Source of the DNA: Tepidisphaeraceae bacterium
Lineage (GTDB): Bacteria; Planctomycetota; Phycisphaerae; Tepidisphaerales; Tepidisphaeraceae
DNA: 64,000 nucleotides
Direction: 5' to 3'
NCBI GenBank assembly: GCA_049840775.1
Contig: JASGJJ010000005.1
Coordinates: 1,453,762 to 1,517,761, forward strand
Shown: positions 1 to 64,000 of the stretch, one piece after another
Layout: every line of letters begins with the position of its first letter
How positions within the stretch are numbered: position 1 is the stretch's first letter
Program-made: the position numbers and the translations under genes
Notes under the pieces: model-generated
What the model was told of the DNA's origin: nothing
The model's input: only the letters and a program-made list of their open reading frames with translations
Database searches by the model: none

Positions 1-1621
1 GAGGCTGACGTCCCGCAGCGCCGGCTGCTGGCCTTCATAGCTGAAGCCGACGTTGCGGAACTCGATCTTCCCTTTCACTGTCGGCAGCGTGACCGCCTCG
101 GCCTTGGAGAAGATTTCCGGTGGCGTATCGAGCACTTCGAACACCCGCTGTGCGCTGCTGGCCGCCCGTGTCACCATGCGGGCGCTGTCGGCCAATCCGC
201 TGATCGGGCCGAAGAACAGCTGCACGTAGAACGTGAATGCGAAAAGCGTCCCGACCGTGTTTTTGGTGTCGTTCGGCGTCGAATACTTGATAACGAAGTA
301 CCCGCCGATCACCCAGACCAGCAGCAGACTCAACCGCATGATGCCGCTCACCAGTGGCTGGAGCTGCCACCACATGCGGTTCACTTCCTGCTCTTTTTCC
401 GTGAAGGTGTTGTTTCGGCTGTCGAAGCGTTTGATTTCCCGCTGCTCGCCGGCGAAGGCTTTGACGACACGCACGCCGCCCATGCGCATCGCCGACGACG
501 GCGCTGATGCGGCTCCAGTAGGTCCACATGTCGCCCGAACATCGCGTGCATCTTTTTGCCCCGCCACCATGTCACGACCGCGATCACCGGCAACGGCACG
601 AGGCTGACCAGCGCGAGCCGCCAGTTCATCGTGAACATGATCAATACGCTGACGGTGATCATCAGCACGTCGCGGACGACATTCACGGAACCGAAGACGA
701 TGAAGTCCCACAATCGATCCGTGTCGTTGGTAACACGTGTGATCAGGCTGCCACTGCGGCGTTTTGCGAAGAACCGCATCGACAGCTTGTGTAGATGGGC
801 GTAAACGTCATGGCGAAGGTCACGCGTCACGCGTGTGCCGACGATGGAGAGAATCGCCATGCGGCCGCCGCCGACGATTTCGCTCATCAAAATCACAGCC
901 GCGAAGATGCCCGCCCAGAGAAACAGGTTCGTAAACCGTTCGCCGGTCGTGAGCGTTGTATTTGAAATCGCCGAGTCGATGAGGTGTTTCTGGACGATGC
1001 CCGGCGCCGTCGCAAAGCCGGCGTGAATAAGCGTTAGCGTCAGTGCCGCGATCAGGTAGCCGCGGTACGGCTTGGCGACGTCCATCAGTCGCCAGAGGAC
1101 GGTTTTGCTTTGGGCGCAGTTCGGGCAGACGCTTTGCGCGTAGGCCGGGATGCGGCGGCCGCATTTGTGCAAACATCGGCCTGCTCGGCCTGCTGCTCGA
1201 CGCGGTCGAGCCATTCGGGACGGTCTTCGCGCTTCGCATCCGGGTCGGGCAGCAGCCGCCCGAGTTTGCGGTTCAGCCGCGTGACGTCTTTGCGATATTT
1301 TCGGGAATACCGCAGCTGGACGGCCGATTCATCGGTTCGGATGAACAGCCGGTCCATGCCGACGCCTTCGACGATTTTCGCTTCTTTGATGGCGTCAACG
1401 TCGGTCACCGTCACGTCGCCGTTGATGACGAATAACTGCCTCGGCGTCAGCACGGCGTACGACTGTTCGAATGCGTTGGCGTCGTTCAGATCGAGTTCCG
1501 CCCAGTCCAGGACGGTCTGCTCTCCGAGGCTGCCCGACAATCGCGAAGACAGCTCCGGAGGCAGTGAATTCTTAGCTTTTTCCGGCGACAAGGTGGAAGA
1601 CGACATGCGGGAAAGCACCAT
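1..1621 (-). CDS. ABC transporter permease/ATPase fusion (MsbA-like). Only the 5' part is present; the 3' end lies beyond the window start. It has an N-terminal ~150-aa soluble extension plus a Cys4 zinc ribbon, and at least 3 apparent frameshifts.
   Basis: Track ORFs 1085..1621(-) and 381..1214(-) join as ..DRVEQQAEQA|GRCLHKCGRRIPAYAQSVCPNCAQS.. (~1178). ORF 381..1214 carries an ABC-type transmembrane domain (..FAKRRSGSLITRVTNDTDRLWDF..). My own translation of 1..530(-) continues it through two more frame changes (~525, ~482): ..WTYWSRISAVVGDA|GGVRVVKAFAGEQREIKRFDSRN.. It runs on to ..KGKIEFRNVGFSYEGQQPALRDVSL, the start of the nucleotide-binding domain, at position 1. Confidence 0.75.
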
Positions 1622-1668
1622 GCCTTTGACCTAACAAAATGTCAACTTCGTTGTTACACTTCCCTGGC

Positions 1669-2401
1669 ATGACGCCAACGAAGTCGGCTCTCGTCACTGG
1701 CGGCGCGAAACGGGTCGGCCGGGCGATTGTTGAATGCCTGTCGGCCGCCGGTTACCGCGTCATTTTCACCTACAACACCAGCAAACCGGCCGCGGACGAA
1801 CTGGTCCAGCAGGTGTCCGCCAAGGCGGGCAGGCGTACGCCGTTGAGCTGGACCTGGCCAATCCGGACACGGCGTCAAGGCTGGCGAATTCGTTCGCCTG
1901 AACTGCAACGATCGGCTCGACATCCTGGTCAACAATGCGTCGCTGTTCATTGCGGACGACACGCCACTCGGCCCGTCGCCGGCACTGCAACGGCGGCTGT
2001 TCGAAGTGAACGCCTTCGCGCCGACGACCATCACGGCCGCCCTTCACCCGGCGTTGCGGACGGCGGGCGGGTGTGTGATCAACTTCATCGACCTCCTCGC
2101 AGAGCGACCCTGGCCGACCTATTCGGCATATTGCGCCAGCAAGGCGGCGTTGCGAATCACGACGATGGCGCAGGTGCGCCTGACGGCGCCGCACATTCGA
2201 GTCAACGGCATAGCGCCGGGTGTCATCGATTGGCCCGAGGCGATGCCGATGGCGGACCGTTCCGCCTATCTGAAAAAAGTCCCCCTCGGCCGGGCCGGCA
2301 CGCCGAAGGACGCCGCCAATCTCGTTTTAACGATCGCTGAACACCTGCCTTACGTCACGGGTGATGTCATCCGGCTCGACGGCGGGCGATCACTCGTCTG
2401 A
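1669..2401 (+). CDS. SDR-family oxidoreductase (pteridine reductase/FolM-like), with two apparent frameshifts
   Basis: ORFs 1639..2340 and 2006..2401 form one gene. It has the Rossmann motif MTPTKSALVTGGAKRVGRAI, then LVNNASLF, the catalytic YSAYCASKAAL (YxxxK) and a C-terminal PYVTGDVIRLDGG. My re-translation needs frame changes at ~1828 and ~1905 (..VSAKAG|QAYAVELDLANPDTASRLANSFA|LNCNDRLDILVNNAS..). Confidence 0.7.
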
Positions 2402-2423
2402 TTTGTTAGACTCCCGCCAACCT

Positions 2424-3113
2424 ATGTCACGCCCAGCCGTCTTTTTCGATCGCGATAACACGCTCATCGTCGGCAATGAATACCTCGGCGACCCGGCCGG
2501 CGTCGTGCTCGTCCGCGGTGCCGCCGACGCCGTCGCCGCCTGCCATGACCTCGGGTTCGCCGTCGTCACTGTCAGCAATCAGTCCGGCGTCGCGCGCGGC
2601 ATGTTTTCCGAGCACGACGTCTCCCTCGTCAACGCACGCATGGAAGAAATGCTGCAAAGCGACAATTCGAAAGCGACGATCGATCGTCACGAGTATTGCC
2701 CGCATCACCCGCAGGGCACGACGGCCGGCTATGCGTTCGATTGCGACTGCCGAAAGCCGAAGCCCGGCATGATTCTGCGTGCCGCGGGTGCGATGGACAT
2801 TGATCTCGCGGCGTCATGGCTGGTCGGCGATGCGCCCCGCGATGTCGCCGCCGGGAAGACGGCCGGGTGCCGAACGATTTTGATCGTTGATCCGACGCTC
2901 CCCGCCTCGCCGGCCGCGTCGGCGGCGTCGGATATCACGGCTGATTTTGTCGTCACTTCGCTGCCCGAAGCGGTCGAAATCATCCAAAAGGAATCAAAGC
3001 CCACCGCCGCCCAGCACGAAATGCCAGCCGCGCCGGCTCTTGCCACCGAACCAACTACCCGGCCAGTGTTTGAAACACCGAAAACCGGCCGCCAAGGCAA
3101 CCGAAGTCGATAA
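2424..3113 (+). CDS. gmhB: HAD-IIIA phosphatase (D,D-heptose-1,7-bisphosphate phosphatase GmhB / histidinol-phosphatase type)
   Basis: The gene uses an internal ATG of track ORF 2361..3113. HAD motifs are MSRPAVFFDRDNTLI (motif I), VTVSNQSGVARG (motif II), the Zn/Lys region CPHHP..CDCRKPKPGM and WLVGDAPRDVAAG (motif IV). The tail after ~aa 190 is low-complexity (A/P/T-rich). Confidence 0.8.
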   Translation: MSRPAVFFDRDNTLIVGNEYLGDPAGVVLVRGAADAVAACHDLGFAVVTVSNQSGVARGMFSEHDVSLVNARMEEMLQSDNSKATIDRHEYCPHHPQGTTAGYAFDCDCRKPKPGMILRAAGAMDIDLAASWLVGDAPRDVAAGKTAGCRTILIVDPTLPASPAASAASDITADFVVTSLPEAVEIIQKESKPTAAQHEMPAAPALATEPTTRPVFETPKTGRQGNRSR

Positions 3114-3150
3114 GGCGGCGGTCACGAAGATCGACCTCAGCCGGCTGGAG

Positions 3151-3384
3151 ATGCTCAATCAGCAGGTTCTGATGGAGCTGAAAAAGCTGAACGACGTCCG
3201 GCACGACGATTTTTCGATCAGCAAACTCGTCGCGGGCATCATGCAAACGCTGGCCTTGGCGGCTCTGCCGCTGGCGTATGTGCTTTACCGCAACGACGCC
3301 GGCGTGTTTCAATCCTGGCTGCTGACGGCGATCTTCCTCCAGGTCTTCACGATCGCCCTGCTCGTCATGGGGCGACAGCAGTAA
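3151..3384 (+). CDS. Small two-TM membrane protein, or the C-terminal membrane anchor of the preceding HAD phosphatase
   Basis: In the frame of track ORF 2887..3384 it reads MLNQQVLMELKKLNDVRHDDFSISKLVAGIMQTLALAALPLAYVLYRNDAGVFQSWLLTAIFLQVFTIALLVMGRQQ, with two hydrophobic helices. The same frame is open upstream and joins the gmhB frame if the A4 run at 3079-3082 carries a 1-nt indel. Confidence 0.35.
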   Translation: MLNQQVLMELKKLNDVRHDDFSISKLVAGIMQTLALAALPLAYVLYRNDAGVFQSWLLTAIFLQVFTIALLVMGRQQ

Positions 3385-3392
3385 ACGAAAAC

Positions 3393-3427
3393 GGCAGGGC
3401 CGTCGAAACGGCCCTGCCTTGGGTTTG
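3393..3427. terminator. GC-rich hairpin between convergent genes (likely a bidirectional intrinsic terminator)
   Basis: GGCAGGGCCG (3393-3402) pairs with CGGCCCTGCC (3409-3418) around the loop TCGAAA, followed by TTGGGTTTG. It sits between the stops at 3384(+) and 3450(-). Confidence 0.6.
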
Positions 3428-3449
3428 CTGCGACTGATTTTACAGTCGA

Positions 3450-4053
3450 TTACTTAGCGTATTTAACGGTGCAGCCGTAGGGCTTGGTTTCGGCCTTGGT
3501 GACCGCTTTGCCCGCGATCGTTTCGTCCAAGGCGGCGGCGACGTAGTTCGTCGACGCGGCGATGTCATTGCTGTCTGCCGAGTTCGTGCTGTCGATCGCG
3601 CCGCTGTAAACGACCTTGCCGGTGCCGTCGACGACGAACATCTGCGGGGTGTTGGTCGCGCCGTAGAGTTTGCCGACCTTACCGGCGTGGTCGTCGAGAA
3701 TCGGCCGGCTCATTTTCCATTTCTTATCGACTTCGGCGTTGTGCGAAACGTCGGCAGAATTCGTGGAGTTGATCGCCAGCCAGACAACGCCCTTCTCGGC
3801 GTACTTGGTGGCGGTGGCGTTCATTGAACCGGTGCTGTAGTGCTTTTTGACATACGGACAGCCGTCGTTGAACCATTCGAGGACGACCGTCTTGCCGGCG
3901 TAATCCGAAAGCTTAACGGCCTTACCGTTCTGGTCCGTCAGGGTGAAATCCGGCGGCCTGTTGGCCGACTTCGACTTTGGCCTGCGTGAAAGCGGCCGAG
4001 GAAAGCAGTGCGACAGCGGCCAGAGCCGAGAGGGAACGAATTCGCAGACGCAT
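3450..4053 (-). CDS. Secreted thioredoxin-fold (redoxin/TlpA-like) protein with a non-canonical CPYV site; one apparent frameshift
   Basis: ATG 4053 gives the signal peptide MRLRIRSLSALAAVALLSSAAFTQA. After a frame change at ~3958 it reads PDFTLTDQNGKAVKLSDYAGKTVVLEWFNDGCPYVKKHYSTGS and continues into track ORF 3450..3824 (..VVWLAINS..PQMFVVDGTGKVVYSGAID..KPYGCTVKYAK). Confidence 0.7.
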
Positions 4054-4126
4054 GAGTCACTCCTTGTAAGAAGATGGTTTCGGCAATCGGTACGCTACGC
4101 GAACTTCCGTGGATTGGGTATTTTCC

Positions 4127-4876
4127 TTATCCGCTTTTTTTATAACCAATAGACCAGTGCCGGAAAATTCTTCCGGCGGTGCCAGACAACACACGAAAAT
4201 CGACGGACCATTTGCCGTCCGTCTCTTGGGGCCTGGCGAATTCGAGTTCGTCGGATTTGGGAGGGAAAAAATCGACAACCTGTTCGCCGGCACCTGTCGT
4301 CAGCAGCAGTGTGCCGTGTTTTCCGTCGGGTTTGAAGGAGGCTTCAAGAACGGTCGGCGACGCCGGCCGGTCGGGCTGATCGGATAGCGCCAGGCGTCAA
4401 ACGCCTGCGGCCGGTTCGGTTGGCCGTCGCCGACGGGAACGTCACAGCGCCACCGTCTGGCGTTCGCTGACGCAGGTTTCGTCGCTGCAGACGACCCAAC
4501 TGACATTGGCCTTGAGTTCGACGGTCGATTTCGCTTCGGCCGGGACGGTGACGGTGTAGAGCAGCGTCGCCGCCTTCTGGTAGCCGAACGCCGTGACGGC
4601 CCCGTCCATGCGGTGCGGGACGGGAACTGGCGCGTCGCCGATTTTGACGCCGGCCGGCAGTTTCCATTTCGCCTTGGGTGGCGTGCCCGTTTCGCCAGGA
4701 TTCGCCCAGTAAATGTGCCAGCCCGGGTCGATCGTAAAATTCAGTGCGACCGTGAACGTATCGCCCGGCTTCACGGCGGTGCGGTCGGCGACGGCTTCGA
4801 CTTTGACGTGTCGCTGCTCCGCGAAAGCGACAGACGACAGCAACGCGACCGGCAGGAGAATGGCCCAGGGCTTCAT
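4127..4876 (-). CDS. Periplasmic protein with a DsbD N-terminal-type (thiol:disulfide interchange) domain; two apparent frameshifts
   Basis: ATG 4876 gives MKPWAILLPVALLSSVAFA (signal peptide). It continues ..FTIDPGWHIYWANPGETGTPPKAKWKLP.., ..VSWVVCSDETCV.. (track ORF 4442..5065). My translation then continues through frame changes at ~4445 and ~4365 to ..ASPTVLEASFKPDGKHGTLLLTTGAGEQVVDFFPPKSDELEFARPQETDGKWSVDFRV..GYKKSG, with the stop at 4127-4129. Confidence 0.6.
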
Positions 4877-4914
4877 GCCCGGATTCGACGGCGACGGTTT
4901 GGGTCGGGATGCGG

Positions 4915-6032
4915 TCAATCGTCGAGTTTTCCGAACGCCAGGCCCGTCGCCATCGGTTTCGGCCGGTCGTACGGCGTGGTGATTCGGATCGCACGGTCGC
5001 TGTTCGACGAATCCGTGAACGCCTGCATGATCTCGAGCGCGGCCAACGCGTTTTCGCCCGAGCAACGGTGCGGACGCCCGCTGCGGATGGACGTCGCCAT
5101 GTCCGCCAATCCCACCGCCCGGCCGTAACCGGTCGGGAAGGCGTGCGGCACTTCGACGAACTCATCGGGCTTGCCCTCTTCGAACCGGCAAAGGCGGACT
5201 TGGCCGTCGAAATTGTTCGGATCGGGCACGTGGAGCGTGCCTTCGGTGCCGTAGACGACGATCGGGCTGGCCGGCCCGCTGCCGGCCCGCATCGCAAAGC
5301 TCTGGATGACGCTGCCGACCGCGCCGTTTTCGAATTCGATCGTGCCCATGATGTGATCGGGCGTCGTCACATTGATGATCTGGCCCGCTAACGGTTTGCT
5401 GGTGATCAGCCGCGTCGGCTGGCTAATGCTGGCCATGCCCATCACGCGTTTGGCGGGGCCGAGCAGGTTCAGCAGCGCGCGTGACGTAGTACGGCCCCAT
5501 GTCGAGCATCGGGCCGCCGCCGGGCTGGAAGAAGAACGCCGGGTTCGCGTGCCAGTGCTCGTGGCCGCGGCTGATCATGAACGCGGTGAAGCCGATCGGC
5601 TTGCCGATCAGGCCGTCGTCGATGACCTTGCGCGCCGTCTGCAGGCCCGCGCCGAGGAAGGTATCAGGCGCGCAGCCGATGCGGAGGTTTCGCGCCTTAC
5701 CGTCGGCGATGAGTTCGCTGCGCCTGATTGACGTCGACGCCGAGCGGTTTTTCGAGGAACGTGTGCTTGCCGGCGGCGAGGGTTCGCAGGCCGACCGGCA
5801 CGTGGGCGGCGGGGATCGTGAGGTTCAGCACGATCTCGATTGACGGATCGGCCAAGAGCTCATCGACCGAGCAGGCTTTTTTGACGCCGAATTCAGTCGC
5901 TTTGGCTTTGGCGGCTTCGACATTCAGGTCCGCCAGTGCAACGAATTCAATGGCTTCGAGGTTTTTCGCGGCCTTGAGGTATTGGCCGCTGATTCCGCCC
6001 GTTCCGATCATCCCCACGCGCGTTGCCGACAT
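4915..6032 (-). CDS. Gfo/Idh/MocA-family NAD(P)-dependent oxidoreductase; two apparent frameshifts
   Basis: The N-terminus [29 protein letters not shown] is in ORF 5697..6056. The middle part [57 protein letters not shown] was recovered by my translation of 5487-5715. The C-terminus is ORF 4915..5445 (..[16 protein letters not shown]..). Frame changes lie at ~5715 and ~5487. Confidence 0.75.
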
Positions 6033-6086
6033 AGTGCTCTCTCCGTTGGCGAGCATTGTGGCGGCAAGTCGGGCGGTTGCAAATCG

Positions 6087-6539
6087 TTAGCCGCCTCGGG
6101 CGATTTTCTTCCGGGCGGCGACGGCGAGTTCGTCACAGCGATTGTTGTCGACATCCACCGAGTGCCCACGCACCCATTTCCATTCGATGTGATGCGTGGC
6201 CGTGAGCACGAGCAGCTTTTCCCACAAGTCCTGGTTCTTCACCGGCTGCTTGCTGGCGGTCTTCCAACCCTTGGCGACCCAACCCTTGAGCCAGCCCTTG
6301 GTGAAGGCGTTTTTGACGTATTCGCTGTCGGTGATGAGCATGACCGCGGCCGGCTCTTTGAGGCAGGTGAGCGCCTCGATGACGGCGGTGATTTCCATGC
6401 GGTTATTCGTGGAATCTTTTTCGCCGCCGCTGATTTCCTTGCGCTTGCCCGTCGCGACATCAATGAGAATCGCCGCCCAGCCGCCGGTGCCGGGGTTGGG
6501 GTCGCAGGCGCCGTCGGTAAAGATGCGGACTTCGCGCAT
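6087..6539 (-). CDS. rnhA: Ribonuclease HI
   Basis: The 150-aa ORF reads MREVRIFTDGACDPNPGTGGWAAIL..STNNRMEITAVIEAL..ITDSEYV..WVRGHSVDVDNNRCDELA. This gives the canonical D-E-D-D RNase H1 layout. Confidence 0.9.
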   Translation of the reverse strand: MREVRIFTDGACDPNPGTGGWAAILIDVATGKRKEISGGEKDSTNNRMEITAVIEALTCLKEPAAVMLITDSEYVKNAFTKGWLKGWVAKGWKTASKQPVKNQDLWEKLLVLTATHHIEWKWVRGHSVDVDNNRCDELAVAARKKIARGG

Positions 6540-6556
6540 AGATGGATCGGTGAGTG

Positions 6557-6636
6557 GGTAAGTCGTTGAGTCGGTGAGTCGTGAAGACGAAGTATCGAAG
6601 TCGTATTCTTACGACTCACCGACTCAACGACTTACC
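6557..6636. repeat. Long perfect palindrome (26-bp stem, 28-nt loop) in the rnhA-upstream spacer
   Basis: 6557-6582 GGTAAGTCGTTGAGTCGGTGAGTCGT is the exact reverse complement of 6611-6636. The stem can extend by GAAGACGA/TCGTATTC with 1 mismatch and a 2-nt bulge. Confidence 0.85.
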
Positions 6637-6653
6637 GACACAACGCGGCTGCT

Positions 6654-7541
6654 TTAGTTCTGCGGCGGGGTTTCGCCGGCCTCTTCGTCGGTATCGACAC
6701 TCGTGACAACGCTGCTGGCGAGCGTCTGCCGCTGCACCGGCGCCGCCAGTTCGCTGGCCTTGGGCTTGCGTTCCCGCTTCGCCTTGGGCTTGTGGACGGC
6801 TTTTTCGACCGTCAGTTCCTGCGGGATGTACAGAATTCGGCCGCACTGCGGGCAGAAAGTGAGATCGTCCCGGCTGTGCAGGCGGTTGTAGACGTCGACG
6901 GTGAGATCGATGTTGCACGTCATCGCGATGTACTCTTCGCGTTTCGGGTGCGGCTTGTCGATGGCTTCGATCGCTTCGCCGTCGTAACGGTCGGCCAAGC
7001 GGTTGTAGACGGTCAGCGCCTTGTCCGGGACGGCGGTGGCGGCTTCGTCGCGGGCCGGGCGGAGCGCGTCGATTTCGATCGTCAGTTCCTTCACCCGGTC
7101 GTCGATCTGGGCGGCCATGGTGTCGAGCTTGCCTTGCTCGGTTTCCTGTTGCTTGGCAAGGATTTGCGCTTCGCCGCCCTGCTTTTCCAGCTGCTCCATC
7201 ACGACAAGGGCTTCTTCTTCGAATTTGCCCTTATCGACCTTGTGGGTGTTGATCTGGACGAGAAACGCCTGGTATTCGCGGTTCGTCTGGGCACCGTTCT
7301 GCTGTTCGCGGAGGTGCTCGATTTTCTGCTCTCGCGACTGAATTTCGAGGTTTAACTCGGCAGAACGTGCCCCTAAACGGGTGTGCTCTGTTTTAGCGGT
7401 GGCGTGCTTGGCGGCGAGGTCTTCGACCTTCTTCTTCTGGAGCCGGACATTCCGCGTGGCACTGTCGAGTCGGGCCTGGGCCTCACGGAGCTGGGTATCG
7501 GCCGCAAAAAGCTTTACTAACGCCTGATTCGTCGGGCCCAT
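6654..7541 (-). CDS. Coiled-coil / C4 zinc-ribbon protein (COG1579/DUF164-like)
   Basis: The 295-aa ORF has a long heptad-rich region (..LREAQARLDSATRNVRLQKKKVEDL..) followed by ..AMTCNIDLTVDVYNRL..LTFCPQCGRILY. It ends in a basic, acidic-tipped tail. Confidence 0.65.
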   Translation of the reverse strand: MGPTNQALVKLFAADTQLREAQARLDSATRNVRLQKKKVEDLAAKHATAKTEHTRLGARSAELNLEIQSREQKIEHLREQQNGAQTNREYQAFLVQINTHKVDKGKFEEEALVVMEQLEKQGGEAQILAKQQETEQGKLDTMAAQIDDRVKELTIEIDALRPARDEAATAVPDKALTVYNRLADRYDGEAIEAIDKPHPKREEYIAMTCNIDLTVDVYNRLHSRDDLTFCPQCGRILYIPQELTVEKAVHKPKAKRERKPKASELAAPVQRQTLASSVVTSVDTDEEAGETPPQN

Positions 7542-7804
7542 CGATGCGTCCTTTTTGTCAAATGGAACGTCTTATGATGCCAGAACTCTCCCATTTTGGA
7601 AAGCGGCACTCCGGCCGGGAAAAAGTCGGGTGCGGTGAAAAATCGCGACGGGACGGATTTTTGTAACAAGTCTTGGGCGGTATCGTTCGATAATAAGTAC
7701 ACGCGCCGCGATTTTGACGCGGCCTGTGCGTTCAGGACCAACGCGCCCCATTGGGTGTCGTTCCGCTTTTCGTCCGAACCGAGTTTGTGGAAAGGACTGC
7801 ATTT

Positions 7805-9283
7805 ATGTCGCTTCGTTCGTTTGAAAACCGCGGGACGGAAACCAAGGCCCGCGCCCTCCTGGAAGGCTTGGAAGATCGTAAGCTGATGGCGTCGACCCCG
7901 ACGATCATCGGCATCAAGATCGCCAAGGCTGCCGATACCGACAACACCGCCCTCAACCAGAACCGCATCACGATCGCCTTCAGCGGCACGATCCGCCTCG
8001 GCGACGTGAACCAGTTCAGCTCTTTCGGCTACGCCAACGACCTCTCGGACTACAGCCAGCAGGTCAAAAAACGCGTCGGCATGACGATCACGCAGCCGGC
8101 CAGCAACTACATCCAGATCATCACCGACCGCCTGATCCGCAAGGGCAGCCGTCTGACGATTCTCTCGGGTGGTCTGACCGACAAGAACGGCACGGCGCTG
8201 ATCTACGACGCCACCACCGCCGCCAAGACCATTACGTTCAACGTCGGCCAGAACAAGATGCGGTACTCGTTGTCCAACCGCAACTTCGTTGCCTCGGACC
8301 TCTCGTACTTCGACCCTGACGTCTTCACCAGCGCCCCGACCCCGACCACCGCCAGCACCACCCCCAGCTCGGCCACGATTCGTGCGAACCTGGTCACCTT
8401 CCTGAACAAGAAGGTGTCGGCGGGCATCATCACCAGCGCCCAGGCCTCGGCGGCGATCACGAATTACTACGACAGCAGCACCGTCGCCGCGATCATACCG
8501 AATGCCAACCTGCGTGCGGCCCTCGCCAGCCTCGTCGGCACCGCCGCCGAGCCGGCCATCGCCAGCTACATCGGCAAGACCAACGTCACCGGCAAGCAGT
8601 ACACGCTGGTCGACTTCGGCACCGTCTCCTCGGGCACCCCGGTCGGTGAAACCAAGCTCTCCCCGGGCGGCCGTCTGAACCTGACGATCAACAGCGCCTT
8701 CGCCGGCGAGCCGTTCCAGGTCCTCTCGGCCACCCTCGCCCACGAAGCCCTCCACCAGGATGCCGCTAACAACAGCGGCGGCGACCTGCCGAGCTCGCAG
8801 GACGAAGAAATCATCGCCAACGCGGTTGAAACCATCGTCTACGCCCAGCAACTGCTCGTCGACGGCAGCATCGCCGGCAACGGCACGAAGCTCGTCGTCC
8901 GCACGAACACCCGCCTGCTCGCCCTCCTGAACTCCGGTGACGGCCTGTTCCCGTACGGCGGCATCAAGCAAGACCCGGCCCTGTACAGCAACGGCAACGT
9001 GTTCGTCGGCGCCAAGGCCAACCCGGGCGGCTTCGGCAGCACCACCGTCAAGAGCTTCGAAGACTGGATCCGTCGCGAATACGTCTTCCGCGGCTTCAGC
9101 GCCGGTGCCACCACTAACAGCGCCGTCGGCCAGGCGATCCTGAAGAATATCGTCGGCTCGTCCTACAACGTCACCCAGCTCGGCACGACCACAGAAACCG
9201 CGCTCGACGTCGGCAACACCCTGCTGACCGACGTGAACTACATCAAGCTCGCGATCACCCTCAAGCTCTCGTACGGTGCCTAA
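7805..9283 (+). CDS. Hypothetical secreted protein with an LExLExR-type N-terminus and an HExxH motif
   Basis: It uses ATG 7805 inside track ORF 7751..9283. The N-terminus is MSLRSFENRGTETKARALLEGLEDRKLMAST. The protein is T/S/A-rich and beta-rich, with ..LSATLAHEALHQDAANN..QDEEIIANAVE.. I recognise no close family. Confidence 0.6.
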   Translation: MSLRSFENRGTETKARALLEGLEDRKLMASTPTIIGIKIAKAADTDNTALNQNRITIAFSGTIRLGDVNQFSSFGYANDLSDYSQQVKKRVGMTITQPASNYIQIITDRLIRKGSRLTILSGGLTDKNGTALIYDATTAAKTITFNVGQNKMRYSLSNRNFVASDLSYFDPDVFTSAPTPTTASTTPSSATIRANLVTFLNKKVSAGIITSAQASAAITNYYDSSTVAAIIPNANLRAALASLVGTAAEPAIASYIGKTNVTGKQYTLVDFGTVSSGTPVGETKLSPGGRLNLTINSAFAGEPFQVLSATLAHEALHQDAANNSGGDLPSSQDEEIIANAVETIVYAQQLLVDGSIAGNGTKLVVRTNTRLLALLNSGDGLFPYGGIKQDPALYSNGNVFVGAKANPGGFGSTTVKSFEDWIRREYVFRGFSAGATTNSAVGQAILKNIVGSSYNVTQLGTTTETALDVGNTLLTDVNYIKLAITLKLSYGA

Positions 9284-9311
9284 TCCGCACCGAAGCTAAG
9301 CCTCGTAAAAC

Positions 9312-9355
9312 AAGCTGCCCGCCGACTTCATGTCGGCGGGCAGCTTCGCTTTTGG
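9312..9355 (+). terminator. Intrinsic terminator
   Basis: AAGCTGCCCGCCGAC (9312-9326) pairs with GTCGGCGGGCAGCTT (9332-9346) and is followed by CGCTTTTGG. It lies 29 nt after the stop at 9283. Confidence 0.75.
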
Positions 9356-9370
9356 CTTGGTTTGACGTAA

Positions 9371-9946
9371 CTATTCGGTCACTTTCACCACGTCCTTTGC
9401 CGGCGGCGTAACGGTCGCTTCCACCTTCGCGACGTACGGCAGAAATCGCCGCATCGGCGACGCAGCCAGTTGAACCGAGAGTGCCGTGCCGCACCCGATG
9501 ATCACCGATACCAAGCGTTCTGCGACGGTCGTTTCGACGTGATGGTCCTTTGCACTCATCACAATCACCGTAGCCACGCACGCCGTTCGCAGCGCGAGGT
9601 CCATGCGAAGCAGTTCGCCGACGAACACCGTGATGATCAGGGCGACGATGATGTACGTCAGATCGGTGCCCGCCCAGTAGCCCACAGTGAAACCGATCGC
9701 CGAGCCGAGCAGATTCGCCGCGATACGGAGCATTGCCGCGGAGAAGGACTGCGTGATGCCGGGGTACAGGATCAGGATCGCCGAGACGATCGCCCAGGTC
9801 ATCCCGGCCGAGCGCCCGTAGGCCGTGTACCCGATGCCGATCGCCCCGGCCGCGACCGCCAGTTGCAATGCGAAGAAACTCGCCGCCGCCAGCGATTGCG
9901 CCGTCGTTCGGCGTGGGGCGGCAATAATCGAACGTAGCCAAATCAT
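9371..9946 (-). CDS. FUSC/aromatic-acid-exporter-like integral membrane protein
   Basis: It uses the internal ATG 9946 (MIWLRSII..) of ORF 9371..10054; the longer form would overlap ispG. Several TM helices are visible (..AIVSAILILYPGITQSFSAAMLRIAANLLGSAIGFTVGYW..ERLVSVIIGCGTAL..). Confidence 0.55.
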   Translation of the reverse strand: MIWLRSIIAAPRRTTAQSLAAASFFALQLAVAAGAIGIGYTAYGRSAGMTWAIVSAILILYPGITQSFSAAMLRIAANLLGSAIGFTVGYWAGTDLTYIIVALIITVFVGELLRMDLALRTACVATVIVMSAKDHHVETTVAERLVSVIIGCGTALSVQLAASPMRRFLPYVAKVEATVTPPAKDVVKVTE

Positions 9947-10052
9947 GGGCGGGAGAGTGAAACGGCAAGTGCCTGCGGAATCAAGCCTCGGTGGAAACGA
10001 CAACGCCCCGCCGGCACTCGCCGGAATTGCCGGGAACCGATAGAATTTCGGC

Positions 10053-11306
10053 ATGATTCAACGTCGCCAAACGCGGCAGATTATCGTTGGTGACGACCGT
10101 GTCGGCCGCGTCAAAATCGGCGGCGGCGCCCGCGTCAGCGTCCAGACCATGACGGCCGGTTACACGCACGAGATCGATAAGTGCGTCGCCGAGATTCACA
10201 AGCTTGCCGCCGCCGGCGCTGATCTCGTTCGCGTCGCCGTGCCTGAGAAAAAAGACACCGAGGCGCTCAAGCAGATCCTGCCGCAAGTCAGCGTGCCGAT
10301 CGTGGCGGACGTGCACTTTCACTTCCAGCGGGTGCTCGAAAGCCTCGAAGCCGGCGTGCACAAAATCCGCCTGAATCCCGGCAATATCAGCGACCGCGAA
10401 CAAGTCGCCAAAGTCATCGACGCCTGCAAAGAGCGGAGCGTGCCGATCCGCGTCGGCGTGAATGAAGGCTCGATCATCGAACGCCGCGATAAACAGAAGC
10501 GGATGAAAGAACTCGGCGGCGTCTTCGGCGACAACAAGCACAGCCATTTCCTGGCCATCATGATCACCAAGCTCGAGGAATACCTCGACATTTTCTACGA
10601 ACGCAATTTTTACGACATAGCAATCAGTGCCAAGAGCATTGACCCGATGCTCGTAATCGCCGCCTACACAGAAATCGCCAAGCGATTCGATCACCCGCTG
10701 CACCTCGGCGTCACCCACGCCGGCCCGAAGGAAACCGGCACGATCCGCAGCGTCGTCCCGCTCGGCCACCTGTTGGCGAGCGGCATCGGCGACACCATCC
10801 GCATCAGCTACGCGAATGACCCGATCTACGAAGTGCAAGACGCGCTTGAAATGCTTTACTGCCTGGAACTTCGCGAGCGCAAAGGTGCCGAACTCATCGC
10901 CTGCCCGACGTGTGGCCGCATTCAGGTCGATCTGTTCAAGCTCGTGCAGGACGTCCGCAAGCAGCTCGAAAAGGAAATCGAACTGCCGATCAAAGTAGCC
11001 GTCATGGGCTGCGTGGTGAACGGTCCCGGCGAGGCCGAGGGTGCCGACGTCGCCATCTTCGCCGGCGATCGCCGCGGCATCATCTACGTGCAAGGCGAAA
11101 AAGTCGCCAACGTTCCTGAAGAACAAATTCTCGAGCGTTTACTCGAAGAATGCCGCCTTTTTCAGCACCGAATCCGCAGCGGCGAAGCCAAGCTCGGCGA
11201 GAAGAAAGTCGACATTCTTCCGCCCGATCCGATCGGCGAACTCGGCAGCGGCTGGGAGAAAATCCAGAAAGAGAAATCGGGCATCGGCCTGCCGGTCGTG
11301 CGGTAA
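10053..11306 (+). CDS. ispG: 4-hydroxy-3-methylbut-2-en-1-yl diphosphate synthase
   Basis: The ORF is 417 aa. Motifs include ..KIGGGARVSVQTMT..AGADLVRVAVP..VPIVADVHFHF..IRLNPGNI..ACPTCGR..AVMGCVVNGPGEA (Fe-S cysteines). Confidence 0.92.
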   Translation: MIQRRQTRQIIVGDDRVGRVKIGGGARVSVQTMTAGYTHEIDKCVAEIHKLAAAGADLVRVAVPEKKDTEALKQILPQVSVPIVADVHFHFQRVLESLEAGVHKIRLNPGNISDREQVAKVIDACKERSVPIRVGVNEGSIIERRDKQKRMKELGGVFGDNKHSHFLAIMITKLEEYLDIFYERNFYDIAISAKSIDPMLVIAAYTEIAKRFDHPLHLGVTHAGPKETGTIRSVVPLGHLLASGIGDTIRISYANDPIYEVQDALEMLYCLELRERKGAELIACPTCGRIQVDLFKLVQDVRKQLEKEIELPIKVAVMGCVVNGPGEAEGADVAIFAGDRRGIIYVQGEKVANVPEEQILERLLEECRLFQHRIRSGEAKLGEKKVDILPPDPIGELGSGWEKIQKEKSGIGLPVVR

Positions 11307-11356
11307 ATCGTCACGTATTTCGTGACAAATCGCCAACAAGCGTGTAGCTTGTTCGC

Positions 11357-12508
11357 ATGCGACGTATCGCCCTTGCCGCCGCCACATTGCTGGCCCTGTC
11401 GGAGATTTCGTTCGGCCAAACGACCCGCACCGTCCCGGCCGGGCCGTTTCTTGAGCAGATCAAAACGAATTTTACCACGTGGGACCGTGACAAAGACGGC
11501 AAGCTTTCGTTCGACGAAATCGAACTCGCCTGCGCCGATCCGAAGGTGAAAGGCCCCACTGCCGCCGCCGCCGCGACGATGCGAAATCTCGCCAAACTGC
11601 GTGGCCTGACGCTCGCGGAATACACCGCCGCCCTGACAACGCTCACGGCCGAAGACCGCGACAACGTTAACAACTACGAAGCCTCATTCACGGCCGCCCT
11701 CAAAAAACTGAACGGCATCAATCGCCAGATTTTCCCGGCCGGCCTGCCGAAAGGGGATCAACTGGCGCAAGGCAAACTCGGCGACTGCTTCCTGCTGGTC
11801 GGCGTTGGCACGATGGCGCAGACGCAGCCGGAGCGGCTGAAGGCGCTGATCGAGCCGCTCCCGGGCGATAAGTTCGCCGTGAATTTTAAAGACGGCAAAC
11901 GCATCGAATTGCCCATGCCCACCGATGCCGAAGTGATCATCGGCAGTTCAACGCGCGGCGACGGCGTCTGGGGCAACGCGTTCGAAAAAGCCATCGGCCA
12001 ACGCTACCTCGACCGCCAATTGCCCGAAAAACGTGCGGTAACGCCGTACGCCTACATCGGCAAAGGCGGCCAGCCGAACGTGCCCGTCGCGATGATGACG
12101 GGCAAAAAGCTGAAGCGCGAAGGCTGTGAAATGTTCCAGAAGGGCACGCTCGACGCCGCCGGCCAGGCCAAGCGATTGGACGAAATCCGCGACGCCCTCG
12201 AAAACGCGTTCAAAGACGGCCGACTCGTCATCGGCGGCACGGCCCCGCTGAGCGGGCCGCAGGCGAAGGTTCGTGGCCTTTACTACAATCACAGTTATGG
12301 CGTCCTCAATTACGACCGCAAAACCGACGTCGTCACCTTCTGGAACCCGATGAGCAACGCCTTCACCCCCAAGGGAACGCCGGGCCTGGAGAACGGCTAT
12401 AAAACCAGCTACGGCCGGTTCGATTGTCCGCTGAAAGAGGCAGTCATGTGGTTCGGCAGTTTCTCGATCGAGCAGAACGAAAACGTCGCCGAAATCGGCC
12501 AAAAATAA
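11357..12508 (+). CDS. Secreted calpain-like (peptidase C2) cysteine protease with an N-terminal EF-hand
   Basis: The signal peptide is MRRIALAAATLLALSEISFG. A canonical EF-hand loop DRDKDGKLSFDE follows. The calpain triad context is AQGKLGDCFLLVG (Cys), YYNHSYGVLNYD (His) and VTFWNPMSN (Asn). Confidence 0.7.
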   Translation: MRRIALAAATLLALSEISFGQTTRTVPAGPFLEQIKTNFTTWDRDKDGKLSFDEIELACADPKVKGPTAAAAATMRNLAKLRGLTLAEYTAALTTLTAEDRDNVNNYEASFTAALKKLNGINRQIFPAGLPKGDQLAQGKLGDCFLLVGVGTMAQTQPERLKALIEPLPGDKFAVNFKDGKRIELPMPTDAEVIIGSSTRGDGVWGNAFEKAIGQRYLDRQLPEKRAVTPYAYIGKGGQPNVPVAMMTGKKLKREGCEMFQKGTLDAAGQAKRLDEIRDALENAFKDGRLVIGGTAPLSGPQAKVRGLYYNHSYGVLNYDRKTDVVTFWNPMSNAFTPKGTPGLENGYKTSYGRFDCPLKEAVMWFGSFSIEQNENVAEIGQK

Positions 12509-12546
12509 AGCTTGAATTCGCCATCCCGACTCCTAAATTGTTAGGG

Positions 12547-13674
12547 ATGGGTTTGGTAGAATACGAATACCCGGACGCCCTCCCCGCGGGCCCCGCACAC
12601 CGCCGAGGTGCGGGGCTGAACCCGGGCAACCGGTTCGAGTCGTACCGTCTTCACGTGCTCGGCGAAGAGCTGGACCGCCAGGCCGTCGAGCGCGAAGAAG
12701 CCGGCGGTAAAATTGTCATCCAGCGGCAGGTGTTCCGCGACCGAACACAGTCGATCATCAACCGTGTCGCCCAGACGTCTGACGTCCCCTTCGATTGGAC
12801 ACTCAACCCGTACCGCGGCTGCGAACACGGGTGCATCTACTGCTTTGCGAGGCCTTACCATGAGTATCTCGGATTTAGCAGCGGGATGGATTTTGAGACC
12901 AAGCTCATCGCCAAGCCGGACGCTCCGGACTTGCTGATCCGCGAACTCGCCAGCCCCAACTGGCGGGCCGAGCCGATCGTCATGTCGGCGATTACCGACA
13001 TCTACCAGCCGATCGAGCACAAGATGCGAATCGCCCGGAAATGCCTGCAAATCCTGGCCGATTGCGGGCAGCCGGTGTCGACGATGACCAAGAGCGCCCT
13101 GGTGCTTCGTGACACTGATTTGTGGGCGAAACTCGCCGAAAAGCGGGCCGGCCGCGTGACCGTGACACTGGTCACCCTCGACGCGGAGTTGGCCAAGCGG
13201 CTCGAGCCCCGTGCCAGTTCGCCGGCCGCCCGGTTGCGGGTCATCCGTGAGTTAACCGCGGCGGGCATTCCGGTGAGCGTGAATATTGCCCCGGTGATTC
13301 CGGGTTTAACTGACACGGAAATCCCCGCCATCCTGCGGGCCGTCGCTGAAGCCGGCGCACGGCGGGTCTTCTGGGTATTGCTACGATTGCCCTATCAGTT
13401 GAAAGCACTGTTTCTCGACTGGCTGCAGCGAAACGTTCACCCGCGGCGTGCGGCGAAGGTGGAATCGCTCATCCGCCAGTCCCGCGGCGGCAAGCTGTAT
13501 GACGCCAGCTACGCCACCCGCCGCCGCGGCACGGGGCCGATCGTTGATCAGATCCGCCAGACCTTCGAAATCCTCATCCGCCGCCACGGCCTCGACCAGG
13601 ACATGGCGCCGCTGTCCAACGCCAGTTTTAAGCCGCCCGTGCCGCCGGGCGCTCAACTTTCTCTATTCACTTAG
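12547..13674 (+). CDS. Radical SAM protein (PA0069 / SplB-like, COG1533 type)
   Basis: It uses ATG 12547 (MGLVEYEY..) inside ORF 12424..13674. It carries NPYRGCEHGCIYCFARP (CxxxCxxC) and a TIM-barrel-like remainder. Confidence 0.75.
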   Translation: MGLVEYEYPDALPAGPAHRRGAGLNPGNRFESYRLHVLGEELDRQAVEREEAGGKIVIQRQVFRDRTQSIINRVAQTSDVPFDWTLNPYRGCEHGCIYCFARPYHEYLGFSSGMDFETKLIAKPDAPDLLIRELASPNWRAEPIVMSAITDIYQPIEHKMRIARKCLQILADCGQPVSTMTKSALVLRDTDLWAKLAEKRAGRVTVTLVTLDAELAKRLEPRASSPAARLRVIRELTAAGIPVSVNIAPVIPGLTDTEIPAILRAVAEAGARRVFWVLLRLPYQLKALFLDWLQRNVHPRRAAKVESLIRQSRGGKLYDASYATRRRGTGPIVDQIRQTFEILIRRHGLDQDMAPLSNASFKPPVPPGAQLSLFT

Positions 13675-13739
13675 CCGCTTCGCTTGCGAAGCGCTTGGAA
13701 TGATTCCATCTCCAATCGCTTCGCAAGCGAAGCGGCTAA
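13671..13739. repeat. Nested palindrome (23-bp perfect arms) that overlaps a stop codon
   Basis: 13671-13693 TTAGCCGCTTCGCTTGCGAAGCG is the exact reverse complement of 13717-13739. Each arm is itself self-complementary (CTTCGC-TT-GCGAAG). The TAG at 13672-13674 is the radical SAM gene's stop. Confidence 0.85.
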
Positions 13740-13821
13740 ATCACTGGAAAAATCAGGGCATTTCGGAGGGCCGTATGTTAACTCATCATGTGGCAGTCAT
13801 TTTTGTTATCATGGTCGCCCT

Positions 13822-14813
13822 ATGTCTATTCGCGTCGGTATTGTCGGTATTGCGGGCTACGGCGGCGGCGAAACGCTTCGCTACCTGTCGCAGCACCCGA
13901 AGTTCCAGCTCGTCTACGCCGCCGGCGAAAGCACGGCCGGGCAACGCGTGGGCGAACGCTACCCCGGCGCACCGCAAGCCATCGCTGACCTGGTCATCGA
14001 GAAGTTTGACCCGTCGAACCTCGGCGACGTCGAAGTGCTGTTCACCTCGCTGCCTACCGGCGCCAGCCGGGAGCCGCTCGCCATGGTCAGCCCGAAGACT
14101 AAGATTGTGGACATCGGCGGCGATCACCGCTACGTCGACGGCTGGACGTACGGCCTGGCGGACGTCTGGCCGGAACAGATGGCGGGCAAAACCCGCATCG
14201 CCAACCCCGGCTGCTACCCCGCCGCCACCCTCACCGCGCTCGCCCCACTGCTGGCGAACAAACTCATCAGCCCGGACCGCATCATCGTCGACGCCAAGAG
14301 CGGCATCAGCGGTGCCGGCCGGGGCGGCGGCGACAGCAAATTCGGCTACGCCGAGTGCAACGAAGACTTCACCGCGTACGGCCTCATCAAGCACACGCAC
14401 ATGCCCGAAATCGAAAAAACGATTTCACTGCTCGCCGGCCTGCCCGGTACGGCCCGGCCGAAGGATTTCGTCTTCACGCCGCACCTCATCCCCCAAACCC
14501 GCGGCATTCTCGCCACCGTCTACGCGCGCGGCACCGCCAGCACCGAAGACTGCCTGGCCGCCGCCCGGTCGTTCTATAAAGACCGCAAATTCGTCCGCGT
14601 CACCGAAAAAGCCCCGCACACCAAGTGGACGACTGGCAGTAATCTTGCGTTTGTCAGTTATGCCACCGATCCGTCGCGGGAACTGGTCATCGCGCGTTTC
14701 CGCGATCGACAACCTCGGCAAAGGCGCGGCCGGGCAGGCGATCCAGAACGCCAACCTCATCTGCGGCCTGCCCGAAGACGCCGGCCTCGGGGCGCGCGCC
14801 GCTCTGGCCGTAA
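13822..14813 (+). CDS. argC: N-acetyl-gamma-glutamyl-phosphate reductase; two apparent frameshifts near the 3' end
   Basis: The N-terminus is MSIRVGIVGIAGYGGGETLRYL, followed by IANPGCYPAA (catalytic Cys) in ORF 13684..14847. After ~14695 the conserved ..VSAIDNLGKGAAGQAIQNANLICGLPEDAGL sits in the frame of ORF 13448..14887. A third frame gives the typical end PLWP-TAA at 14811-14813. Confidence 0.85.
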
Positions 14814-14826
14814 GCGACGCCGATCC

Positions 14827-15963
14827 TTACGCGTTTTCGTCGTCTGACTTCAGCAGGGCCTGCAGCATGGCGCCCAGGACGCGGTAGCCGCGTTTAGTGA
14901 AGTGACTGGTGTCGTCGACCAGCGTGCTGCTGTCGGACACGTTTGTGAAGCGGTCGTAAATATCGAGGAACTCAAACCCGTTCGCCGCCGCCGTGCGGGA
15001 GAGGCGGGAATTGAGCGTGAGAATCCGCTCGGTCACGCCGGCATCCGTGCGCGGCCCCAGGCCGATGAGGATGATGCGGGTGTCGGGGAGTTTTTCGCGG
15101 AGCAGTTTCACGAGGGTGATGATGCCGCGGTAAATCTGCTCGTCGGTTCCGCCGGTCGTCGGGTCATTGAAGTTGTTCGTGCCGACGGAAACGATGAGGG
15201 TTTCGGGCTTGAGTTTGTCGAAGAGCCCTTCTTCGACGCGGCGGATCATCAGCCGCGTGGTGTCGCCGGCAATGCCGAGGTCGAGGGCGTTGGGGAACTT
15301 GGCGTTCCAGGTGCTGCGCCCGACGGTGGCGAAGCGGGCCGCGTGCGAGTCGCCGAAGAAGACCGTCGCCGCACGGCTCTTGTTCGCTGCCGCCCGCTGT
15401 TCCTCGGCCAACTCGGCCCAGTAGGAATCGTCGTCGTACTTCGCGTTGTAGATGGCGTCCGACGGCGTCTGCCCGTCGGACGCCTCGTATTGTTTCACGC
15501 TCGACGTTTCGACGGAGTAGACCGACGGGTTGTAAGTCAAACCTTCGACACGCAACTGGTCCGTCCCGGCACCCGTGTCGATGCGAACCGAACTGAACAG
15601 GCTGCTGGAGATTTCGTACGTTTTTGAAACGGAGGAGACCAAAATGCCGGCGTCATCGGCGGCGGCGGTGGTGAGGTCGTTTGAATAGGTTTTCGCGGTC
15701 GTGTCGATGCGAATTTTCCCGCCGGAGACGCGGCGGATGAGCACACTGTCGTCGCCGATGGTGCCGCGGATATTCAGCACGTTGTCGGCGTCGACGTAGA
15801 GCAGCACGCCGCTGTACGCCGTCTCCGAATTGCCGTCGCCGTAGTAGAGGCTCTGGCGATAGCTCGACAGTTTTGTGCCGACCGAAAGCACGCCGTCGGA
15901 AGCGGCGGCATAGTTTCGCCCTTCCAGTGCTTCGACCAGAGGACGACGGTTTTTCGCGGACAT
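14827..15963 (-). CDS. Secreted SGNH/GDSL hydrolase with a beta-rich N-terminal domain and an LExLExR-type N-terminus
   Basis: It uses ATG 15963 inside ORF 14827..16038. The N-terminus is MSAKNRRPLVEALEGRNYAAAS. SGNH blocks are VFFGDSHAARF (I), SVGTNNFND (III) and VDDTSHFTKRG (V). Confidence 0.75.
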   Translation of the reverse strand: MSAKNRRPLVEALEGRNYAAASDGVLSVGTKLSSYRQSLYYGDGNSETAYSGVLLYVDADNVLNIRGTIGDDSVLIRRVSGGKIRIDTTAKTYSNDLTTAAADDAGILVSSVSKTYEISSSLFSSVRIDTGAGTDQLRVEGLTYNPSVYSVETSSVKQYEASDGQTPSDAIYNAKYDDDSYWAELAEEQRAAANKSRAATVFFGDSHAARFATVGRSTWNAKFPNALDLGIAGDTTRLMIRRVEEGLFDKLKPETLIVSVGTNNFNDPTTGGTDEQIYRGIITLVKLLREKLPDTRIILIGLGPRTDAGVTERILTLNSRLSRTAAANGFEFLDIYDRFTNVSDSSTLVDDTSHFTKRGYRVLGAMLQALLKSDDENA

Positions 15964-16280
15964 CCGGACGCTTCCCTTCCACACGCCAGCCGCCCAATCA
16001 CATACGCTTTGTATTGTGACTCCATCGAATGCAATCATTCATCGAACAGGCCGCTCCCATGGCGGCCGCTTTTTCTGGCCGTCATGGGAGATGGGTTGTG
16101 CCCGACGTCACAACCCGGCCGTGTTCGAATCAGATTCGGCGGAGGGCGAACTGCTGACGGAATGCAGGTTGAGAACGCCGCGATTTTCCGCCACGAATTG
16201 TGCCGCGGGGATGCGGCATAAACCCGCATTCCCGCCGGCTTGGAACTTCATCTTCGCTTAAGAAATCAATCCAAATGAAA

Positions 16281-17273
16281 TCAAATCGGCAGCAGCCGTT
16301 CGAGCAGTTCGGCCCAGTAGCAGATGATCAGGTCGGCACCGGCGCGTTTGATGGCGAGCAGGCTTTCAAGGACGACGCGGTCGCGGTCGAGCCAGCCGTT
16401 GGCGGCGGCGGCTTCGATCTGGCTGTATTCGCCGCTGACCTGGTACGCCACCACCGGCACGTTCACCCGCTGCCGGACCGCCGCGAGCACATCCAGGTAC
16501 GCCCCGGCGGGCTTGACCATGACCATATCGGCGCCCTGGGCGAGGTCGAGATCGACTTCGCGCATCGCCTCTTCGATGCCGGCCGCGGGGTTCATCTGGT
16601 AGCTGCGGCGGTCGCCGAACGCGGGAGCGCTCTCGGCGGCGTCACGGAACGGGCCGTAGTAGGCGCTGGCGTATTTGACGGCGTAGCTGAGAACGGGGAC
16701 GTGGTTGAACCCCGCCGCGTCCAGGCCCTGCCGGATCGCCGCCACCATGCCGTCCATCATGCCGCTGGGGGCGATGACGTCCGCACCCGCCTTGGCGTGA
16801 TTGACGGCCTGGGCGGCCAGCAGCTTGAGCGTGGCGTCGTTATCGACGTCGCCGCGGTCGGCGGTGAGCGGGCCGCAGTGGCCGTGGTCGGTGTACTCGC
16901 ACAGGCAGAGGTCGGGGATGGCCGCCATGGTGAGCTTGCGGCGTTTGGTTTCGCGGATGAGTTCGCAGACGACGTTGCCTTCGTGCAGCGATTCACTGCC
17001 GGTGGCGTCTTTCTTTTTCGAGTCGACCACGCCGAAGGGCAGGTACGCCTTGTAACCCGCGGCCGCACGGGCGGTCAGCCAGTCGGCGGCGACGTCGACC
17101 GACATCTGAAACACGCCCGGCATGCTGCCGATCGCCCGCTTCACGCCCGCGCCTTCACAAACGAACACCGGCACGATGATGTCGCTACGGCGGAGTTCCA
17201 CACGCTGCAGCATTTCCCGCAGTTGCGGCTGTTGACGAAGGCGACGCGGACGAACGGGCAATTCGAAGCTCAT
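16281..17273 (-). CDS. hemB: Porphobilinogen synthase (delta-aminolevulinate dehydratase)
   Basis: It uses ATG 17273 (MSFELPVRPRRLR..) inside ORF 16281..17423. It has the Zn-type Cys cluster DLCLCEYTDHGHCG and the Schiff-base Lys context DMVMVKPAGAYLD. Confidence 0.92.
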   Translation of the reverse strand: MSFELPVRPRRLRQQPQLREMLQRVELRRSDIIVPVFVCEGAGVKRAIGSMPGVFQMSVDVAADWLTARAAAGYKAYLPFGVVDSKKKDATGSESLHEGNVVCELIRETKRRKLTMAAIPDLCLCEYTDHGHCGPLTADRGDVDNDATLKLLAAQAVNHAKAGADVIAPSGMMDGMVAAIRQGLDAAGFNHVPVLSYAVKYASAYYGPFRDAAESAPAFGDRRSYQMNPAAGIEEAMREVDLDLAQGADMVMVKPAGAYLDVLAAVRQRVNVPVVAYQVSGEYSQIEAAAANGWLDRDRVVLESLLAIKRAGADLIICYWAELLERLLPI

Positions 17274-17316
17274 GCCGAAGATGATACACGGCCCGGGCCA
17301 CGATATGATCGCCGGC

Positions 17317-20300
17317 ATGGCGGTGCGCTTTGTCCTTGGTCGGGCGGGAACGGGCAAAACCCACTTTCTGCGCGACCGCCTCGTCGAGCACGTCACGCCC
17401 GATCCACTGGCCGCCAACGTCATTTACCTCGTGCCGCGGCAGGCGACGTTCAACACCCAACGGGCGATCGCCACCGACCCGCGGCTGGGCGGCTACACGA
17501 ATGTCCGGATTGTCGCGCCGGAAGACATTGCAGAAACGGCGTTCGTGGAAAACGGCCGCCCCGCCGGCGCGAAGCTCGACGCCGTCGGGCGGTCGCTGTT
17601 GATCGGGCATTTGCTCCGGCAGTCCGGCGACACGCTCGAACACTTCCGCCGCAGCGCCGGGCGGCCGGGGCTGGCGGGGGAAATCGACACGGCGTTCTCA
17701 GAGATCGAACGCTCCGGCCGCACGCCCGCCGAACTCATCGAAGCCGCCGAAAAAGCCTCCGACGGCGACACCGCGTCCCAGCAGCTCGCCCGAAAACTTC
17801 GCGACCTGGCGTCGCTTTACGCCGCCTACCAGGCGTTTTTGATCGAACACGAATTCGATCCCTTCAAACGTCAGACCGAAGCGCCCGCCGAACTGCGGGC
17901 CTGGCCGGAAGCGAAGAACGCCCTGCTGCTCGTCGACGATTTTTATGAGTTCACCGTGTACGAGCGGCAGATCATCGTGGCACTGGCGGCAGTGGCGCGG
18001 CAGACGTTCGTGGCGCTGATGCTGAACCCCGCCGCCCCGATCGTGGCCGACCCGAATCTGCTGCCGAACGAACTCGGCCTCTTCCGTCGCACCGAAGAGG
18101 CGTACCGCCGGCTGTATTTCGCGATGAAGTCCGAAGACGTGCCGGTCGACCCGCCGCTGCTTCTTTCGGCGGATCGGCGATGGAAAAGTGCCCCGCTGCG
18201 CGCCGTCGCGCACGCGATGGACGACGCCCCGCCGAAGGCGGATTCGCCGGACGACGAGGTGCGCCTTTGCCTGGCCGCCGATGACCGCGACGAAGTGGAA
18301 GTCGCCGCCCGTGAGGTCAAGCGGCTGCTCTTCCAAGGCTATCGCCAGCGTGATATCTGCGTGCTCGCGCTCGGCGGATTCGTATGCCGCGCGGTTTGAG
18401 GCGATTTTTCGTTCGCACGGCATTTCGTATTTCCTCGACCGCCGCCGCCCGGCGGTGCATCACCCGCTGCTCCGCACCGTGCAGGCGGTCGCGCAAATCG
18501 TCCAGACACGCTGGGCGCACGACGGCGTGTTCGACCTTCTCAACGCCGGCCTGGTGGGCATTCCGCCGCGAACGATCGACCTGCTCGCCGACTACGTGAA
18601 GCAACACCGGCTGACGGCGTCGGCGTGGATGCGAGACGACGCCTGGGCGTATCAACGCCGTGATGACGACGACAAGCACCGCCTCTTCAGCGACGGCGAT
18701 CTGGCAGACGTCAACCGTGCCGCCACCTTCCTTCGCCAAGCCATCAGTCCGCTGGTAACGCCGGCCGGGGTTGAAGGGCCGAGAAAGATATCGGCACACG
18801 TCTGCGACCTGCTCGCCGCGCTGGACCGCCTGAACGTTCGGCAGGCGATTGCCGACCGAATCGAGGCGTTTCAACAGGCCGCCGAGAAGCAGCAAATCGC
18901 CAACGCCGTCGAGCGCCGCGAGGAGGAAGAGCAGGTCTGGGCACAGTTTTCCGATCTGTGCGACCGCATGCACGACCTGCTCGGCAGCGTGGAAGTCAGC
19001 GGCAGTGATTTCTTCAAATTACTGCAGACATCGCTCGACCAACTCGACCTGGCCGTTGTGCCGCCGACGATCGATCAGGTGTTGGTCGGCTCGGTCGATC
19101 GCACACGCGTCGGCGAGCCGAAGGCGGTCATCCTCGTCGGCCTGAACGAGTGCGATTTTCCGCTCTGCCAGCAGGAACGGCCGATTCTCAATGACGCCGA
19201 TCGTGTGCGACTTCTCAACGCCGGCCTGGAAGTCGAGCCGCCGACGCGCACCTCGCTGCTGTTGGAACGATTCCTCGGCTACGTCGCGCTGACTCGCGCG
19301 TCAGAACGGCTGATCCTCATCCGCACCGCACGCGATTCGCACGGGCAGGATTCGCGCGCCGTCGCCGTTCTGGACGAAGGTCGCTCACGCACTGCCCGGC
19401 ATTACGCCGCAGGCGGTGAAGACGGGCGTCGACCGGATCACGACACCAGAGCAGGCGGTGTCACACGCCCTGCTATGGGCACGCCGGCAAACCGTCTCCA
19501 TCACCGGCGATGCCGATGCGGCGATCTATGAATGGATGCGGCAATCGACCGGCGATCGCCTGCAGCAAGTTCGCCGCCTCGCCTGGCCGGGCTTGAAACA
19601 TCTGAACCGCGCGACGCTGTCGAAAGAGATCGCGCCGAAGCTCTTCGGCTCGCCACTGGAAGGCAGCGTGTCGCGCTTCGAATCCTTCGCCGCGTGCCCG
19701 TTCCAGCACTTCGCCCGTTACGGCCTGCGGCTGCAGCGGCCGCCGACGCCGGAGTTTTCGGCGATGGACCTCGGCAATCTGTATCACGCCGTGCTCGACA
19801 ATATCGTTCACGACGCGATCCAGAAGAAGATCGACTTTGCCGCCGTCGACATCACGCCGGAAAACGTGCGGCAGGTTTCCCGCGAGTTGGCGAACGAAAT
19901 CGCCGACCAGCTTTTCCTCGCCGACGCGCAGCCGCTTCACGCTCGAACAACTTGACCGCACCGTCACCAAGCTGTTGCGTGCCCAGCAGGTGAGCTCCGG
20001 CATCGGCCGAATGCGGCCGGCGTTTACGGAGCTGGTCTTCGGCCCGAACGAAACGCTGCCCGCCGTCGAACTCAACACGCCGGCCGGCAATGCCGTGCGA
20101 ATCCGCGGGAAGATTGACCGCATCGACACCGATACGCACCAGTCCGCCTATTCAGTCATCGATTACAAACTCACCGGCGATTCGCTCGATTTCGGCTACG
20201 TGGTTCACGGCCTGATGTTGCAGCTGTTGACCTATCTGCTCGTCCTCCGCGAGCACGGCCCGACGCTGTTCGCCCGCCCGCTGCAGCCGGCGGCAGCGCT

Positions 20301-20777
20301 CTACGTGAAAGTGCTACGCGGCACGAAAAGCGTCGAACACCCGCAGCAATCGCCGACGCCTGACGAAGAGGCGTTTCACTTGAAAGAAAAGCCCCGCGGC
20401 GTTGTCACACGCGGCCATGTCGGCGACCTTGATCCCGATCTGGGCGACGCCGGCGCCAGCCGCGTGGTGAGTTACAAGGTGAAACAAAACGGCGAATTCT
20501 ACGTCTCCGGCAACGACGGCATCGACGACGCCGTGCTTAACGATGTCATTGATTACGTCCGCACCATCATCGCGGACCTGGCCGACAACATTCTCAGCGG
20601 CAACATCGCGGTGTTGCCGTACCTCATCAACCGCGAAACGGCCTGCCAGCGGTGTGATCTGCAGCGGGTTTGTCGCATCGACCGCTCGCTGAACCAATAT
20701 CAGAAGCTGCCGTCGCTGCGCGCGAGGAAGCGCTCGCCCTCATCCGCAACGCGAAAGGCGGCCCGCTTGAAGCCTGA
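17317..20777 (+). CDS. addB: AddB/RexB-type helicase-nuclease subunit with an Fe-S nuclease domain; about 4 apparent frameshifts
   Basis: ORFs 17272..18399, 18188..19531, 19416..19955 and the first ~300 codons of 19837..24174 are colinear. The Walker A motif is MAVRFVLGRAGTGKTHF. The C-terminal RecB-type nuclease with 4 Cys reads FESFAACPFQHF..GKIDRIDT..SVIDYKLTG..CQRCDLQRVC. Frame changes lie at ~18368, ~19358, ~19928 and ~20725. After the last, the reading ..EEALALIRNAKGGPLEA ends at TGA 20775-20777. Confidence 0.8.
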
Positions 20778-23700
20778 TTTTACGCCAGACCAGCTCCGCG
20801 CGGTCCGAACTGAACATCGCAATCTGCTGGTTTCCGCGGCCGCCGGAAGTGGCAAGACCGAAGTGCTGGCGGCCCGGTGCGCACACCTCGTCTGCGACGC
20901 CTCGCCGCCGTGTAATGCGGACGAATTGCTGGTCGTCACTTTCACCGTGGCCGCCGCCGAAGAGATGCGAAGCCGCATCGGCAAAAAGCTCAACGAACGC
21001 GCCGCCGGCAGCGCCGACACGCGGCTGCTGCGCCAGCCGATGCTCCTGGCGGGCGCACAGATCGGGACGATTCACAGCCTGTGCAATTCGATCCTTCGCC
21101 GCCATTTTCACGAGGCCGCGCTTGATCCGAACTTCCGGCTGCTCGACGAAGACGAAGCGCGATTGCTCCGCCAGGACATCGCCGAAGACGTCGTCGAGCG
21201 GCGTCTGGAAACAGAAAACCCCGAGCCGATCGTTCGATTGCTGGAAACCTACGCCGGCGGGTCGACGCGCCGGCTCATCGGCACGCTGCTGGCGATGCAC
21301 GGGCGCCTGAGCAGCCTGTGCGATCCGCCGCAATGGCTCGCCGAGCGACGCCTGCGGCTCGAAGAGGCCAGCCGCCTGCCGCTGCGCGAATCCGAACTCG
21401 GCCGAAAAATGCTGGGCATTCTCGCCGAGCGGCTGGACTCGGTCCTCAACGCCGCCGAGCGATTGCGGGCCAATCTCCGCAACGCAGGTGCATCGGCTTA
21501 CGCGCAGCCCGCGAATGATTTCCTGGCAGCGGCCGGGGTATGGAAACAGGCGCTCGCGGACCGCTCTTTCGACCAGGCCGCCGACATCATCCGCAGTACT
21601 GAATTTGCCCGCCTGCCGACCGTTAAAGATGCCGCCATCCGTGAGCGTTACAAGCCGGCCGTTGATGCGGTGAAAGAGGCGCTGCAGGATTTCAAGAAGA
21701 CCAGCCTGTTGCTTTACACCGAAGAGGAGCTGCAAACCGAACTCGGGCGAACGCTCTGGGCGGTCGACGCACTCGCCGCGCTGACAGACGCATTCGCCGA
21801 CCGCTACGCCGCAGCCAAGCGTGAGATCAATTCGCTCGATTTTTCAGACCTCGAACGCTTCACCCTGCGCCTTCTTCGCGACACCGTCACCGGCGGCCCC
21901 ACGCCAATCGCCGAAGACTATCAACGGCATTTCAAGCACGTTCTGGCCGACGAATATCAGGACGTGAATGAACTGCAGGACACGCTCATCAAGCTCTTGT
22001 CGCGCGAAGCCGACGGGAATTTATTCTGCGTCGGCGACGTGAAGCAGAGCATTTACCGCTTCCGCCAGGCCGACCCGGCACGGTTCATTGCGAGGTCTGA
22101 ACGGTACAGCGCCGAGCCGCCGCGCGACGGCGACGTCATTAACATGCGGATGAACTTCCGCTCGCGTGGCCCGTTGCTGGAAACGCTGAACCTGGTCTTC
22201 GAATCGCTGATGACGGTCGCCACCGCCGAGGTGGATTACGACGACTCGCAACGGCTGGTTCCGGGCGCGACTTTTCCGGAATCGCCGGACGGCTTCAGCG
22301 GCAAACCGATCGAGCTGCACGTCATCGAGCGTAAACCGGCCGCCGAGGTGTCGGACTACGACGCCGACGAGCGTGAGGCCGCACTCGTGGCCGAGCGGAT
22401 TCTGGAACTGACGGGCAAGACCGGCAAAGCGCCGGCGATGGTCGCCGATCGCAATGGATCGCAGCGCCCCGCCGACGCCGGCGATTTCGCCGTGCTGCTG
22501 CGCACGGTTCGCGTGAAGACCGAGCGTTACGCGTCTGCCCTTCGCCGCGCGGGCATTCCGGTACTGGCCGACAGTACGACGGGGTTTTTCAATTCGCCGG
22601 AAATTCGCGACGTGCTCTGTGCCCTGCGGCTGATCGAGAACCAACGCAGCGAGTACGACCTGGCCGGCCATCTGCGGTCGCCGCTCTGCCAGTGGGACGC
22701 GCCGGAAGACCGCATGGCGGCGATCCGCATCGCCTATCCTGCGTCGGTCGTGCCGTGGTTTCATCGGGCGGCGGCACGCTACGCGAACGAAAAAACGGAC
22801 GCTTTGTCGGACGATTTACGAAAAGTCTTTGATCGCCTGAATCGCTGGCGGCAGGCCGCGGCGGAGCGGTCTGTTGCCGACGTGCTTTGGCAGGTGCTGG
22901 AAGAGACGCAGTACGCCGTTTTCGTCGCCGGTCTGCCGGACGGCGAACAGCGGATGGCGAACCTCAATAACCTGCACGAGCGTGCCAAGGCGTTCGACCG
23001 CTTCCGCCGCCCGACCCTTTCCCGGTTCCTGCACTACCTCAGCGAACTCGAAGAACAGGCCGATCTCGGCATGCCGTCGCTGGCGAGCGGGCAGCAACGC
23101 GCCGTGCGCGTGATGAGCATCCATAAAAGCAAAGGCCTGGAGTTCCCGATCGTCATCCTGCCCGACCTCGGCAAGGAATTTAACCTCCGCGAAGCCGGCG
23201 ACATGATCCTGTTCGATGACACGATCGGCATCGGCCTGCGGGCGGTGGACCTCGACCGCGAAGTCCATTACCCGTCGCTGGCCAGCACGGTGGCGCAGCA
23301 CGAAATCCGCCGGCGGTCGCTCGCGGAAGAACTCCGCGTGCTTTACGTCGGCGCGACACGCGCCCGTGAAAAACTCATCCTCATCGGCAGCGCTGACGCC
23401 GCCAAACCGCAAGCCTGGGACGACGCCTGGCAAGGCCACCGCGGGCCGATTCCCGCCGGCGACGTGCTCGGCGCGCGGTCGATGCTCGACTGGCTGGGCA
23501 TGGCGGCGGCGAAGGCGGTTTCGATCGACCCGGCCGCATTCGATCGCCGTGTTTACACGTCTGAAGAGATCGACCAACTCGCCGCCGGTGTGCTAACGCC
23601 GAACAGCCGGAACGACGCGCCTTCGCTGCTGGCCGACCTGCAGCCGCTGCCGACACCGCCCAAGCCGTCGGCCGAAGTTCGGCGTGCCATTCAGCGGCTT

Positions 23701-24388
23701 GAGTTCACGTACAACGATCAAAAGTTCAGCACGCAGCCCGCTGTCGCCACGGTCACGCAGCTCACCAAATCCGGCCGCGGCACGACGGGCAGTGAGAGCG
23801 CATCGACGGCCGATGTTGTGAAGTTCAGCGCCATTCTCAGGCCCGCGCGGTGTGTCACGCCCGATCGCCAACTGTCACCGGCCGACCGCGGGTCGCTCAC
23901 GCACGTCGTGCTGCAACGCCTGGATTTTGCGGGCGATACGTCACCGGATGGCATTGCGCGCAGGTGCGGAATCTCGTCGAACGCCGATTCATTCGCGCTG
24001 ACGTTGCCGAGCAGGTGGATGTCGATCAGGTCGTCTGGTTCGCCGAAACCGACCTCGGCCGCCGCTGCCGTGCCGCCGGCAATCGGCTGCGACGGGAATT
24101 CGAAATCGTCTACTCGCAACCCGTCGACGGCGACACGTCGCCCGGCGGCTGATGATGGTCCGCGGCCGAATTGATGCGATGCTGATCGACGACGACGGCC
24201 TGGTTCTGATCGATTACAAGACCGACCGCGTCACGCACCACACCCTGCCCGGCCGCGTGGAGTTTTACCGCCCGCAGGTCGACGCCTACTGCCGACAACT
24301 CCAGCGCGTCACCGGCCGGCCGGTGACGGCGGCGTACCTGGTCTTCACGTCGGTTCGTGAAATTGTTACCGTCGGACAGACCGAATGA
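20767..24388 (+). CDS. addA: AddA/RecB-type ATP-dependent helicase-nuclease; two apparent frameshifts
   Basis: TTG 20767 is in frame with ORF 19837..24174: KPDFTPDQLRAV..LLVSAAAGSGKTEVL (Walker A), VLADEYQDVNELQ, VMSIHKSKGLEFPIV and LYVGATRAREKLIL. The C-terminal nuclease GRIDAMLIDDDGLVLIDYKTD is recovered from ORFs 23850..24152 and 24152..24388, with frame changes at ~23955 and ~24148. Confidence 0.8.
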
Positions 24389-25584
24389 CACTCCCTTATT
24401 TCATCGAAGACCTCGCCGGCATCGGCGGCACGCTCAAGCAGCGGCCGGAAGATTTTGTCGTCCACGAAGTGCCCCGCTACGAACCCTGCGGCGACGGCGA
24501 ACACGTCATGGCCGAGATCGAAAAAACGGGCCTCAGCACGATCGACATGGTCGACCTGCTGTCGCGGCGACTGAAAGTCCACCGCCGCGACATCGGCTAC
24601 GCCGGCCTGAAAGACACCGCGGCCGTCACGCGGCAGTGGGTCACGCTGCGCGGCACCACGCCCGAAGCCGTCGTCGACGTCAGCGGCGACAAGCTCAAGG
24701 TGCTTTACGTCGATCGTCACCGCAACAAGCTGCGTCTGGGTCACCTGGCGGGCAATCGGTTCACGATCAAAATTCGCGACGTCGACCCGATGAAAGTCGT
24801 CACGCTCACGCTGGCGCTGCGAACGCTCGCGCGCCGCGGAATGCCGAACTATTTCGGCCCGCAACGCTTCGGCCGTCGCGACCTCAACGACGAACTCGGC
24901 CTCGCGCGGCTCCGCGGCGATCAAGCCGGCGTGCTGCGCCTGCTGCTCGGCGGGCCCCGTGAAACCGACGACGCCGACGAACACGCCGCCCGTTCGGCGT
25001 ACGAAGCCGGTGACACTAAAACCGCCCTCGAACGCTGGCCCCGCCGTGGGAAAGACGAGCGCGACGCGTTACGCCGTTTGAACGACGGCAAACCCGTTGA
25101 GGCGGTCGCCAGTGCGATCGATTCGCGCGTCGTCGACCTCTGGATGTCGGCCGTTCAATCGCGGCTCTTTAACGCAACGGTGGCGGCACGAATCAAGCAA
25201 CTTGATGAGATTCTCGACGGCGAAATCGCATACAAACACAACGGCGGCGCCGTCTTCCGCGTTGAAAGCGCCGTTGCCGAACGCGAGCGGGCCGAGCGGT
25301 TTGAGATCAGTCCGACGGGCCCGCTTGTCGGTTCGAAAATGATGGTTCCGGCGTCAGTCGCTGGAGACGTTGAGAAGGAAGTGCTCGCCGCGGCGGGCGT
25401 GGCAAGCGGCCTCGACGCCATGCCCCTGCCCGGCAGCCGCCGCCCGCTGCGGGTGCGGCCCGAAGAGTTGCACGCCGAGTCGGGCATCGACGAGCACGGC
25501 CCGTACATTTCGCTCGCGTTCATGCTGCCCGCCGGCTCGTACGCCACCGTGCTGTTGCGGGAAATCATGCGGAATGACGCGTGA
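24385..25584 (+). CDS. truD: tRNA pseudouridine(13) synthase
   Basis: The ORF is 399 aa. It reads ..LKQRPEDFVVHEV..IGYAGLKDTAAVTRQWVTL..NYFGPQRFG.. Its ATG overlaps the addA stop (ATGA). Confidence 0.88.
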   Translation: MTLPYFIEDLAGIGGTLKQRPEDFVVHEVPRYEPCGDGEHVMAEIEKTGLSTIDMVDLLSRRLKVHRRDIGYAGLKDTAAVTRQWVTLRGTTPEAVVDVSGDKLKVLYVDRHRNKLRLGHLAGNRFTIKIRDVDPMKVVTLTLALRTLARRGMPNYFGPQRFGRRDLNDELGLARLRGDQAGVLRLLLGGPRETDDADEHAARSAYEAGDTKTALERWPRRGKDERDALRRLNDGKPVEAVASAIDSRVVDLWMSAVQSRLFNATVAARIKQLDEILDGEIAYKHNGGAVFRVESAVAERERAERFEISPTGPLVGSKMMVPASVAGDVEKEVLAAAGVASGLDAMPLPGSRRPLRVRPEELHAESGIDEHGPYISLAFMLPAGSYATVLLREIMRNDA

Positions 25585-25586
25585 AT

Positions 25587-26327
25587 CTAGCGGGCCGTGT
25601 AAGTGATGAATGGCATGACCGGCACGAAGCCGGCGTGGTTCAGCCAGGCCTCGGCGGCGGTGTTTTCGTTCGTGCTCGTCGCAAAAACGTCGAGCAATTG
25701 CGACCGCGCGGCAAGGTCGACCAAACGGTTCAACACGGCCACGCCCAAACCGCTGCGGCACTCTGCGGGCTCGACAAACGCGTCGCAAACCAGCCCGACC
25801 TGCCCGCGACTCTGCATCCCCGCCACGGCGAGCGGCATGCCGTCACGTAGCAGGACGAAGGCGTCATAATGCGGGTCATCGAGGTGGGAAAGCAGGTCAA
25901 GATCCGTACGCGCTTCGCACCACCGAGTGACAGCCGCCATCGCGGCGCGGGCGGGCAAAATAACGCCGGCGGAAGCTTTATCGGTGGCGGGCCGGGCGTT
26001 CGTCAGCCGCACGAGTTGGCCGGCGATTGAGTGCCAGCCTGCCGCGCGGAGAACGCCGTCGCTGGCGTGGCCGCCGGTGGAAATCACGCTGCCGCTGACG
26101 GCGATCCTCGTGACAAAGTCCGCCATGTCAGCGCGGCCGGTGGCGTCGAGTTCCGCCCAGACGAGTTCGGGTTTTGAATCAAGGGCGGCGTGCCTGACGA
26201 CCGCCCGGCCGCCGGCGACGTCCGTCGCTTCGCCGAGCGCCAGCGCGTGATCGAATGCGACGTCCACGTATCGCCGCCAGAGCGTTTCGGGCGATGCGAT
26301 TCGGCCCGCCATCACGGGGAGTTTCAT
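25587..26327 (-). CDS. GNAT-family N-acetyltransferase (C-terminal GNAT fold)
   Basis: The ORF is 246 aa. The C-terminal half reads ..VCDAFVEPAECRSGLGVAVLNRLVDLAARS..ENTAAEAWLNHAGFVPV (acetyl-CoA motif A-like). It overlaps dtd by 4 nt. Confidence 0.6.
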   Translation of the reverse strand: MKLPVMAGRIASPETLWRRYVDVAFDHALALGEATDVAGGRAVVRHAALDSKPELVWAELDATGRADMADFVTRIAVSGSVISTGGHASDGVLRAAGWHSIAGQLVRLTNARPATDKASAGVILPARAAMAAVTRWCEARTDLDLLSHLDDPHYDAFVLLRDGMPLAVAGMQSRGQVGLVCDAFVEPAECRSGLGVAVLNRLVDLAARSQLLDVFATSTNENTAAEAWLNHAGFVPVMPFITYTAR

Positions 26328-26785
26328 CGGCCGGCCTCGGGTTTGCGTGGCGATTGCACGATAAACGTGCTCGGGCCGTCGTTTTCGATCTGTACGATCA
26401 TGTCTGCGCCAAATTCACCGGTGGCGACCGGCACGCCGGTATCGCGAACGACGGCGACGAACCGGTCGAACATCGGCCGGGCGAGGTCGGGCTTCATGGC
26501 GGTTTCGAATGTCGGCCGCCGGCCGGCCGCGGTGACGGCGGCGACAGTGAAATTGCTCACCAGCAGCACGCCGCCGCCGACCTGCGAAACGTCCAGGTGA
26601 TACGCCTTGTCGCCGTCCGCAAAAATGCGCAGGGCGATAAGTTTATTGGCGACCCATTTGAGTTCGGCATCGGTGTCGCCGGCTTCGATCGACGCCAGCA
26701 CGCAGAGGCCGTGATTGATTTTTCCGACGACAGAATCGCCGATCGTCACTGAAGCCGATCGCACGCGTTGCACGACGGCGATCAT
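26324..26785 (-). CDS. dtd: D-aminoacyl-tRNA deacylase
   Basis: MIAVVQRVRSASVTIGDSVVGKINHGLCVLASI..VSNFTVAA..RPTF..GEFGADMIVQIENDGPSTF. This is the typical DTD layout. Confidence 0.9.
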   Translation of the reverse strand: MIAVVQRVRSASVTIGDSVVGKINHGLCVLASIEAGDTDAELKWVANKLIALRIFADGDKAYHLDVSQVGGGVLLVSNFTVAAVTAAGRRPTFETAMKPDLARPMFDRFVAVVRDTGVPVATGEFGADMIVQIENDGPSTFIVQSPRKPEAGR

Positions 26786-28149
26786 CGCAGCACCGTCCCG
26801 TGCACGCGGCCGGCGGTGACGCGGTCGACGCGTGTCTTGACGAGGTCGCCGGGTTTTGCGTCGGTATCTTCGAAATGGACTTCAAAATACCGCTCGCACC
26901 GCCCGTGCGGCGGCTGGCCGGGCTTGGAGTGCTCGACGAGCACCTCGACCGTTTCGCCAATAAAACCGCCGGCGAATTCGCTTGCGAATTGATTGGCGGT
27001 GCTGGCGCAGGGTGTCCATGCGGGCGTCGGTGACGGCGGTCGGAATGGCTTTGCCGGTCCACCGGGCCGCGGCGGTGTTCGGGCGACGGCTGTAGGGGAA
27101 GGCGTGAATGTGCAGGAACTTCGCGTGATCCACCACGGCCACGGTTTCTTCGAACGATTCATCGGTTTCGCCCGGGAAGCCGGCGATGATGTCGGTCGTG
27201 AGGGCCGGGCGGTCGAAGGCGTCGCGCAGGGCGTCGACCATGTCGATGAACTGCCCGCGGCCGTACTGGCGGTTCATCTTTCGCAGCACGGCATCGCTGC
27301 CACTCTGCAACGGCAGGTGAAAGTGCGGCACGATCTGCGGGTGTTGTTTGAACTCCGCGATCAAGGCGTCGTCCAGATCGCCGGGCTCCATGCTGCTGAG
27401 CCGCAACCGGGCCAGGCCATTCACTTTTGTGCAGAGCGCACGGACGAGCGATTGGAGCGGCTTTTCGCCGGCGGGCTGGCGACGCCGCAGCGCCGTCGGC
27501 TGGCCGAACGCGCCGAGGAAAATGCCGGTGAGCACAATCTCACGATGCCCGGCATTGACGAGGGCCTGGGCTTCTTCGACGGCGTCGGCGGCGGTTTTGC
27601 TCCAGAGCGTCGGCCGGAGTTGGGGGATGATGCAGTAGGTGCAGTGGGCGTCGCAGCCGTCTTGCACTTTCAGGAACGCGCGCTGGTGCGTCGCCTGGCG
27701 TTCGCCGAGCTGAGGCAGGCTCATCATGCCCCGGCCGGACGATACCGCCGTTGCGGCAGTCTTCGGCAGCCAATCGTTTAAAAGATTCGTGAGTCGCGAT
27801 TGAATGTCATCAGTGTGGCCGAGCACGGCGGCGACGCCGGGAAGCGCCTCAGCGGCGGCGCGGTCGCTTTCCGCCCAGCAGCCGGTGACGATAACTTTGG
27901 CGTCGCCGGCGTCGATGCCGGGCACCGTCTCTTCACGCTGGCCGAGCACGGGCAATCGCGTCGCCCGGCGGACGGTCTGACGGCTTTTCACCGCGGCTTC
28001 GGTGGTCACGCTGCAGGTGTGAACGACCCGCACGTCGCCCGCCGGGGCGGCCACCTGCGTGAGGCCGCGCAGCGCAGCACGGCCGCGATCTGTTCGGATT
28101 CGTAGTGATTGACGCGACAGCCGAGTGTCGCCACAGAAAACGTCTTCAT
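26782..28149 (-). CDS. mtaB: Radical SAM methylthiotransferase (MtaB-like, with TRAM domain); two apparent frameshifts
   Basis: ATG 28149 gives MKTFSVATLGCRVNHYESEQIAAVLR. After a frame change at ~28080 it enters ORF 26882..28240 (..KVQDGCDAHCTYCIIP.. CxxxCxxC, HFHLPLQSGSD). After a frame change at ~27000 it enters ORF 26782..27162, the TRAM-like ..ANQFASEFAGGFIGETVEVLVEH... It overlaps dtd by 4 nt. Confidence 0.75.
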
Positions 28150-28202
28150 CGGATTTCGCCCCGGGCCGACTCGCGGCTAAACTACGGGGCAAGAGAAAGT
28201 TT

Positions 28203-28562
28203 ATGACAACTGCCGACCAGCCCCAAACGCCGTCCCACATTCAATACGACGATTTCGCCAAAGTTCAGCTGCGCGTCGCCACGATTATCAAGGCCGAGCC
28301 CGTTGAGAAGAGCAAAAAACTGATGCGCCTGCAAGTCGACCTCGGCGACGAGCAACGCCAAATCCTGGCGGGCATCAAAGAGCATTACACGGCCGAGGCG
28401 CTCGTCGGCAAGCAGATCGTCGTCGTGGTGAACCTCGCCCCGCGGGAAGTCATCAAGGGCGAAGTCAGCAACGGCATGCTGCTGGCCGCCAGCGACGCCA
28501 GCGGCAAGCTGTGCGTGGTGTCGCCGTCAGACGCCATCGCCGCCGGGGCTTCGGTTCGGTAA
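28203..28562 (+). CDS. tRNA-binding (CsaA / EMAP-II-like OB-fold) protein
   Basis: It uses ATG 28203 inside ORF 28125..28562. It reads ..DFAKVQLRVATIIKAEPVEKSKKLMRLQVDLGDEQRQILAGIKEHY..LVGKQIVVVVNLAPREVIKGEVSNGMLLAA.. Confidence 0.8.
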   Translation: MTTADQPQTPSHIQYDDFAKVQLRVATIIKAEPVEKSKKLMRLQVDLGDEQRQILAGIKEHYTAEALVGKQIVVVVNLAPREVIKGEVSNGMLLAASDASGKLCVVSPSDAIAAGASVR

Positions 28563-28566
28563 TTCA

Positions 28567-28638
28567 TTTGCGATTTTTGATTTGCGATTGGAATACGGGC
28601 CGACCTGTTTACCAATCGCAAATCGCAAATCAAAAATC
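28567..28638. repeat. AT-rich imperfect palindrome built from GATTTGC/GATTTTT heptamers, abutting the recN start
   Basis: GATTTGCGATTGG (28579-28591) pairs perfectly with CCAATCGCAAATC (28612-28624). The flanking heptamer units TTTGCGA/TTTTTGA on the left and GCAAATC/AAAAATC on the right are offset by one unit. The recN ATG is at 28639. Confidence 0.75.
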
Positions 28639-30341
28639 ATGCTGCGTGAACTTCACATCTCTAATCTCGCTGTGATCGCCGACGCGCGGATCGAACTGGC
28701 GTCGGGCCTGAATTGTTTCACGGGCGCGACGGGGGCCGGCAAGTCGCTGGTGATCGGCGCGATCGAGTTGCTGCTGGGCTTGCGGAGTCCGTCGGACATG
28801 CTGCGTCGCGGGCGCCGACGAAGGCCGGGTCAGTCGGCGTGTTCGATGTGAAGGACAAGCGGCTGCTGAAGCAGATCGAAGAAGCCTGCGACATGAAGCT
28901 GGCCGGCGACGGCGAGGTGCTGCTGACGCGTCGCCTCTACGCCAGCGGCCGAAGTGGCGTGAGCCTCAACGGCAGCCCGATCACGCTGGCGATGCTGAAA
29001 AACGTGGCCGAGACGCTTGTCGACGTTCACGGCCAGCACGACCACCAATTCCTGCTTCGGCCGAGCAATCAGATGGCGGTCATCGACGAGTTCGCCGGGC
29101 TCATGCCGTTGCGGGAATCGTACGGAAAAACCTTCGGCGAACTGGCGGCGATCAAGCACCGCCTCGCTGAACTCGCGGCCGGCACGCAGCTTGCGCGAAC
29201 AGCAGCTCGATTTTGTCCGCTACCAATTGGCCGAGCTTGATAAGGCCGATCCCAAACCCGGTGAATACGAGCAGCTAACGGGCCGGCGCAGGTGCTGAAC
29301 AACGTCGACCGCATCCGCAAAGACGCGGCCGGCGTTCACGGGGCCCTCTACGAAGCCGACGACGCCCTGCTCGATCGCCTGCAGACGATGGCCAACACGC
29401 TCGCCGAACTGGCCGGCGTCGATCCGCAACTGCTGGCGGTGGCGAACACGGTGAAAGAAGCGTCGGTGCAACTCGGCGAAGCGTCGTTCGACCTCGGCCG
29501 GTATTTGAATCGGCTGGAGATCGACCCGGAAGAACTCGCCGAGGTGAACGAACGGCTGAATGTCCTCAATCGCGTGCTGAAAAAATTCGGCCCGACGATT
29601 GACGATGCCCTCGCCAAGCGCGACGACCTGCGCAGCCAACTCACGTCACTCGAACGCGCCGGCGAAGACACGACCGAACTCACCGCGCGCATCAAACCGC
29701 TGACAGACGAGCTGACCAAGATCGGCAAAGAACTGTCGACGAAGCGGAAGAAGGCGGCCGCGGAGTTGAAGCCGCGGATCGAAAACCAGCTCGGTGCGCT
29801 CGGCATGGAGAAGGCGACGTTTTCCGTCGACGTCCGCCCCGCCGAGCCCGGGCCGACCGGGACCGACGACATCGAATTCCTCGTCCGCACGAACCCCGGC
29901 CTCGCCGAGTCGCCGTTGCGGAAGGTCGCCAGCGGCGGCGAAATGAGCCGAATCATGCTCGCGCTCAAAGGCGTGCTGGCCGCGGGCGACCGGGTGAGCG
30001 TGCTGGTGTTCGACGAAATCGACGCGAACATCGGCGGACGACTCGGGGCGATCATCGGCGAAAAACTGCGGTCGCTCGCGGAGCATCATCAGGTGCTGTG
30101 CATCACGCACTTGCCGCAGATCGCCTGCTACGCCGATCGGCATTTGACGGTTCGCAAAGAGCAGGACAAGGACAAAACCAAGACGACCGTCCGCGTCATG
30201 GACGGCGACGAACGCATCGAAGAAATCGCCGAAATGATCGGCGGCCACCGCATCACCGACACCACCCGCGCCCAGGCCCGCGAATTGCTCGACACCGCAC
30301 GAGGTGGCAAACCGGGAAGACGGAAAAAGCAGTCGGCGTGA
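28639..30341 (+). CDS. recN: DNA repair protein RecN; about 4 apparent frameshifts
   Basis: MLRELHISNLAVIADARIELASGLNCFTGATGAGKSLVIGA (Walker A) is in ORF 28582..28851. The gene continues in ORFs 28713..29240, 29017..29298 and 29292..30341 (..ASGGEMSRIMLALK.. signature, VLVFDEIDANIGG Walker B). Frame changes lie at ~28808, ~28838, ~29195 and ~29290. Confidence 0.85.
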
Positions 30342-30413
30342 TGTAGGGGCGACGCCTGCGTCGCCCGATCGGCCCGATTGACGTTCGCGGGCGACGCAGG
30401 CGTCGCCCCTACA
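30342..30413. repeat. Nested-palindrome repeat, copy A (GTAGGGGCGAC-N6-GTCGCCC family)
   Basis: 30342-30366 TGTAGGGGCGACGCCTGCGTCGCCC is the exact reverse complement of 30389-30413 GGGCGACGCAGGCGTCGCCCCTACA. Each arm is itself a hairpin (GGGCGACG/CGTCGCCC). The 22-nt spacer is ~17/22 identical to that of copy C. Confidence 0.9.
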
Positions 30414-30415
30414 AA

Positions 30416-30832
30416 ATCAGGTAATGCTCGCCGGCTCGGGCGGCTTGGCGCATCGAGCCATTCGGGAATTTGCTGCACTTCGCCGTTTCGGTCGACGCAG
30501 GCGATCGTCGTCGACGCTTCGGCCAGTAAAGTCGGGCCGCGTTTGAGTTCGTAGGTGTGGTCGTAGCGGACGTGTGTTCGCTTTACCAGTTTGGTGACGA
30601 GTGCTAATTCATCGTCGTACCGCGCCGGCGAGCGGTATTTCACCTCGGCCTTGATGACGACGAAGAAAATGCCGTTCTTTTCCAGCTCGGCGTAGCTGTG
30701 CCCGAGCGACCGCAGCAGCTCCACGCGGCCGATCTCGAAGTATTGCAGATACCGGCTGTGATGCAGATACCCCATGCCATCGACTTCCGGGTAGCGGACG
30801 CGCAAATTCACGGTCTGTTCGAGCAGTGACAT
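30416..30832 (-). CDS. Acyl-CoA thioesterase (4HBT / YbgC-like hotdog fold); the 3' end is uncertain
   Basis: ATG 30832 gives MSLLEQTVNLRVRYPEVDGMGYLHHSRYLQYFEIGRVELL..IFFVVIKAEVKYRSPARYDDEL..ACVDRNGEVQQIPEWL. The track frame (ORF 30128..31408) has no stop and reads through repeat copy A. The other two frames stop at 30416-30418 (TGA) and 30409-30411 (TAG), so a 3'-terminal indel is likely. Confidence 0.65.
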
Positions 30833-30890
30833 GGCAGAGTTTATACCGCCGGTTGCGTCGGCGGCGAACCGGTGTAACGTGACGCGGACC

Positions 30891-31568
30891 ATGAACCTGA
30901 AAGAACGTGCCGCCGCCGCCGCGCTGCAGTATGTCAAAAGTGGAATGACGCTCGGCCTCGGCACGGGCTCCACGGCGAAAGTCTTCATCGACCTGCTCGG
31001 CGCCGAAATCAAAGCCGGCCGACTCACCGGCATCCGCGGCGTGCCGACGTCCAACGCCTCCGACGACCAGGCGAAATCGCTCGGCATTGAAATCATCGAC
31101 TTCTCCAAGACCGATTTCTGCGACATCACCATCGACGGTGCCGATGAAATTGACCCGAAATTGAATGTCGTCAAAGGCCTCGGCGGCGCGTTGCTGCGGG
31201 AAAAGGTCGTCGCGCAGCACACGAAAAAGCTCATCATCATCGCCGACGAAAGCAAGATCGTGACCCAACTCGGCACGAAGCAGCCGCTGCCGGTGGAGAT
31301 CACGCCGTTCGCGAAAATCGTCAGCGAAAAATTCCTGAAGTCGATCGGCTGCGTGCCGACGCTCCGCCTGAACGCCGACGGTACGCCGTACGTCACCGAC
31401 AACGCCAATTACATCTTCGACTGCCGATTCCAAAAGATCGACGACCCGGCCGCCCTCGACCGGCAACTGCGCTCGCGGGCGGGCATCGTGGAAACCGGCC
31501 TGTTCGTCGGCATGGCGGCAGTGGCGATCGTCGGCAAGCCCGACGGCGTCGACACGCTGACGCGGTGA
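30891..31568 (+). CDS. rpiA: Ribose-5-phosphate isomerase A
   Basis: ATG 30891 gives MNLKERAAAAALQYVKSGMTLGLGTGSTA..ITIDGADEID..VKGLGGALLREKVV.. Confidence 0.9.
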   Translation: MNLKERAAAAALQYVKSGMTLGLGTGSTAKVFIDLLGAEIKAGRLTGIRGVPTSNASDDQAKSLGIEIIDFSKTDFCDITIDGADEIDPKLNVVKGLGGALLREKVVAQHTKKLIIIADESKIVTQLGTKQPLPVEITPFAKIVSEKFLKSIGCVPTLRLNADGTPYVTDNANYIFDCRFQKIDDPAALDRQLRSRAGIVETGLFVGMAAVAIVGKPDGVDTLTR

Positions 31569-31573
31569 CGGCG

Positions 31574-32308
31574 TCAGTCGTTTGACCAGCCGCGAATCAC
31601 CAGTTCGCCGCCTTCGCTCCAGACGCGGCAGGCGATTGCCGACCGGTTCATGACGCAGCAATAATCCACGTCCGGCAAAAGCTCCGCGGCCCGCAGGTTT
31701 CGCGACGAAAACGTCTGGTGAAATACGGCCGACAGTTGTTCCTGGCTTTGCTGCCAGAGTAATTTGGCGATGACGGCGGTGTCGTTGTCGAGCGAAACGC
31801 CGTCGCCGAGCGCGTCGATGACGGCACCGCAGCCGAGCAGGTCTTCCAGCGACACTTCGCCTTGCGTGCCGGAGCCGATGAGGGTGACCGGCAGGTTCGC
31901 GCGGCGCACGGCGGCAGCGGTCGCGGCGGCGTTGGCGAGACTGCCGGTCAGCAGCACGTCGGCGGTGCGGGCGGCGACGAGCGCACGCGTGCCATTCGTC
32001 GTCGCCATCAGGATCGTCTTGCCCCGGCAGCGGTCGGCGGAAAAATCACGCGGGCTGTTGCCCAGGTCAAAATCCGTCGGCCGAAGGGCGTTGGTCTCGC
32101 CGGCGAGCAGGTTCGGCCCGGCGAACGCCTGGGCGGCGGTTTTGGCGAGATCGAGCGTCCCATAAACGCGGATCGCCTCGGCCCCGGCGGCCACGGCGGC
32201 GGCGATGGTCGTCGTCGCCCGCAGCACATCGAACACCACCGCCGTCCGGCCGGAAAGGTCGGATTCCTTCAACAACACCGGCAACGACAGCACGCGGACG
32301 GAAAGCAT
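31574..32308 (-). CDS. comB: 2-phosphosulfolactate phosphatase family protein
   Basis: The ORF is 244 aa. It reads ..TAVVFDVLRATTTIAAAVAAGA..LLAGETN..DFDLGNSPRDF..ILMATTNGTRAL.. Confidence 0.75.
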   Translation of the reverse strand: MLSVRVLSLPVLLKESDLSGRTAVVFDVLRATTTIAAAVAAGAEAIRVYGTLDLAKTAAQAFAGPNLLAGETNALRPTDFDLGNSPRDFSADRCRGKTILMATTNGTRALVAARTADVLLTGSLANAAATAAAVRRANLPVTLIGSGTQGEVSLEDLLGCGAVIDALGDGVSLDNDTAVIAKLLWQQSQEQLSAVFHQTFSSRNLRAAELLPDVDYCCVMNRSAIACRVWSEGGELVIRGWSND

Positions 32309-32421
32309 CCGCCCGTTGTACCCCTCCCGGTGCCGCCCGGCCAGACCACTTTCAAAAGCGGCAAACAGGTTGCTGTTTCTTGTCCGGCGGGATTAAAAAC
32401 CATACGATACAAAACGTTCCT

Positions 32422-33210
32422 ATGAGCACTCCCTCGTCAGCCCCGTCGGCCAGCGTCTCTTCCACGATCGTCATCCGTATCAAGCGGCAGGACGGCCCGA
32501 ACAAGCCGAGCCGCTGGGAAGAGTTCAGCGTGCCCAAGCGGCCGAACATGAACATCATCTCGGCGCTCCAATACATCGCCGCGAACCCGACGACGACCGA
32601 CGGCAAGAACACCACCACGCCCGTCTGGGACAGCGGCTGCCTGGAAGAAGTCTGCGGCGCCTGCACGATGGTCATCAACGGCAAGGTGCGCCAGAGCTGC
32701 TCGGCACTGATCGATAGAATTTCCCCCGACGGCAGCCCGATTTCGCTCGAGCCGATGACCAAGTTCCCGCTCGTCCGCGATCTGTGGGTTGACCGCACCC
32801 GACTGTTCAACGACCTCACGAAAGTGAAAGCGTGGGTGCCGATCGACAGCACCTACGACCTCGGCGCCGGCCCGCCCGTCAGCCAGGAACTGCAGGACGA
32901 GCGCTACCCGCTCAGCCGCTGCATCAGCTGCGGCTGCTGCCTGGAAGCCTGCCCGCAGTACACGCCGACGAATCACTTCGTCGGTGCTGCCGTCATCAGC
33001 CAGGCGCGGCTGTTCAACGACCACCCCACGGGTGCCGCTTTGAAGGACGAACGCCTGCAGGCGTTGATGGAAGACGGCGGCGTCCACGAGTGCGGCAAAG
33101 CCGGCAACTGCGTGCAGGTCTGCCCCAAAGAAATCCCGCTCCTCGAAAGCATCGCCGCCGTCCAACGGCAGGCGACGGTCTACTCGATCAAGCGGTTCTT
33201 CTCGAAGTAG
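32422..33210 (+). CDS. sdhB: Succinate dehydrogenase/fumarate reductase iron-sulfur subunit
   Basis: It uses ATG 32422 inside ORF 32380..33210. The three cluster motifs are SGCLEEVCGACTMVINGKVRQSC (2Fe-2S), CISCGCCLEACP (4Fe-4S) and CGKAGNCVQVCP (3Fe-4S). Confidence 0.85.
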   Translation: MSTPSSAPSASVSSTIVIRIKRQDGPNKPSRWEEFSVPKRPNMNIISALQYIAANPTTTDGKNTTTPVWDSGCLEEVCGACTMVINGKVRQSCSALIDRISPDGSPISLEPMTKFPLVRDLWVDRTRLFNDLTKVKAWVPIDSTYDLGAGPPVSQELQDERYPLSRCISCGCCLEACPQYTPTNHFVGAAVISQARLFNDHPTGAALKDERLQALMEDGGVHECGKAGNCVQVCPKEIPLLESIAAVQRQATVYSIKRFFSK

Positions 33211-33226
33211 CCCGCAAAGCGGTCCG

Positions 33227-33790
33227 TTGAATCCGATTTACCGAGCAATACTCGTTGCGCAAGCCAAAGGTAAAAGCAATTGCTCTAGTAGCACTCGCGC
33301 TGCGCTACCGGCCGCATTCATTCTGATCATTCTATTTGGACCTGAAGCACAGCAAGCCAGACGGCAAGCCAAACAAATTCAATGTTCGACCAATTTGCGA
33401 AAGATTGGTCTTGCATTCCAGGCATATATCAACGCCGATCGTAACGGAGACTTTCCGCCCGATTTGCCGACGCTGGTTGTGTCTCAAGAACTAAGTGCTG
33501 ATGTTTTTCTGGACCCTGCCGACCCTAGCAGACGAACCGAAGTCGGTCCGGTCAACAATTGGGCGTCTAAAATCGTGCCTGGTTCTGATCACTGCGATTA
33601 CATCTACCCGTATCAATCAGGTTGGAATCAATCGATCAATCCTAAGACGATCGTTCTTTACGAGCCATTATCGAGCCATAACGGTGACGGGATCAACGTC
33701 GTCTACGCCGATGGTGAGGTTAATTGGCTGGAGACTGGGGACGCATCGCGTGTTATCGCGTCGATCCAAGGCGGTCACAATCCGCCGTAA
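33227..33790 (+). CDS. DUF1559 / H-X9-DG-type (pseudopilin-like) protein lacking a recognisable prepilin leader; lies in a low-GC islet
   Basis: The ORF starts at TTG and is 187 aa. It has ..FILIILFGPEAQQARRQAKQIQCSTNLRKIGLAFQAY.. and a C-terminal ..SSHNGDGINVVYADGEVNWLE.., but no GFTLIELLVV-type N-terminus. Hand-counted 60-nt samples are ~50-52% GC. Confidence 0.6.
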   Translation: MNPIYRAILVAQAKGKSNCSSSTRAALPAAFILIILFGPEAQQARRQAKQIQCSTNLRKIGLAFQAYINADRNGDFPPDLPTLVVSQELSADVFLDPADPSRRTEVGPVNNWASKIVPGSDHCDYIYPYQSGWNQSINPKTIVLYEPLSSHNGDGINVVYADGEVNWLETGDASRVIASIQGGHNPP

Positions 33791-33829
33791 CGGGCTCGAT
33801 TTTTTCGTCCGAACGCCTATTGTTCTGCC

Positions 33830-34186
33830 ATGCCCAAACTCACCATTGAAGCCGTCGGCGAATTCGAAATCCCGGCCGGTAAGCGGCTCATCAAGGCCAT
33901 TCTCGACGACGCCAAGGCGGACCAGCATTACTCCTGCGGCGGGCAGGCGAAATGCACGTCGTGCAAGGTGCAGTTCATTTCCGGTGAGCCGGCGAAAATC
34001 ACGCAGGCGGAAAAGGATTTGATCGCCATCGGCAAGTTCGCGCCGCAGCCGGGCGAGCGGTTGAGCTGTCAGTGTGTCGTGGATGGGGACGCGACGATCA
34101 AGCTGCTTGTGCCGCGACCGCCGACCAAATTTCCGAACACGCCGAGCGATGAAATTGAACCACCGGCGGTTTGGGTGGATCGCTAA
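33830..34186 (+). CDS. 2Fe-2S ferredoxin-like protein
   Basis: The ORF is 118 aa. The Cys pattern is YSCGGQAKCTSCKV .. RLSCQC (C-x4-C-x2-C ... C). Confidence 0.75.
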   Translation: MPKLTIEAVGEFEIPAGKRLIKAILDDAKADQHYSCGGQAKCTSCKVQFISGEPAKITQAEKDLIAIGKFAPQPGERLSCQCVVDGDATIKLLVPRPPTKFPNTPSDEIEPPAVWVDR

Positions 34187-34371
34187 GCCGCGTCGGCGGC
34201 CGGGGCTTTCTTCTGGCCGGAGAGCGGAACTTTCAGCAGCTTCTGGCAGTGCGAGCAACGCACCACCTGCCCGCGCACGGCGACAGGCACGGCCAGCACC
34301 TTGCGGCAAAGCAGGTGCGGACAGAGCATTTGAAAACTTTCACCCTGAGCCTGTTGCGGTCGGTCTGCCAT
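34183..34371 (-). CDS. Small zinc-ribbon protein
   Basis: It uses ATG 34371 inside ORF 34183..34410. It reads MADRPQQAQGESFQMLCPHLLCRKVLAVPVAVRGQVVRCSHCQKLLKVP.. (CxxxxC...CxxC). It starts 11 nt after the upstream stop. Confidence 0.5.
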   Translation of the reverse strand: MADRPQQAQGESFQMLCPHLLCRKVLAVPVAVRGQVVRCSHCQKLLKVPLSGQKKAPAADAA

Positions 34372-34381
34372 CCCACTTCTT

Positions 34382-35998
34382 TTATCGACCACTCGCGCGG
34401 GTCGCTTCAATTTTTGTCAGCCAGGCGGCCAGCGGCGCGGGAAGGTCCGTAGGCGCGATCAGCGGGTTCTTCGCGAACGGCCGGTAAAGCGGGTCGCCGA
34501 TCAGCACGATTTTCCAGCTCGTCATCGGGCACGTCGCCCAGTACGCCTCGGCGAGCGTCGGCTTTCCTGTGACCAGCAGCGGATAAAATTCGTTCGGCTG
34601 TGGGAACGACGACAAATACGGCTCGGCGACCGCGCCGAGCGTCGCGACGACGCCTTCCTTGATGAGGTTCGGCACCCACCCTTTTTCGCCGCGTGTCGTG
34701 CATGCTCAGCAGCTCATACGACGCCACGTGATACGCCACCGCACCGCGGACAAAATGGCACGACGGGATGTACTGCCGCAGGCTGTACCAGCCGCAATAG
34801 AGGGACGTTTCACGCGTCTGCGGGTCGTGCGGCGGGATGAGGGCTTCGCGGTCGTCGGTGACGACGAGCAGCTTCGTTTTTGTTTTGAAAAACGTGGCGG
34901 CGTCGCGGATCGCCTGGTCAAAAATGCCGTAACCGTCGGGCTTGCCGTCGACCATCAGAGGCTTGCCGCGACTGTCGAACACCGCCACGCCGTGAAGGCC
35001 CTTGGCTTCGACGGCGACAGAGTCGTCGATAATCTTGCCGGCCAGTTCGGCGGTCGGCGCGTCGATTCGGCTGACCATCAGCGTGAGGCCGCCGTCGTTG
35101 CCCGGCGTCTTGAAATTCAGCGGATTGATCTGCCAGCGGTGCCGCGCGAAATCGGGCAGGCAAACCAGCGCAAGCTCACTGTCCACCGCGGCGTCCGTGT
35201 CGGACGTGTCGATGAGCAGAACCTGCTGTTCCAGCACCTGGTAGAGCGCGAACACGCCGGCCTGCTGGGCGACGCCCTGCCGGAGCGATTGCCGGGCGTC
35301 GGCGTCGCGTTGCCTGGCGACGAGGGCGGGCAAATCCGCCGGCTGTGTCGTCGGCGCCGCGCCGAGCATGCCAAGGCGGTTTCGTTGGACTGCTGTTGGG
35401 CGGCTTTGAATTTTTCGACGATCGCCGCCTGCTTGGTGAGGTCAGGCGAGCTTGTCAGCATCGCCTGCACGCGGCGTTGCGTTTCGGCGATGTGCTGGCG
35501 GGCGGACCAGACGTTCGTCGGCCGCGTTTCCGGCGGTGTGACGCCGACGGATTTCGCCGCGTCGTCCATCGTCTGTGCGAGCTTCGGGGCGGCGGCGTCG
35601 AGGTCTGCCATCGCCTTCCGCAGACGCTGCAGTTCCTGCTGATCGGCCGGATTTGCGGGCTGAGCGCCGACGCGCAGCGGCAGGCCGAAAAACGTCACCA
35701 GGCAGCGAACGCCCTTCCCGGCGGGCGTGGCGAGGTAATCGCGAACGGGCTTGGCGATCGTGGCGTTGTACTGATCGAAGGTGAGGTCTTCGCCGGTTTC
35801 TGTGTCGAGCTTGAGAATCCGCTCGGCCGGCACGCCGCGGGCTTTGGCGTACTGTTCGGCGAGTGCCAGTGATTGCGGCACTTTGGAATTGACCAGCAGC
35901 AGCAGTTCGTCGGCGCGAAGGTCCGCCCGCGCGGCCGCGACGCTCGTCAGAACGGCGACCGCCGCGGCCAGGCGAACACGTCCGGGCCGAATCCTCAT
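34382..35998 (-). CDS. Secreted conserved hypothetical protein (TIGR03790-like, from memory); two apparent frameshifts
   Basis: ORFs 35117..35998, 34407..35369 and 34382..34675 are colinear. The signal peptide is MRIRPGRVRLAAAVAVLTSVAAARA, followed by LLLLVNSKVPQSLALAEQYAKARGVP. The C-terminus reads ..GAVAEPYLSSFPQPNEFYPLLVTGKPTLAEAYWATCPMTSWKIVLIGDPLYRPF. Frame changes lie at ~35372 and ~34695. Confidence 0.6.
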
Positions 35999-36276
35999 GA
36001 TGCCGGCGTCTGGTTCTGGTCGGCGGGCAGCTGGCCTTGCGCCGATTCAATCATGGCGATCAGCGCCTTGATCTCCTTGATCGATTCCGGGCTGCCCCAC
36101 AGCAGCACCCAGTCGACATGCCAGTTGCAACGCTCGAACGTGCAGCGGTCCAGGTGGTAGACCGTCTCCCGCAGCACCAGCGTGCAGGCCGTGAACGAGC
36201 AGTTGATGAACGCCTGGCCGCTGATATAGACGGTCTGGTTGGTGAAGGTTTCGCCTTCGTGTTTGGTGAGCAGCAC
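35995..36276 (-). CDS. Hypothetical 93-aa protein
   Basis: The ORF overlaps the downstream gene start by 4 nt (ATGA). It is Cys-rich (..FINCSFTACTLVL..LDRCTFERCNW..). I recognise no family. Confidence 0.45.
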   Translation of the reverse strand: MLLTKHEGETFTNQTVYISGQAFINCSFTACTLVLRETVYHLDRCTFERCNWHVDWVLLWGSPESIKEIKALIAMIESAQGQLPADQNQTPAS

Positions 36277-36363
36277 TTTCGAGTTTCCTTTCGACAGGCC
36301 GAATCGTGGCGTGGCGGATAGACTCTGTCAACGCCGATTCGGATCGGTCACGAAGGAGATGCC

Positions 36364-37160
36364 ATGATCGGAATGGTTCTGAAAATCTGGAAATGGATGG
36401 CGATCGGCTTTGTCGTGCTGGTTGTGCTGGTTCTGGTCGGCGTCTGGATGGCGCTCAACGGCCTCGTCCGCCGCGCCGTCGAATACGGGGCCACGACCAG
36501 TCTGCAGACGCCGACCACCGTCGGCTCGGCGAGCCTCTCGCCGTTCGGCGGCAGCGTCGGCTTGAGCGACCTCGCCGTGGCGTCGCCGGACGGTTTCAGT
36601 GCGCCGCAGATGTTCTCCCTCGGCAAAGTCGACCTCAGCACCGGCGGCTTCGGGCAACTGTTCGGCGGCCCGTTCGCATCGCCCACGTTTCCATTGCCGA
36701 GCCGAAACTGGTGATCGAACAGGCGAACGGCAAGCTGAACCTGGCCGCCCTGACCGACAAACTCAAAGGTAGCGGCGGCGACCAGCCGAAGCCGGCCGGC
36801 GATAAGGACCAGGCCGTTCGCGTGGTGATCGATCAGCTCGACGTCACCAACGCCAGCGTCGCCATTCGGCCCGGCATTCCCGGGCTGGAGCCCGAGTACC
36901 GCGTCACCCTGCCGAGCGTCAGCCTCAAGAACGTCGGCAACGCGACGAACGGCGATAGCGTCGGCAAGGTGCTGCAGGAGGTCGCCGCCACCCTCGCCGC
37001 CAAGGCCGCCGACAACGACAAGGTGCCCGCGAGCGTTCGGCAGCTGCTGTCGCTCGACTTCACCAACCTCGAAGGCCAAGCCAAGGAAAAACTCCAAAAT
37101 GCCACCGAGAAGCTCGACCAGAAACTCGGCGACCTGCTCGGCGGGAAGAAGAAAAAGTAA
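36364..37160 (+). CDS. Membrane-anchored hypothetical protein (AsmA/DUF748-like); one apparent frameshift
   Basis: ATG 36364 gives MIGMVLKIWKWMAIGFVVLVVLVLVGVWMAL (TM anchor). ORF 36364..36714 joins the 3' part of ORF 36306..37160 at ~36675 (..GQLFGGP|VRIAHVSIAEPKLVIEQANGKLNL..VVIDQLDVTNASVAIRPG..). Confidence 0.5.
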
Positions 37161-37170
37161 GCGACGCTTC

Positions 37171-37254
37171 CTGTAGGGGCGACGCAGGCGTCGCCCGGTC
37201 GCTGCGAACATGCACAACTCCGCGGAGCGGGCGACGCAGGCGTCGCCCCTACAG
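37171..37254. repeat. Nested-palindrome repeat, copy B
   Basis: CTGTAGGGGCGACGCAGGCGTCGCCC (37171-37196) pairs with GGGCGACGCAGGCGTCGCCCCTACAG (37229-37254). The arms are inverted except for the central GCAGGC, which has the same orientation in both. The spacer is 32 nt. The copy lies between convergent stops at 37160 and 37262. Confidence 0.9.
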
Positions 37255-37261
37255 AAGACAT

Positions 37262-38778
37262 TCAATCAGCGGCGATTCTCGTGACCGTGTCGCGGCGTTC
37301 GTACACCGTGTTGCCACCGAAGACCTTCACGATTGCGTAGTCGGCCTGAACGGTCGACTGGATGTCGCGCGACGCCGCCAGCCACGCCGTGCCGCGCGCG
37401 GGGCGGCCGGAGAATTCGACGTTCCGCTCGCGCACCAGTTTCCGCCCAGCCGGGCGTGTCCGTTGGCAGCACCACGAACTTCGGACGGCGATTGTGGAGG
37501 TCATCACACAGCATGCCGCCGTATTTCGTCGGCGACGTGTCGTCGTTCGAAAAGATGAACGTCAGCGGAATGCGCGAGCCGGGTTTCAAGTCGGTCTCGA
37601 CAAGGATGCGGGCGTTTTCGTCAATCCAGACCGAATCGCCGGCGGCGGTGTTCGATTTGATGTAGTCGATCGCCGCCAGGCGGTCAGCCGGTGTCTTCGT
37701 CGAGAGCATCGCGAAGTACGCCCAGAAAACGGCAATGATCAGCACCGGCACGGCATTGACGACGAGCGGGAACGCCTTCACCCGCCGCGGCACGAGGCCG
37801 AACAGCAAGGCGGCGGGCGCGGTGATCGGCAGGAAGTGGTAGCCGTACATGCGGCCCTGCATCGCCACGCCGATGACTTCGACCGCGAACCAGATCAAGG
37901 CGAACCACAGCACCGGCGTGTGCAGATTCGATTCCCGCGGTTCCGCCCAGCGGCGTTCGCCGAGCGACCGCATCACAAACGGCAGGCCGAGCAGGAACAG
38001 GATCGCCAGCGCCTTAAAGCCGACCAGTTGCCAGTGCCAGACACTGTTTTGATTGTAGGTCCGAACCTGCTGGTAGACGGCCGGCAGTGCGGTGATCGCG
38101 CCGCTGAAGACGAGGTAGCCGAGGACGATCATCGCCGGGATCAGCACGCCGACCGCCATCGCCGCGGCGAAACGGAAGCGGGTTTTGGCGGTCAGTTCAC
38201 GCCAGCTGACGACGACCAACCCCGCCGCCGCTAAAACGGCCAGCGCGTTCGGCTTGGCCATCGCGGCAATGCCCGCGACAAGGCCGATCAGAAACGCGTC
38301 GCGCGTGAGTCGGTATTTGCACAGTCGCACGAACAGCCAGGCGGCCACGGCGCACAGCGGCACGGTGAGGTGTTCGAGTTTAAACGCGGAGAAGACGACC
38401 AGCGGGAAGCTCATCCACGCCGCCGCCATCACCGCTGTTGGCAGCAGGCTGCTGCGATGCACCTCGGCAGCCGCTTTGGCGATCGCCCAGACGCCCACAC
38501 ACGCCAGCACCACGCTCAAGAGTGCGTAGCCCGGCCACCACGCGCCGATCAGCTGGTACGGCAGCCACATCACCAGGCTGACGGTCGGCAGCTTGTTGTC
38601 GATCAGCTCAATGCCGATGCGGCCGCCCTGCCCGAGCATCTTGCCCATGTAGACGAACAACTCCATGTCGCCGTCGTACAGCGTGGCGAACGTGCAGCAA
38701 CGCAGCGCCGAGACAAAACGCCAGCACGCAACCGGCGGCCGTGACGGCAGGCTTGGCGACGTTGAGGGAGCGGTCCAC
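37262..38778 (-). CDS. Polytopic membrane glycosyltransferase-like protein (GT39/ArnT/PMT-like); two apparent frameshifts; start uncertain
   Basis: ORF 37266..38819 has more than 10 TM helices (..MAKPNALAVLAAAGLVVV..). The C-terminus continues in ORF 37262..37507 after ~37440 (..TDTPGWAE|LVRERNVEFSGRPARGTAW..). The N-terminal TM helix (..KPAVTAAGCVLAFCLGAALL) lies in the frame of ORF 38608..39012 (~38690). A candidate GTG start is at 38778. Confidence 0.5.
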
Positions 38779-38963
38779 AGTCTGCCTATCGGCCAAATTC
38801 CGGGCGATCTTGCCCGCAAAGTAGTCTGCGGCGGAGAAACACGACAAAAACGGCGAATGCGGTATGATTATCGCCCCATGCACGAGCGTTAGCCGCCCCT
38901 CGCCGCCCTCCCGCCGATGTCGCTTTGCGATTCGAAGTGCCTTTTTCATTTGCCGGACTCGAT

Positions 38964-40064
38964 ATGTTGCCAGACACGCAATCACCGCTGATTCGTAAGC
39001 TCGAAGAGACACGCACGAAGTACGAAGCGCTCCAGACTGAGCTCAACGACCCGGCCACGCTCAGCAACCCGCAGAAGCTCATCGCCACCAGCAAAGCCGC
39101 CGGGGCCATCGAGCAACTCGTCAAGACCTACAACACCTACCGCGACCACCTGAAGCAGATCGCCGAGCTGACCGAACTGGCTGCCGGCGACGACAAGGAA
39201 ATGGCCGAGATGGCGGCGCTGGAAAAGCCGGAGCTGGAGAGCCAGGCCGAGCAACTCATCGAAGCCATCAAGGACGAGCTCGTGGCTGCCGAGGACAACC
39301 GCGTCGACAGCTTCTTCCTCGAACTCCGCGCCGGCACGGGCGGCGAAGAGGCCGCCCTGTTCGTCCGCAACCTCTACGAGATGTACGCCAAGTTCTGCGA
39401 AAAATACGGCTACCGCTTTGAAGTCTCCGACTTCTCCGACGCCGAGCGCGGCGGACTCAAAGAGTGCATCATCAACATCAAGGGCAACGGCGCTTACCGC
39501 CACCTCCAATACGAAGGCGGCGGCCATCGCGTGCAGCGCGTGCCGGAAACTGAAACGCAGGGCCGCATCCACACCAGCGCCGCGACCGTGGCCGTCATGC
39601 CGGAACTGCCCGACGTGAAAATCGACATCAACCCGAAGGACGTCGAAGAGTTCGGCTGTCGCGGCGGCGGCCCCGGCGGGCAGAACGTGAACAAGGTCGA
39701 AACCGGCTGGTACATCAAGCACAAACCCAGCGGCATCCAGTTCAAAATGACCGAACACAAAAGCCAGACGCAAAACAAAGAACGCGCCTGGACACTGCTC
39801 AAGTCCAAACTCGCCCAGATCGAGCAGGACAAAATCCACTCCGCCGCGATGGGCGCACGCAAGGCGATGATGGGCAGCGGCGACCGCAGCCAGCGCATCC
39901 GCACCTACAACTTCCCCCAGAACCGCTGCACCGACCACCGCCTGGGCGGCGAAGAAAGCAGCACCAAGAACTTCAACCTCGAAGCCGTCATGGAAGGCAA
40001 CCTCGAAGAACTCATCGCCGCGCTGATCGAACTGGACAAACAGCAGCGGCTGGAAGCGCTTTGA
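38964..40064 (+). CDS. prfA: Peptide chain release factor 1
   Basis: It uses ATG 38964 (MLPDTQSPLI..) inside ORF 38925..40064. It has GGGHRVQRVPETETQGRIHTSAATVAVMPE (the PxT region), GGGPGGQNVNK (GGQ) and RIRTYNFPQNRCTDHR. Confidence 0.92.
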   Translation: MLPDTQSPLIRKLEETRTKYEALQTELNDPATLSNPQKLIATSKAAGAIEQLVKTYNTYRDHLKQIAELTELAAGDDKEMAEMAALEKPELESQAEQLIEAIKDELVAAEDNRVDSFFLELRAGTGGEEAALFVRNLYEMYAKFCEKYGYRFEVSDFSDAERGGLKECIINIKGNGAYRHLQYEGGGHRVQRVPETETQGRIHTSAATVAVMPELPDVKIDINPKDVEEFGCRGGGPGGQNVNKVETGWYIKHKPSGIQFKMTEHKSQTQNKERAWTLLKSKLAQIEQDKIHSAAMGARKAMMGSGDRSQRIRTYNFPQNRCTDHRLGGEESSTKNFNLEAVMEGNLEELIAALIELDKQQRLEAL

Positions 40065-40624
40065 GAAAATTTAAACACGAATTCTGGTCACTTTGCACTC
40101 GCAGCGAAAAAGGGCTGCTCGTTGTCGTTGTGATCAGTTGGCTCGTCGGCCTTATGGGTTTCGCGTTTGTCGACTTGCACCGAGACTCTGGTGTCTTTGC
40201 ATTCGCGTATTTGTTCGTGCATTGGCCGGCATTGCGATGCTGTTAATGATCGGCCGCAATGTTCATCAGCGTCACAAAGACCAACACGGCCGAGACAGAA
40301 CCGACGCATAAATCGTCATAAGTCGATTTTTTGCACGCGAGTTTGTTCTGCATATTTACAATCGCGCAGTGCGCGACAAGTGTTGCAGCGGCCTGGTTTT
40401 CAGCCGGAAAATCGGGTGCGCCATTGCGCAGAGAATTGCCCTGCTTGCCATGTGACTTAGGGCATTTTGGCGTTCGCAGGCACGAGGTTGTCAAAGAGCC
40501 GGCAGAGGTGCCGGGCCGCGTGGGCGGCAGTTGTGGTTGTACCGCCCTGGCACCGCTGTGTCGGCAAAAAAATCCCGGCCCGGCCGGAAAACCTGGCCGG
40601 GGTATATTGGCCTGTGTGGACCGC

Positions 40625-41104
40625 ATGGCACCGCCTGTTGATCGCCCGATTGAATACGCCGATCGTGACTTACCGATGCCGCGGACATCACAGCGGTGGT
40701 GGGTGCCGATTGCATTTCTGATGATCACATTCGTTGCCGATGCGTGGTTCGCACCGCGGTTGTACCGCTACCGCTGGCCAATGGATTGGGACTACGGCGT
40801 CATGGCGTTCGCTTTCGTCGGCGCTGTCATTACGGCCACGCTGACGACCGTGCCGGCGTGGGCACTCGGCCTGTACGGCTTTCTCGCGGCGGCCAGTTTC
40901 ATCCCGGGCACCCGCGAACACCGGCAGTTCTATCTCGTCACTGAGGCGAGTCAGGCTGACTATTATTACTGCGGCCTCATCGCCGCCCTGTTCGGCTCGT
41001 GGATGGGTTGCCGCCTGATGTCCATCCTGCGACCGGCGAATTTGAGGCAATGGCTTCGCAAGAAACCACAACAATTTCCGGGCGTCTCACCAGTCGATCA
41101 GTAA
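40625..41104 (+). CDS. Hypothetical integral membrane protein
   Basis: It uses ATG 40625 inside ORF 40331..41104. Three to four TM helices are visible (WWVPIAFLMITFVADAWF; GVMAFAFVGAVITATLTTVPAWALGLYGFLAAASFI; YYCGLIAALFGSWMGCRLM). Confidence 0.55.
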   Translation: MAPPVDRPIEYADRDLPMPRTSQRWWVPIAFLMITFVADAWFAPRLYRYRWPMDWDYGVMAFAFVGAVITATLTTVPAWALGLYGFLAAASFIPGTREHRQFYLVTEASQADYYYCGLIAALFGSWMGCRLMSILRPANLRQWLRKKPQQFPGVSPVDQ

Positions 41105-41464
41105 TCGCTTCACCGCCGGGTTCCTGGCGAAGAACGTTTCGTCCACGCCGAACCGCCGCGTGCACTCGAACTGGCGGCAGCTTAGCGGGCGGTCGTCGTA
41201 AATGGTGCAGCGGTCGTCGTCGCCCAGGAACGGGCAACGGCCGTCGCGGTAGGCGATGACCTGGACGGGCTTCGTATCGCCGTCGGCGTCGGCGAGTAGC
41301 GTGGTCGTACTCCACGGCCGAAATCGGCGGCGCTCGTCATCGTCTTGAAGCAATACCGCGAACGGCCAGGCGGATTGCTTGCAGCAGGCGGCGTTGCACT
41401 GATCGCACGGGCTCGGGCCGACGAGGGCGATGCGGACCGTGCGTGGCGAAGCAGGCGGCGTCAT
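41087..41464 (-). CDS. YkgJ-family cysteine-cluster protein
   Basis: The ORF is 125 aa. It has CDQCNAACC (CxxCxxxCC) plus ..GRCPFLGDDDRCTIYDDRPLSCRQFEC.. Confidence 0.7.
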   Translation of the reverse strand: MTPPASPRTVRIALVGPSPCDQCNAACCKQSAWPFAVLLQDDDERRRFRPWSTTTLLADADGDTKPVQVIAYRDGRCPFLGDDDRCTIYDDRPLSCRQFECTRRFGVDETFFARNPAVKRLLIDW

Positions 41465-41730
41465 ACGACTTGCTTCAGCTCCAATTGGTCGATTTCTTCG
41501 GGATGGAAGTCGATACGCTCCTCGAACTTCCCGCCGAGGCCGGCTTTGCTGAGGGCGATGACCCAGCCTTCCTCGATGATGAGGTCTTCGATCACGCGCC
41601 CGCCGACGAGCGTCGCACGGCAGACGGCGGTGTACTTGCGCTTCGGACAGCCGAGGTCGACGAGGAACTGCCGCCAGCGATCGGGCAGAACTTTGGCGAG
41701 ACGATTACGTGGGGGCGTTCGGGAGTGCAT
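41461..41730 (-). CDS. Hypothetical 89-aa protein
   Basis: The ORF overlaps the downstream YkgJ gene by 4 nt. I recognise no motif. Confidence 0.4.
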   Translation of the reverse strand: MHSRTPPRNRLAKVLPDRWRQFLVDLGCPKRKYTAVCRATLVGGRVIEDLIIEEGWVIALSKAGLGGKFEERIDFHPEEIDQLELKQVV

Positions 41731-41753
41731 GGCGGTTCAACTTCTGTCGGGTG

Positions 41754-41840
41754 CCACGGTGTTGTACTCAACGCCGTAGTGGGGGTGAAGGCGCGTTTTC
41801 CTTTCGGTGCCCCACCACGGCGTTGAGTACAACGCCGTGG
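41754..41840. repeat. Long palindrome (31-bp arms, 29/31 complementary)
   Basis: 41754-41784 CCACGGTGTTGTACTCAACGCCGTAGTGGGG pairs with 41810-41840 CCCCACCACGGCGTTGAGTACAACGCCGTGG. One position is T.G and one is A.C. The spacer is 25 nt. It lies between the dus stop (41860) and the start at 41730. Confidence 0.85.
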
Positions 41841-41859
41841 TACCCGGAGAAATTCTGCA

Positions 41860-42978
41860 TCACTCGATGCCGCAGCCGGCGTCGGCGGGGTTGGCGTTGA
41901 CTTCATCGGCGGCGTCGGGCGCGGGCCAGACTCCGGGGCCGTCGGCGGCGTACCACTTGTCGAGCACGCGGGCCCAGTCGGGAATGCTGGCGACATTGAC
42001 GAATTCTTTCTTCACCCAATCGGCCTGCGGGTGGAAGCGGGCGTACTTGATGCCCTGCTTCCGCATGCGCCGACCGGTGGTTTGCTCGCCGTGGATTTTT
42101 AACGATTCGTCCCAGTGTTCGCGAAGGGCTTGGCGTTGCTCGGCGACGGTGGGCGGCTGAAGGGTTTGCTGTAGGGGCGACGCCTGCGTCGCCCGGTCGG
42201 CCGTGTTGACGCTCGCGGGCGACGCAGGCGTCGCCCCTACAAAGAAGAGCTTCGCCGCGTCGCGGAAAATCCACGGGTTGCCGATCGCGCCGCGGGCGAT
42301 CCAGACGATGTCGACGCCGGTTTCGCGTTTCATGCGGACGGCATCCTCGGCGGTGAAGACGTCGCCGCTGCCGAGGATGGTGCGCGTCGGGTATTGCCGT
42401 TTGATCTCGGCGAGCGCCGCCCAATCCGCCCGGCCGTTGTATTTGGCTTCGACACTGCGGGCGTGAACGCGGGCGGCGGCGTAGCCGAGGTTCCAGGCCT
42501 CGTCTAGCAGGCCGTAGAGCGTGTCGTGAGATTCGTTGTCTGAAAACGTTCGCCGCAGACTCACAGTGAGCGTGGCGTTCGGCAGACGATCGCGGACGGC
42601 CCGGAGGATGCCCAGGCCCCGCGGCTGGTCGCGTAACATGTGGCCGCCGCGGGCCTTGTTTTTAATCTTCTTCACCGGACAGGCGAAGTTCAGGTCGATC
42701 ACGTCGTAACCGGCGTTGTGCAAAATGGCGGCGGCGGGCGCGACGGTTTCGGGCTCGCTGCCGATGACCTGGCCGGCGGTCGGGTGGTCTTCGTCGTTGA
42801 TGTCGATGGAATTTTTGAGCCCCTGCCCGCCGTTAAGCATGATTGTGTCAAGCAAGGCTTCGGTGACGGCGTACGGACAGCCCCGCCGCCGGGCGACAAG
42901 ACGCATCGCGCGGTCGCTGTATCCGGCAAGGCCGGCCTGGCAGAACGGGGCGGAAAGCTCGATCGGTCCAATTCTCAC
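41860..42978 (-). CDS. tRNA-dihydrouridine synthase carrying an in-frame repeat-derived insert
   Basis: A candidate GTG start is at 42978 (VRIGPIELSAPFCQAGLAGYSDRAMRLVARRRG) within ORF 41860..43059. Motifs include VIDLNFACPVKKI, TVSLRR, VHARSVEAKY and ARGAIGNPWIF. A C-terminal helical domain follows ..QTLQPPTVAEQRQALREHWDESL.. Confidence 0.8.
   Translation of the reverse strand: MRIGPIELSAPFCQAGLAGYSDRAMRLVARRRGCPYAVTEALLDTIMLNGGQGLKNSIDINDEDHPTAGQVIGSEPETVAPAAAILHNAGYDVIDLNFACPVKKIKNKARGGHMLRDQPRGLGILRAVRDRLPNATLTVSLRRTFSDNESHDTLYGLLDEAWNLGYAAARVHARSVEAKYNGRADWAALAEIKRQYPTRTILGSGDVFTAEDAVRMKRETGVDIVWIARGAIGNPWIFRDAAKLFFVGATPASPASVNTADRATQASPLQQTLQPPTVAEQRQALREHWDESLKIHGEQTTGRRMRKQGIKYARFHPQADWVKKEFVNVASIPDWARVLDKWYAADGPGVWPAPDAADEVNANPADAGCGIE
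42169..42242. repeat. Nested-palindrome repeat, copy C (inside the dus coding sequence)
   Basis: CTGTAGGGGCGACGCCTGCGTCGCCC (42169-42194) pairs with GGGCGACGCAGGCGTCGCCCCTAC (42217-42240). On the minus strand it translates in frame as ..FFVGATPASPASVNTADRATQASPLQQ.. Confidence 0.9.
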
Positions 42979-42992
42979 GACGGCATGGTACT

Positions 42993-43095
42993 GGATGTTT
43001 TGATGTTTGGTGTTTTGTATTGGGATGTTTTGGAAGCAGACGATGACGCGTCTTCCCAAACATCAAAACACCAAACACAAAACAACATTCCAACC
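42993..43095. repeat. Imperfect T/G-rich versus A/C-rich palindrome in the dus-dacB divergent spacer
   Basis: The left arm is GGATGTTTTGATGTTTGGTGTTTTGTATTGGGATGTTTTGGAAG (42993-43036). The right arm is CTTCCCAAACATCAAAACACCAAACACAAAACAACATTCC (43052-43091). The shared cores TGTTTGGTGTTTTG and GATGTTT.GGAAG are inverted, and the left arm has a ~6-nt insertion. Confidence 0.7.
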
Positions 43096-43134
43096 ATTGC
43101 GGCCCATCGGCAAGAAACGTTAAGTTGGCGTGTA

Positions 43135-44568
43135 ATGTGGCGACGGACTGCCCCCTTTCGGACTGCCTTTTGTACCTTTGCCGCCCTGGCCGGTGTTGCG
43201 ATGGATGCCAAGGCCGATGTTTCGGACCAAATCAACGCGGTGCTGCGCGATTCTTACCTGGCCAAGGTGAAGGTCGGCATCAAGATCATGCGCCTCGGGC
43301 CGGACAAGCCCGTTGGCGTGGTTTATGAAAAAGAGAGCACGCACCCGCTCGTGCCGGCGAGCAATCTGAAGCTCATCACCACCGCCGCCGCTCTGGACGG
43401 GCTGGGTGCCGATTTCGTCTTCAAGACCAAGCTCCTGCAGAAAGGCGACACGATCGCCCTGGTCGGCGACGGCGACCCGTCACTGGGCGATGCCGAGGCA
43501 CTGGAAGGCACCGGCTGGCGGAGCACCACCCTCTTCGAAAAATGGGCCGAAGGGTTGAGCGGCCGCGGCGTGAAGTCGGCGGCGAAACTGCTCTACGACA
43601 ACAGCATCTTCGACGATAAATTCCAGCACCCGAACTGGCCGGAAGACCAGTTGCACAAGCGGTACGTCGCCGGCGTTGCGGGGCTGAACTTCAACGCGAA
43701 CTGCCTGGATTTTTATCTGAAGCCCAAGGGCATCGGGCAGACGGTCGATTACTCGGTCGACCCAACGACGACTTACGCGCCGATCGCCAACACTTGCGTC
43801 GGCGGCAAGAAAAACGCCGTCTGGCTGTCGCGCATGCCGGACTCGAACAAGATCGAACTCCGCGGGCAGATCGACGTGGCGAACATCAAGCCGATCAGCG
43901 TGACGGTCGAAAACCCGCCGCTGATGACGGCCACGGTGCTCGGCGACGTCTTCAAAAAGGCCGGCATCGCCCTGCCGACGGAAGTGACGCGCGACACGAC
44001 GATTCGCACGAACGAAGACGGCTGGACGCCGCTGGCCGTCTATGAGACGCCCATTTCGCACATCATCGCCCGGGCGAACAAAGACAGCATGAATCTTTAC
44101 GCCGAGGCGCTCTGCAAACGGCTCGGTGCCAAGACGGGCAACGAGCCCGGCTCATGGAAGAACGGCCCTGCGGCCGTTGGGGCGTTCCTGCAGTCGATCG
44201 GCATCGACGATAAGCAGTTTTCCCTTGATGACGGATGCGGGCTGAGCAAGCACAATGTCATCTCGCCGGGCGGCATTGTCGCGGTGCTGGAGCACGAATT
44301 TTACGCCAGGCACAAAGACGTTTATCTCGCCAGCCTGAGCGTGGCGGGTGCCGACGGCACGCTGAAGGAGCGTTTCGCCGGCTCGAGCCTGCAGGAACGC
44401 GTGATCGGCAAGAGCGGGTTCGTCAACGGCGTCAGTTCATTGTCCGGCTTCCTGCGGGCCAAGGACGGGTCGACTTTTGTTTTTTCGATCATGTTCAACG
44501 GCATCGCGGAAGGCACGAACAGCCGCGCGAAGGTGCTGCAGGAAAAAATCGTCCAGGCATTGGACTAG
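43135..44568 (+). CDS. dacB: D-alanyl-D-alanine carboxypeptidase/endopeptidase (PBP4, peptidase S13)
   Basis: It uses ATG 43135 inside ORF 42640..44568. The signal-like N-terminus is MWRRTAPFRTAFCTFAALAGVAMDA. Motifs are VPASNLKLIT (SxxK), KDSMNLYAE (SxN) and IGKSGFVNG (K[ST]G). Confidence 0.8.
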   Translation: MWRRTAPFRTAFCTFAALAGVAMDAKADVSDQINAVLRDSYLAKVKVGIKIMRLGPDKPVGVVYEKESTHPLVPASNLKLITTAAALDGLGADFVFKTKLLQKGDTIALVGDGDPSLGDAEALEGTGWRSTTLFEKWAEGLSGRGVKSAAKLLYDNSIFDDKFQHPNWPEDQLHKRYVAGVAGLNFNANCLDFYLKPKGIGQTVDYSVDPTTTYAPIANTCVGGKKNAVWLSRMPDSNKIELRGQIDVANIKPISVTVENPPLMTATVLGDVFKKAGIALPTEVTRDTTIRTNEDGWTPLAVYETPISHIIARANKDSMNLYAEALCKRLGAKTGNEPGSWKNGPAAVGAFLQSIGIDDKQFSLDDGCGLSKHNVISPGGIVAVLEHEFYARHKDVYLASLSVAGADGTLKERFAGSSLQERVIGKSGFVNGVSSLSGFLRAKDGSTFVFSIMFNGIAEGTNSRAKVLQEKIVQALD

Positions 44569-44580
44569 GAGAATCGTCCC

Positions 44581-45319
44581 ATGATCGTCCGCTGCATTCT
44601 GCTCGCGTTGATCGGCCTTGTCGGTGTCGGGTGCGCCTCGGACGGGCATGCCGACATTCAGAAGCAGTCGTTCAATTTCAACGGCGAAAAACGGAACTAC
44701 TGCGTCTACACCCCGCCCGGCTACGACCCGCAGCAGAAATACCCGGCCATCCTCTTCCTGCACGGGTTATTCGAAGGCGGGAATGACGGCACAGGCGCGA
44801 CAAAAGTCGGCCTCGGGCCAGCGGTGCGGGAGAACCCCGAACGCTTTAACTGCGTCATCGTCTTCGCCCAGACCAGTGACAGCTGGCGTGATGACGACCA
44901 ACTCCCGCTCGCCATCGCCACGCTGGACGATGCGGAGAAAAACTTCGGCATCGACCGCAACCGCGTCGCCCTCACCGGCCTCAGCACCGGCGGCGCGGCC
45001 GTCTGGAAACTCGGGGGCCGCTACCCGGGCCGCTTCTCGTCGCTCATGCCGCTGTGCGCAGTTCAGCAGCGAAGACGACATCCCCAAGCTCACCACGTAC
45101 CCGATCTGGGCGATCCACAACCGGTTCGACCCGTTCGTCGGCGTCTGGAACACCAGCGGCATGTGCGCCAAGATCAACACCGCCGGCGGCCACGCCAAAC
45201 AGACCGTGTACGGCGGCATCGGGCACGACTGCTGGGACCGCGCGTATAGCGACAAAGACGTCGTCGCCTGGCTGCTAGGTCAAGCGAAAGTCGAGCCGGC
45301 TAAGTTCGGGCTCAAATAA
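44581..45319 (+). CDS. Alpha/beta-hydrolase lipoprotein (esterase/PHB-depolymerase-like); one apparent frameshift
   Basis: The lipobox is MIVRCILLALIGLVGVGCAS. It reads ..YPAILFLHGL.., with the nucleophile elbow LTGLSTGGAA. ORF 44581..45249 joins ORF 44618..45319 at ~45055 (..SSLMPLC|AQFSSEDDIPKLTTYPIWAIHNRFDPFV..GIGHDCWD). Confidence 0.65.
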
Positions 45320-45322
45320 GCG

Positions 45323-46003
45323 TCACGCGCCGAACGTCCGCGGGTTCAGCAGGATGTTGTCGTGCCCCGGCACGATGACGTCGGCGATTTCGTAGACTTC
45401 CTGCAGCGATTCCTTCGCCGCCCCGAGGTCGAAGCACCCAGGCAATACCTGGCCGGCGAGAAGGTGGTCGGTGCTGGCGACGGCGTCGCCGGCGATCAGG
45501 ATGGTCTGCGTCGTGCTCGTCACCAGAATACCACATGTCCCGGCCGTGTAGCCGAAGAGCGGGAAGAGGTCGACCTGCGGCGCGAGGTTGTCTTCCGCCG
45601 GCCGAAGCGCGTTGAGCGCTTTGGCTTCACTGGCCAGGACCTGGCGGTCGTCTTCATCGTCGGCTTCTTCGATGCGGACGGACAAGTCAAGCAGCGCCCG
45701 TTCGCGTTCGATCGGGTGGATGTAGACCTTCGCCTTGGCGAACGCCGCCACGCCGCCGCGGTGGGCGTGCTTGGCGTTGGTGAGGAAGATGGTGTCGACG
45801 GCGTCGGGCTGGAGGCCGGTCCGTTCGTAAAGCCGGGCCGCCAGGATCTGCCCGGGCAGGCCGGGGTCGACGAGGATCGTCCGCTTGCCGGCCCGGATGA
45901 GCGTGGTGGTGGCGTGCGGGGTTCGGACGGGTTCGCTTTCTTTCCAGAGCAGGTTACGGGACAACGTGCCGATGCTGATAACGTCTACGCGGGCCTGGGC
46001 CAT
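45323..46003 (-). CDS. MBL-fold protein with a degenerate metal motif
   Basis: The ORF is 226 aa. It reads ..TTLIRAGKRTILVDPGLP..IFLTNAKHAHRGG..ILIAGDAV..VVPGHDN.. The canonical HxHxDH motif is not intact. Confidence 0.55.
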   Translation of the reverse strand: MAQARVDVISIGTLSRNLLWKESEPVRTPHATTTLIRAGKRTILVDPGLPGQILAARLYERTGLQPDAVDTIFLTNAKHAHRGGVAAFAKAKVYIHPIERERALLDLSVRIEEADDEDDRQVLASEAKALNALRPAEDNLAPQVDLFPLFGYTAGTCGILVTSTTQTILIAGDAVASTDHLLAGQVLPGCFDLGAAKESLQEVYEIADVIVPGHDNILLNPRTFGA

Positions 46004-46058
46004 CGCCGCACGATACGGACGGCGGGCAAAAAGACAATCCGCCGCGCTCTGGCCGGCG

Positions 46059-46985
46059 ATGCTCGCCCTGCTCAGCGGCTGCCAGGCCGGGCCGGCGGCT
46101 TCGTCGGCCGTCGATTTTCCGTTCCGGACGTCGGCCTGGGCGTTCCAAGGGGCGGCTGGACAGGAGATTCGGACCGATCATTACCTGATCCGCACGACGG
46201 TGACCGACCGCGCCGTCGTCGGCCGCTGCGTCCGGGTGCTGGAGACCGCCTACGCCCAGTACGCCGCCCTCGTGCCGCCGGCGGCTAATCGTTCTGCGAG
46301 TTTGCCGGTCTATTTCTTCGCCAGGCCCGATGAGTGGGACGCCTTCACGCAACAGCTGACCGGCCCGGACGCCGCGGTCTATCTGAGCGTCGGCCCGGGC
46401 GGCTACGCATACGGCGACACGTTCGTCTGCTGGCTGTTCAATGAAAATGACCTCTGGAGCGTCGTGGCGCACGAGGGCTTGCACCAGTATGCCGCGCGGC
46501 ACCTCGCCCAGCGGCTGCCGCCCGTTCTGGAGGAAGGGCTCGCGACGACGTTCGAGACGGTGGAAGTGACGGACCGCTCGGTGACGATCGATCGCCGCAG
46601 CAACGCCCGACGCCAGCAGGGTTTAGCCGATGCCGGCCGCGCCGGCTGTTTGTTGCCCTGGGACGACCTGATCAAGCTGCACGCCGGCGACATCGCCGGG
46701 CGCGACCTCGTCATCCGCGAAGGTTTTTACGGCCAGTGCTGGGCGCTGGCGCGGGTGATGCTTGAGACGCCCGCTTACGCCGGCGGCCTTCGGGCGATGC
46801 TTCTCGACCTGCGCGACGGCCGATCGCCCGCGAGCATCGGCGCGACCGCCGAAGGGACGCTTTACCGCCCGGCCGGCGTTAAACCGATGCTGCAAAAGTA
46901 CATCGCGCCGGACTGGACGTCGTTCCGACACGCCCTGACCGACTGGACGACGGCCCAGGCCAATTCGGCCAGCGGTTCGAATTAA
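46059..46985 (+). CDS. DUF1570-type (HExxH-like HEGLHQ) lipoprotein; 5' end uncertain
   Basis: ORF 45885..46985 reads ..RRAKRQSAALWPAMLALLSGCQ (a good lipoprotein signal), but the only ATG in that stretch is at 46059 (MLALLSGC). It also has ..VVAHEGLHQYAARHL..EEGLATTFE.. Confidence 0.6.
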   Translation: MLALLSGCQAGPAASSAVDFPFRTSAWAFQGAAGQEIRTDHYLIRTTVTDRAVVGRCVRVLETAYAQYAALVPPAANRSASLPVYFFARPDEWDAFTQQLTGPDAAVYLSVGPGGYAYGDTFVCWLFNENDLWSVVAHEGLHQYAARHLAQRLPPVLEEGLATTFETVEVTDRSVTIDRRSNARRQQGLADAGRAGCLLPWDDLIKLHAGDIAGRDLVIREGFYGQCWALARVMLETPAYAGGLRAMLLDLRDGRSPASIGATAEGTLYRPAGVKPMLQKYIAPDWTSFRHALTDWTTAQANSASGSN

Positions 46986-47046
46986 TCAGCCTCCTTAAGT
47001 TTATTTCACGCTTTGTGGCTTCGGGAGCGTCCGCTAATATTCCGCC

Positions 47047-47334
47047 ATGGCGACCACTTCAGACTCGGCCCGGTGTCACTGCTTTTTCAAGGGTCGGGTT
47101 CAGGGTGTCGGGTTTCGCTATACCACTCGCAATCTCGCCATCAGTTACGACGTGACCGGCTTCGTCCGCAACCTGCCCGACGGCCGGGTCGAACTCGTGG
47201 CCGAGGGGCCGGAGCAGCAGGTAAACAGCTTTGTCACCGCCATTAACGAGCGGATGCGGCCACACATCAAGGAAGTCGAACAGGTCGAAGAACCGGCTTC
47301 CGGCGACTACGGGCAGTTCGTCATTGGACGGTAA
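47047..47334 (+). CDS. acyP: Acylphosphatase
   Basis: The ORF is 95 aa. It reads ..CFFKGRVQGVGFRYTTRNLA..GFVRNLPDGRVELVAEG.. Confidence 0.85.
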   Translation: MATTSDSARCHCFFKGRVQGVGFRYTTRNLAISYDVTGFVRNLPDGRVELVAEGPEQQVNSFVTAINERMRPHIKEVEQVEEPASGDYGQFVIGR

Positions 47335-47532
47335 TCGCCATATTTTCCCCGAGTTGTCCGATTAGCCGCCGACTTCGTCGGCGTTATTGAGTGGCCCTTC
47401 CACCTCGCGAGCAAAGCTCGCGGCTAAGCGAAGTTCGATTCTCGGCGTCATCCGTCGACCACTTTCTTGCGTAACCGTTGGCATTCGGCCGGCCGGCCGT
47501 TTACATTTCCGGGCCCTACGGAGCCGACACGC

Positions 47533-48420
47533 ATGTACCGAACCTGGGTGATCACCCGCCACACCTTCATTGAAGCCATCAGCCAGCCGATCTATTCGCT
47601 GCTGCTGAGCATCGGTGCGGCCATCCTGCTGATCTTCGCCTTCCTGCCGTTTTTCACGCTCGGCGAAGACACCGTCATGTTCACCTCCGTCGGGCTGGAC
47701 GTCGTCACCGTGCTGGTGCTGGTCGTGACGCTGTTCGCCACCAGCCGGTCGGTTCACGAAGAAATCGAAGACCGGACGATGCTCACCCTCATGAGCAAGC
47801 CGGTCAGCCGGTTGGAAGTGATCCTCGGGAAATATCTCGGCCTGTTCCTTTCGGCCGGCATGGCGATCGCGGTGCTGGGCGCCTTGCTCTGCCTGTGCAC
47901 GTGGTTCCGCATCCCGACCGATTACATGCTCAACAACCGCTCGATCGACGAGCGTGAAATCAACCGCCTGTTCAACATGCGGACGAGCATCCTCGCGGGC
48001 CTGTACCCGAGCCTGCTGTTGGTCTGGCTGCAGATCGGCACGCTGGCGGCGATCAGTGTGGCGATTTCGACGCGTTTCTCGCTCGTCGTGAACCTGCCGG
48101 CCGTTATCCTGCTGTACATCGCCGGCAACCTCACGCGGTTCCTCAGCGACGCCGTCATCAATAGCTCGATTGTCACCAAAAGCCTGGCGTTTCTCGTCTC
48201 GACGCTTCTGCCGTTCCTGGAAGTGTTCGACATGAAGAAGTACACGGTCTTCTCCAAGCTCGGCATGGACTCCGGCGACACCAGCCACGTCTTCACGTCG
48301 ACCTATATCTGGACGAACGTCGGCCTGTCCGTGCTGTACGCGGCCTTCTACGCCGCCTTCGCGCTCACCGTTGGCATCCTGATCTTCCGCAAGCGCGAAC
48401 TCGGCGGCAACGAAGGCTGA
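47533..48420 (+). CDS. ABC-2-type transporter permease (no adjacent ATPase gene)
   Basis: It uses ATG 47533 (MYRTWVITRHTFIEAISQPIYSLLL..) inside ORF 47467..48420. It has about 6 TM helices and ..EEIEDRTMLTLMSKPVSR.. Confidence 0.65.
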   Translation: MYRTWVITRHTFIEAISQPIYSLLLSIGAAILLIFAFLPFFTLGEDTVMFTSVGLDVVTVLVLVVTLFATSRSVHEEIEDRTMLTLMSKPVSRLEVILGKYLGLFLSAGMAIAVLGALLCLCTWFRIPTDYMLNNRSIDEREINRLFNMRTSILAGLYPSLLLVWLQIGTLAAISVAISTRFSLVVNLPAVILLYIAGNLTRFLSDAVINSSIVTKSLAFLVSTLLPFLEVFDMKKYTVFSKLGMDSGDTSHVFTSTYIWTNVGLSVLYAAFYAAFALTVGILIFRKRELGGNEG

Positions 48421-48429
48421 TCTTGCCGC

Positions 48430-48455
48430 GGGCGATAGGTATGTCGCCCTTACAG
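48430..48455. repeat. Half-copy (single arm) of the nested-palindrome family, 'ATGT' variant
   Basis: GGGCGATAGGTATGTCGCCCTTACAG compares with arm GGGCGACATGTATGTCGCCCCTACA of copy D. It sits between the convergent stops at 48420 and 48457. Confidence 0.7.
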
Positions 48456-48456
48456 G

Positions 48457-49872
48457 TCATTGGCCGAACAAATCCATCTGCTTGGAATCCTTGGCGGTCG
48501 ACTCGATCGTGCCATCGCTGAGTTGGGTGATCAGCAGATCGCCGGGTTTGACGTCGGCGGGGCTCAGGACGGTTTTGCCGTTCTTTAATCGCGTGATCGA
48601 ATAGCCGCGTTTCAGGACGGCCCGGGGGTCGAGGGCGGTCAGTTCCCGGCTTAACGCTTCCAGCCGCCCCGCCGCGAGGGCGAGGCGCAGCTTCCGGGCG
48701 TGCCCCAGGCCTGCTGAGAGGCGGGCGAGACGTTCCTTCGCCTGGGAGAGCCGGGCCGCCGGGTGTTGGGCGTGCAGGCGGTTTTCGTGCTTCGCCAGGC
48801 GATTTCGGCAGGTGCCGACGACGCCCGTCAGGGCCATTCGCAGGTCACGCTGACGCTCATCGAGGACTTGTTTCAGCCGATTCAGCCGATCGGTCGGCCG
48901 GCGGAAGACTTCGTGACGCTCGATCGCCGTGAGCCGGTGCCGGTGGTTCGTGACCAGCTGCCGGAGTGAACGTGTAAGCCGCGTCGAGGCGTTATCCAGG
49001 GCGTCGGCAGCGCGTCGCCAGTTCGCGACGGCGACCTGGGCGGCCTCGGTCGGCGTGTGGGCGTGGTAGTCGGCGGCGAGGTCGGCGATCGAAACATCGA
49101 CCTCGTGCCCGATGCCGGTAATCACCGGCACGCGGCAGGCACGCACGGCGCGGGCGACGGCCTCTTCGTTGAACTCCCACAAGTCTTCCAGCGACCCGCC
49201 GCCCCGGCCGAGCAGGACGACGTTTGCATCCTTCGGCGTGATCGCCAGCAACGCCTCGGCGATTTTCGCCGCCGAGCCGACGCCCTGCACGGGCACGTGA
49301 ATCACACGCGGCGTCAGCCACGGTGTCCGCTGAAAGACCTTCAGCATGTCCTGCAACGCGGCGGCCTGCTTACTGGTGATCAGCACGATCTTCTGCGGGT
49401 ACGCCGGCAGCGGCCGCTTGATGTCGGGATCGAACAGCCCTTCGTTTTCCAGTTTCAGCCGCAATTGCGTGAAACGAATTTCCAATGCCCCGCGGCCGAG
49501 GGGCGTAAGGGTTTGGCAGTAAAGCTGATACCGCCCGCGCTGCTGGTAGACCCGCACGCCGCCGGATACCAGCACTTCCATGCCGTCCACCGGCTTGGCC
49601 AGCAATCGGGCGGCGGCGTCGCGGAACATCACGCAGTCGATGCAACTCTTGGCGTCTTTGAGCGTGAAGTAATAATGACCGCTCGCGGCATGGGCGTTGA
49701 GATTGCTGATCTCGCCACGCACAAGGACCGATGCCGGCACGCCCTGTTTGATGGCGATGTCGATCCGCGCCGTCAGGTCGGCGACACTGATCGCGCGGTC
49801 CAGCCGTGCGTCATCCGCCTCGGCCGACGGCTTGGTGACGCGACTGCGAAAATCGAAGAACGATTCGGGCAT
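48457..49872 (-). CDS. xseA: Exodeoxyribonuclease VII large subunit
   Basis: It uses ATG 49872 (MPESFFDF..) inside ORF 48457..49974. The OB-fold reads ..VRGEISNLNAHAASGHYYFTLKD.., the catalytic region reads ..LGRGGGSLEDLWEFNEE..PVITGIGHEVD.., and a long coiled tail follows. Confidence 0.88.
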   Translation of the reverse strand: MPESFFDFRSRVTKPSAEADDARLDRAISVADLTARIDIAIKQGVPASVLVRGEISNLNAHAASGHYYFTLKDAKSCIDCVMFRDAAARLLAKPVDGMEVLVSGGVRVYQQRGRYQLYCQTLTPLGRGALEIRFTQLRLKLENEGLFDPDIKRPLPAYPQKIVLITSKQAAALQDMLKVFQRTPWLTPRVIHVPVQGVGSAAKIAEALLAITPKDANVVLLGRGGGSLEDLWEFNEEAVARAVRACRVPVITGIGHEVDVSIADLAADYHAHTPTEAAQVAVANWRRAADALDNASTRLTRSLRQLVTNHRHRLTAIERHEVFRRPTDRLNRLKQVLDERQRDLRMALTGVVGTCRNRLAKHENRLHAQHPAARLSQAKERLARLSAGLGHARKLRLALAAGRLEALSRELTALDPRAVLKRGYSITRLKNGKTVLSPADVKPGDLLITQLSDGTIESTAKDSKQMDLFGQ

Positions 49873-49877
49873 TCTCT

Positions 49878-49947
49878 TGTAGGGGCGACATACATGTCGC
49901 CCGTGTTTGCCGAACGAGCAGCAGGCGACATGTATGTCGCCCCTACA
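49878..49947. repeat. Nested-palindrome repeat, copy D (GACATACATGTC variant)
   Basis: TGTAGGGGCGACATACATGTCGCCC (49878-49902) pairs with AGGCGACATGTATGTCGCCCCTACA (49923-49947), with 1 mismatch. It fills the mgtE-stop to xseA-start spacer. Confidence 0.9.
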
Positions 49948-49951
49948 AATC

Positions 49952-51397
49952 CTAGCCGCCGTGCGTCGGCACAAGCCATTTGAACATCAGCGTCGCCAGG
50001 CCGAGCAGGGCGAAGAAGCCGCCGACGTCGGTGACGGTCGTCGCGAAGATCGTAGCACTCTGGGCCGGGTCAAAGCCCAGGCGTTTCATGATGAACGGGA
50101 TGATTGCCCCGCTGGCACAGGCGAGCGTGTGGTTGATGATTAAGGCCGCACAAACCAGCAGGCCGAGCACCGGACTGCCCTGCCAGAGCATGGCCACCAG
50201 TGCCGTCACAACACCGCAGATCACGCCCGTGAGGATGCCGACAATGAGTTCGCGGCGGACGACGTGGAAGAGGAGCTTTTTGTCGACATTCCCCGTCGCC
50301 AGCCCGCGCACGGCGACGGCCATCGCCTGCGCGCTGGCGTTGCCGCCCATGCCGGCGATGATCGGCATGTAAATCGCGAGCACGGCAATTTTGCTGATCG
50401 TCTCCTCGAACACGCCGACCACGCTGCCGGCCAAAAACGCCGTGCCGAGGTTAATCAGCAGCCACCATACCCGGCTTTTAAAGCTGAAATACCACGGGCT
50501 GTTCAGACGTTCCTCGGCACCGGCACCGAACATCTTCAGCACGTCTTCGGTGGCTTCTTCGGTGACGACGTCGATGACGTCGTCCATGGTGATCAGCCCG
50601 ACCAGACGGGCGTCGTCGTCCACCACGGGGACGGCCAGGTAGCCGGTTTCCCGCATGAACTTGGCGACGTCCTCCTGGTCCATGCCGGCCGGCACGCTGC
50701 GGACGCCCTTGATCATCAGATCCCGCAGCCGCCGGCTCGGCTTGGCGAGAATGAGGTCACGCATCGACAGCACGCCGACCAAATGCCCCATGCGGTCGAT
50801 CACGTAAACGTAGAACATCTGCTCCAGCTCTTCGCTGAGCTTTCGGAGCATCTGGATGGCGTCGTCGACGGTGAGGTACTCGTAGAGCGCGGTCACCTGC
50901 GTCGTCATGATGCCGCCGGCGGTGTCGGGGGCGTAGCTTTCGAGATGACGCGTTTCGGCGCGTTTGGCGTGGTCGAGCTCGGCGAGAAGCTCGTCGTGGG
51001 CCTCGGCGTCGACGAGGCCGAGGATGTCGACGCGGTCGTCCGGGTCCATCTCCGCCAGCACCATGGCGGCTTCGACGCGGTTCATCCCCAGCACCAGCGC
51101 GGCGGCCGTGCCGGCGTCGACTTCCTTGAAAATCGACGCCGCCGTCTTCGGGTCAAGGTATTCACTGACGGCGACCGCGCGGTCGATAGGGAGTTTTTCT
51201 AAAACGAGCGCGCCCTGCCGGCGCGGCGCTTCCTCGATCATTTCACTCAAGACCCGCGGCGGGCTGATGAGCAGTTCCTCGGTCGTGACCGCATCAATCG
51301 ATAGGACAGAGGGTTCCAACGAATCGACGGCGGCCTCTGTGGCCTCGATGTCGGCGTTGGCGGGGTCGGGCGAAATTGGTTCGTTCGGGTCGGCCAT
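49952..51397 (-). CDS. mgtE: Magnesium transporter MgtE
   Basis: The ORF is 481 aa. It has the MgtE N-domain, two CBS repeats (..VIDRMGHLVGVLSMRDL.., ..VVDDDARLVGLITMDDV..) and a TM domain with ..MPIIAGMGGNASAQ.. Confidence 0.9.
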   Translation of the reverse strand: MADPNEPISPDPANADIEATEAAVDSLEPSVLSIDAVTTEELLISPPRVLSEMIEEAPRRQGALVLEKLPIDRAVAVSEYLDPKTAASIFKEVDAGTAAALVLGMNRVEAAMVLAEMDPDDRVDILGLVDAEAHDELLAELDHAKRAETRHLESYAPDTAGGIMTTQVTALYEYLTVDDAIQMLRKLSEELEQMFYVYVIDRMGHLVGVLSMRDLILAKPSRRLRDLMIKGVRSVPAGMDQEDVAKFMRETGYLAVPVVDDDARLVGLITMDDVIDVVTEEATEDVLKMFGAGAEERLNSPWYFSFKSRVWWLLINLGTAFLAGSVVGVFEETISKIAVLAIYMPIIAGMGGNASAQAMAVAVRGLATGNVDKKLLFHVVRRELIVGILTGVICGVVTALVAMLWQGSPVLGLLVCAALIINHTLACASGAIIPFIMKRLGFDPAQSATIFATTVTDVGGFFALLGLATLMFKWLVPTHGG

Positions 51398-51639
51398 GCG
51401 GTCGGTGGCTTAGGTCGCACGAATCATAGAAGCGTTGTCGTCCGCCGCAACCCTTGCTAAAACGCTGGACTCAGGACACGTTTTGTCCTAACATTAACCG
51501 TACCCGTCCGGGGCTGTTTCAGAAGCCCCGGGTGGACGATTCGGCCGGGTTTGGCCGATACGTCGGTCATGACGCACGGAGGCGTCGGCCCACCCGCCGC
51601 CCCCGCACCGACCGATTTTCGACACTGAGGAGACGTTCG

Positions 51640-54120
51640 ATGGCCCTGAACCGCACGGGCAAAGCAGCCGAAGACGACCTTTTCGCCACCGACAACGGCG
51701 GCAACGGCGCCGGGGGCAATCCGCCGCCCACCGCCCCGCCGCCCGGCGGCGAAGACGCCGCGCCGCTGCACGATTTAGCGCAAAAACGCTACCTGAATTA
51801 CGCCCTCAGCGTCATCACCAGCCGCGCGTTGCCCGACGTCCGCGACGGCATGAAGCCCGTCCAGCGCCGCATCGTCTATACGATGTGGCAGAACGGCCTG
51901 CGGTTCGAAACCAAGCACCGCAAGTGCGCGACCGTGGTCGGCGACGTCATGGGCCGATACCACCCGCACGGCGACTCTTCGATTTACGAAGCCCTCGTCC
52001 GCATGGCGCAGCCGTTCGCGATGCGTGCGACACTGGTCGACGGCAGCGGTAACTTCGGCAGCCTCGACGGCGACCCGGCCGCTGCGATGCGGTACACCGA
52101 GTGCCGCCTCACCCAGATCGCCGCCGAGACGATCCAGGAAATCGGCCAAGGCACGGTCCATTTCCGTCCGAACTACGACGGCACGCGCGACGAGCCGGTC
52201 GTGCTCCCCAGCCGCGTGCCGAACCTCTTGCTCAACGGCACGACGGGCATCGCGGTCGGCATGGCGACGAACATTCCGCCGCACAACCTCGGCGAAATCT
52301 GCAACGCGCTTTTGAAATTGCTCGATGACCCGGAAATTCAGGAAAGCCGACTCGTCGCCAACGACGCCGTGCGCGGCCCCGACTTCCCGACCGGTGCGCA
52401 GATCCTCAACACCAAGGCCGAGCTTCTCGAAATCTACAAAACCGGCCAAGGCCCCATCAAAATGCGGGCCACCTACGAAAAAGGGCCGACCACCCGCAGC
52501 ACGCAGACGGTCTTCATCACGAGCATCCCGTATGCTGTGAATAAGTCGGAACTCGTGGAGGCGATCGCGCAGGTCGTCCTCAGCCGTAAGATGCCGCTGC
52601 TGACCGACGTGAAAGACGTCAGCACGGACGACGTCCGCATCGAGCTCGAACTGAAGCGCGACGCCGAAGTCGAAAAGGTGATGGCGTTCCTCTTCAAGCA
52701 CACGCTCTTGCAGACGAACTTCAACGTGAACCTCACGTGCCTGATCCCGACCGACAACCCCGAAGTCGGCCGGCCCGAACGCCTGGGTTTGAAGGCGATT
52801 CTCTGGCACTTCCTGCACTTCCGCCTGGAAGTCGTCACGAAGCGGCTCGCGCACGAACTCGAACAGCTGAAGAAGCGCATCCACACGCTGGAAGGCTTCG
52901 CGTTCGCGTTCGACATTCTCGATGACCTGATCAAGATCATCCGCGCCAGCGAAGGTAAATCCGACGCGGCCGCAAAGATCCTGAAGAAATACGGCATCGA
53001 CCCGCACGGCCCGCGTCGCGGCAAAGACGGCCTCGACCCGCAGCAGGTCGACGACATCCTCGAACTCAAGCTCTACCGCCTGGCCCGGCTTGAGATCAAC
53101 CTCATCACCGACGAACTCGCCGAGAAGAACAAGCGCGCGAAAGAAATCCGCCGCCTGCTCGACGAAACCGAAGCCACCGGCCGCTGGGGAATCGTGAAGA
53201 AGGAAATCGAAGAACTCCGCGACGGCTACGGCAAGCAGCCGCGGATGAAGCGGCTCACCCTCATCAAGGACAACGAAGACGAAGTCGAATACTCGGCCGA
53301 GGATTTCATCGTCGCCGAAGACAACCACGTCCTCGTCACCGCCGACGGCTGGGTCAAACGCCAGAAGGAAATCAACCCGGAAACCACGCGCTTGCGCGAA
53401 GGCGATCGCATCCTCGCCCTCGTCGCCGGCAGCACGCGGGCAACGGTCGTGTTCCTAAGCAACTACGGCACGGCCTACACCGCGCGCGTCATCGACATCC
53501 CCGCCACCACCGGGTACGGCGAGCCGATCCAAAAGCTCTTCAAGCTCAAGGACGGCGAAAAAATCATCGCCGCCCTGTCCATGGACGAGCGCGTGCTGCC
53601 CGCCAAGGCCACCGCGTTCAACGAAGCCAAGCCGGAGATCGACCCGAAGCTGCATTTGTTCGTCGTCACCAGCGACGGCAACGCACTTCGCCTCGGCGTC
53701 GACCCGTACCGCGACGTTTCCACAAAAGCCGGCCGTCGCTTCGCCCGCCCGGCGGACGGCGTGCAGGTGGTCTTCGCCGGCATCATCACCGGCGACGAAA
53801 CCGTCATCGCCGCCAGCCAGCTCCGCCGCGTGCTGTTGTGCAACGTGCTGAAGATCAACTTCGTCAGCGGCCCCGCCAAGGGCGTGCAGCTGATCAAGCT
53901 CGACAAGGGCGACCGCGTGCTCGCCGCCATCACGGCCAACAGCGACCGCGACACGCTCACCGTCAAAACAAGCATGGGCGGCGAGCAACGCCTCAACACC
54001 GGCCGATACAAATTGACGGATCGTGGCGGGAAAGGCCACGAGTTCGTCAGTCGCGGGCAGATCGTTGAAGTCCTGCACGAGGCGGTCGCCGCCCCGCAGG
54101 AATTGCCGCCTTTGAAGTAA
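51640..54120 (+). CDS. Type IIA topoisomerase subunit A (GyrA/ParC family)
   Basis: ATG 51640 is preceded by GAGGAG at 51628-51633. It reads ..[35 protein letters not shown] (catalytic Tyr)..[14 protein letters not shown].. The N-terminal extension is G/P-rich. A beta-pinwheel-like C-terminal domain follows. Confidence 0.88.
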
Positions 54121-54139
54121 GCGAAGAAGAACCAAGATC

Positions 54140-56064
54140 ATGAGCGCAGCGCCTCTTACAACGCCAGCAGCATCACCGTCCTCGAAGGCCTGGACCCCGT
54201 CCGCAAACGGCCGGGCATGTACATCGGCGGCACGGGCAGTGCCGGGCTGCACCATCTCGTCTGGGAAATTTTCGACAACAGTGTCGACGAGGCCATGAAC
54301 GGCCACGCCGACATGATCGAAGTCACGCTCCACAAAGACGGCAAGAGCGTCACCGTCACCGACAACGGCCGCGGCATCCCGGTCGACCAGCACCCGACCC
54401 ACAAAAAGCCCGCGCTCGAAATCATCCTCTGCACCCTCCACGCCGGCGGCAAATTCGATAACGGCGGGCAGGGCAACTACAAAACCTCCGGCGGCCTGCA
54501 CGGCGTCGGCTCATCCGTCGTCAACGCCCTCTCCACCAAGCTCGTCGCCACCGTCCGCCGTGACGGCGCTGAATGGCAAATGGAGTTCAGCCAGGGGAAG
54601 ACCGTCGGCAAGATCAAAAAGATCGGCCCGGCCCGCGGCAGCGGCACGACCATCTACTTCCACCCCGACCCGACCATCTTCCCGCGCACGGAATTCAACC
54701 CGGAAACCATCCGCGAACGCCTGGAAATTGCCAGCTACGTTCACAAGGGGTTGAAGGTCGTCTGGAATGACGAAACCAGCAACAAAAAAGAGACGTTCCA
54801 CCACGTCGACGGCATTCAGGCGTACCTGAAAAAACTGCTGGCCGACAAGAACGCCCGGCCTGTGCACGAACAGCCGTTCGTCTTCGAAAAAGACGGCGGC
54901 GGCATCCGCCTGGAAATGTGCTTCGCCTGGACGGAACACACCGAAGAACTCCTCAAAAGCTACGTCAACGGCATCCCCACCGGTAACGGCGGCACGCACG
55001 AGAACGGCCTCCGCGCCGGCGTCGCCAAGGCGATCCGCAACTACATCGAAACGCACAACCTCACGCCCCGCGGCGTCACGCTCCAGGTCGAAGACATCCG
55101 CGAAGGCGTCTTCGGCGTACTCAGCGTGTTCGTGGAAGACCCGCAGTTCCAAGGCCAGACCAAAGACCGGCTGAACAATCCGGAAGTGCAAGGCATGGTC
55201 GACGGTGCCGTGCGGCCGGCCGTGGAGCACTGGCTGAACAACAATCGCTCGGTCGCCGAGACGATTATCAATCGCATCATCATTGCCGCCCGCGCACGCG
55301 AAGCCAGCCGCGCCGCCAGCGCCGCCATTACGCGCAAAACCGCCACCACCGGCCGCCTCGCCCTGCCCGGGAAACTCGCCGACTGCAGCAGCACGAATCG
55401 CGCCGAGAGCGAACTGTTCATCGTCGAAGGCGATAGCGCAGGCGGCAGCGCCAAGCAAGGCCGCGACCGCGCCAAGCAAGCCATTCTCCCGCTCCGCGGC
55501 AAGGTGCTGAACACCGAAGGCCAGAGCCTGGCGAAGGTGCTGGAGAACAAGGAAATCGCCGACCTCGTCGTCGCCCTCGGCTGCGGTGCCGGCGCCGACT
55601 GTGACCCATCGAAGCTCCGCTACCAGCGCCTCGTCCTGCTCGCCGACGCCGACAGTGACGGCCATCACATTACGACGCTGCTGCTGACGTTCATCTTCCG
55701 CCACATGCGGCAGTTGATCGAAGCCGGCCGCGTTTATCTCGCCATGCCGCCGCTGTTCCGCATCGACATCGGCAAGGAAACGCACTGGGCCGCCGACGAA
55801 GCCGACCGCGCCCGCATTCTCGCCAAGTTCGCCAAGCCGAACAGCAAGGTCGAAATCACCCGTTTCAAAGGCCTCGGCGAAATGATGCCCAAGGTACTCT
55901 GGGAAACGACGCTGAACCCGAAGACGCGCCGCCTGCTGAAAGTCGAAATCGCCGACACGCTGGCCACCGACCGCATCATCAACGAACTGATGGGCAAAGA
56001 CGCCTCCGCCCGATTCCGCTTCATCATGGACCGCGCGGAAGAGGCGGACGAACTCGATGTATGA
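54140..56064 (+). CDS. Type IIA topoisomerase subunit B (GyrB/ParE family); one apparent frameshift at the 5' end
   Basis: ATG 54140 gives MSAAP. A frame change at ~54152 leads to ..SYNASSITVLEGLDPVRKRPGMYIGG and then ORF 54217..56064. Motifs include LHHLVWEIFDNSVDEA, DNGRGIP, LHGVGSS, PGKLADC, ELFIVEGDSAGGSAKQGRDR and LLADADSDGHHI. Confidence 0.88.
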
Positions 56065-56069
56065 TGCGG

Positions 56070-56080
56070 GAGCGTGAAAT
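56070..56080. repeat. Left copy of the 11-bp direct repeat GAGCGTGAAAT flanking the DUF4365-like ORF
   Basis: The exact 11-mer also occurs at 57125-57135. This copy starts 6 nt after the topoisomerase B stop and contains the ORF's GTG start (56074). Confidence 0.85.
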
Positions 56081-57120
56081 ATCCCCAATCCAGACGCATC
56101 GAAAATGAAGGTGTTCTACATGTCGACGCCGTCGTTACGACGCATGGCTCGATCTTCCGTCGCATCCATCAGGAAAGTGACATTGGTGTTGATGGGATCA
56201 TTGAAATTGTGCTAGACGAGGTCGCATCCGGACTTCTCGTCGCAGTACAGATTAAGTCCGGCGACTCTTATCTGTCAGCTGACAGGTCGGAATTTCGCAT
56301 CTCGGTCGATGATGCGCATTTAGCGTATTGGGCCAATTACGCCATCCCCGTCATCGTCGTCGCCTTTTCGCCTTCGTTGAAGAAGGCGGCATGGACTCTG
56401 GTCAGAGATCATCCTGCAATTGAGGAACAAGAGGGAAAGTCCCCCGTCGGACCACTTCGCATCCCCTTACACCGTAAATTTGATGTCGACTCACTTGCGA
56501 ACGATGTGGCATCACTCGCGCGAGTTCGTGTCGACGAACGAATGCTCATTGAATGCGCCGAGAAATGTCTGAGCGATAGGCCTGAGCAACGTAATGAAGG
56601 ATTGGTCGTACTTACGTCACATCCCAAATCGAGGGACTTGAAGATTGTTTGCGATCTGGCACGTCGTCTATTGATGGATGAATCCCGCGAGACCGCTTCG
56701 GAAGCGATGTGGGCTCTCGGCTACGGGGTCGGTCGCAGTCTCTGGTCATGGGATCCCCACAACTTGGAAGAGAGGAAAGTTATCGACTTTGCGCATCAGC
56801 TTTGCAAAACCCTTACGAAGGAAGAAGCTAAGCGATGCCTTGAACTTATTGACGATGAGCCGTTCGGAGGACCGTCGTCTTTAGGGACGTACTGCTATTT
56901 CGTGCTCCAAGCTGCATGGCACGTCGCAGAAGACGCATTGTACCAGTGTATTAGGGACACGCGAGAGCCGTTCCAACGCCGTATTAGAGCGTTTTGGATC
57001 TACTACGATGGAGAAACCGCGGACAACTTGGACAACGGGGAAATTCGAGCTGGCTTCTTAGCCGACGACGTTGAGCGCGATCTATACTTGGCGTGGTTTC
57101 CGGAGCCCGCTGATGAATAG
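56074..57120 (+). CDS. DUF4365-like (predicted PD-(D/E)xK nuclease fold) N-terminal domain fused to an all-alpha, HEAT/ARM-like C-terminal region; lies in a low-GC islet
   Basis: The ORF starts at GTG and is 348 aa. It reads ..ENEGVLHVDAVVTTHGSIFRRIHQESDIGVDGIIEIV..LLVAVQIKSGDSYL..DDAHLAYWANYAIPVIVVAF.. The family call is from memory. The C-terminus is helix-rich (..EAMWALGYGVG.., ..EEAKRCLELIDDE..). Hand-counted samples are 45-48% GC. Confidence 0.6.
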   Translation: MKYPQSRRIENEGVLHVDAVVTTHGSIFRRIHQESDIGVDGIIEIVLDEVASGLLVAVQIKSGDSYLSADRSEFRISVDDAHLAYWANYAIPVIVVAFSPSLKKAAWTLVRDHPAIEEQEGKSPVGPLRIPLHRKFDVDSLANDVASLARVRVDERMLIECAEKCLSDRPEQRNEGLVVLTSHPKSRDLKIVCDLARRLLMDESRETASEAMWALGYGVGRSLWSWDPHNLEERKVIDFAHQLCKTLTKEEAKRCLELIDDEPFGGPSSLGTYCYFVLQAAWHVAEDALYQCIRDTREPFQRRIRAFWIYYDGETADNLDNGEIRAGFLADDVERDLYLAWFPEPADE

Positions 57121-57124
57121 ATCA

Positions 57125-57135
57125 GAGCGTGAAAT
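57125..57135. repeat. Right copy of the 11-bp direct repeat GAGCGTGAAAT
   Basis: It is identical to 56070-56080. It starts 5 nt after the ORF stop (57120) and 50 nt before the glpD start. Confidence 0.85.
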
Positions 57136-57184
57136 TGCTTGTTGACCTCTTGCCAACAGGCGCGCCGGCGCAGACGCTACAGGC

Positions 57185-58768
57185 GTGCTGAGCCGTTCCA
57201 AATCTATTGCTGCCGTTGCTGCCCGGACTGAACCTTTTGACCTGCTGATCATCGGCGGCGGCGCGACAGGTGTCGGCACCGCGGTCGACGCCGCGGCGCG
57301 AGGGTATTCCGTCTGCCTGCTCGAAAAATCTGACTTCGGCAAAGGGACCAGCAGCCGAAGCACCAAGCTCGTGCACGGCGGCGTTCGGTATCTCCAGCAG
57401 GGCAACATCAGCCTTGTCATGGAAGCGCTCAAAGAGCGTGGCCTGCTCCGGCAGAACGCGCCGCACCTCGTGCATGACCTCGCCTTCGTCGTGCCCAACT
57501 ATGCGTGGTGGGAAGCGCCTTTTTACGGCATCGGCATGAAGGTGTATGACCTGCTCGCCTTCCGCTATGGCTTCGGGCGGTCGAAGCTCCTGAGCAAGGA
57601 CGAAGTCATCGCCCGCATCCCGACCCTCGAAACCGACGGCCTGCGCGGCGGCGTCGTTTATTACGACGGCCAATTCGATGACGCCCGGCTGCTGATCAAT
57701 CTCGCCACGACAGCCGCGGAACACTGTGCAACACTCATCAACTATGCCCCGGTCGTCGGCTTCACGCGTGACGAGCACGGCTTCGTCAACGGGGTGAGTT
57801 TCGTTGATGAAGAAACCGGCGTCCGCCACACCGTCTATGGCCGCAGTGTGATCAACGCCACTGGCGCTTTCTGCGATGAACTTCGCCAGATCGACGACCC
57901 TGCCGCTACGCCGATGATCGCGCCCAGCCAAGGCGTTCACTTGGTGCTCGACCGCTCATTTTTGCCCGGCACGCACGCGATCATGGTGCCCAAAACTCGC
58001 GACGGGCGTGTGATGTTCGCCATTCCGTGGCACGACTGCTGCGTCGTCGGCACGACCGACACGCCGATCAAATCGGTTTCGCTCGAACCGGTCGCGATGG
58101 AAGAAGAAATTGAATTCATTCTCAGCACCACCGCGCAGTACCTCGCCAAAGACCCGACGCGTGAAGACGTGCTCAGCGTCTTCACCGGCATCCGCCCGCT
58201 CGTAAAGGCCGGCGACGCGGGTAACACGGCGTCGCTTTCACGCGACCACACGATTCAGATCAGCAAAAGCGGCCTGCTGACCATCTGCGGCGGCAAGTGG
58301 ACGACCTACCGAAAGATGGCGGAAGACTGTGTGGACCATGCCGCCACGCTCGGCAAACTCGACGAACGGCCGTGCACGACCAGGGCCCTGAAAATTCATG
58401 GCCATCACGAAAACGCCGACGCTTTCGGCGACCTGCGATACTACGGCTCCGACGCCCCGGCCGTCCGCGCGTTGATCGACGCCGACGCCACCCTCGCCGA
58501 TCGCCTACACCCGGCCTTGCCCGTCATTGCCGCCGAAATTATCTGGGCGGTGCGGAACGAAATGTCGCGCACGGTCGACGACGCCTTGTCCCGGCGGACG
58601 CGGTCGCTGCTCCTGAACGCAAAGGCCGCCATAGAAATGGCGCCAGCCGTCGCGGCGATCATGCGAAAAGAACTCGGCCGCGATGCAGAATGGGAGCGGA
58701 AGCAGATTGCTGATTTCGTCACAATCGCTTCAGCCTACGTATTGCCAACGTCTCAAGTCGGTTCGTAA
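57185..58768 (+). CDS. glpD: FAD-dependent glycerol-3-phosphate dehydrogenase
   Basis: The ORF starts at GTG. It reads ..FDLLIIGGGATGVGTAVDAAARGYSVCLLEKSDFGKGTSSRSTKLVHGGVRYL.. and has the C-terminal alpha-GPDH domain. Confidence 0.88.
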   Translation: MLSRSKSIAAVAARTEPFDLLIIGGGATGVGTAVDAAARGYSVCLLEKSDFGKGTSSRSTKLVHGGVRYLQQGNISLVMEALKERGLLRQNAPHLVHDLAFVVPNYAWWEAPFYGIGMKVYDLLAFRYGFGRSKLLSKDEVIARIPTLETDGLRGGVVYYDGQFDDARLLINLATTAAEHCATLINYAPVVGFTRDEHGFVNGVSFVDEETGVRHTVYGRSVINATGAFCDELRQIDDPAATPMIAPSQGVHLVLDRSFLPGTHAIMVPKTRDGRVMFAIPWHDCCVVGTTDTPIKSVSLEPVAMEEEIEFILSTTAQYLAKDPTREDVLSVFTGIRPLVKAGDAGNTASLSRDHTIQISKSGLLTICGGKWTTYRKMAEDCVDHAATLGKLDERPCTTRALKIHGHHENADAFGDLRYYGSDAPAVRALIDADATLADRLHPALPVIAAEIIWAVRNEMSRTVDDALSRRTRSLLLNAKAAIEMAPAVAAIMRKELGRDAEWERKQIADFVTIASAYVLPTSQVGS

Positions 58769-58883
58769 TAACAAAGTCATACGGTTGTCATTTCGTCACC
58801 CGAGCGGTGACGTGCGCGGATTTTTTTGTTTGGCGTTTGGTCGTGTTCGATGGTATTTTTGATTTCTTCGGCCGCGGGGAAAT

Positions 58884-59465
58884 GTGGCTGAGGCATATCG
58901 TTCGTTCACGGGGAATACCTTGTCGTCACTCTCATGTCCGCACTGCAATTCGCTGTACTCTGCCGGCTCGTATTACTGTGAAGGGTGCGGCAAGGCGTTG
59001 CCGTCGAAGCAGTCGTCGCCTGTGGTCGCCTATGCCCCGCGCACGTCGGCCGGGCAAAATCTTTTGTCCGAAGACCTCAAAAAGACGATGCGGAAGGCGT
59101 TCACCGCGCTGATCATCGTCGCCGTCCTGCAAACGCTCGCCGGGCCGGTGTTGCTGTTCGCCGAGAAGGCCCGGATGGAACGAGAGCACCCGGAGATGGT
59201 CTACACCGTCACGCCGACGGGCTACGCGATCGTCTTCGGCATCGCCGGTATTTTTTACGCGCTCGCGATCTGGTCGCGCTGGAGCCCCCTGCCGGCCGCC
59301 ATTGCCGGGTTAGTGGTCTTCTGCACGCTGCACCTGATTGAAGCCGCCTCAGATCCGACAAGCCTGGCGAAAGGCATCATCCTGAAGGTGATTATCATCG
59401 CCATGCTGGCCAGCGCGATTAAGGCCGGCATTCAGTTCCGCAAGATCCAGTCGCCGACGGCTTAA
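58884..59465 (+). CDS. Zinc-ribbon plus 4-TM membrane protein
   Basis: The ORF starts at GTG. The N-terminal Zn ribbon is LSCPHCNSLYSAGSYYCEGCGKAL. Four hydrophobic helices follow (ALIIVAVLQTLAGPVLLFA; YAIVFGIAGIFYALAIW; AAIAGLVVFCTLHLI; ILKVIIIAMLASAI). Confidence 0.55.
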   Translation: MAEAYRSFTGNTLSSLSCPHCNSLYSAGSYYCEGCGKALPSKQSSPVVAYAPRTSAGQNLLSEDLKKTMRKAFTALIIVAVLQTLAGPVLLFAEKARMEREHPEMVYTVTPTGYAIVFGIAGIFYALAIWSRWSPLPAAIAGLVVFCTLHLIEAASDPTSLAKGIILKVIIIAMLASAIKAGIQFRKIQSPTA

Positions 59466-59480
59466 AGGCCGTGAAACGTC

Positions 59481-60287
59481 GTGTCTGACGCGTCGTATCC
59501 GATCGCAACCCCGCCGCCCTTACCCCGGCCGACATTCTGCCGGCTGTGCGGGGCCGTCCTTGGCGACAGCGGCGAGCCATGCGTTTGCACGGCCTTGGCT
59601 GCCGCGAGGTCCGTTGTTGATGACGGCAACGACCCGAGGCCGACACTGCGGGCGGGGTTATGGCTCTATTTTTCGCTGCTCGGGTTATCGACGGCGACGA
59701 TCATCGCCCTCAAGGCGGTGCCGGCCATCAATGTCGATGGCGCTATGGAACTGACGCTGTCGGGCCTGTTCGCCGTCATCGTCGTGGCGTTCGGCTGCTT
59801 TCACGCCAAATCGGTCGTGCGCCTGCTTCGGCCGGTCGGAAGTTGGCAGTGGTATGCGGTCGCGCTGGTCGCGCCGGTCGGCACGTTCCTGTTCGCCGGG
59901 CTGGTGCTCAAGGCGTTCCATGACGTGCTCGGTACGCCCCTGCTGAATGAAGTCGAAGGCTTCGAAACAAACGGCTACGGCTTTGCCACTGCGGTGCTGG
60001 CGGTCTGTGTGCTGCCGGCCGTTTCCGAAGAAATCGCTTTCCGGGGCATGATTTTCGACGGCCTCGCACGGCACCTCAGTGTCACTGAAGCCGCACTGGT
60101 GTCGATGGTGATGTTCGGCATCCTGCACCTGTCGGTGATCTCGCTGCCTCACTTGTTGCTGATCGGGCTGGTGTTGGCGGCGCTTCGGATCAAGTCGGGT
60201 TCACTATTGCCCGGTATCATCGCGCACTTTCTTCACAACCTGCTGGTCTGCAGCAGTCATTGGTTTCACTGGCGGCTGCCATGGTGA
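59481..60287 (+). CDS. CPBP-family intramembrane glutamic endopeptidase (CAAX/Abi, PF02517-like) with an N-terminal Cys-rich segment
   Basis: The ORF starts at GTG. It has FCRLCGAVLGDSGEPCVC and several TM helices. Catalytic motifs are AVSEEIAFRGMIFDGL (EExxxR), MFGILH and IIAHFLHNL (HxxxN). Confidence 0.7.
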   Translation: MSDASYPIATPPPLPRPTFCRLCGAVLGDSGEPCVCTALAAARSVVDDGNDPRPTLRAGLWLYFSLLGLSTATIIALKAVPAINVDGAMELTLSGLFAVIVVAFGCFHAKSVVRLLRPVGSWQWYAVALVAPVGTFLFAGLVLKAFHDVLGTPLLNEVEGFETNGYGFATAVLAVCVLPAVSEEIAFRGMIFDGLARHLSVTEAALVSMVMFGILHLSVISLPHLLLIGLVLAALRIKSGSLLPGIIAHFLHNLLVCSSHWFHWRLPW

Positions 60288-60811
60288 TTGAGCACAGTTT
60301 TATTTCGACTTACCCGTCCGAATTCATTCTGGAATCGGCACTCGCTTATCTCAGAGAGCGAGGCTTTCGAGCGATAATTGCCGACACTACCGGGCAGATC
60401 ATCGAACTCGAGCGCGGCGTGCAGAAGTCGGCCAAGGCGAAATCGATCGTCGAACTGCCGCAGAAAGTGCGTCTGGAAGTCGACCGCGGTCGCGTCTCGA
60501 TCGCCGCATTGATCGAACCGAGCCTGACCTGGGGCGGGCAAGGCGCGTTCTACACCGCCGGCCGGCCGAAGAAAATGGTCGTCCATCAGGAATTGCTTGA
60601 GGGCATTCTGACCGGCCTGGAGACGCTGCTCGCGCACGACTGCACCGGCGCCACCGACTACGCCGCATGGGACGCCGCCGAGGCCGAGGCGGTCCGTCTC
60701 TCTGAAGCACGCAGCCGACGTCAGCGCAACACGATTTTCACCATTGCCGGCATTGTGGTGCTGCTGTTCATCGCATTCTGGGTGATGATCGCGCTGTCGC
60801 TGCGCCGTTAG
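60281..60811 (+). CDS. Hypothetical tail-anchored membrane protein
   Basis: ATG 60281 overlaps the upstream stop (ATGGTGA). A ~150-aa soluble domain is followed by a single C-terminal TM helix (IFTIAGIVVLLFIAFWVMIALSL). I recognise no family. Confidence 0.5.
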   Translation: MVIEHSFISTYPSEFILESALAYLRERGFRAIIADTTGQIIELERGVQKSAKAKSIVELPQKVRLEVDRGRVSIAALIEPSLTWGGQGAFYTAGRPKKMVVHQELLEGILTGLETLLAHDCTGATDYAAWDAAEAEAVRLSEARSRRQRNTIFTIAGIVVLLFIAFWVMIALSLRR

Positions 60812-60814
60812 CCA

Positions 60815-61774
60815 TCAATCCCGCCAGACATCGCCGGGCTGTCGGGCGACGATTCGGTCTTGTTCTTTCGATGCCGCCAGCATGCGTTCGAGCGGTTCGG
60901 TCATCGGCTCGTGACTCAGTTTGAATGTCGAGTGGTGGATCGGCATCACACGCTCGGCTTTTACGTGGTCGGCCATTTCCATGGCTTGCTCGGGCGTGGC
61001 ATGGGCGGCGATGTACGGGTTGTACGCGCCGATGCCCAGGATCGCCAGATCGACAGCCGCCGTGCCTTGCCAGCGCGTCTGGTAGGCGGTGTCCGCGCCG
61101 TAGAGAACGCGTTTGTTGTCGGCTTCGAGGAGGAACGCGCCGTAGCCGCGATGGGTGTCGTAGAACGTGCGGGCACCCCAGTGCTGAACCGGCATCCCGG
61201 TGATGGCGAGGCCGGCGATGCGGTGCGTGTCGCCCCAGTTCATCTCGGTGACGCTGGCGAATTTCAGGTCACGCACCAGGTCGCCGACGCCTTTGTACGT
61301 GACGACGTGGCTACGTTTGGGCAGCCGGGCGAGGCTCGGGCGGTCGAGGTGATCGAAATGCGCGTGACTGAGCAAAATCACATCAATCGGTGGCAGGTCT
61401 TTGATCGCCAGGGCCGGGCGTTGCAACCGCAGCGGGCCCGCGGTCAGCAGGCCTAAACCCAGGCCGACGCGGAGGCTGAAGACGGGGTTGGTCAGAATCG
61501 TCAGCCCGCCCATTCGCAAGAGCACGGTGGCGTGGCCGACCCAGGCGGCGGCGAGGTCGGCATTCTCCCAGCCGGCTAAATCGGGGGACTTGGGGGCCGC
61601 AGGGACGTCGTGGAAGCGGTCGACCAGACGAAGCCGCCCCGTGCCCCGGCCGAGCCGGTCGGCAAGCCGTAGCGGCCATTGCTTGCGCTTCGCGAAATCC
61701 GTAATCGAACGCCAATTCAGTCGGGACATCTGTCCGAATGATACGCGAGAGTTGAGATCACCGATGTTCGCCAC
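60815..61774 (-). CDS. MBL-fold metallo-hydrolase (NAPE-PLD/YycJ-like)
   Basis: The ORF is 319 aa. It reads ..AAWVGHATVLL..ILTNPVF..VILLSHAHFDHLD (HxHxDH)..GADT..PIHHSTF.. Confidence 0.75.
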   Translation of the reverse strand: MANIGDLNSRVSFGQMSRLNWRSITDFAKRKQWPLRLADRLGRGTGRLRLVDRFHDVPAAPKSPDLAGWENADLAAAWVGHATVLLRMGGLTILTNPVFSLRVGLGLGLLTAGPLRLQRPALAIKDLPPIDVILLSHAHFDHLDRPSLARLPKRSHVVTYKGVGDLVRDLKFASVTEMNWGDTHRIAGLAITGMPVQHWGARTFYDTHRGYGAFLLEADNKRVLYGADTAYQTRWQGTAAVDLAILGIGAYNPYIAAHATPEQAMEMADHVKAERVMPIHHSTFKLSHEPMTEPLERMLAASKEQDRIVARQPGDVWRD

Positions 61775-61869
61775 GCTGCGGCGCGGCTGCTGGTATTTCG
61801 ACCCATGGAGTCTATTTATCAGCAGCTGCGCTGCAGCTTAGCGGAGAATCGAAATGCTGGTTTTGAGGC

Positions 61870-62961
61870 TTACTTAATTGCCGCGACCAGTTCGGCATTG
61901 GTTTTCACCTTTGTCATGGTGTCGATCAGGCTCTTGAGGGCCTGGCCGGGGTCCATGGCGACGAGGTGTTTGCGGATTTTCCGGGCCGCCGCGAGCGTAT
62001 CGGGCGGGAGCAACAGCTCTTCCTTGCGTGTGCCGCTCTGAGGGATGTTGATGGCCGGGAAGATGCGCTGGTTCGCGAGCTTGCGGTCGAGCGTCAGCTC
62101 CATGTTGCCCGTGCCTTTGAACTCTTCGAAAATGACCTTGTCCATCTGGCTGCCGGTTTCGATGAGGCAGGTGGCGAGGATGGTGAGGCTGCCGCCTTCT
62201 TCGAGCTTGCGGGCGGCACCGAAGAGGCGTTTGGGGATTTCGAGTCGCTTTGCTGTCGACACCGCCCGACAGCGTTTTGCCGCTGCGGCTTTCGGTGTTG
62301 AACGCACGGCCCAAACGGGTGAGCGAGTCCATCAGGATGATGACATCGTGACCGGCCTCGGCGCGGCGCTTGCCACGCTCGATGACGAGCTTGGCCAGGT
62401 CCAGGTGCTTGTCGATGGTGTTGTCGTTGGACGAGGCGTAAACCGTGCCAGGCACGTTCCGCTTCATGTCCGTGACTTCTTCCGGGCGCTCGTCGACCAG
62501 CAGCAGCAGCAGCTCCGCCTGCGGGTGATTGGCATGAATGCCGCGGGCGATGTTCTGCAAAAGGATGGTTTTGCCCGTCCGGGGCGGTGCGACAATTAGG
62601 CCCCGCTGGCCGAAGCCGATCGGCGTGAGAAGATCGATCATCCGCGTCGTGAGCTCGGCAGGGTTGTGCTCGAGCTTGATCTGCGGCGACGGGTCAAGGG
62701 CGGTGGCGTCGTAGATGGCGGTCGGCGCACGCCACTCGGCGAACGGCACGTTTTCGATGCGGGTGATCTTGCCGATCTGTTTCCCGCGGAGTTCGGCCTG
62801 GATCATCATGCCGGGCGCAAGCCGCGGTCGACCCAGACTTTACGGGGCACGTAGACGTTCCCAGGCCGCACGGGGCGGAGCGGGTGAGCGGGGTCACGGA
62901 GGTCGCCGTCGCGACGCTCGTCGGCGATCTGAAGGAGGCCTTCGACTAAAGGTTCGGGCAT
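61870..62961 (-). CDS. rho: Transcription termination factor Rho (short N-terminus); two apparent frameshifts
   Basis: ORFs 62806..63084 (from ATG 62961: [40 protein letters not shown]), 61874..62809 (..[22 protein letters not shown].. Walker [13 protein letters not shown]) and 61870..62307 (..[44 protein letters not shown]..) are colinear. Frame changes lie at ~62812 and ~62255. Confidence 0.88.
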
Positions 62962-63037
62962 TGAATTGTCTCGGGGTCGGACCGGCCCTTTCGCCGGTCC
63001 AAGGCATGAGCATAATGGAAAACCGAAAGGCTTACCA

Positions 63038-63475
63038 ATGAGTGACTTGCTGACGCGCCTCCAGACCGACATGAAAACCGCCATGAAGGCCGGCGAAAAG
63101 GACCGGCTTCAGGTGATCCGCATGCTGATCAGCGAGGTCAAAAACATCGACCTCAACCCCGCCAAACCGACCGCCGAGCAGGCGGTCGAGGCGTACGCGA
63201 AGAAGCTGAAAAAGAGCGCCGAAGAGTTCGAAAAGATCGGCCGGGCGGAAGAAGTGGCGAAGCTGAAGGCAGAAACCGAACAGGTCGAAGCCTACTTGCC
63301 GAAAAAACTGTCCGCCGCCGAAACCGAGCCGCTGGTCGACGCCTTCCTGGCCGCCAATGCGTTCACCGAAAAAGACGCCGGCCGGGCCACCGGGGCGTTC
63401 ATGAAACAGCACGCGGGGCAGGTCGATGCCGGTATTGTGAACCCGCTGATCCGCCAGAAACTGGCCGGGAAATAG
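63038..63475 (+). CDS. GatB/YqeY-domain protein
   Basis: ATG 63038 gives MSDLLTRLQTDMKTAMKAGEKDRLQVIRMLISEVKN..AETEQVEAYLPKKLS.. Confidence 0.8.
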   Translation: MSDLLTRLQTDMKTAMKAGEKDRLQVIRMLISEVKNIDLNPAKPTAEQAVEAYAKKLKKSAEEFEKIGRAEEVAKLKAETEQVEAYLPKKLSAAETEPLVDAFLAANAFTEKDAGRATGAFMKQHAGQVDAGIVNPLIRQKLAGK

Positions 63476-63483
63476 TGCGTTAA

Positions 63484-63570
63484 CCGCCGAGACACCAAGG
63501 GGCCAAGGACGAAAAAGAATAGGATCAAATGTCCTGCTTCTCTTTTCTTGGCCCCTTGGCGTCTTGGCGG
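63484..63570. repeat. Palindrome (24-bp arms, 22/24 complementary)
   Basis: CCGCCGAGACACCAAGGGGCCAAG (63484-63507) pairs with CTTGGCCCCTTGGCGTCTTGGCGG (63547-63570). The spacer is 39 nt and AT-rich. Confidence 0.8.
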
Positions 63571-63598
63571 TGAATATCCTGATTCGGAGATCTTGATT

Positions 63599-64000
63599 AT
63601 GCCCGTTCTCACCGCAAACACCGCCGCCCCGAAGTTCAGCCTCGCCGCTAGCGACGGCAGCACCGTCAGCAGCGATGCGCTGAAGGGGAAAAAGTACGTC
63701 CTTTACTTCTACCCCAAGGCCGACACGCCCGGCTGCACCAAGGAAACTTGCGGCTTCCGCGATGCCCTGGCGGGTTACAAAGAGCTGAACGTGCCGGTCT
63801 TCGGCATCAGCCCGGACCCGGTGAAAGACGTCACGAAGTTTGCCCAGAAGTTCGACGTGAACTTCCCGCTCCTGGCCGACGAAGATCACAGCATCGCCGA
63901 GGCGTTTGGTGTCTGGGGCGAAAAGGCCATGTACGGCAAAAAATACATGGGCGTGCTCCGGACGACCTTCGTCGTCGATGAAAAAGGCACGATCGCCAAG
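63599..64000 (+). CDS. bcp: Thiol peroxidase Bcp (peroxiredoxin); the 3' end lies beyond the window
   Basis: ATG 63599 is preceded by GGAGA at 63586-63590. It reads MPVLTANTAAPKFSLAASDGSTVSSDALKGKKYVLYFYPKADTPGCTKETCGFRD..FGISPD.. Confidence 0.85.
   Translation, partial: MPVLTANTAAPKFSLAASDGSTVSSDALKGKKYVLYFYPKADTPGCTKETCGFRDALAGYKELNVPVFGISPDPVKDVTKFAQKFDVNFPLLADEDHSIAEAFGVWGEKAMYGKKYMGVLRTTFVVDEKGTIAK

Follow-up and report, generated by a model that had tools for sequence, protein, structure and literature searches.

Several systems of repeated palindromes that can enter genes have been described in bacteria. Di Nocera, De Gregorio & Rocco (2013) reported that GTAG REPs are mostly extragenic, lie downstream of ORFs and form inverted dimers, and that REPs or REP dimers located in frame in known genes encode 20-30 residues (PMC3733652). 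Opitutus terrae, a PVC bacterium, has many intragenic REP dimers, and tRNA pseudouridine synthases are among the interrupted genes in the catalogue (PMC3733652). The authors proposed that the inserts sit in flexible linkers or loops; moreover, they noted that nearly one and the same position of Xanthomonas recB holds different REPs, and they described REPs that serve as targets for other mobile elements (PMC3733652). Bertels and Rainey defined the REPIN as two inverted REPs with a short spacer which form one long hairpin, an arrangement described as extragenic (PMC8049555, PMC5581495). According to Quentin et al. (2018), the REPs associated with the TnpA_REP subclass 2.4, corresponding to RAYT group 4, have a GT[AG]G foot, a stem whose base consists of three G-C pairs, and 'double-foot' variants (PMC6006769). 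Palindromic repeats in frame in housekeeping genes, including TruB, are also known as RPEs in Rickettsia (Ogata et al. 2000), where, as summarised in PMC3733652, the proteins are thought to be still functional. Besides, bacterial MITEs are small, non-autonomous elements with terminal inverted repeats which are occasionally found in frame in genes (PMC10969869).

The element analyzed in our study lies in a 64-kb window, by which we mean the whole stretch of DNA under analysis, whose closest relatives are labelled Tepidisphaeraceae (Planctomycetota). The first-pass annotation had noted a palindromic element in frame within a tRNA-dihydrouridine synthase (Dus) gene. This was confirmed: window positions 42170-42241 hold a 72-bp inverted pair of GTAG-type REP hairpins (copy C), which is read without a stop as VGATPASPASVNTADRATQASPLQ. 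The codons of the element occupy 42169-42240 and correspond to Dus residues 247-270, preceded by GNPWIFRDAAKLFF and followed by QTLQPPTVAEQRQAL. The host gene and the parts of copy C are as follows.

41860..42978, minus strand: tRNA-dihydrouridine synthase gene encoding 372 aa from a GTG at 42978; the product has a TIM barrel and a helical domain at its C-terminus
42170..42241, minus strand: REPIN-like copy C, 26-nt arms with 100% complementarity, spacer of 20-22 nt by our figures
42217..42240, minus strand: 5' REP unit of copy C on the gene strand, with GTAG foot, stem GGGCGAC, loop GCCTGC and stem GTCGCCC, 0 mismatches
42171..42194, plus strand: second REP unit of copy C, in inverted orientation, 0 mismatches

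Copy C belongs to a repeat family of the window. The motif GTAGGGGCGAC-N6-GTCGCCC occurs in 9 units in the 64-kb window, compared to 0.02 expected, and none of 100 shuffles reached 9. These units make up four inverted doublets (A, B, C and E) and one solo unit (D); the positions of the other copies are given below.

30342..30413, no strand assigned: REPIN copy A, 72 bp, immediately 3' of the stop of the gene 29265-30341 (plus strand)
37172..37253, no strand assigned: REPIN copy B, 82 bp, with a different 32-nt spacer and the loop GCAGGC in both arms, just 3' of the stop of 37266-38867 (minus strand)
48430..48453, minus strand: solo REP unit D with 2 mismatches, where the gene for an ABC-2 permease (47428-48420, plus strand) and xseA (minus strand) converge
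49878..49947, no strand assigned: REPIN copy E, 70 bp, loop ATACAT/ATGTAT, between mgtE (49952-51409, minus strand) and xseA (48457-49800, minus strand)

Copies A, B, D and E thus lie either a few bases from a stop codon or in the space separating convergent genes. The first annotation regarded copy A as intergenic, which holds relative to the plus-strand gene ending at 30341 and fails on the other strand, as a minus-strand thioesterase-like ORF (30131-30832) reads through it. The same annotation had taken the coding copy and the dispersed copies for one repeated sequence. This view is borne out by the comparison of copies C and A, whose arms are identical and which share 67 of 72 positions over the whole element (93%); in the equivalent frame copy A translates to VGATPASPANVNRADRATQASPL, as had also been stated. 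The spacers of A and C match at 17 of 22 positions, and those of C and of the dus copy in a related locus (L084) at 19 of 22, whereas the spacers of B and E are unrelated and of other lengths. Copying of the doublet as one piece would be expected to give a shared spacer such as that of A and C. Overall, copy C is about 92% identical to the L084 dus copy and 93% identical to its paralogue A, and similarity therefore did not discriminate between orthology and paralogy of the dus copies. The window has a G+C content of 62.6%. Its other palindromes (I1, I2, I3, I5, I9 and I15) were compared with all sequence gathered, and each matched only itself.

All nine units start with GTAG (GTAA in one case) followed by GGGCGAC...GTCGCCC, which is the foot of a GTAG-type REP. 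The stem of 7-8 bp and the loop of 4-6 nt lie within the published range for this type (stem 5-13 bp, loop 2-20 nt), and the dispersed, mostly extragenic copies near stops or convergent ORFs agree with it as well. Each arm of the inverted doublets is a hairpin itself, composed of the GTAG foot, the GGGCGAC/GTCGCCC stem and a 6-nt loop, and the two 26-nt arms, 20 nt apart, can fold as one hairpin in the manner of a REPIN. The inverted repeat of the full copies reads TGTAG...CTACA; since a T...A pair flanks every full copy, copies A and C measure 72 bp (24 codons) rather than 70. The four doublets A, B, C and E share only this T...A in their flanks, which extends the inverted repeat and is not a direct duplication as would be seen in a DDE-type MITE. 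The lack of a target-site duplication together with arms that are hairpins with a GTAG foot points to a REP/Y1-transposase type and away from DDE-transposase MITEs. Judged from its sequence, copy C agrees with the published descriptions of GTAG-type REPs and of REPIN-like inverted dimers. The GT[AG]G foot, the GGG/CCC base of the stem and the 'double-foot' variants of the family are the traits connected with TnpA_REP subclass 2.4 (PMC6006769). An RPE affiliation is not supported, as the host belongs to the Tepidisphaeraceae and the element is a GTAG REP dimer; it resembles RPEs in behaviour only, being in frame and read through.

RAYT-like genes carry the REP hairpin of the window in six unrelated metagenome loci (L119, L091, L106, L144, L124 and L129). 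The RAYT-like match (NF047646, E=5e-16) scored 58.9 bits, which is below the curated cut-off of 80. A tblastn search with the RAYT-like protein of L119 detected neither a RAYT nor another transposase in the window or in 84 dus loci, and relatives were found in metagenome loci only; an approximate E. coli YafM query in tblastn yielded noise only. By analogy with the described systems, a REP-associated Y1 (HUH) transposase would mobilise the family via single-stranded hairpin DNA. As single-stranded DNA, the 72 bases are predicted to fold at -42.6 kcal/mol (z=-10.9). The surrounding mRNA segment reaches -86.7 kcal/mol (z=-9.9), and a GC-rich stem of 26 bp is predicted for the mRNA inside the dus ORF. 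A reading of copy C as an internal intrinsic terminator was ruled out because no terminator-like site was found on the gene strand near it; the three terminator-like matches on the plus strand are a chance-level number. Likewise, a known RNA family was ruled out, as Rfam gave no match at the gathering score anywhere in the window.

Reading through such an element depends on frame. Of the three reading frames across the arms, two are open and one meets a stop, the TAG within the foot; the frame used in dus encodes small and polar residues (VGATPASP...ATQASPLQ). A gene that received copy B (82 bp) or copy E (70 bp) would go out of frame, and therefore length and frame filter which copies survive in genes. 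Passage through a gene is rare in the family at large: in 720 kb of metagenome contigs, which were fetched by exact motif match, 126 of 128 motif groups were non-coding, only two had a convincing coding frame passing through them and none was in dus. A short query of 48 aa, in which the peptides of C and A were joined to look for host proteins without bias, returned 13 candidates and no match at E<=10, and so says little about other hosts.

The host protein belongs to the Dus family. The ORF 41860-43059 (minus strand) contains the PF01207 domain (E=3.6e-40), with a TIM barrel followed by a helical domain. This longer ORF starts at a TTG at position 43059. We do not adopt this start: the GTG at 42978 is almost certainly the true one, the 372-aa gene call from there is identical to a protein database entry, and the longer ORF passes through another palindrome, I15 at 42999-43082. 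An AlphaFold model built with 111 orthologues (pLDDT 84.9, pTM 0.86) shows both Dus domains intact. Insert residues 247-270 are modelled mostly as coil with a pLDDT of 53-59, between the helices 235-247 and 278-296. The best Foldseek matches of the model were 1vhn and E. coli DusB 6ei9, with TM scores of 0.88-0.89 normalised to the target, and HMMER against PDB sequences placed the insert between residues 263 and 265 of DusB 6ei9, in the DTG-E-LLPP interdomain linker. The model thus agrees with the earlier proposal that the segment lies in the linker between the barrel and the helical domain.

Assemblers can be misled by palindromic repeats, laboratory E. coli can do without its Dus enzymes and the mRNA stem is very strong, so that an assembly error or a decaying gene with a non-functional product has to be considered. 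We regard this as extremely improbable. The dus ORF is intact over 372 codons with a GC3 of 0.81, which is typical of coding sequence here, all motifs invariant across the 111 orthologues are present, and the length of the element keeps the frame. Furthermore, an artefact is unlikely because independent assemblies, L082 from JGI and L084 from ENA, carry the same family at the same codon boundary, so that assemblies from three sources have the same family in the same place.

Comparison with relatives shows where copy C was acquired. The gene order is kept, with Peptidase_S13 followed by dus, an 89-aa ORF and a CxxCxxCC protein. The nearest orthologue (P0003 in locus L081) is 94% identical in 305 conserved columns outside the linker and has a linker of 15 aa, RDAAKLWRDPTTVLR, as opposed to 36 aa in the window. 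An alignment with orthologues had been proposed as a check beforehand, and its outcome, like that of the structure prediction, favours the earlier interpretation: in all, 43 of 111 close orthologues have linkers of 13-17 aa with the consensus LLxDPxAxLx. For orthologues that carry the peptide, the view of further repeat copies in their genomes covers flanks of +/-10 kb. The linker is extended to 18-61 aa in the other 68 (61%), and in 28 of 80 species-representative genomes (35%). Deleting the 72 bp from the window leaves an in-frame linker of 12 aa. The junction of copy C departs from a simple insertion of 72 nt. Relative to L081 the linker is longer by only 63 nt (21 aa), since the window lacks the D-P-x codons, about 9 nt of the ancestral sequence; a replacement of about 9 nt is seen in the three close filled/empty pairs. 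When filled loci were compared with the nearest empty ones, neither a target-site duplication nor a common target motif was found, with alignments interpretable for the three close pairs only.

The reading that we consider probable is that copy C is a dispersed, normally extragenic REPIN-type element inserted in the Dus interdomain linker as a tolerated passenger. It would have entered the short ancestral linker (LLxDPxAxLx) that joins the TIM barrel to the C-terminal helical tRNA-binding domain. Its survival is attributed to a length of 72 nt, which is a multiple of three, to a stop-free frame of small and polar residues and to a position in a loop between the domains that is exposed to solvent. 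A disordered addition of about 21 residues would leave both domains undisturbed there, and the Dus enzyme is therefore most likely made full length and active.

The linker has received more than this one element. In the DNA, the long linker inserts form inverted repeats whose arms match over 17-32 bases; for baseline linkers this figure does not exceed 10. They belong to at least six sequence families without similarity to one another, which are listed here with the loci that carry them.

Family of the window, GTAG-GGGCGAC: window, also L006, L009, L010, L082 and L084
Family GTAGGGCCAGCG...: L066 and L069
Family GTGGCATGGTCGTCTCGCCC...: L004
Family GGACTTAGGACTAAGG...: L008
Family CCCTCTCCC...GGGAGAGGG: L013 and L070
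Family GAGGGGCGAGGGGCAAGG...: L020

Five of the linker families have copies outside dus, at the same locus or in other genomes, and are therefore dispersed repeats and not local oddities. Outside the window, the REP family of the window was found in 1.23 Mb five times in dus linkers and once elsewhere. Arm variants in L084 and L010 keep their pairing, as do the loop and stem variants of copy E. Parsimony on a neighbour-joining tree, calculated with the linker columns left out, gave at least 21 changes between empty and filled and at least 43 changes of family, with 'empty' at the root. Copy C is consequently one of many events at this linker and not a one-off.

A palindrome census of the window and 84 dus loci (1.29 Mb, cut-off of at least 20 matched bases per arm) placed these events in proportion. 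It returned 87 strong palindromes, nine of which lie in dus linkers, so that 9 of 85 dus linkers (10.6%) are filled by one. In about 1,200 other genes there are one or two further in-frame strong palindromes (roughly 0.1-0.2%): a class-III aminotransferase gene in L044 (PF00202, E=1.7e-109) is convincing and a histidine-kinase gene in L026 is ambiguous, while the remaining read-through candidates lie upstream of true starts or in spurious ORFs. The enrichment of dus over neighbouring genes is thus roughly 60-90-fold per gene. For typical intergenic spacers we estimate an occupancy of about 6.5%, assuming roughly one gene per kb. Passive tolerance explains the survival of copy C, but gives no obvious reason for the far higher number of hits in this linker than in other genes, nor does it account for the identical boundaries in three sister pairs of filled and empty alleles. 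Nor does tolerance alone easily account for an occupancy of 10.6%, at or above that of intergenic spacers, given that only stop-free lengths of 3n are admitted.

These figures raise the question of whether the site is actively targeted or positively selected, either as a landing pad or because an mRNA hairpin or a longer linker benefits the cell. Such an explanation draws on the per-gene enrichment and the occupancy despite the frame constraint, on at least six families and at least 21 events, and on the very stable mRNA hairpin. Three sister pairs of filled and empty alleles with identical boundaries (P0001/P0003, P0002/P0004 and P0008/P0005, bootstrap 100%, 100% and 97%) suggest site specificity or recombinational spread. 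Moreover, long linkers persist after decay of the palindrome: 22 linkers of 19-61 aa, classed as 'other', have lost the palindromic character and kept the length. Against this, about 40-65% of the orthologues, and the inferred ancestor, manage with a linker of 13-16 aa, and the sequence, length and position of the inserts vary widely. No common target motif was found, and outside the clade none of the 128 motif groups of the REP family lies in dus. The idea that the palindromes replaced a conserved RNA or DNA structure of the empty linkers was rejected, as RNAalifold predicted no pairs in 27 empty-site orthologues. We therefore judge active targeting or selection to be unlikely as an account of copy C, and the same low probability applies to the benefits one might suggest, namely a translational pause aiding domain-wise folding, altered tRNA docking or altered mRNA stability. 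Slightly less doubtful, and offered tentatively, is the more general notion that the Dus interdomain linker is a true hotspot, either as a preferred integration target of hairpin-forming REP/REPIN elements from several unrelated families or because a strong mRNA hairpin or longer tether was repeatedly selected.

Another possibility is that insertions were few and ancient, and that the later diversity arose in place through nesting, recombinational replacement, decay and exchange of filled and empty alleles. Nested and compound inserts are indeed present: L084 carries an 18-nt perfect palindrome in the spacer, the left arm in L009 is interrupted by a small palindrome, the inserts of L006 and P0072 comprise 1.5-2 copies and that of L013 reaches 73 aa. 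As L084, L009, L006 and L013 show, a palindrome already in place can attract others or gather them over time. REPs are also known as targets of other mobile elements (PMC3733652). The filled alleles of the window, L082 and L084 also share boundaries and homologous spacers. On the other hand, empty alleles retain the ancestral DPxAxL motif, which is common to distant outgroups, and are therefore not deletion products. The clades also have different insertion points, which range from about 6 to 13 residues behind GNPWIF, and the families share no sequence similarity. We consider it improbable that a few ancient insertions account for the pattern as a whole.

Insertion of dispersed REPIN-type elements as tolerated passengers thus remains our preferred explanation for copy C. 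The linker may be unusually permissive and so accumulate palindromes of many families. We further infer a ratchet, in which in-frame copies would be hard to lose without damage to the gene, as harmless loss requires an in-frame deletion confined to the linker. This restriction may make the copies long-lived, and the many long linkers that lost the palindrome and kept the length are consistent with long persistence.

If the hotspot reading is true, the dus linker would be an 'intergenic spacer inside a gene' and a natural, phylogenetically replicated system for studying REPIN landing, translation and domain folding. The sister lineages with filled and empty linkers, about 94% identical in the conserved columns outside the linker, are matched pairs for questions of insert neutrality, of site choice and survival of REPINs and of the effect of a 26-bp GC stem on translation. 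Our results are also a warning for annotation, since repeats called 'extragenic' may form part of a coding sequence. In proteins of GC-rich bacteria, low-complexity segments of the kind VGATPASP...ATQASPLQ are translated repeats and not domains.

Compared with the known systems, copy C has the GTAG foot, the short GC-rich stem-loop and the inverted dimers in common with the REPs of Di Nocera et al. Their catalogue is without a dihydrouridine synthase, the VGAT...SPL peptide, Tepidisphaeraceae or a colonisation of one linker by several families (PMC3733652), and a full-text literature search together with this catalogue gave no paper that links dihydrouridine synthase to REP or palindromic inserts. 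REPINs are defined by a single-copy RAYT flanked by the same REPs, which was not found in the 64-kb window, and the spacers of copies B and E are unrelated. The subclass 2.4 REPs are comparable in that RAYT-like genes on metagenome contigs carry the REP hairpin of the window, a feature already contained in PMC6006769. The RPEs, as far as their summary in PMC3733652 goes, have other sequences, are for the most part longer and occur in Rickettsia only, whereas the element of the window is found in a free-living planctomycete. Unlike MITEs, no copy has a target-site duplication, and the arms of copy C are themselves hairpins with a GTAG foot. Palindromes of at least six families have entered a linker of 13-16 residues on at least about twenty occasions, and as far as we found recurrence on this scale at one linker has not been described. 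In-frame REP dimers as such are already documented, and our study adds dus as a host gene and the Tepidisphaeraceae to the known list of REP palindromes that are read through in housekeeping genes.

The repetitive extragenic palindrome doublets (REPINs) read through in the linker of tRNA-dihydrouridine synthase (dus) were compared arm by arm at two orthologous dus loci:

L084:808-899, REPIN in the dus linker
L010:10755-10848, REPIN in the dus linker

In both elements the arms are unequal, with GGGCGAG-GCNNGC-CTCGCCC in one and GGGCGAC-GCNNGC-GTCGCCC in the other. Despite these differences a perfect hairpin is preserved within each arm, which suggests from the sequences that the single REP hairpin is the maintained unit and not the long stem of the doublet. 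The spacer of the L084 element additionally contains a nested 18-nt perfect palindrome. In copy B of our window (37172-37253) the loop reads GCAGGC in each arm, which means that one of its two loops is inverted when compared with copies A and C. The spacer of copy B is 32 nt long and unrelated in sequence to the spacers of those two copies.

Another palindrome, GGACTTAGGACTAAGG, occupies the dus linker of the orthologous locus L008, and at least two further copies were found within 8 kb at the same locus:

L008:11545-11606, copy outside the dus linker
L008:17898-17989, copy outside the dus linker

These copies confirm that the L008 genome carries this palindrome as a dispersed repeat.

Moreover, the window carries further palindromes, two of which flank dus:

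41748-41846, palindromic element with 37-nt arms, downstream side of dus
42999-43082, palindromic element, upstream side of dus
6548-6645, long inverted repeat
13658-13752, long inverted repeat
28563-28638, long inverted repeat
63480-63574, long inverted repeat

The two flanking elements are unrelated in sequence, and no second copy of either was found in all sequence compared. The downstream one lies inside the 130-nt spacer between dus and an 89-aa ORF, a spacer of at most 18 nt in the orthologous loci L082-L084. Close to the GTG start of dus, on its upstream side, lies the second element, which creates a spurious TTG-start N-terminal extension. The four inverted repeats have arms of 28-42 nt and unrelated sequences. 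Counting the REPINs, palindromic elements occur about once per 6 kb.

Palindromes were also found in genes other than dus:

Window 30131-30832, minus strand, thioesterase-like ORF with a 4HBT_2 domain
L044:4902-4979, palindrome (25 matched bases in each arm) in a class-III aminotransferase gene
L026:1133-1238, palindrome with 40-nt arms in a histidine-kinase gene

The 4HBT_2 domain ends at about residue 128. Since no stop codon precedes REPIN copy A, the ORF reads through it as VGATPASPANVNRADRATQASPL and continues for 69 more codons antisense to the adjacent gene; this tail is possibly a C-terminal extension created by the REPIN, or else the result of a displaced stop. Across the 84 dus loci and the window, the only convincing in-frame palindrome outside dus was that in the BioA-like aminotransferase (PF00202, E=1.7e-109), read as …RLAAPLGGRVPGEIYGSPRPPSGAAKQ…. 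In L026 the kinase frame is apparently lost downstream of the palindrome, which may therefore be a disruptive insertion or a product of faulty assembly.

The GTAG-GGGCGAC hairpin of the window also occurs in frame within RAYT-like Y1 transposase genes of six metagenome loci (L119, L091, L106, L144, L124 and L129), for example:

L119:1628-2314, plus strand, RAYT-like Y1 transposase gene (NF047646, E=5e-16, below cut-off)

It lies between the HuH motif and the catalytic-Tyr region and encodes VGATxxSPL in most of these genes; in L106 it is read in the other open frame as CRGDRPVAPT. An in-frame REP hairpin inside TnpA_REP subclass 2.4 genes has already been described by Quentin et al. 2018 (PMC6006769).

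What the first reader, a model, noticed from the sequence alone, without database searches (positions are those of the whole stretch)
56065..57184. Repeat-bracketed, low-GC single-gene cassette (DUF4365-like nuclease + alpha-repeat) between the topoisomerase B gene and glpD
One 348-aa ORF (56074..57120) fills the whole gap between two core genes. Three observations point to an insertion. (i) Hand-counted 60-nt samples inside it are 45-48% G+C, against ~60% for the last 60 nt of the topoisomerase gene. (ii) The 11-mer GAGCGTGAAAT occurs at 56070-56080 and again at 57125-57135. That places one copy just after the upstream stop and one just after the ORF's own stop, as expected for a target-site duplication or a site-specific crossover core. 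The ORF's GTG start lies inside the left copy. (iii) The N-terminal ~110 aa (..DIGVDGIIEIV..VAVQIKSG..HLAYWANYAIPVIVVAF) match my recollection of DUF4365, an uncharacterised predicted restriction-endonuclease-like fold. The C-terminal ~200 aa look like HEAT/ARM-type helical repeats. No integrase or transposase accompanies it. Small nuclease cassettes of foreign composition wedged between housekeeping genes are typical of defence or selfish cargo. As far as I know, this domain combination has no assigned function.
Basis: partly seen in the sequence, partly recalled or inferred. Interest (0 to 1): 0.75.

Follow-up and report, generated by a model that had tools for sequence, protein, structure and literature searches.

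The report
Lone DREN nuclease with solenoid tail
A single foreign-looking gene wedged between a topoisomerase gene and glpD encodes the indiscriminate nuclease domain used by Argonaute-based SPARDA immunity, fused here to an undescribed acidic helical-repeat domain, which makes it a plausible but untested one-gene anti-phage/plasmid system.

Summary
ORF 56074-57120 (348 aa) fills the topoB-glpD gap and is the lowest-GC 1-kb stretch of the window (52.2% vs 62.7±2.6%; GC3 0.55 vs 0.74-0.87). It is flanked by an exact 11-mer.

Residues 1-147 are a DUF4365 domain. This domain is no longer uncharacterised: it is DREN, the collateral DNase/RNase of SPARDA. The catalytic motif D36-x-G-x-D40...Q59-x-K61 is intact.

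Residues 148-348 form a confidently modelled, strongly acidic ARM/HEAT-like solenoid. It has no Pfam family and no specific structural relative. In 1.84 billion representative proteins it is found essentially only in this ~345-aa fusion (47 hits).

There is no APAZ domain, no pAgo and no conserved neighbour. Of 13 loci examined, 6 lie in defence islands or mobile elements. In hosts with GC-rich flanks the gene's GC is 5-12 points below its flanks.

Best reading: a horizontally acquired, standalone defence nuclease candidate that the solenoid holds in check and activates. This is inferred, not shown.

The 11-mer is not a staggered-cut target duplication, because its left copy carries the gene's own conserved Met-Lys-Tyr codons. 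It is either a short-homology crossover scar or chance. No empty-site allele could be found.

The parts
56074..57120 (+). Complete 348-aa ORF (GTG start, TAG stop): DREN/DUF4365 nuclease fused to an alpha-solenoid
   Evidence: ORF list. 34 full-length homologues at 39-51% identity. AF2 model with pLDDT 88, pTM 0.83.
56074..56514 (+). N-terminal DREN (DUF4365) PD-(D/E)xK nuclease domain, residues 1-147
   Evidence: Pfam PF14280 at 82.6 bits against a cut-off of 24.3. PADLOC Aga_REase-PNTD1-PNTD2 matches residues 3-117 only. Foldseek top 13 hits are SPARDA DREN-APAZ chains, E 2e-8 to 2e-5. Profile vs PDB: 9qbq_A at 3e-12 and NbaDREN-APAZ at 3.5e-10.
56179..56256 (+). Catalytic motif codons: D36 (56179-81), G38, D40 (56191-93), Q59 (56248-50), K61 (56254-56), i.e. 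DxGxD...QxK
   Evidence: These residues are invariant in alignment A1. In the HMM alignment they align to the stretch of NbaSPARDA holding D41/Q60/K62; mutating those residues abolishes or impairs nuclease activity. The same motif is required for EAT16 toxicity.
56515..57117 (+). C-terminal acidic ARM/HEAT-like alpha-solenoid, residues 148-348 (11 helices); presumed sensor/regulatory module
   Evidence: Domain-only AF2 model with pLDDT 92, pTM 0.87. Only generic repeat-protein fold hits, E>=0.009, TM<=0.49. No Pfam family. pI 4.6-5.3, net charge -9 to -18. 47 hits in 1.84e9 representatives, nearly all the same fusion or fragments of it.
56070..56080 (+). Left copy of the 11-mer GAGCGTGAAAT; it contains the ORF's GTG start, Lys2 and the first base of Tyr3
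   Evidence: Conservation of the MKY/MKW start across the family.
57125..57135 (+). Right copy of the 11-mer, 4 nt after the TAG stop; its GTG opens a 20-codon uORF (57129-57191) that overlaps the glpD start
57121..57184 (+). 64-nt spacer before glpD: no terminator, no promoter match, no significant fold, no Rfam match
   Evidence: (z = -0.6).

Best explanation
The gene is a horizontally acquired, self-contained defence-type nuclease. It probably rides on read-through transcription from the topoA-topoB genes: the gap is 9 nt, no promoter or terminator match was found, and all genes share one strand.

Its N-terminal DREN domain is an intact metal-dependent PD-(D/E)xK nuclease of the kind that, in SPARDA, degrades DNA and RNA indiscriminately once its copies are brought together into tetramers. 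Here the APAZ/Argonaute sensor is replaced by an acidic ARM/HEAT-like solenoid.

The proposed mechanism is inferred, not shown. The solenoid keeps the nuclease monomeric or occluded in uninfected cells. On binding a trigger from an invading phage or plasmid (most likely a protein, given the acidic surface) it allows or drives oligomerisation. The DREN domains then assemble and cut nucleic acids collaterally, causing abortive infection or dormancy.

What is shown: domain identity, intact catalytic motif, fold, rarity and fixed architecture of the family, foreign composition, lack of partner genes, and frequent defence-island or mobile-element contexts. What is inferred: nuclease activity, the trigger, oligomerisation control and the defence phenotype.

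The flanking 11-mer is, at best, the scar of a single crossover at short homology between a circularised incoming fragment and the topoB-glpD spacer. It may equally be coincidence.
For: - DUF4365 match at 82.6 bits. The closest solved structures are all SPARDA DREN-APAZ chains (E 1.8e-8, ~160 residues aligned, rmsd ~3 A; E 3e-12).
- D36/G38/D40/Q59/K61 are invariant in 33 family members. They correspond to Nba D41/Q60/K62, whose mutation kills nuclease activity; D41A also abolishes defence in vivo.
- Isolated DREN is monomeric and inactive, and tetramerisation activates it. A fused regulatory domain is therefore expected.
- Only 2 conservative deviations occur in 41 highly conserved N-domain columns.
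- The C-terminal domain occurs essentially only in this fusion and is conserved over its full length.
- No neighbour is conserved across the compared loci, which points to a single-gene module.
- Defence or mobile-element contexts: L089 has type I R-M, DarT and DruA. L087 has HKD-Snf2 and a type IIG R-M. L088 has a type III R-M and a PIN toxin-antitoxin pair. L176 has a methylase, HATPase_c_3, ResIII and Mrr_cat on an IMG/VR contig. L172 has a tyrosine integrase and DUF3854. L085 has a Tn5-like transposase.
- The gene's GC is 5-12 points below its flanks in every host whose flanks exceed 57% GC.
- Precedent for single-gene DUF4365 fusions that defend: Divona.
Against: - No experiment exists on any member of this family.
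- PADLOC 2023, NCBIfam and PHROGs have no model for the full-length protein, so 'defence' rests on guilt by association.
- 6 of 13 loci, including this one, are among housekeeping genes, and no PADLOC hit occurs among the window's neighbours.
- The window's protein departs from the family at 7 of 47 highly conserved C-domain columns, including E272T, R273Y and D276F in the near-invariant G-E-R..D motif. The sensor may therefore be altered or decaying in this host.
- The solenoid's role as sensor rather than scaffold, immunity-like inhibitor or localisation module is untested.
- An unregulated collateral nuclease co-transcribed with essential topoisomerase genes would be hazardous. This requires tight autoinhibition, which has not been demonstrated.
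Confidence: 0.55

Rival explanations
1. Modular restriction-type enzyme. The solenoid is a DNA reader, like the HEAT-like-repeat DNA glycosylases or the inactivated EndoIII sensor of END nucleases. It would recognise modified or foreign DNA directly and position the nuclease to cut it, with no abortive infection.
For: The nuclease-plus-C-terminal-sensor layout is the layout of modification-dependent endonucleases. Several homologues sit beside R-M systems.
Against: The C-domain is strongly acidic in all 12 members checked (pI 4.6-5.3, net charge -9 to -18), which is unfavourable for DNA binding. No DNA-glycosylase, EVE, SRA or winged-helix relative appears among the top 50 fold hits or in Pfam. 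DREN in its characterised setting is sequence-indiscriminate.
Confidence: 0.1
2. Toxin or selfish addiction gene rather than immunity: a nuclease toxin delivered by, or stabilising, a mobile element (compare the eCIS toxin EAT16), with the solenoid as a delivery or immunity-binding module.
For: A DUF4365 protein (EAT16) is a validated toxin that depends on the same DxGxD...QxK motif. The family shows foreign composition and mobile-element contexts.
Against: No secretion, eCIS or T6SS genes and no adjacent small immunity or antitoxin gene occur here. No neighbour is conserved across the compared loci. The gene persists alone between housekeeping genes in six genomes.
Confidence: 0.1
3. Housekeeping DNA-processing enzyme (resolvase or repair nuclease of the Hjc/RecU type) that happens to sit next to topoisomerase genes.
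For: DREN has Hjc-like topology. Weak fold hits to RecU/Hjc-type resolvases appear in the viral library. The gene is adjacent to type IIA topoisomerase genes.
Against: It is absent downstream of topoB in all 80 related topoB loci fetched. The family is extremely rare, patchily distributed and compositionally foreign.
Confidence: 0.05
4. About the repeat only: the two GAGCGTGAAAT copies are a coincidence. The gene arrived by some route that left no recognisable scar.
For: A third copy lies in an unrelated coding sequence. The window has 158 direct 11-mer pairs spaced 500-2000 nt apart, and an unrelated exact 12-mer pair lies in the same 1.4 kb. None of six homologue loci tested (L081, L083, L085, L087-L089) has a comparable flank repeat. 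A circle bounded by the repeat would be the gene plus only 8 non-coding nt, leaving no room for a recombination site. No inverted repeats, attC-like fold or recombinase were found.
Against: Only 0.045% of random gene-sized placements in this window have a >=11-mer within +-20 nt of both ends. The repeat brackets exactly the one gene that is the compositional outlier. The word is rare elsewhere: 3 hits in 171 loci.
Confidence: 0.6

Closest known systems
SPARDA effector DREN-APAZ (e.g. NbaSPARDA PDB 9jsz/9jt2, XauSPARDA 9qcc)
   Same: The N-terminal DREN/DUF4365 PD-(D/E)xK domain is homologous and is the best structural match. The catalytic D...QxK residues are conserved. A mechanism of oligomerisation-gated collateral nuclease activity is plausible.
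   Different: The C-terminus is an all-helical acidic solenoid, not an APAZ domain. There is no short pAgo gene in the neighbourhood, so there is no guide-directed sensing. The protein is ~100 aa shorter.
Divona (DUF4365 + crr6 single-gene anti-phage cassette of the Vibrio cholerae chromosomal integron)
   Same: A one-gene system with an N-terminal DUF4365 nuclease fused to an unrelated C-terminal domain, carried as a small cassette.
   Different: The C-terminal domain here has no crr6 (PF08847) match. There is no integron, attC or integrase, and the host phylum differs. Only Divona has a demonstrated phenotype.
EAT16 (eCIS-associated toxin with DUF4365)
   Same: A two-domain protein with an N-terminal DUF4365 and the same DxGxD...QxK motif, which is needed for toxicity.
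   Different: No contractile injection system is nearby. The C-terminal domains were not compared because the EAT16 sequence was not at hand.
END nucleases and other modular type IV restriction enzymes
   Same: An N-terminal nuclease plus a C-terminal sensor domain in a single polypeptide, encoded in defence islands.
   Different: END nucleases use a PLD nuclease and an inactivated EndoIII reader. Here the nuclease is DREN and the C-domain is an acidic solenoid with no DNA-reader homology.
ARM/HEAT/TOG alpha-solenoid proteins
   Same: A stacked helical-hairpin fold (11 helices), with generic Foldseek matches to designed armadillo proteins, CLASP TOG domains and the symplekin HEAT domain.
   Different: E>=0.009, TM<=0.49 and 10-17% identity. 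No Pfam repeat family reaches threshold. This is a resemblance of fold class only.

Membership tests
DUF4365 / DREN nuclease domain (PF14280) | Match to the family HMM above the curated threshold | tested here: met
   82.6 bits against a cut-off of 24.3, E=3.6e-23, residues 10-142 covering profile positions 1-133 of 139. All 33 aligned members match.
DUF4365 / DREN nuclease domain (PF14280) | Catalytic motif DxGxD...QxK | tested here: met
   D36-I-G38-V-D40 and Q59-I-K61 are invariant in A1. They align to the stretch of NbaDREN that holds D41/Q60/K62 and fit the motif as given for EAT16.
DUF4365 / DREN nuclease domain (PF14280) | [quoted passage not shown] | tested here: met
   AF2 model at pLDDT 88. 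The top 13 PDB hits are DREN-APAZ chains with probability 1.00 and rmsd 2.8-4.0 A over 149-162 columns.
DUF4365 / DREN nuclease domain (PF14280) | Metal-dependent nuclease activity | not testable with these tools
   Requires biochemistry.
SPARDA (short pAgo + DREN-APAZ) | APAZ domain C-terminal to the nuclease | tested here: not met
   The PADLOC REase-APAZ models match only residues 3-117, on profile positions 5-118 of 429. The PDB profile match ends at about residue 120. The C-terminal half is an all-helical solenoid.
SPARDA (short pAgo + DREN-APAZ) | Adjacent short Argonaute (MID-PIWI) gene | tested here: not met
   The neighbours are topoB and glpD. Eight surrounding proteins give no PADLOC hit. 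No pAgo lies next to any homologue examined.
Divona | C-terminal crr6 (PF08847) domain | tested here: not met
   No such Pfam hit in the window protein or in any of the 33 members, even at E<=5.
Divona | Integron cassette context (attC, integron integrase) | tested here: not met
   The 64-nt downstream spacer folds no better than shuffled sequence (z = -0.6). No integrase was seen among the neighbours scanned.
Transposon / IS-type insertion with target-site duplication | Direct repeat of target sequence at both ends | tested here: inconclusive
   An exact 11-mer lies at both ends, with positional p~4.5e-4. However, the left copy encodes the gene's own conserved M-K-Y start, so it is not purely target-derived. 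A third copy and many other 11-mer repeats exist in the window.
Transposon / IS-type insertion with target-site duplication | Terminal inverted repeats and a transposase or recombinase | tested here: not met
   No inverted repeat occurs at the element ends. The single ORF is a nuclease-solenoid fusion, and no transposase or integrase was found among the neighbours scanned.
Transposon / IS-type insertion with target-site duplication | Empty-site allele in relatives | tested here: inconclusive
   80 topoB loci (<=86% identity) lack glpD and the gene downstream, and every downstream sequence inspected (11 closest loci) differs. 80 glpD loci (<=73% identity) share no other window gene. No sufficiently close genome is available.
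HEAT/ARM repeat proteins | Sequence match to a repeat family, or a specific structural relative | tested here: inconclusive
   Only sub-threshold, sporadic HEAT_2/HEAT_EZ/ARM_ECM29 hits. Fold hits are generic: E 0.009-0.09, TM 0.25-0.49.

The most novel reading that the evidence does not exclude
This rare ~345-aa family is an Argonaute-independent, single-protein abortive-infection system. A previously undescribed acidic solenoid senses a phage or plasmid protein, or acts as a DNA-mimicking lid on the nuclease, and releases DREN domains to tetramerise into a collateral DNase/RNase. It would show that the SPARDA effector has been re-wired to a protein-sensing module. In this genome it may have entered as a minimal 1,055-bp gene circle through an 11-bp crossover.
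Probability: 0.3. Interest if true: 0.6.

Novelty: new variant of a known kind. Interest (0 to 1): 0.42.

Why it matters
DREN is so far understood only as the Argonaute-gated effector of SPARDA, and it is being developed for nucleic-acid diagnostics. A compact protein that couples the same nuclease to a different, self-contained sensor would have three uses:
- It would give a second, simpler model for how DREN oligomerisation is controlled.
- It would add a one-gene candidate to the defence repertoire of poorly studied phyla (Planctomycetota, Acidobacteriota, Ignavibacteriota).
- If the trigger is a protein, it would offer a protein-activated collateral nuclease.

The practical stakes are moderate. 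Single-gene nuclease-sensor fusions are a common theme in defence biology, and nothing here is demonstrated experimentally.

Tried and rejected
1. Empty-site search. The genome-contig scan with topoB returned 80 loci, the best at 86% identity. None has glpD or the gene downstream, and every downstream sequence inspected (11 closest loci) differs. The metagenome scan with glpD gave a best hit of 73% and no shared neighbours. The exact-protein look-up of the window's own protein found nothing on record. The test is therefore uninformative, neither supporting nor refuting.

2. Conserved partner gene. Similar-sized ORFs (180-188 aa) lie immediately downstream in three loci, but they proved unrelated to each other.

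3. AlkD-like or other DNA-reader identity for the solenoid. No such fold or Pfam hits were found, and the domain is acidic.

4. Alternative N-terminal effectors fused to the solenoid (a domain-shuffling signature). The exhaustive profile search found only the same fusion, fragments of it, a longer 430-aa variant, and a few large generic repeat proteins at weak E-values.

5. Integron, attC or transposon signatures. No inverted repeats, no significant fold and no Rfam match.

6. Plasmid and phage carriage. Plasmid records match only the nuclease domain. There is no PHROG match. One IMG/VR contig carries a full-length relative, but its neighbourhood looks like a defence island rather than a phage.

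7. 11-mer as a common genomic repeat. It is rare in 171 other loci. However, the dinucleotide-shuffle expectation understates word repetition in this genome.

8. Own promoter or terminator for the gene. None was found.
Full report
**Observation**

The window holds an intact ORF at 56074-57120 (+): GTG start, 348 aa, TAG stop. It begins 9 nt after the stop of a GyrB/ParE-type gene (54217-56064; Pfam domains DNA_gyraseB, Toprim, HATPase_c and DNA_gyraseB_C). It ends 64 nt before a glpD-type FAD dehydrogenase gene (57185-58768; Pfam DAO and DAO_C).

Its composition is clearly aberrant.
- The ORF is 52.2% G+C, against 62.7% (sd 2.6) for all 1047-nt stretches of the window. It is the minimum of the whole 64 kb.
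- Third-position G+C is 0.55, against 0.74-0.87 in ten neighbouring genes.
Sixty-nucleotide samples range 43-63% with a mean of 52%. The contrast itself is real.

The 11-mer GAGCGTGAAAT lies at 56070-56080 and 57125-57135 as reported. A third copy lies at 47950-47960 inside an ABC-2 permease coding sequence.

**What the protein is**

Residues 10-142 match Pfam DUF4365 at 82.6 bits, against a cut-off of 24.3. The only PADLOC models hit are the Argonaute-associated 'REase-PNTD1-PNTD2' (nuclease-APAZ) models, and the match covers only residues 3-117 on profile positions 5-118 of 429.

An AlphaFold2 model built on 33 family members is confident (pLDDT 88, pTM 0.83). Its 13 best PDB matches are all DREN-APAZ chains of SPARDA complexes (9qcc, 9vx6, 9qbp, 9jt2, 9jsz, 9qbq). 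They have E-values of 2e-8 to 2e-5, 149-162 aligned columns and rmsd of about 3 A. A sequence profile of the family finds the same proteins, at 3e-12 to 1e-9.

DUF4365 is therefore no longer an uncharacterised domain. It is DREN, the DNA/RNA effector nuclease of the short-Argonaute system SPARDA.
- In NbaSPARDA, D41 and Q60 coordinate Mg2+.
- D41A and Q60A abolish collateral nuclease activity, K62A impairs it, and D41A also abolishes defence in vivo.
- The isolated domain is monomeric and inactive.
- Filament-driven tetramerisation switches it on (PMC12205087; bioRxiv 10.1101/2023.06.08.544223).

In the HMM alignment the window's D40, Q59 and K61 align to the stretch of the Nba protein that holds those residues. 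Together with D36 and G38 they form the DxGxD...QxK motif. That motif is invariant in all 33 aligned members and is required for toxicity of the DUF4365 toxin EAT16 (PMC11297309). The window's N-domain deviates from the family at only two conservative positions out of 41 highly conserved columns.

Residues 148-348 form eleven helices. Modelled alone they give pLDDT 92 and pTM 0.87. Fold search returns only generic alpha-solenoids: designed armadillo proteins, CLASP TOG domains, importin-alpha and the symplekin HEAT domain. These have E>=0.009, TM<=0.49 and 10-17% identity.
- No Pfam family reaches threshold in any member.
- A profile of this domain finds nothing in the PDB beyond a designed repeat protein at E=0.09.
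- The domain is strongly acidic in every member checked, with pI 4.6-5.3 and net charge -9 to -18.

So 'HEAT/ARM-type helical repeats' is right as a fold class. It is not membership of any defined family.

**How common the family is and what it travels with**

A word-indexed search of 5.8 billion clusters found 34 full-length homologues at 39-51% identity, all about 340-380 aa long and all carrying PF14280. Named sources include Tepidisphaeraceae (the window's own MAG, on a 1.58-Mb contig), Phycisphaerae, Ignavibacteriae and Thermoanaerobaculia.

An exhaustive HMMER scan of 1.84 billion representatives with the C-domain profile gave only 47 hits at E<=0.001. These are the same fusion with the domain at about residues 147-340, fragments of it, a 430-aa variant with extra C-terminal repeats, and a few huge generic repeat proteins at weak E-values. 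The solenoid is thus essentially private to this fusion, and no alternative effector domains were seen.

NCBIfam and PHROGs have no model for the protein. Plasmid records match only the nuclease domain. Full-text searches found no description of this fusion.

**Genomic contexts**

Thirteen loci were examined: the window and twelve homologue loci. In every locus the gene stands alone, and the flanking ORFs compared across six of them are unrelated to each other.

Six loci are defence islands or mobile elements:
- L089 lies between a type I R-M system and a DarT module, with DruA nearby.
- L087 lies next to an HKD-Snf2 helicase and a type IIG R-M enzyme.
- L088 lies directly after a type III R-M system and a PIN/Phd toxin-antitoxin pair.
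- L176 is an IMG/VR contig carrying a DNA methylase, a HATPase_c_3 protein, a ResIII helicase and an Mrr_cat nuclease.
- L172 carries a tyrosine integrase and DUF3854.
- L085 has a Tn5-like transposase 1.7 kb away.

Six loci, including the window, lie among housekeeping genes. One locus has only hypothetical genes. The window's own neighbours give no PADLOC hit.

In 11 of 12 homologue loci the gene's GC is below that of its flanks. In every host whose flanks exceed 57% G+C the deficit is 5-12 points, like the 10 points seen here. This fits repeated recent horizontal acquisition.

**Is it an insertion, and what is the 11-mer?**

Foreign origin is well supported by composition and by the patchy distribution. 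The direct test, an empty site in a relative, could not be made.
- The 80 best topoB loci from species-representative genomes reach only 86% identity. None has glpD or the gene within 6 kb downstream, and the sequence after the topoB stop differs in each of the 11 closest loci inspected.
- The best glpD match in the metagenome collection is 73% identical and shares no other window gene.
- The window's own protein is not in the gene-position index.

The repeat is positionally unusual. Only 0.045% of random gene-sized placements in this window have a >=11-nt direct repeat within 20 nt of both ends. The word occurs just three times in 171 other loci.

Four observations temper this.
- The window contains 158 direct 11-mer pairs spaced 500-2000 nt apart and 1480 11-mers that occur three or more times, so the shuffle-based expectation of 0.03 is too optimistic.
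- An unrelated exact 12-mer, GAGCCGTTCCAA, links 56965 and 57190 within the same 1.4 kb.
- None of the six homologue loci tested (L081, L083, L085, L087-L089) has a comparable flank repeat.
- There are no terminal inverted repeats, no attC-like fold (z = -0.6), no Rfam match and no recombinase.

The left copy also contains GTG-AAA-T, the Met-Lys-Tyr start that the family conserves as MKY/MKW. That sequence came with the gene, so a staggered-cut target duplication is improbable. If the repeat is a scar, it is that of a single crossover at a short shared word between a circularised fragment (the gene plus 8 nt, 1,055 bp in all) and the topoB-glpD spacer. I put about 0.3-0.4 on that reading and about 0.6 on coincidence.

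**Mechanism proposed**

Shown: an intact DREN nuclease fused to a conserved, private, acidic solenoid; no partner genes; foreign composition; frequent defence or mobile-element contexts.

Inferred: the solenoid substitutes for APAZ and pAgo as the sensor and regulator. It holds DREN monomeric or occluded until a trigger from an invader, more likely a protein than DNA given the charge, permits oligomerisation. Assembled DREN domains then degrade nucleic acids collaterally, giving abortive infection. Divona, a DUF4365-crr6 one-gene system from the Vibrio cholerae integron, is an experimental precedent for such fusions (bioRxiv 10.1101/2024.07.02.601686).

In this genome the gene has no promoter or terminator match of its own. 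It is probably read through from the topoA-topoB genes.

One caveat applies. The window's protein differs from the family at 7 of 47 highly conserved C-domain columns, including E272T, R273Y and D276F in the near-invariant G-E-R..D motif. This is within the range of other divergent members, but it could mean altered specificity or decay.

**Comparison and verdict**

The protein is a member of the DUF4365/DREN domain family: HMM match, motif and fold were all tested and met. It is not a SPARDA system, since it has no APAZ domain and no pAgo gene. It is not Divona, since it has no crr6 domain and no integron context. It works most like those systems' effector and differs in its sensor.

I class it as a new variant of a known kind. 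Interest is moderate. The architecture appears undescribed and the family is rare, but nuclease-sensor fusions are a familiar defence theme and nothing here is experimentally shown.

Noticed in passing
window 54121-54217: The topoB-type gene seems to lack a usable start. Relatives begin M-(A/T)[16 protein letters not shown]. In the window the only nearby ATG (54140-54142) is one base out of frame with ...[26 protein letters not shown], and the first in-frame start is the internal ATG at 54217. This is either a 1-nt assembly indel (possible in a long-read MAG) or a non-canonical start.
   Followed up: partly
window 57129-57191: A 20-codon uORF (VKLLVDLLPTGAPAQTLQAC*) starts at the GTG inside the right 11-mer copy. 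Its TGA overlaps the glpD GTG start (GTGCTGA). It could be a translationally coupled leader or nothing.
   Followed up: no
window 56965-56976 and 57190-57201: An exact 12-mer, GAGCCGTTCCAA, occurs inside the DUF4365 ORF and again at codons 2-5 of glpD. It is longer than the flagged 11-mer and has no obvious meaning, which is a reminder that such repeats arise by chance here.
   Followed up: partly
window 47950-47960: The third copy of GAGCGTGAAAT lies in frame as E-R-E-I inside an ABC-2 permease gene (47467-48420).
   Followed up: yes
L001-L011 (relatives' topoB loci): The surroundings of topoB are a synteny breakpoint in Tepidisphaeraceae. The topoA-topoB spacing varies from 136 nt to 3.5 kb, two loci lack topoA upstream, and every downstream region differs. 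L001 has a metallo-beta-lactamase-fold homologue (60% identical to window 60815-61774) only 1.5 kb after topoB, so the window's 4.75-kb block from the DUF4365 gene to orf183 may be a lineage-specific gain.
   Followed up: partly
L011 3880-3950: Immediately after the topoB stop, a 17-nt unit that includes the stop codon (GATGTGTAAGCCGGCGT) is tandemly repeated about four times.
   Followed up: no
L088 5177-7862: The type III methyltransferase upstream of the homologue is split into two ORFs (268 and 323 aa) that match the N- and C-terminal parts of one PADLOC model. A gap of about 900 nt separates them, suggesting a disrupted or phase-variable mod gene.
   Followed up: no
P0088, P0089 (431 and 430 aa): This is a longer, more distant branch of the family: a DUF4365 domain plus a solenoid extended by about 90 residues of extra C-terminal repeats.
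   Followed up: no
window 33001-34000: This is the second-lowest G+C kilobase of the window (55%). It contains a DUF1559/SBP_bac_10 gene (33227-33790), a gene type typical of Planctomycetota.
   Followed up: partly
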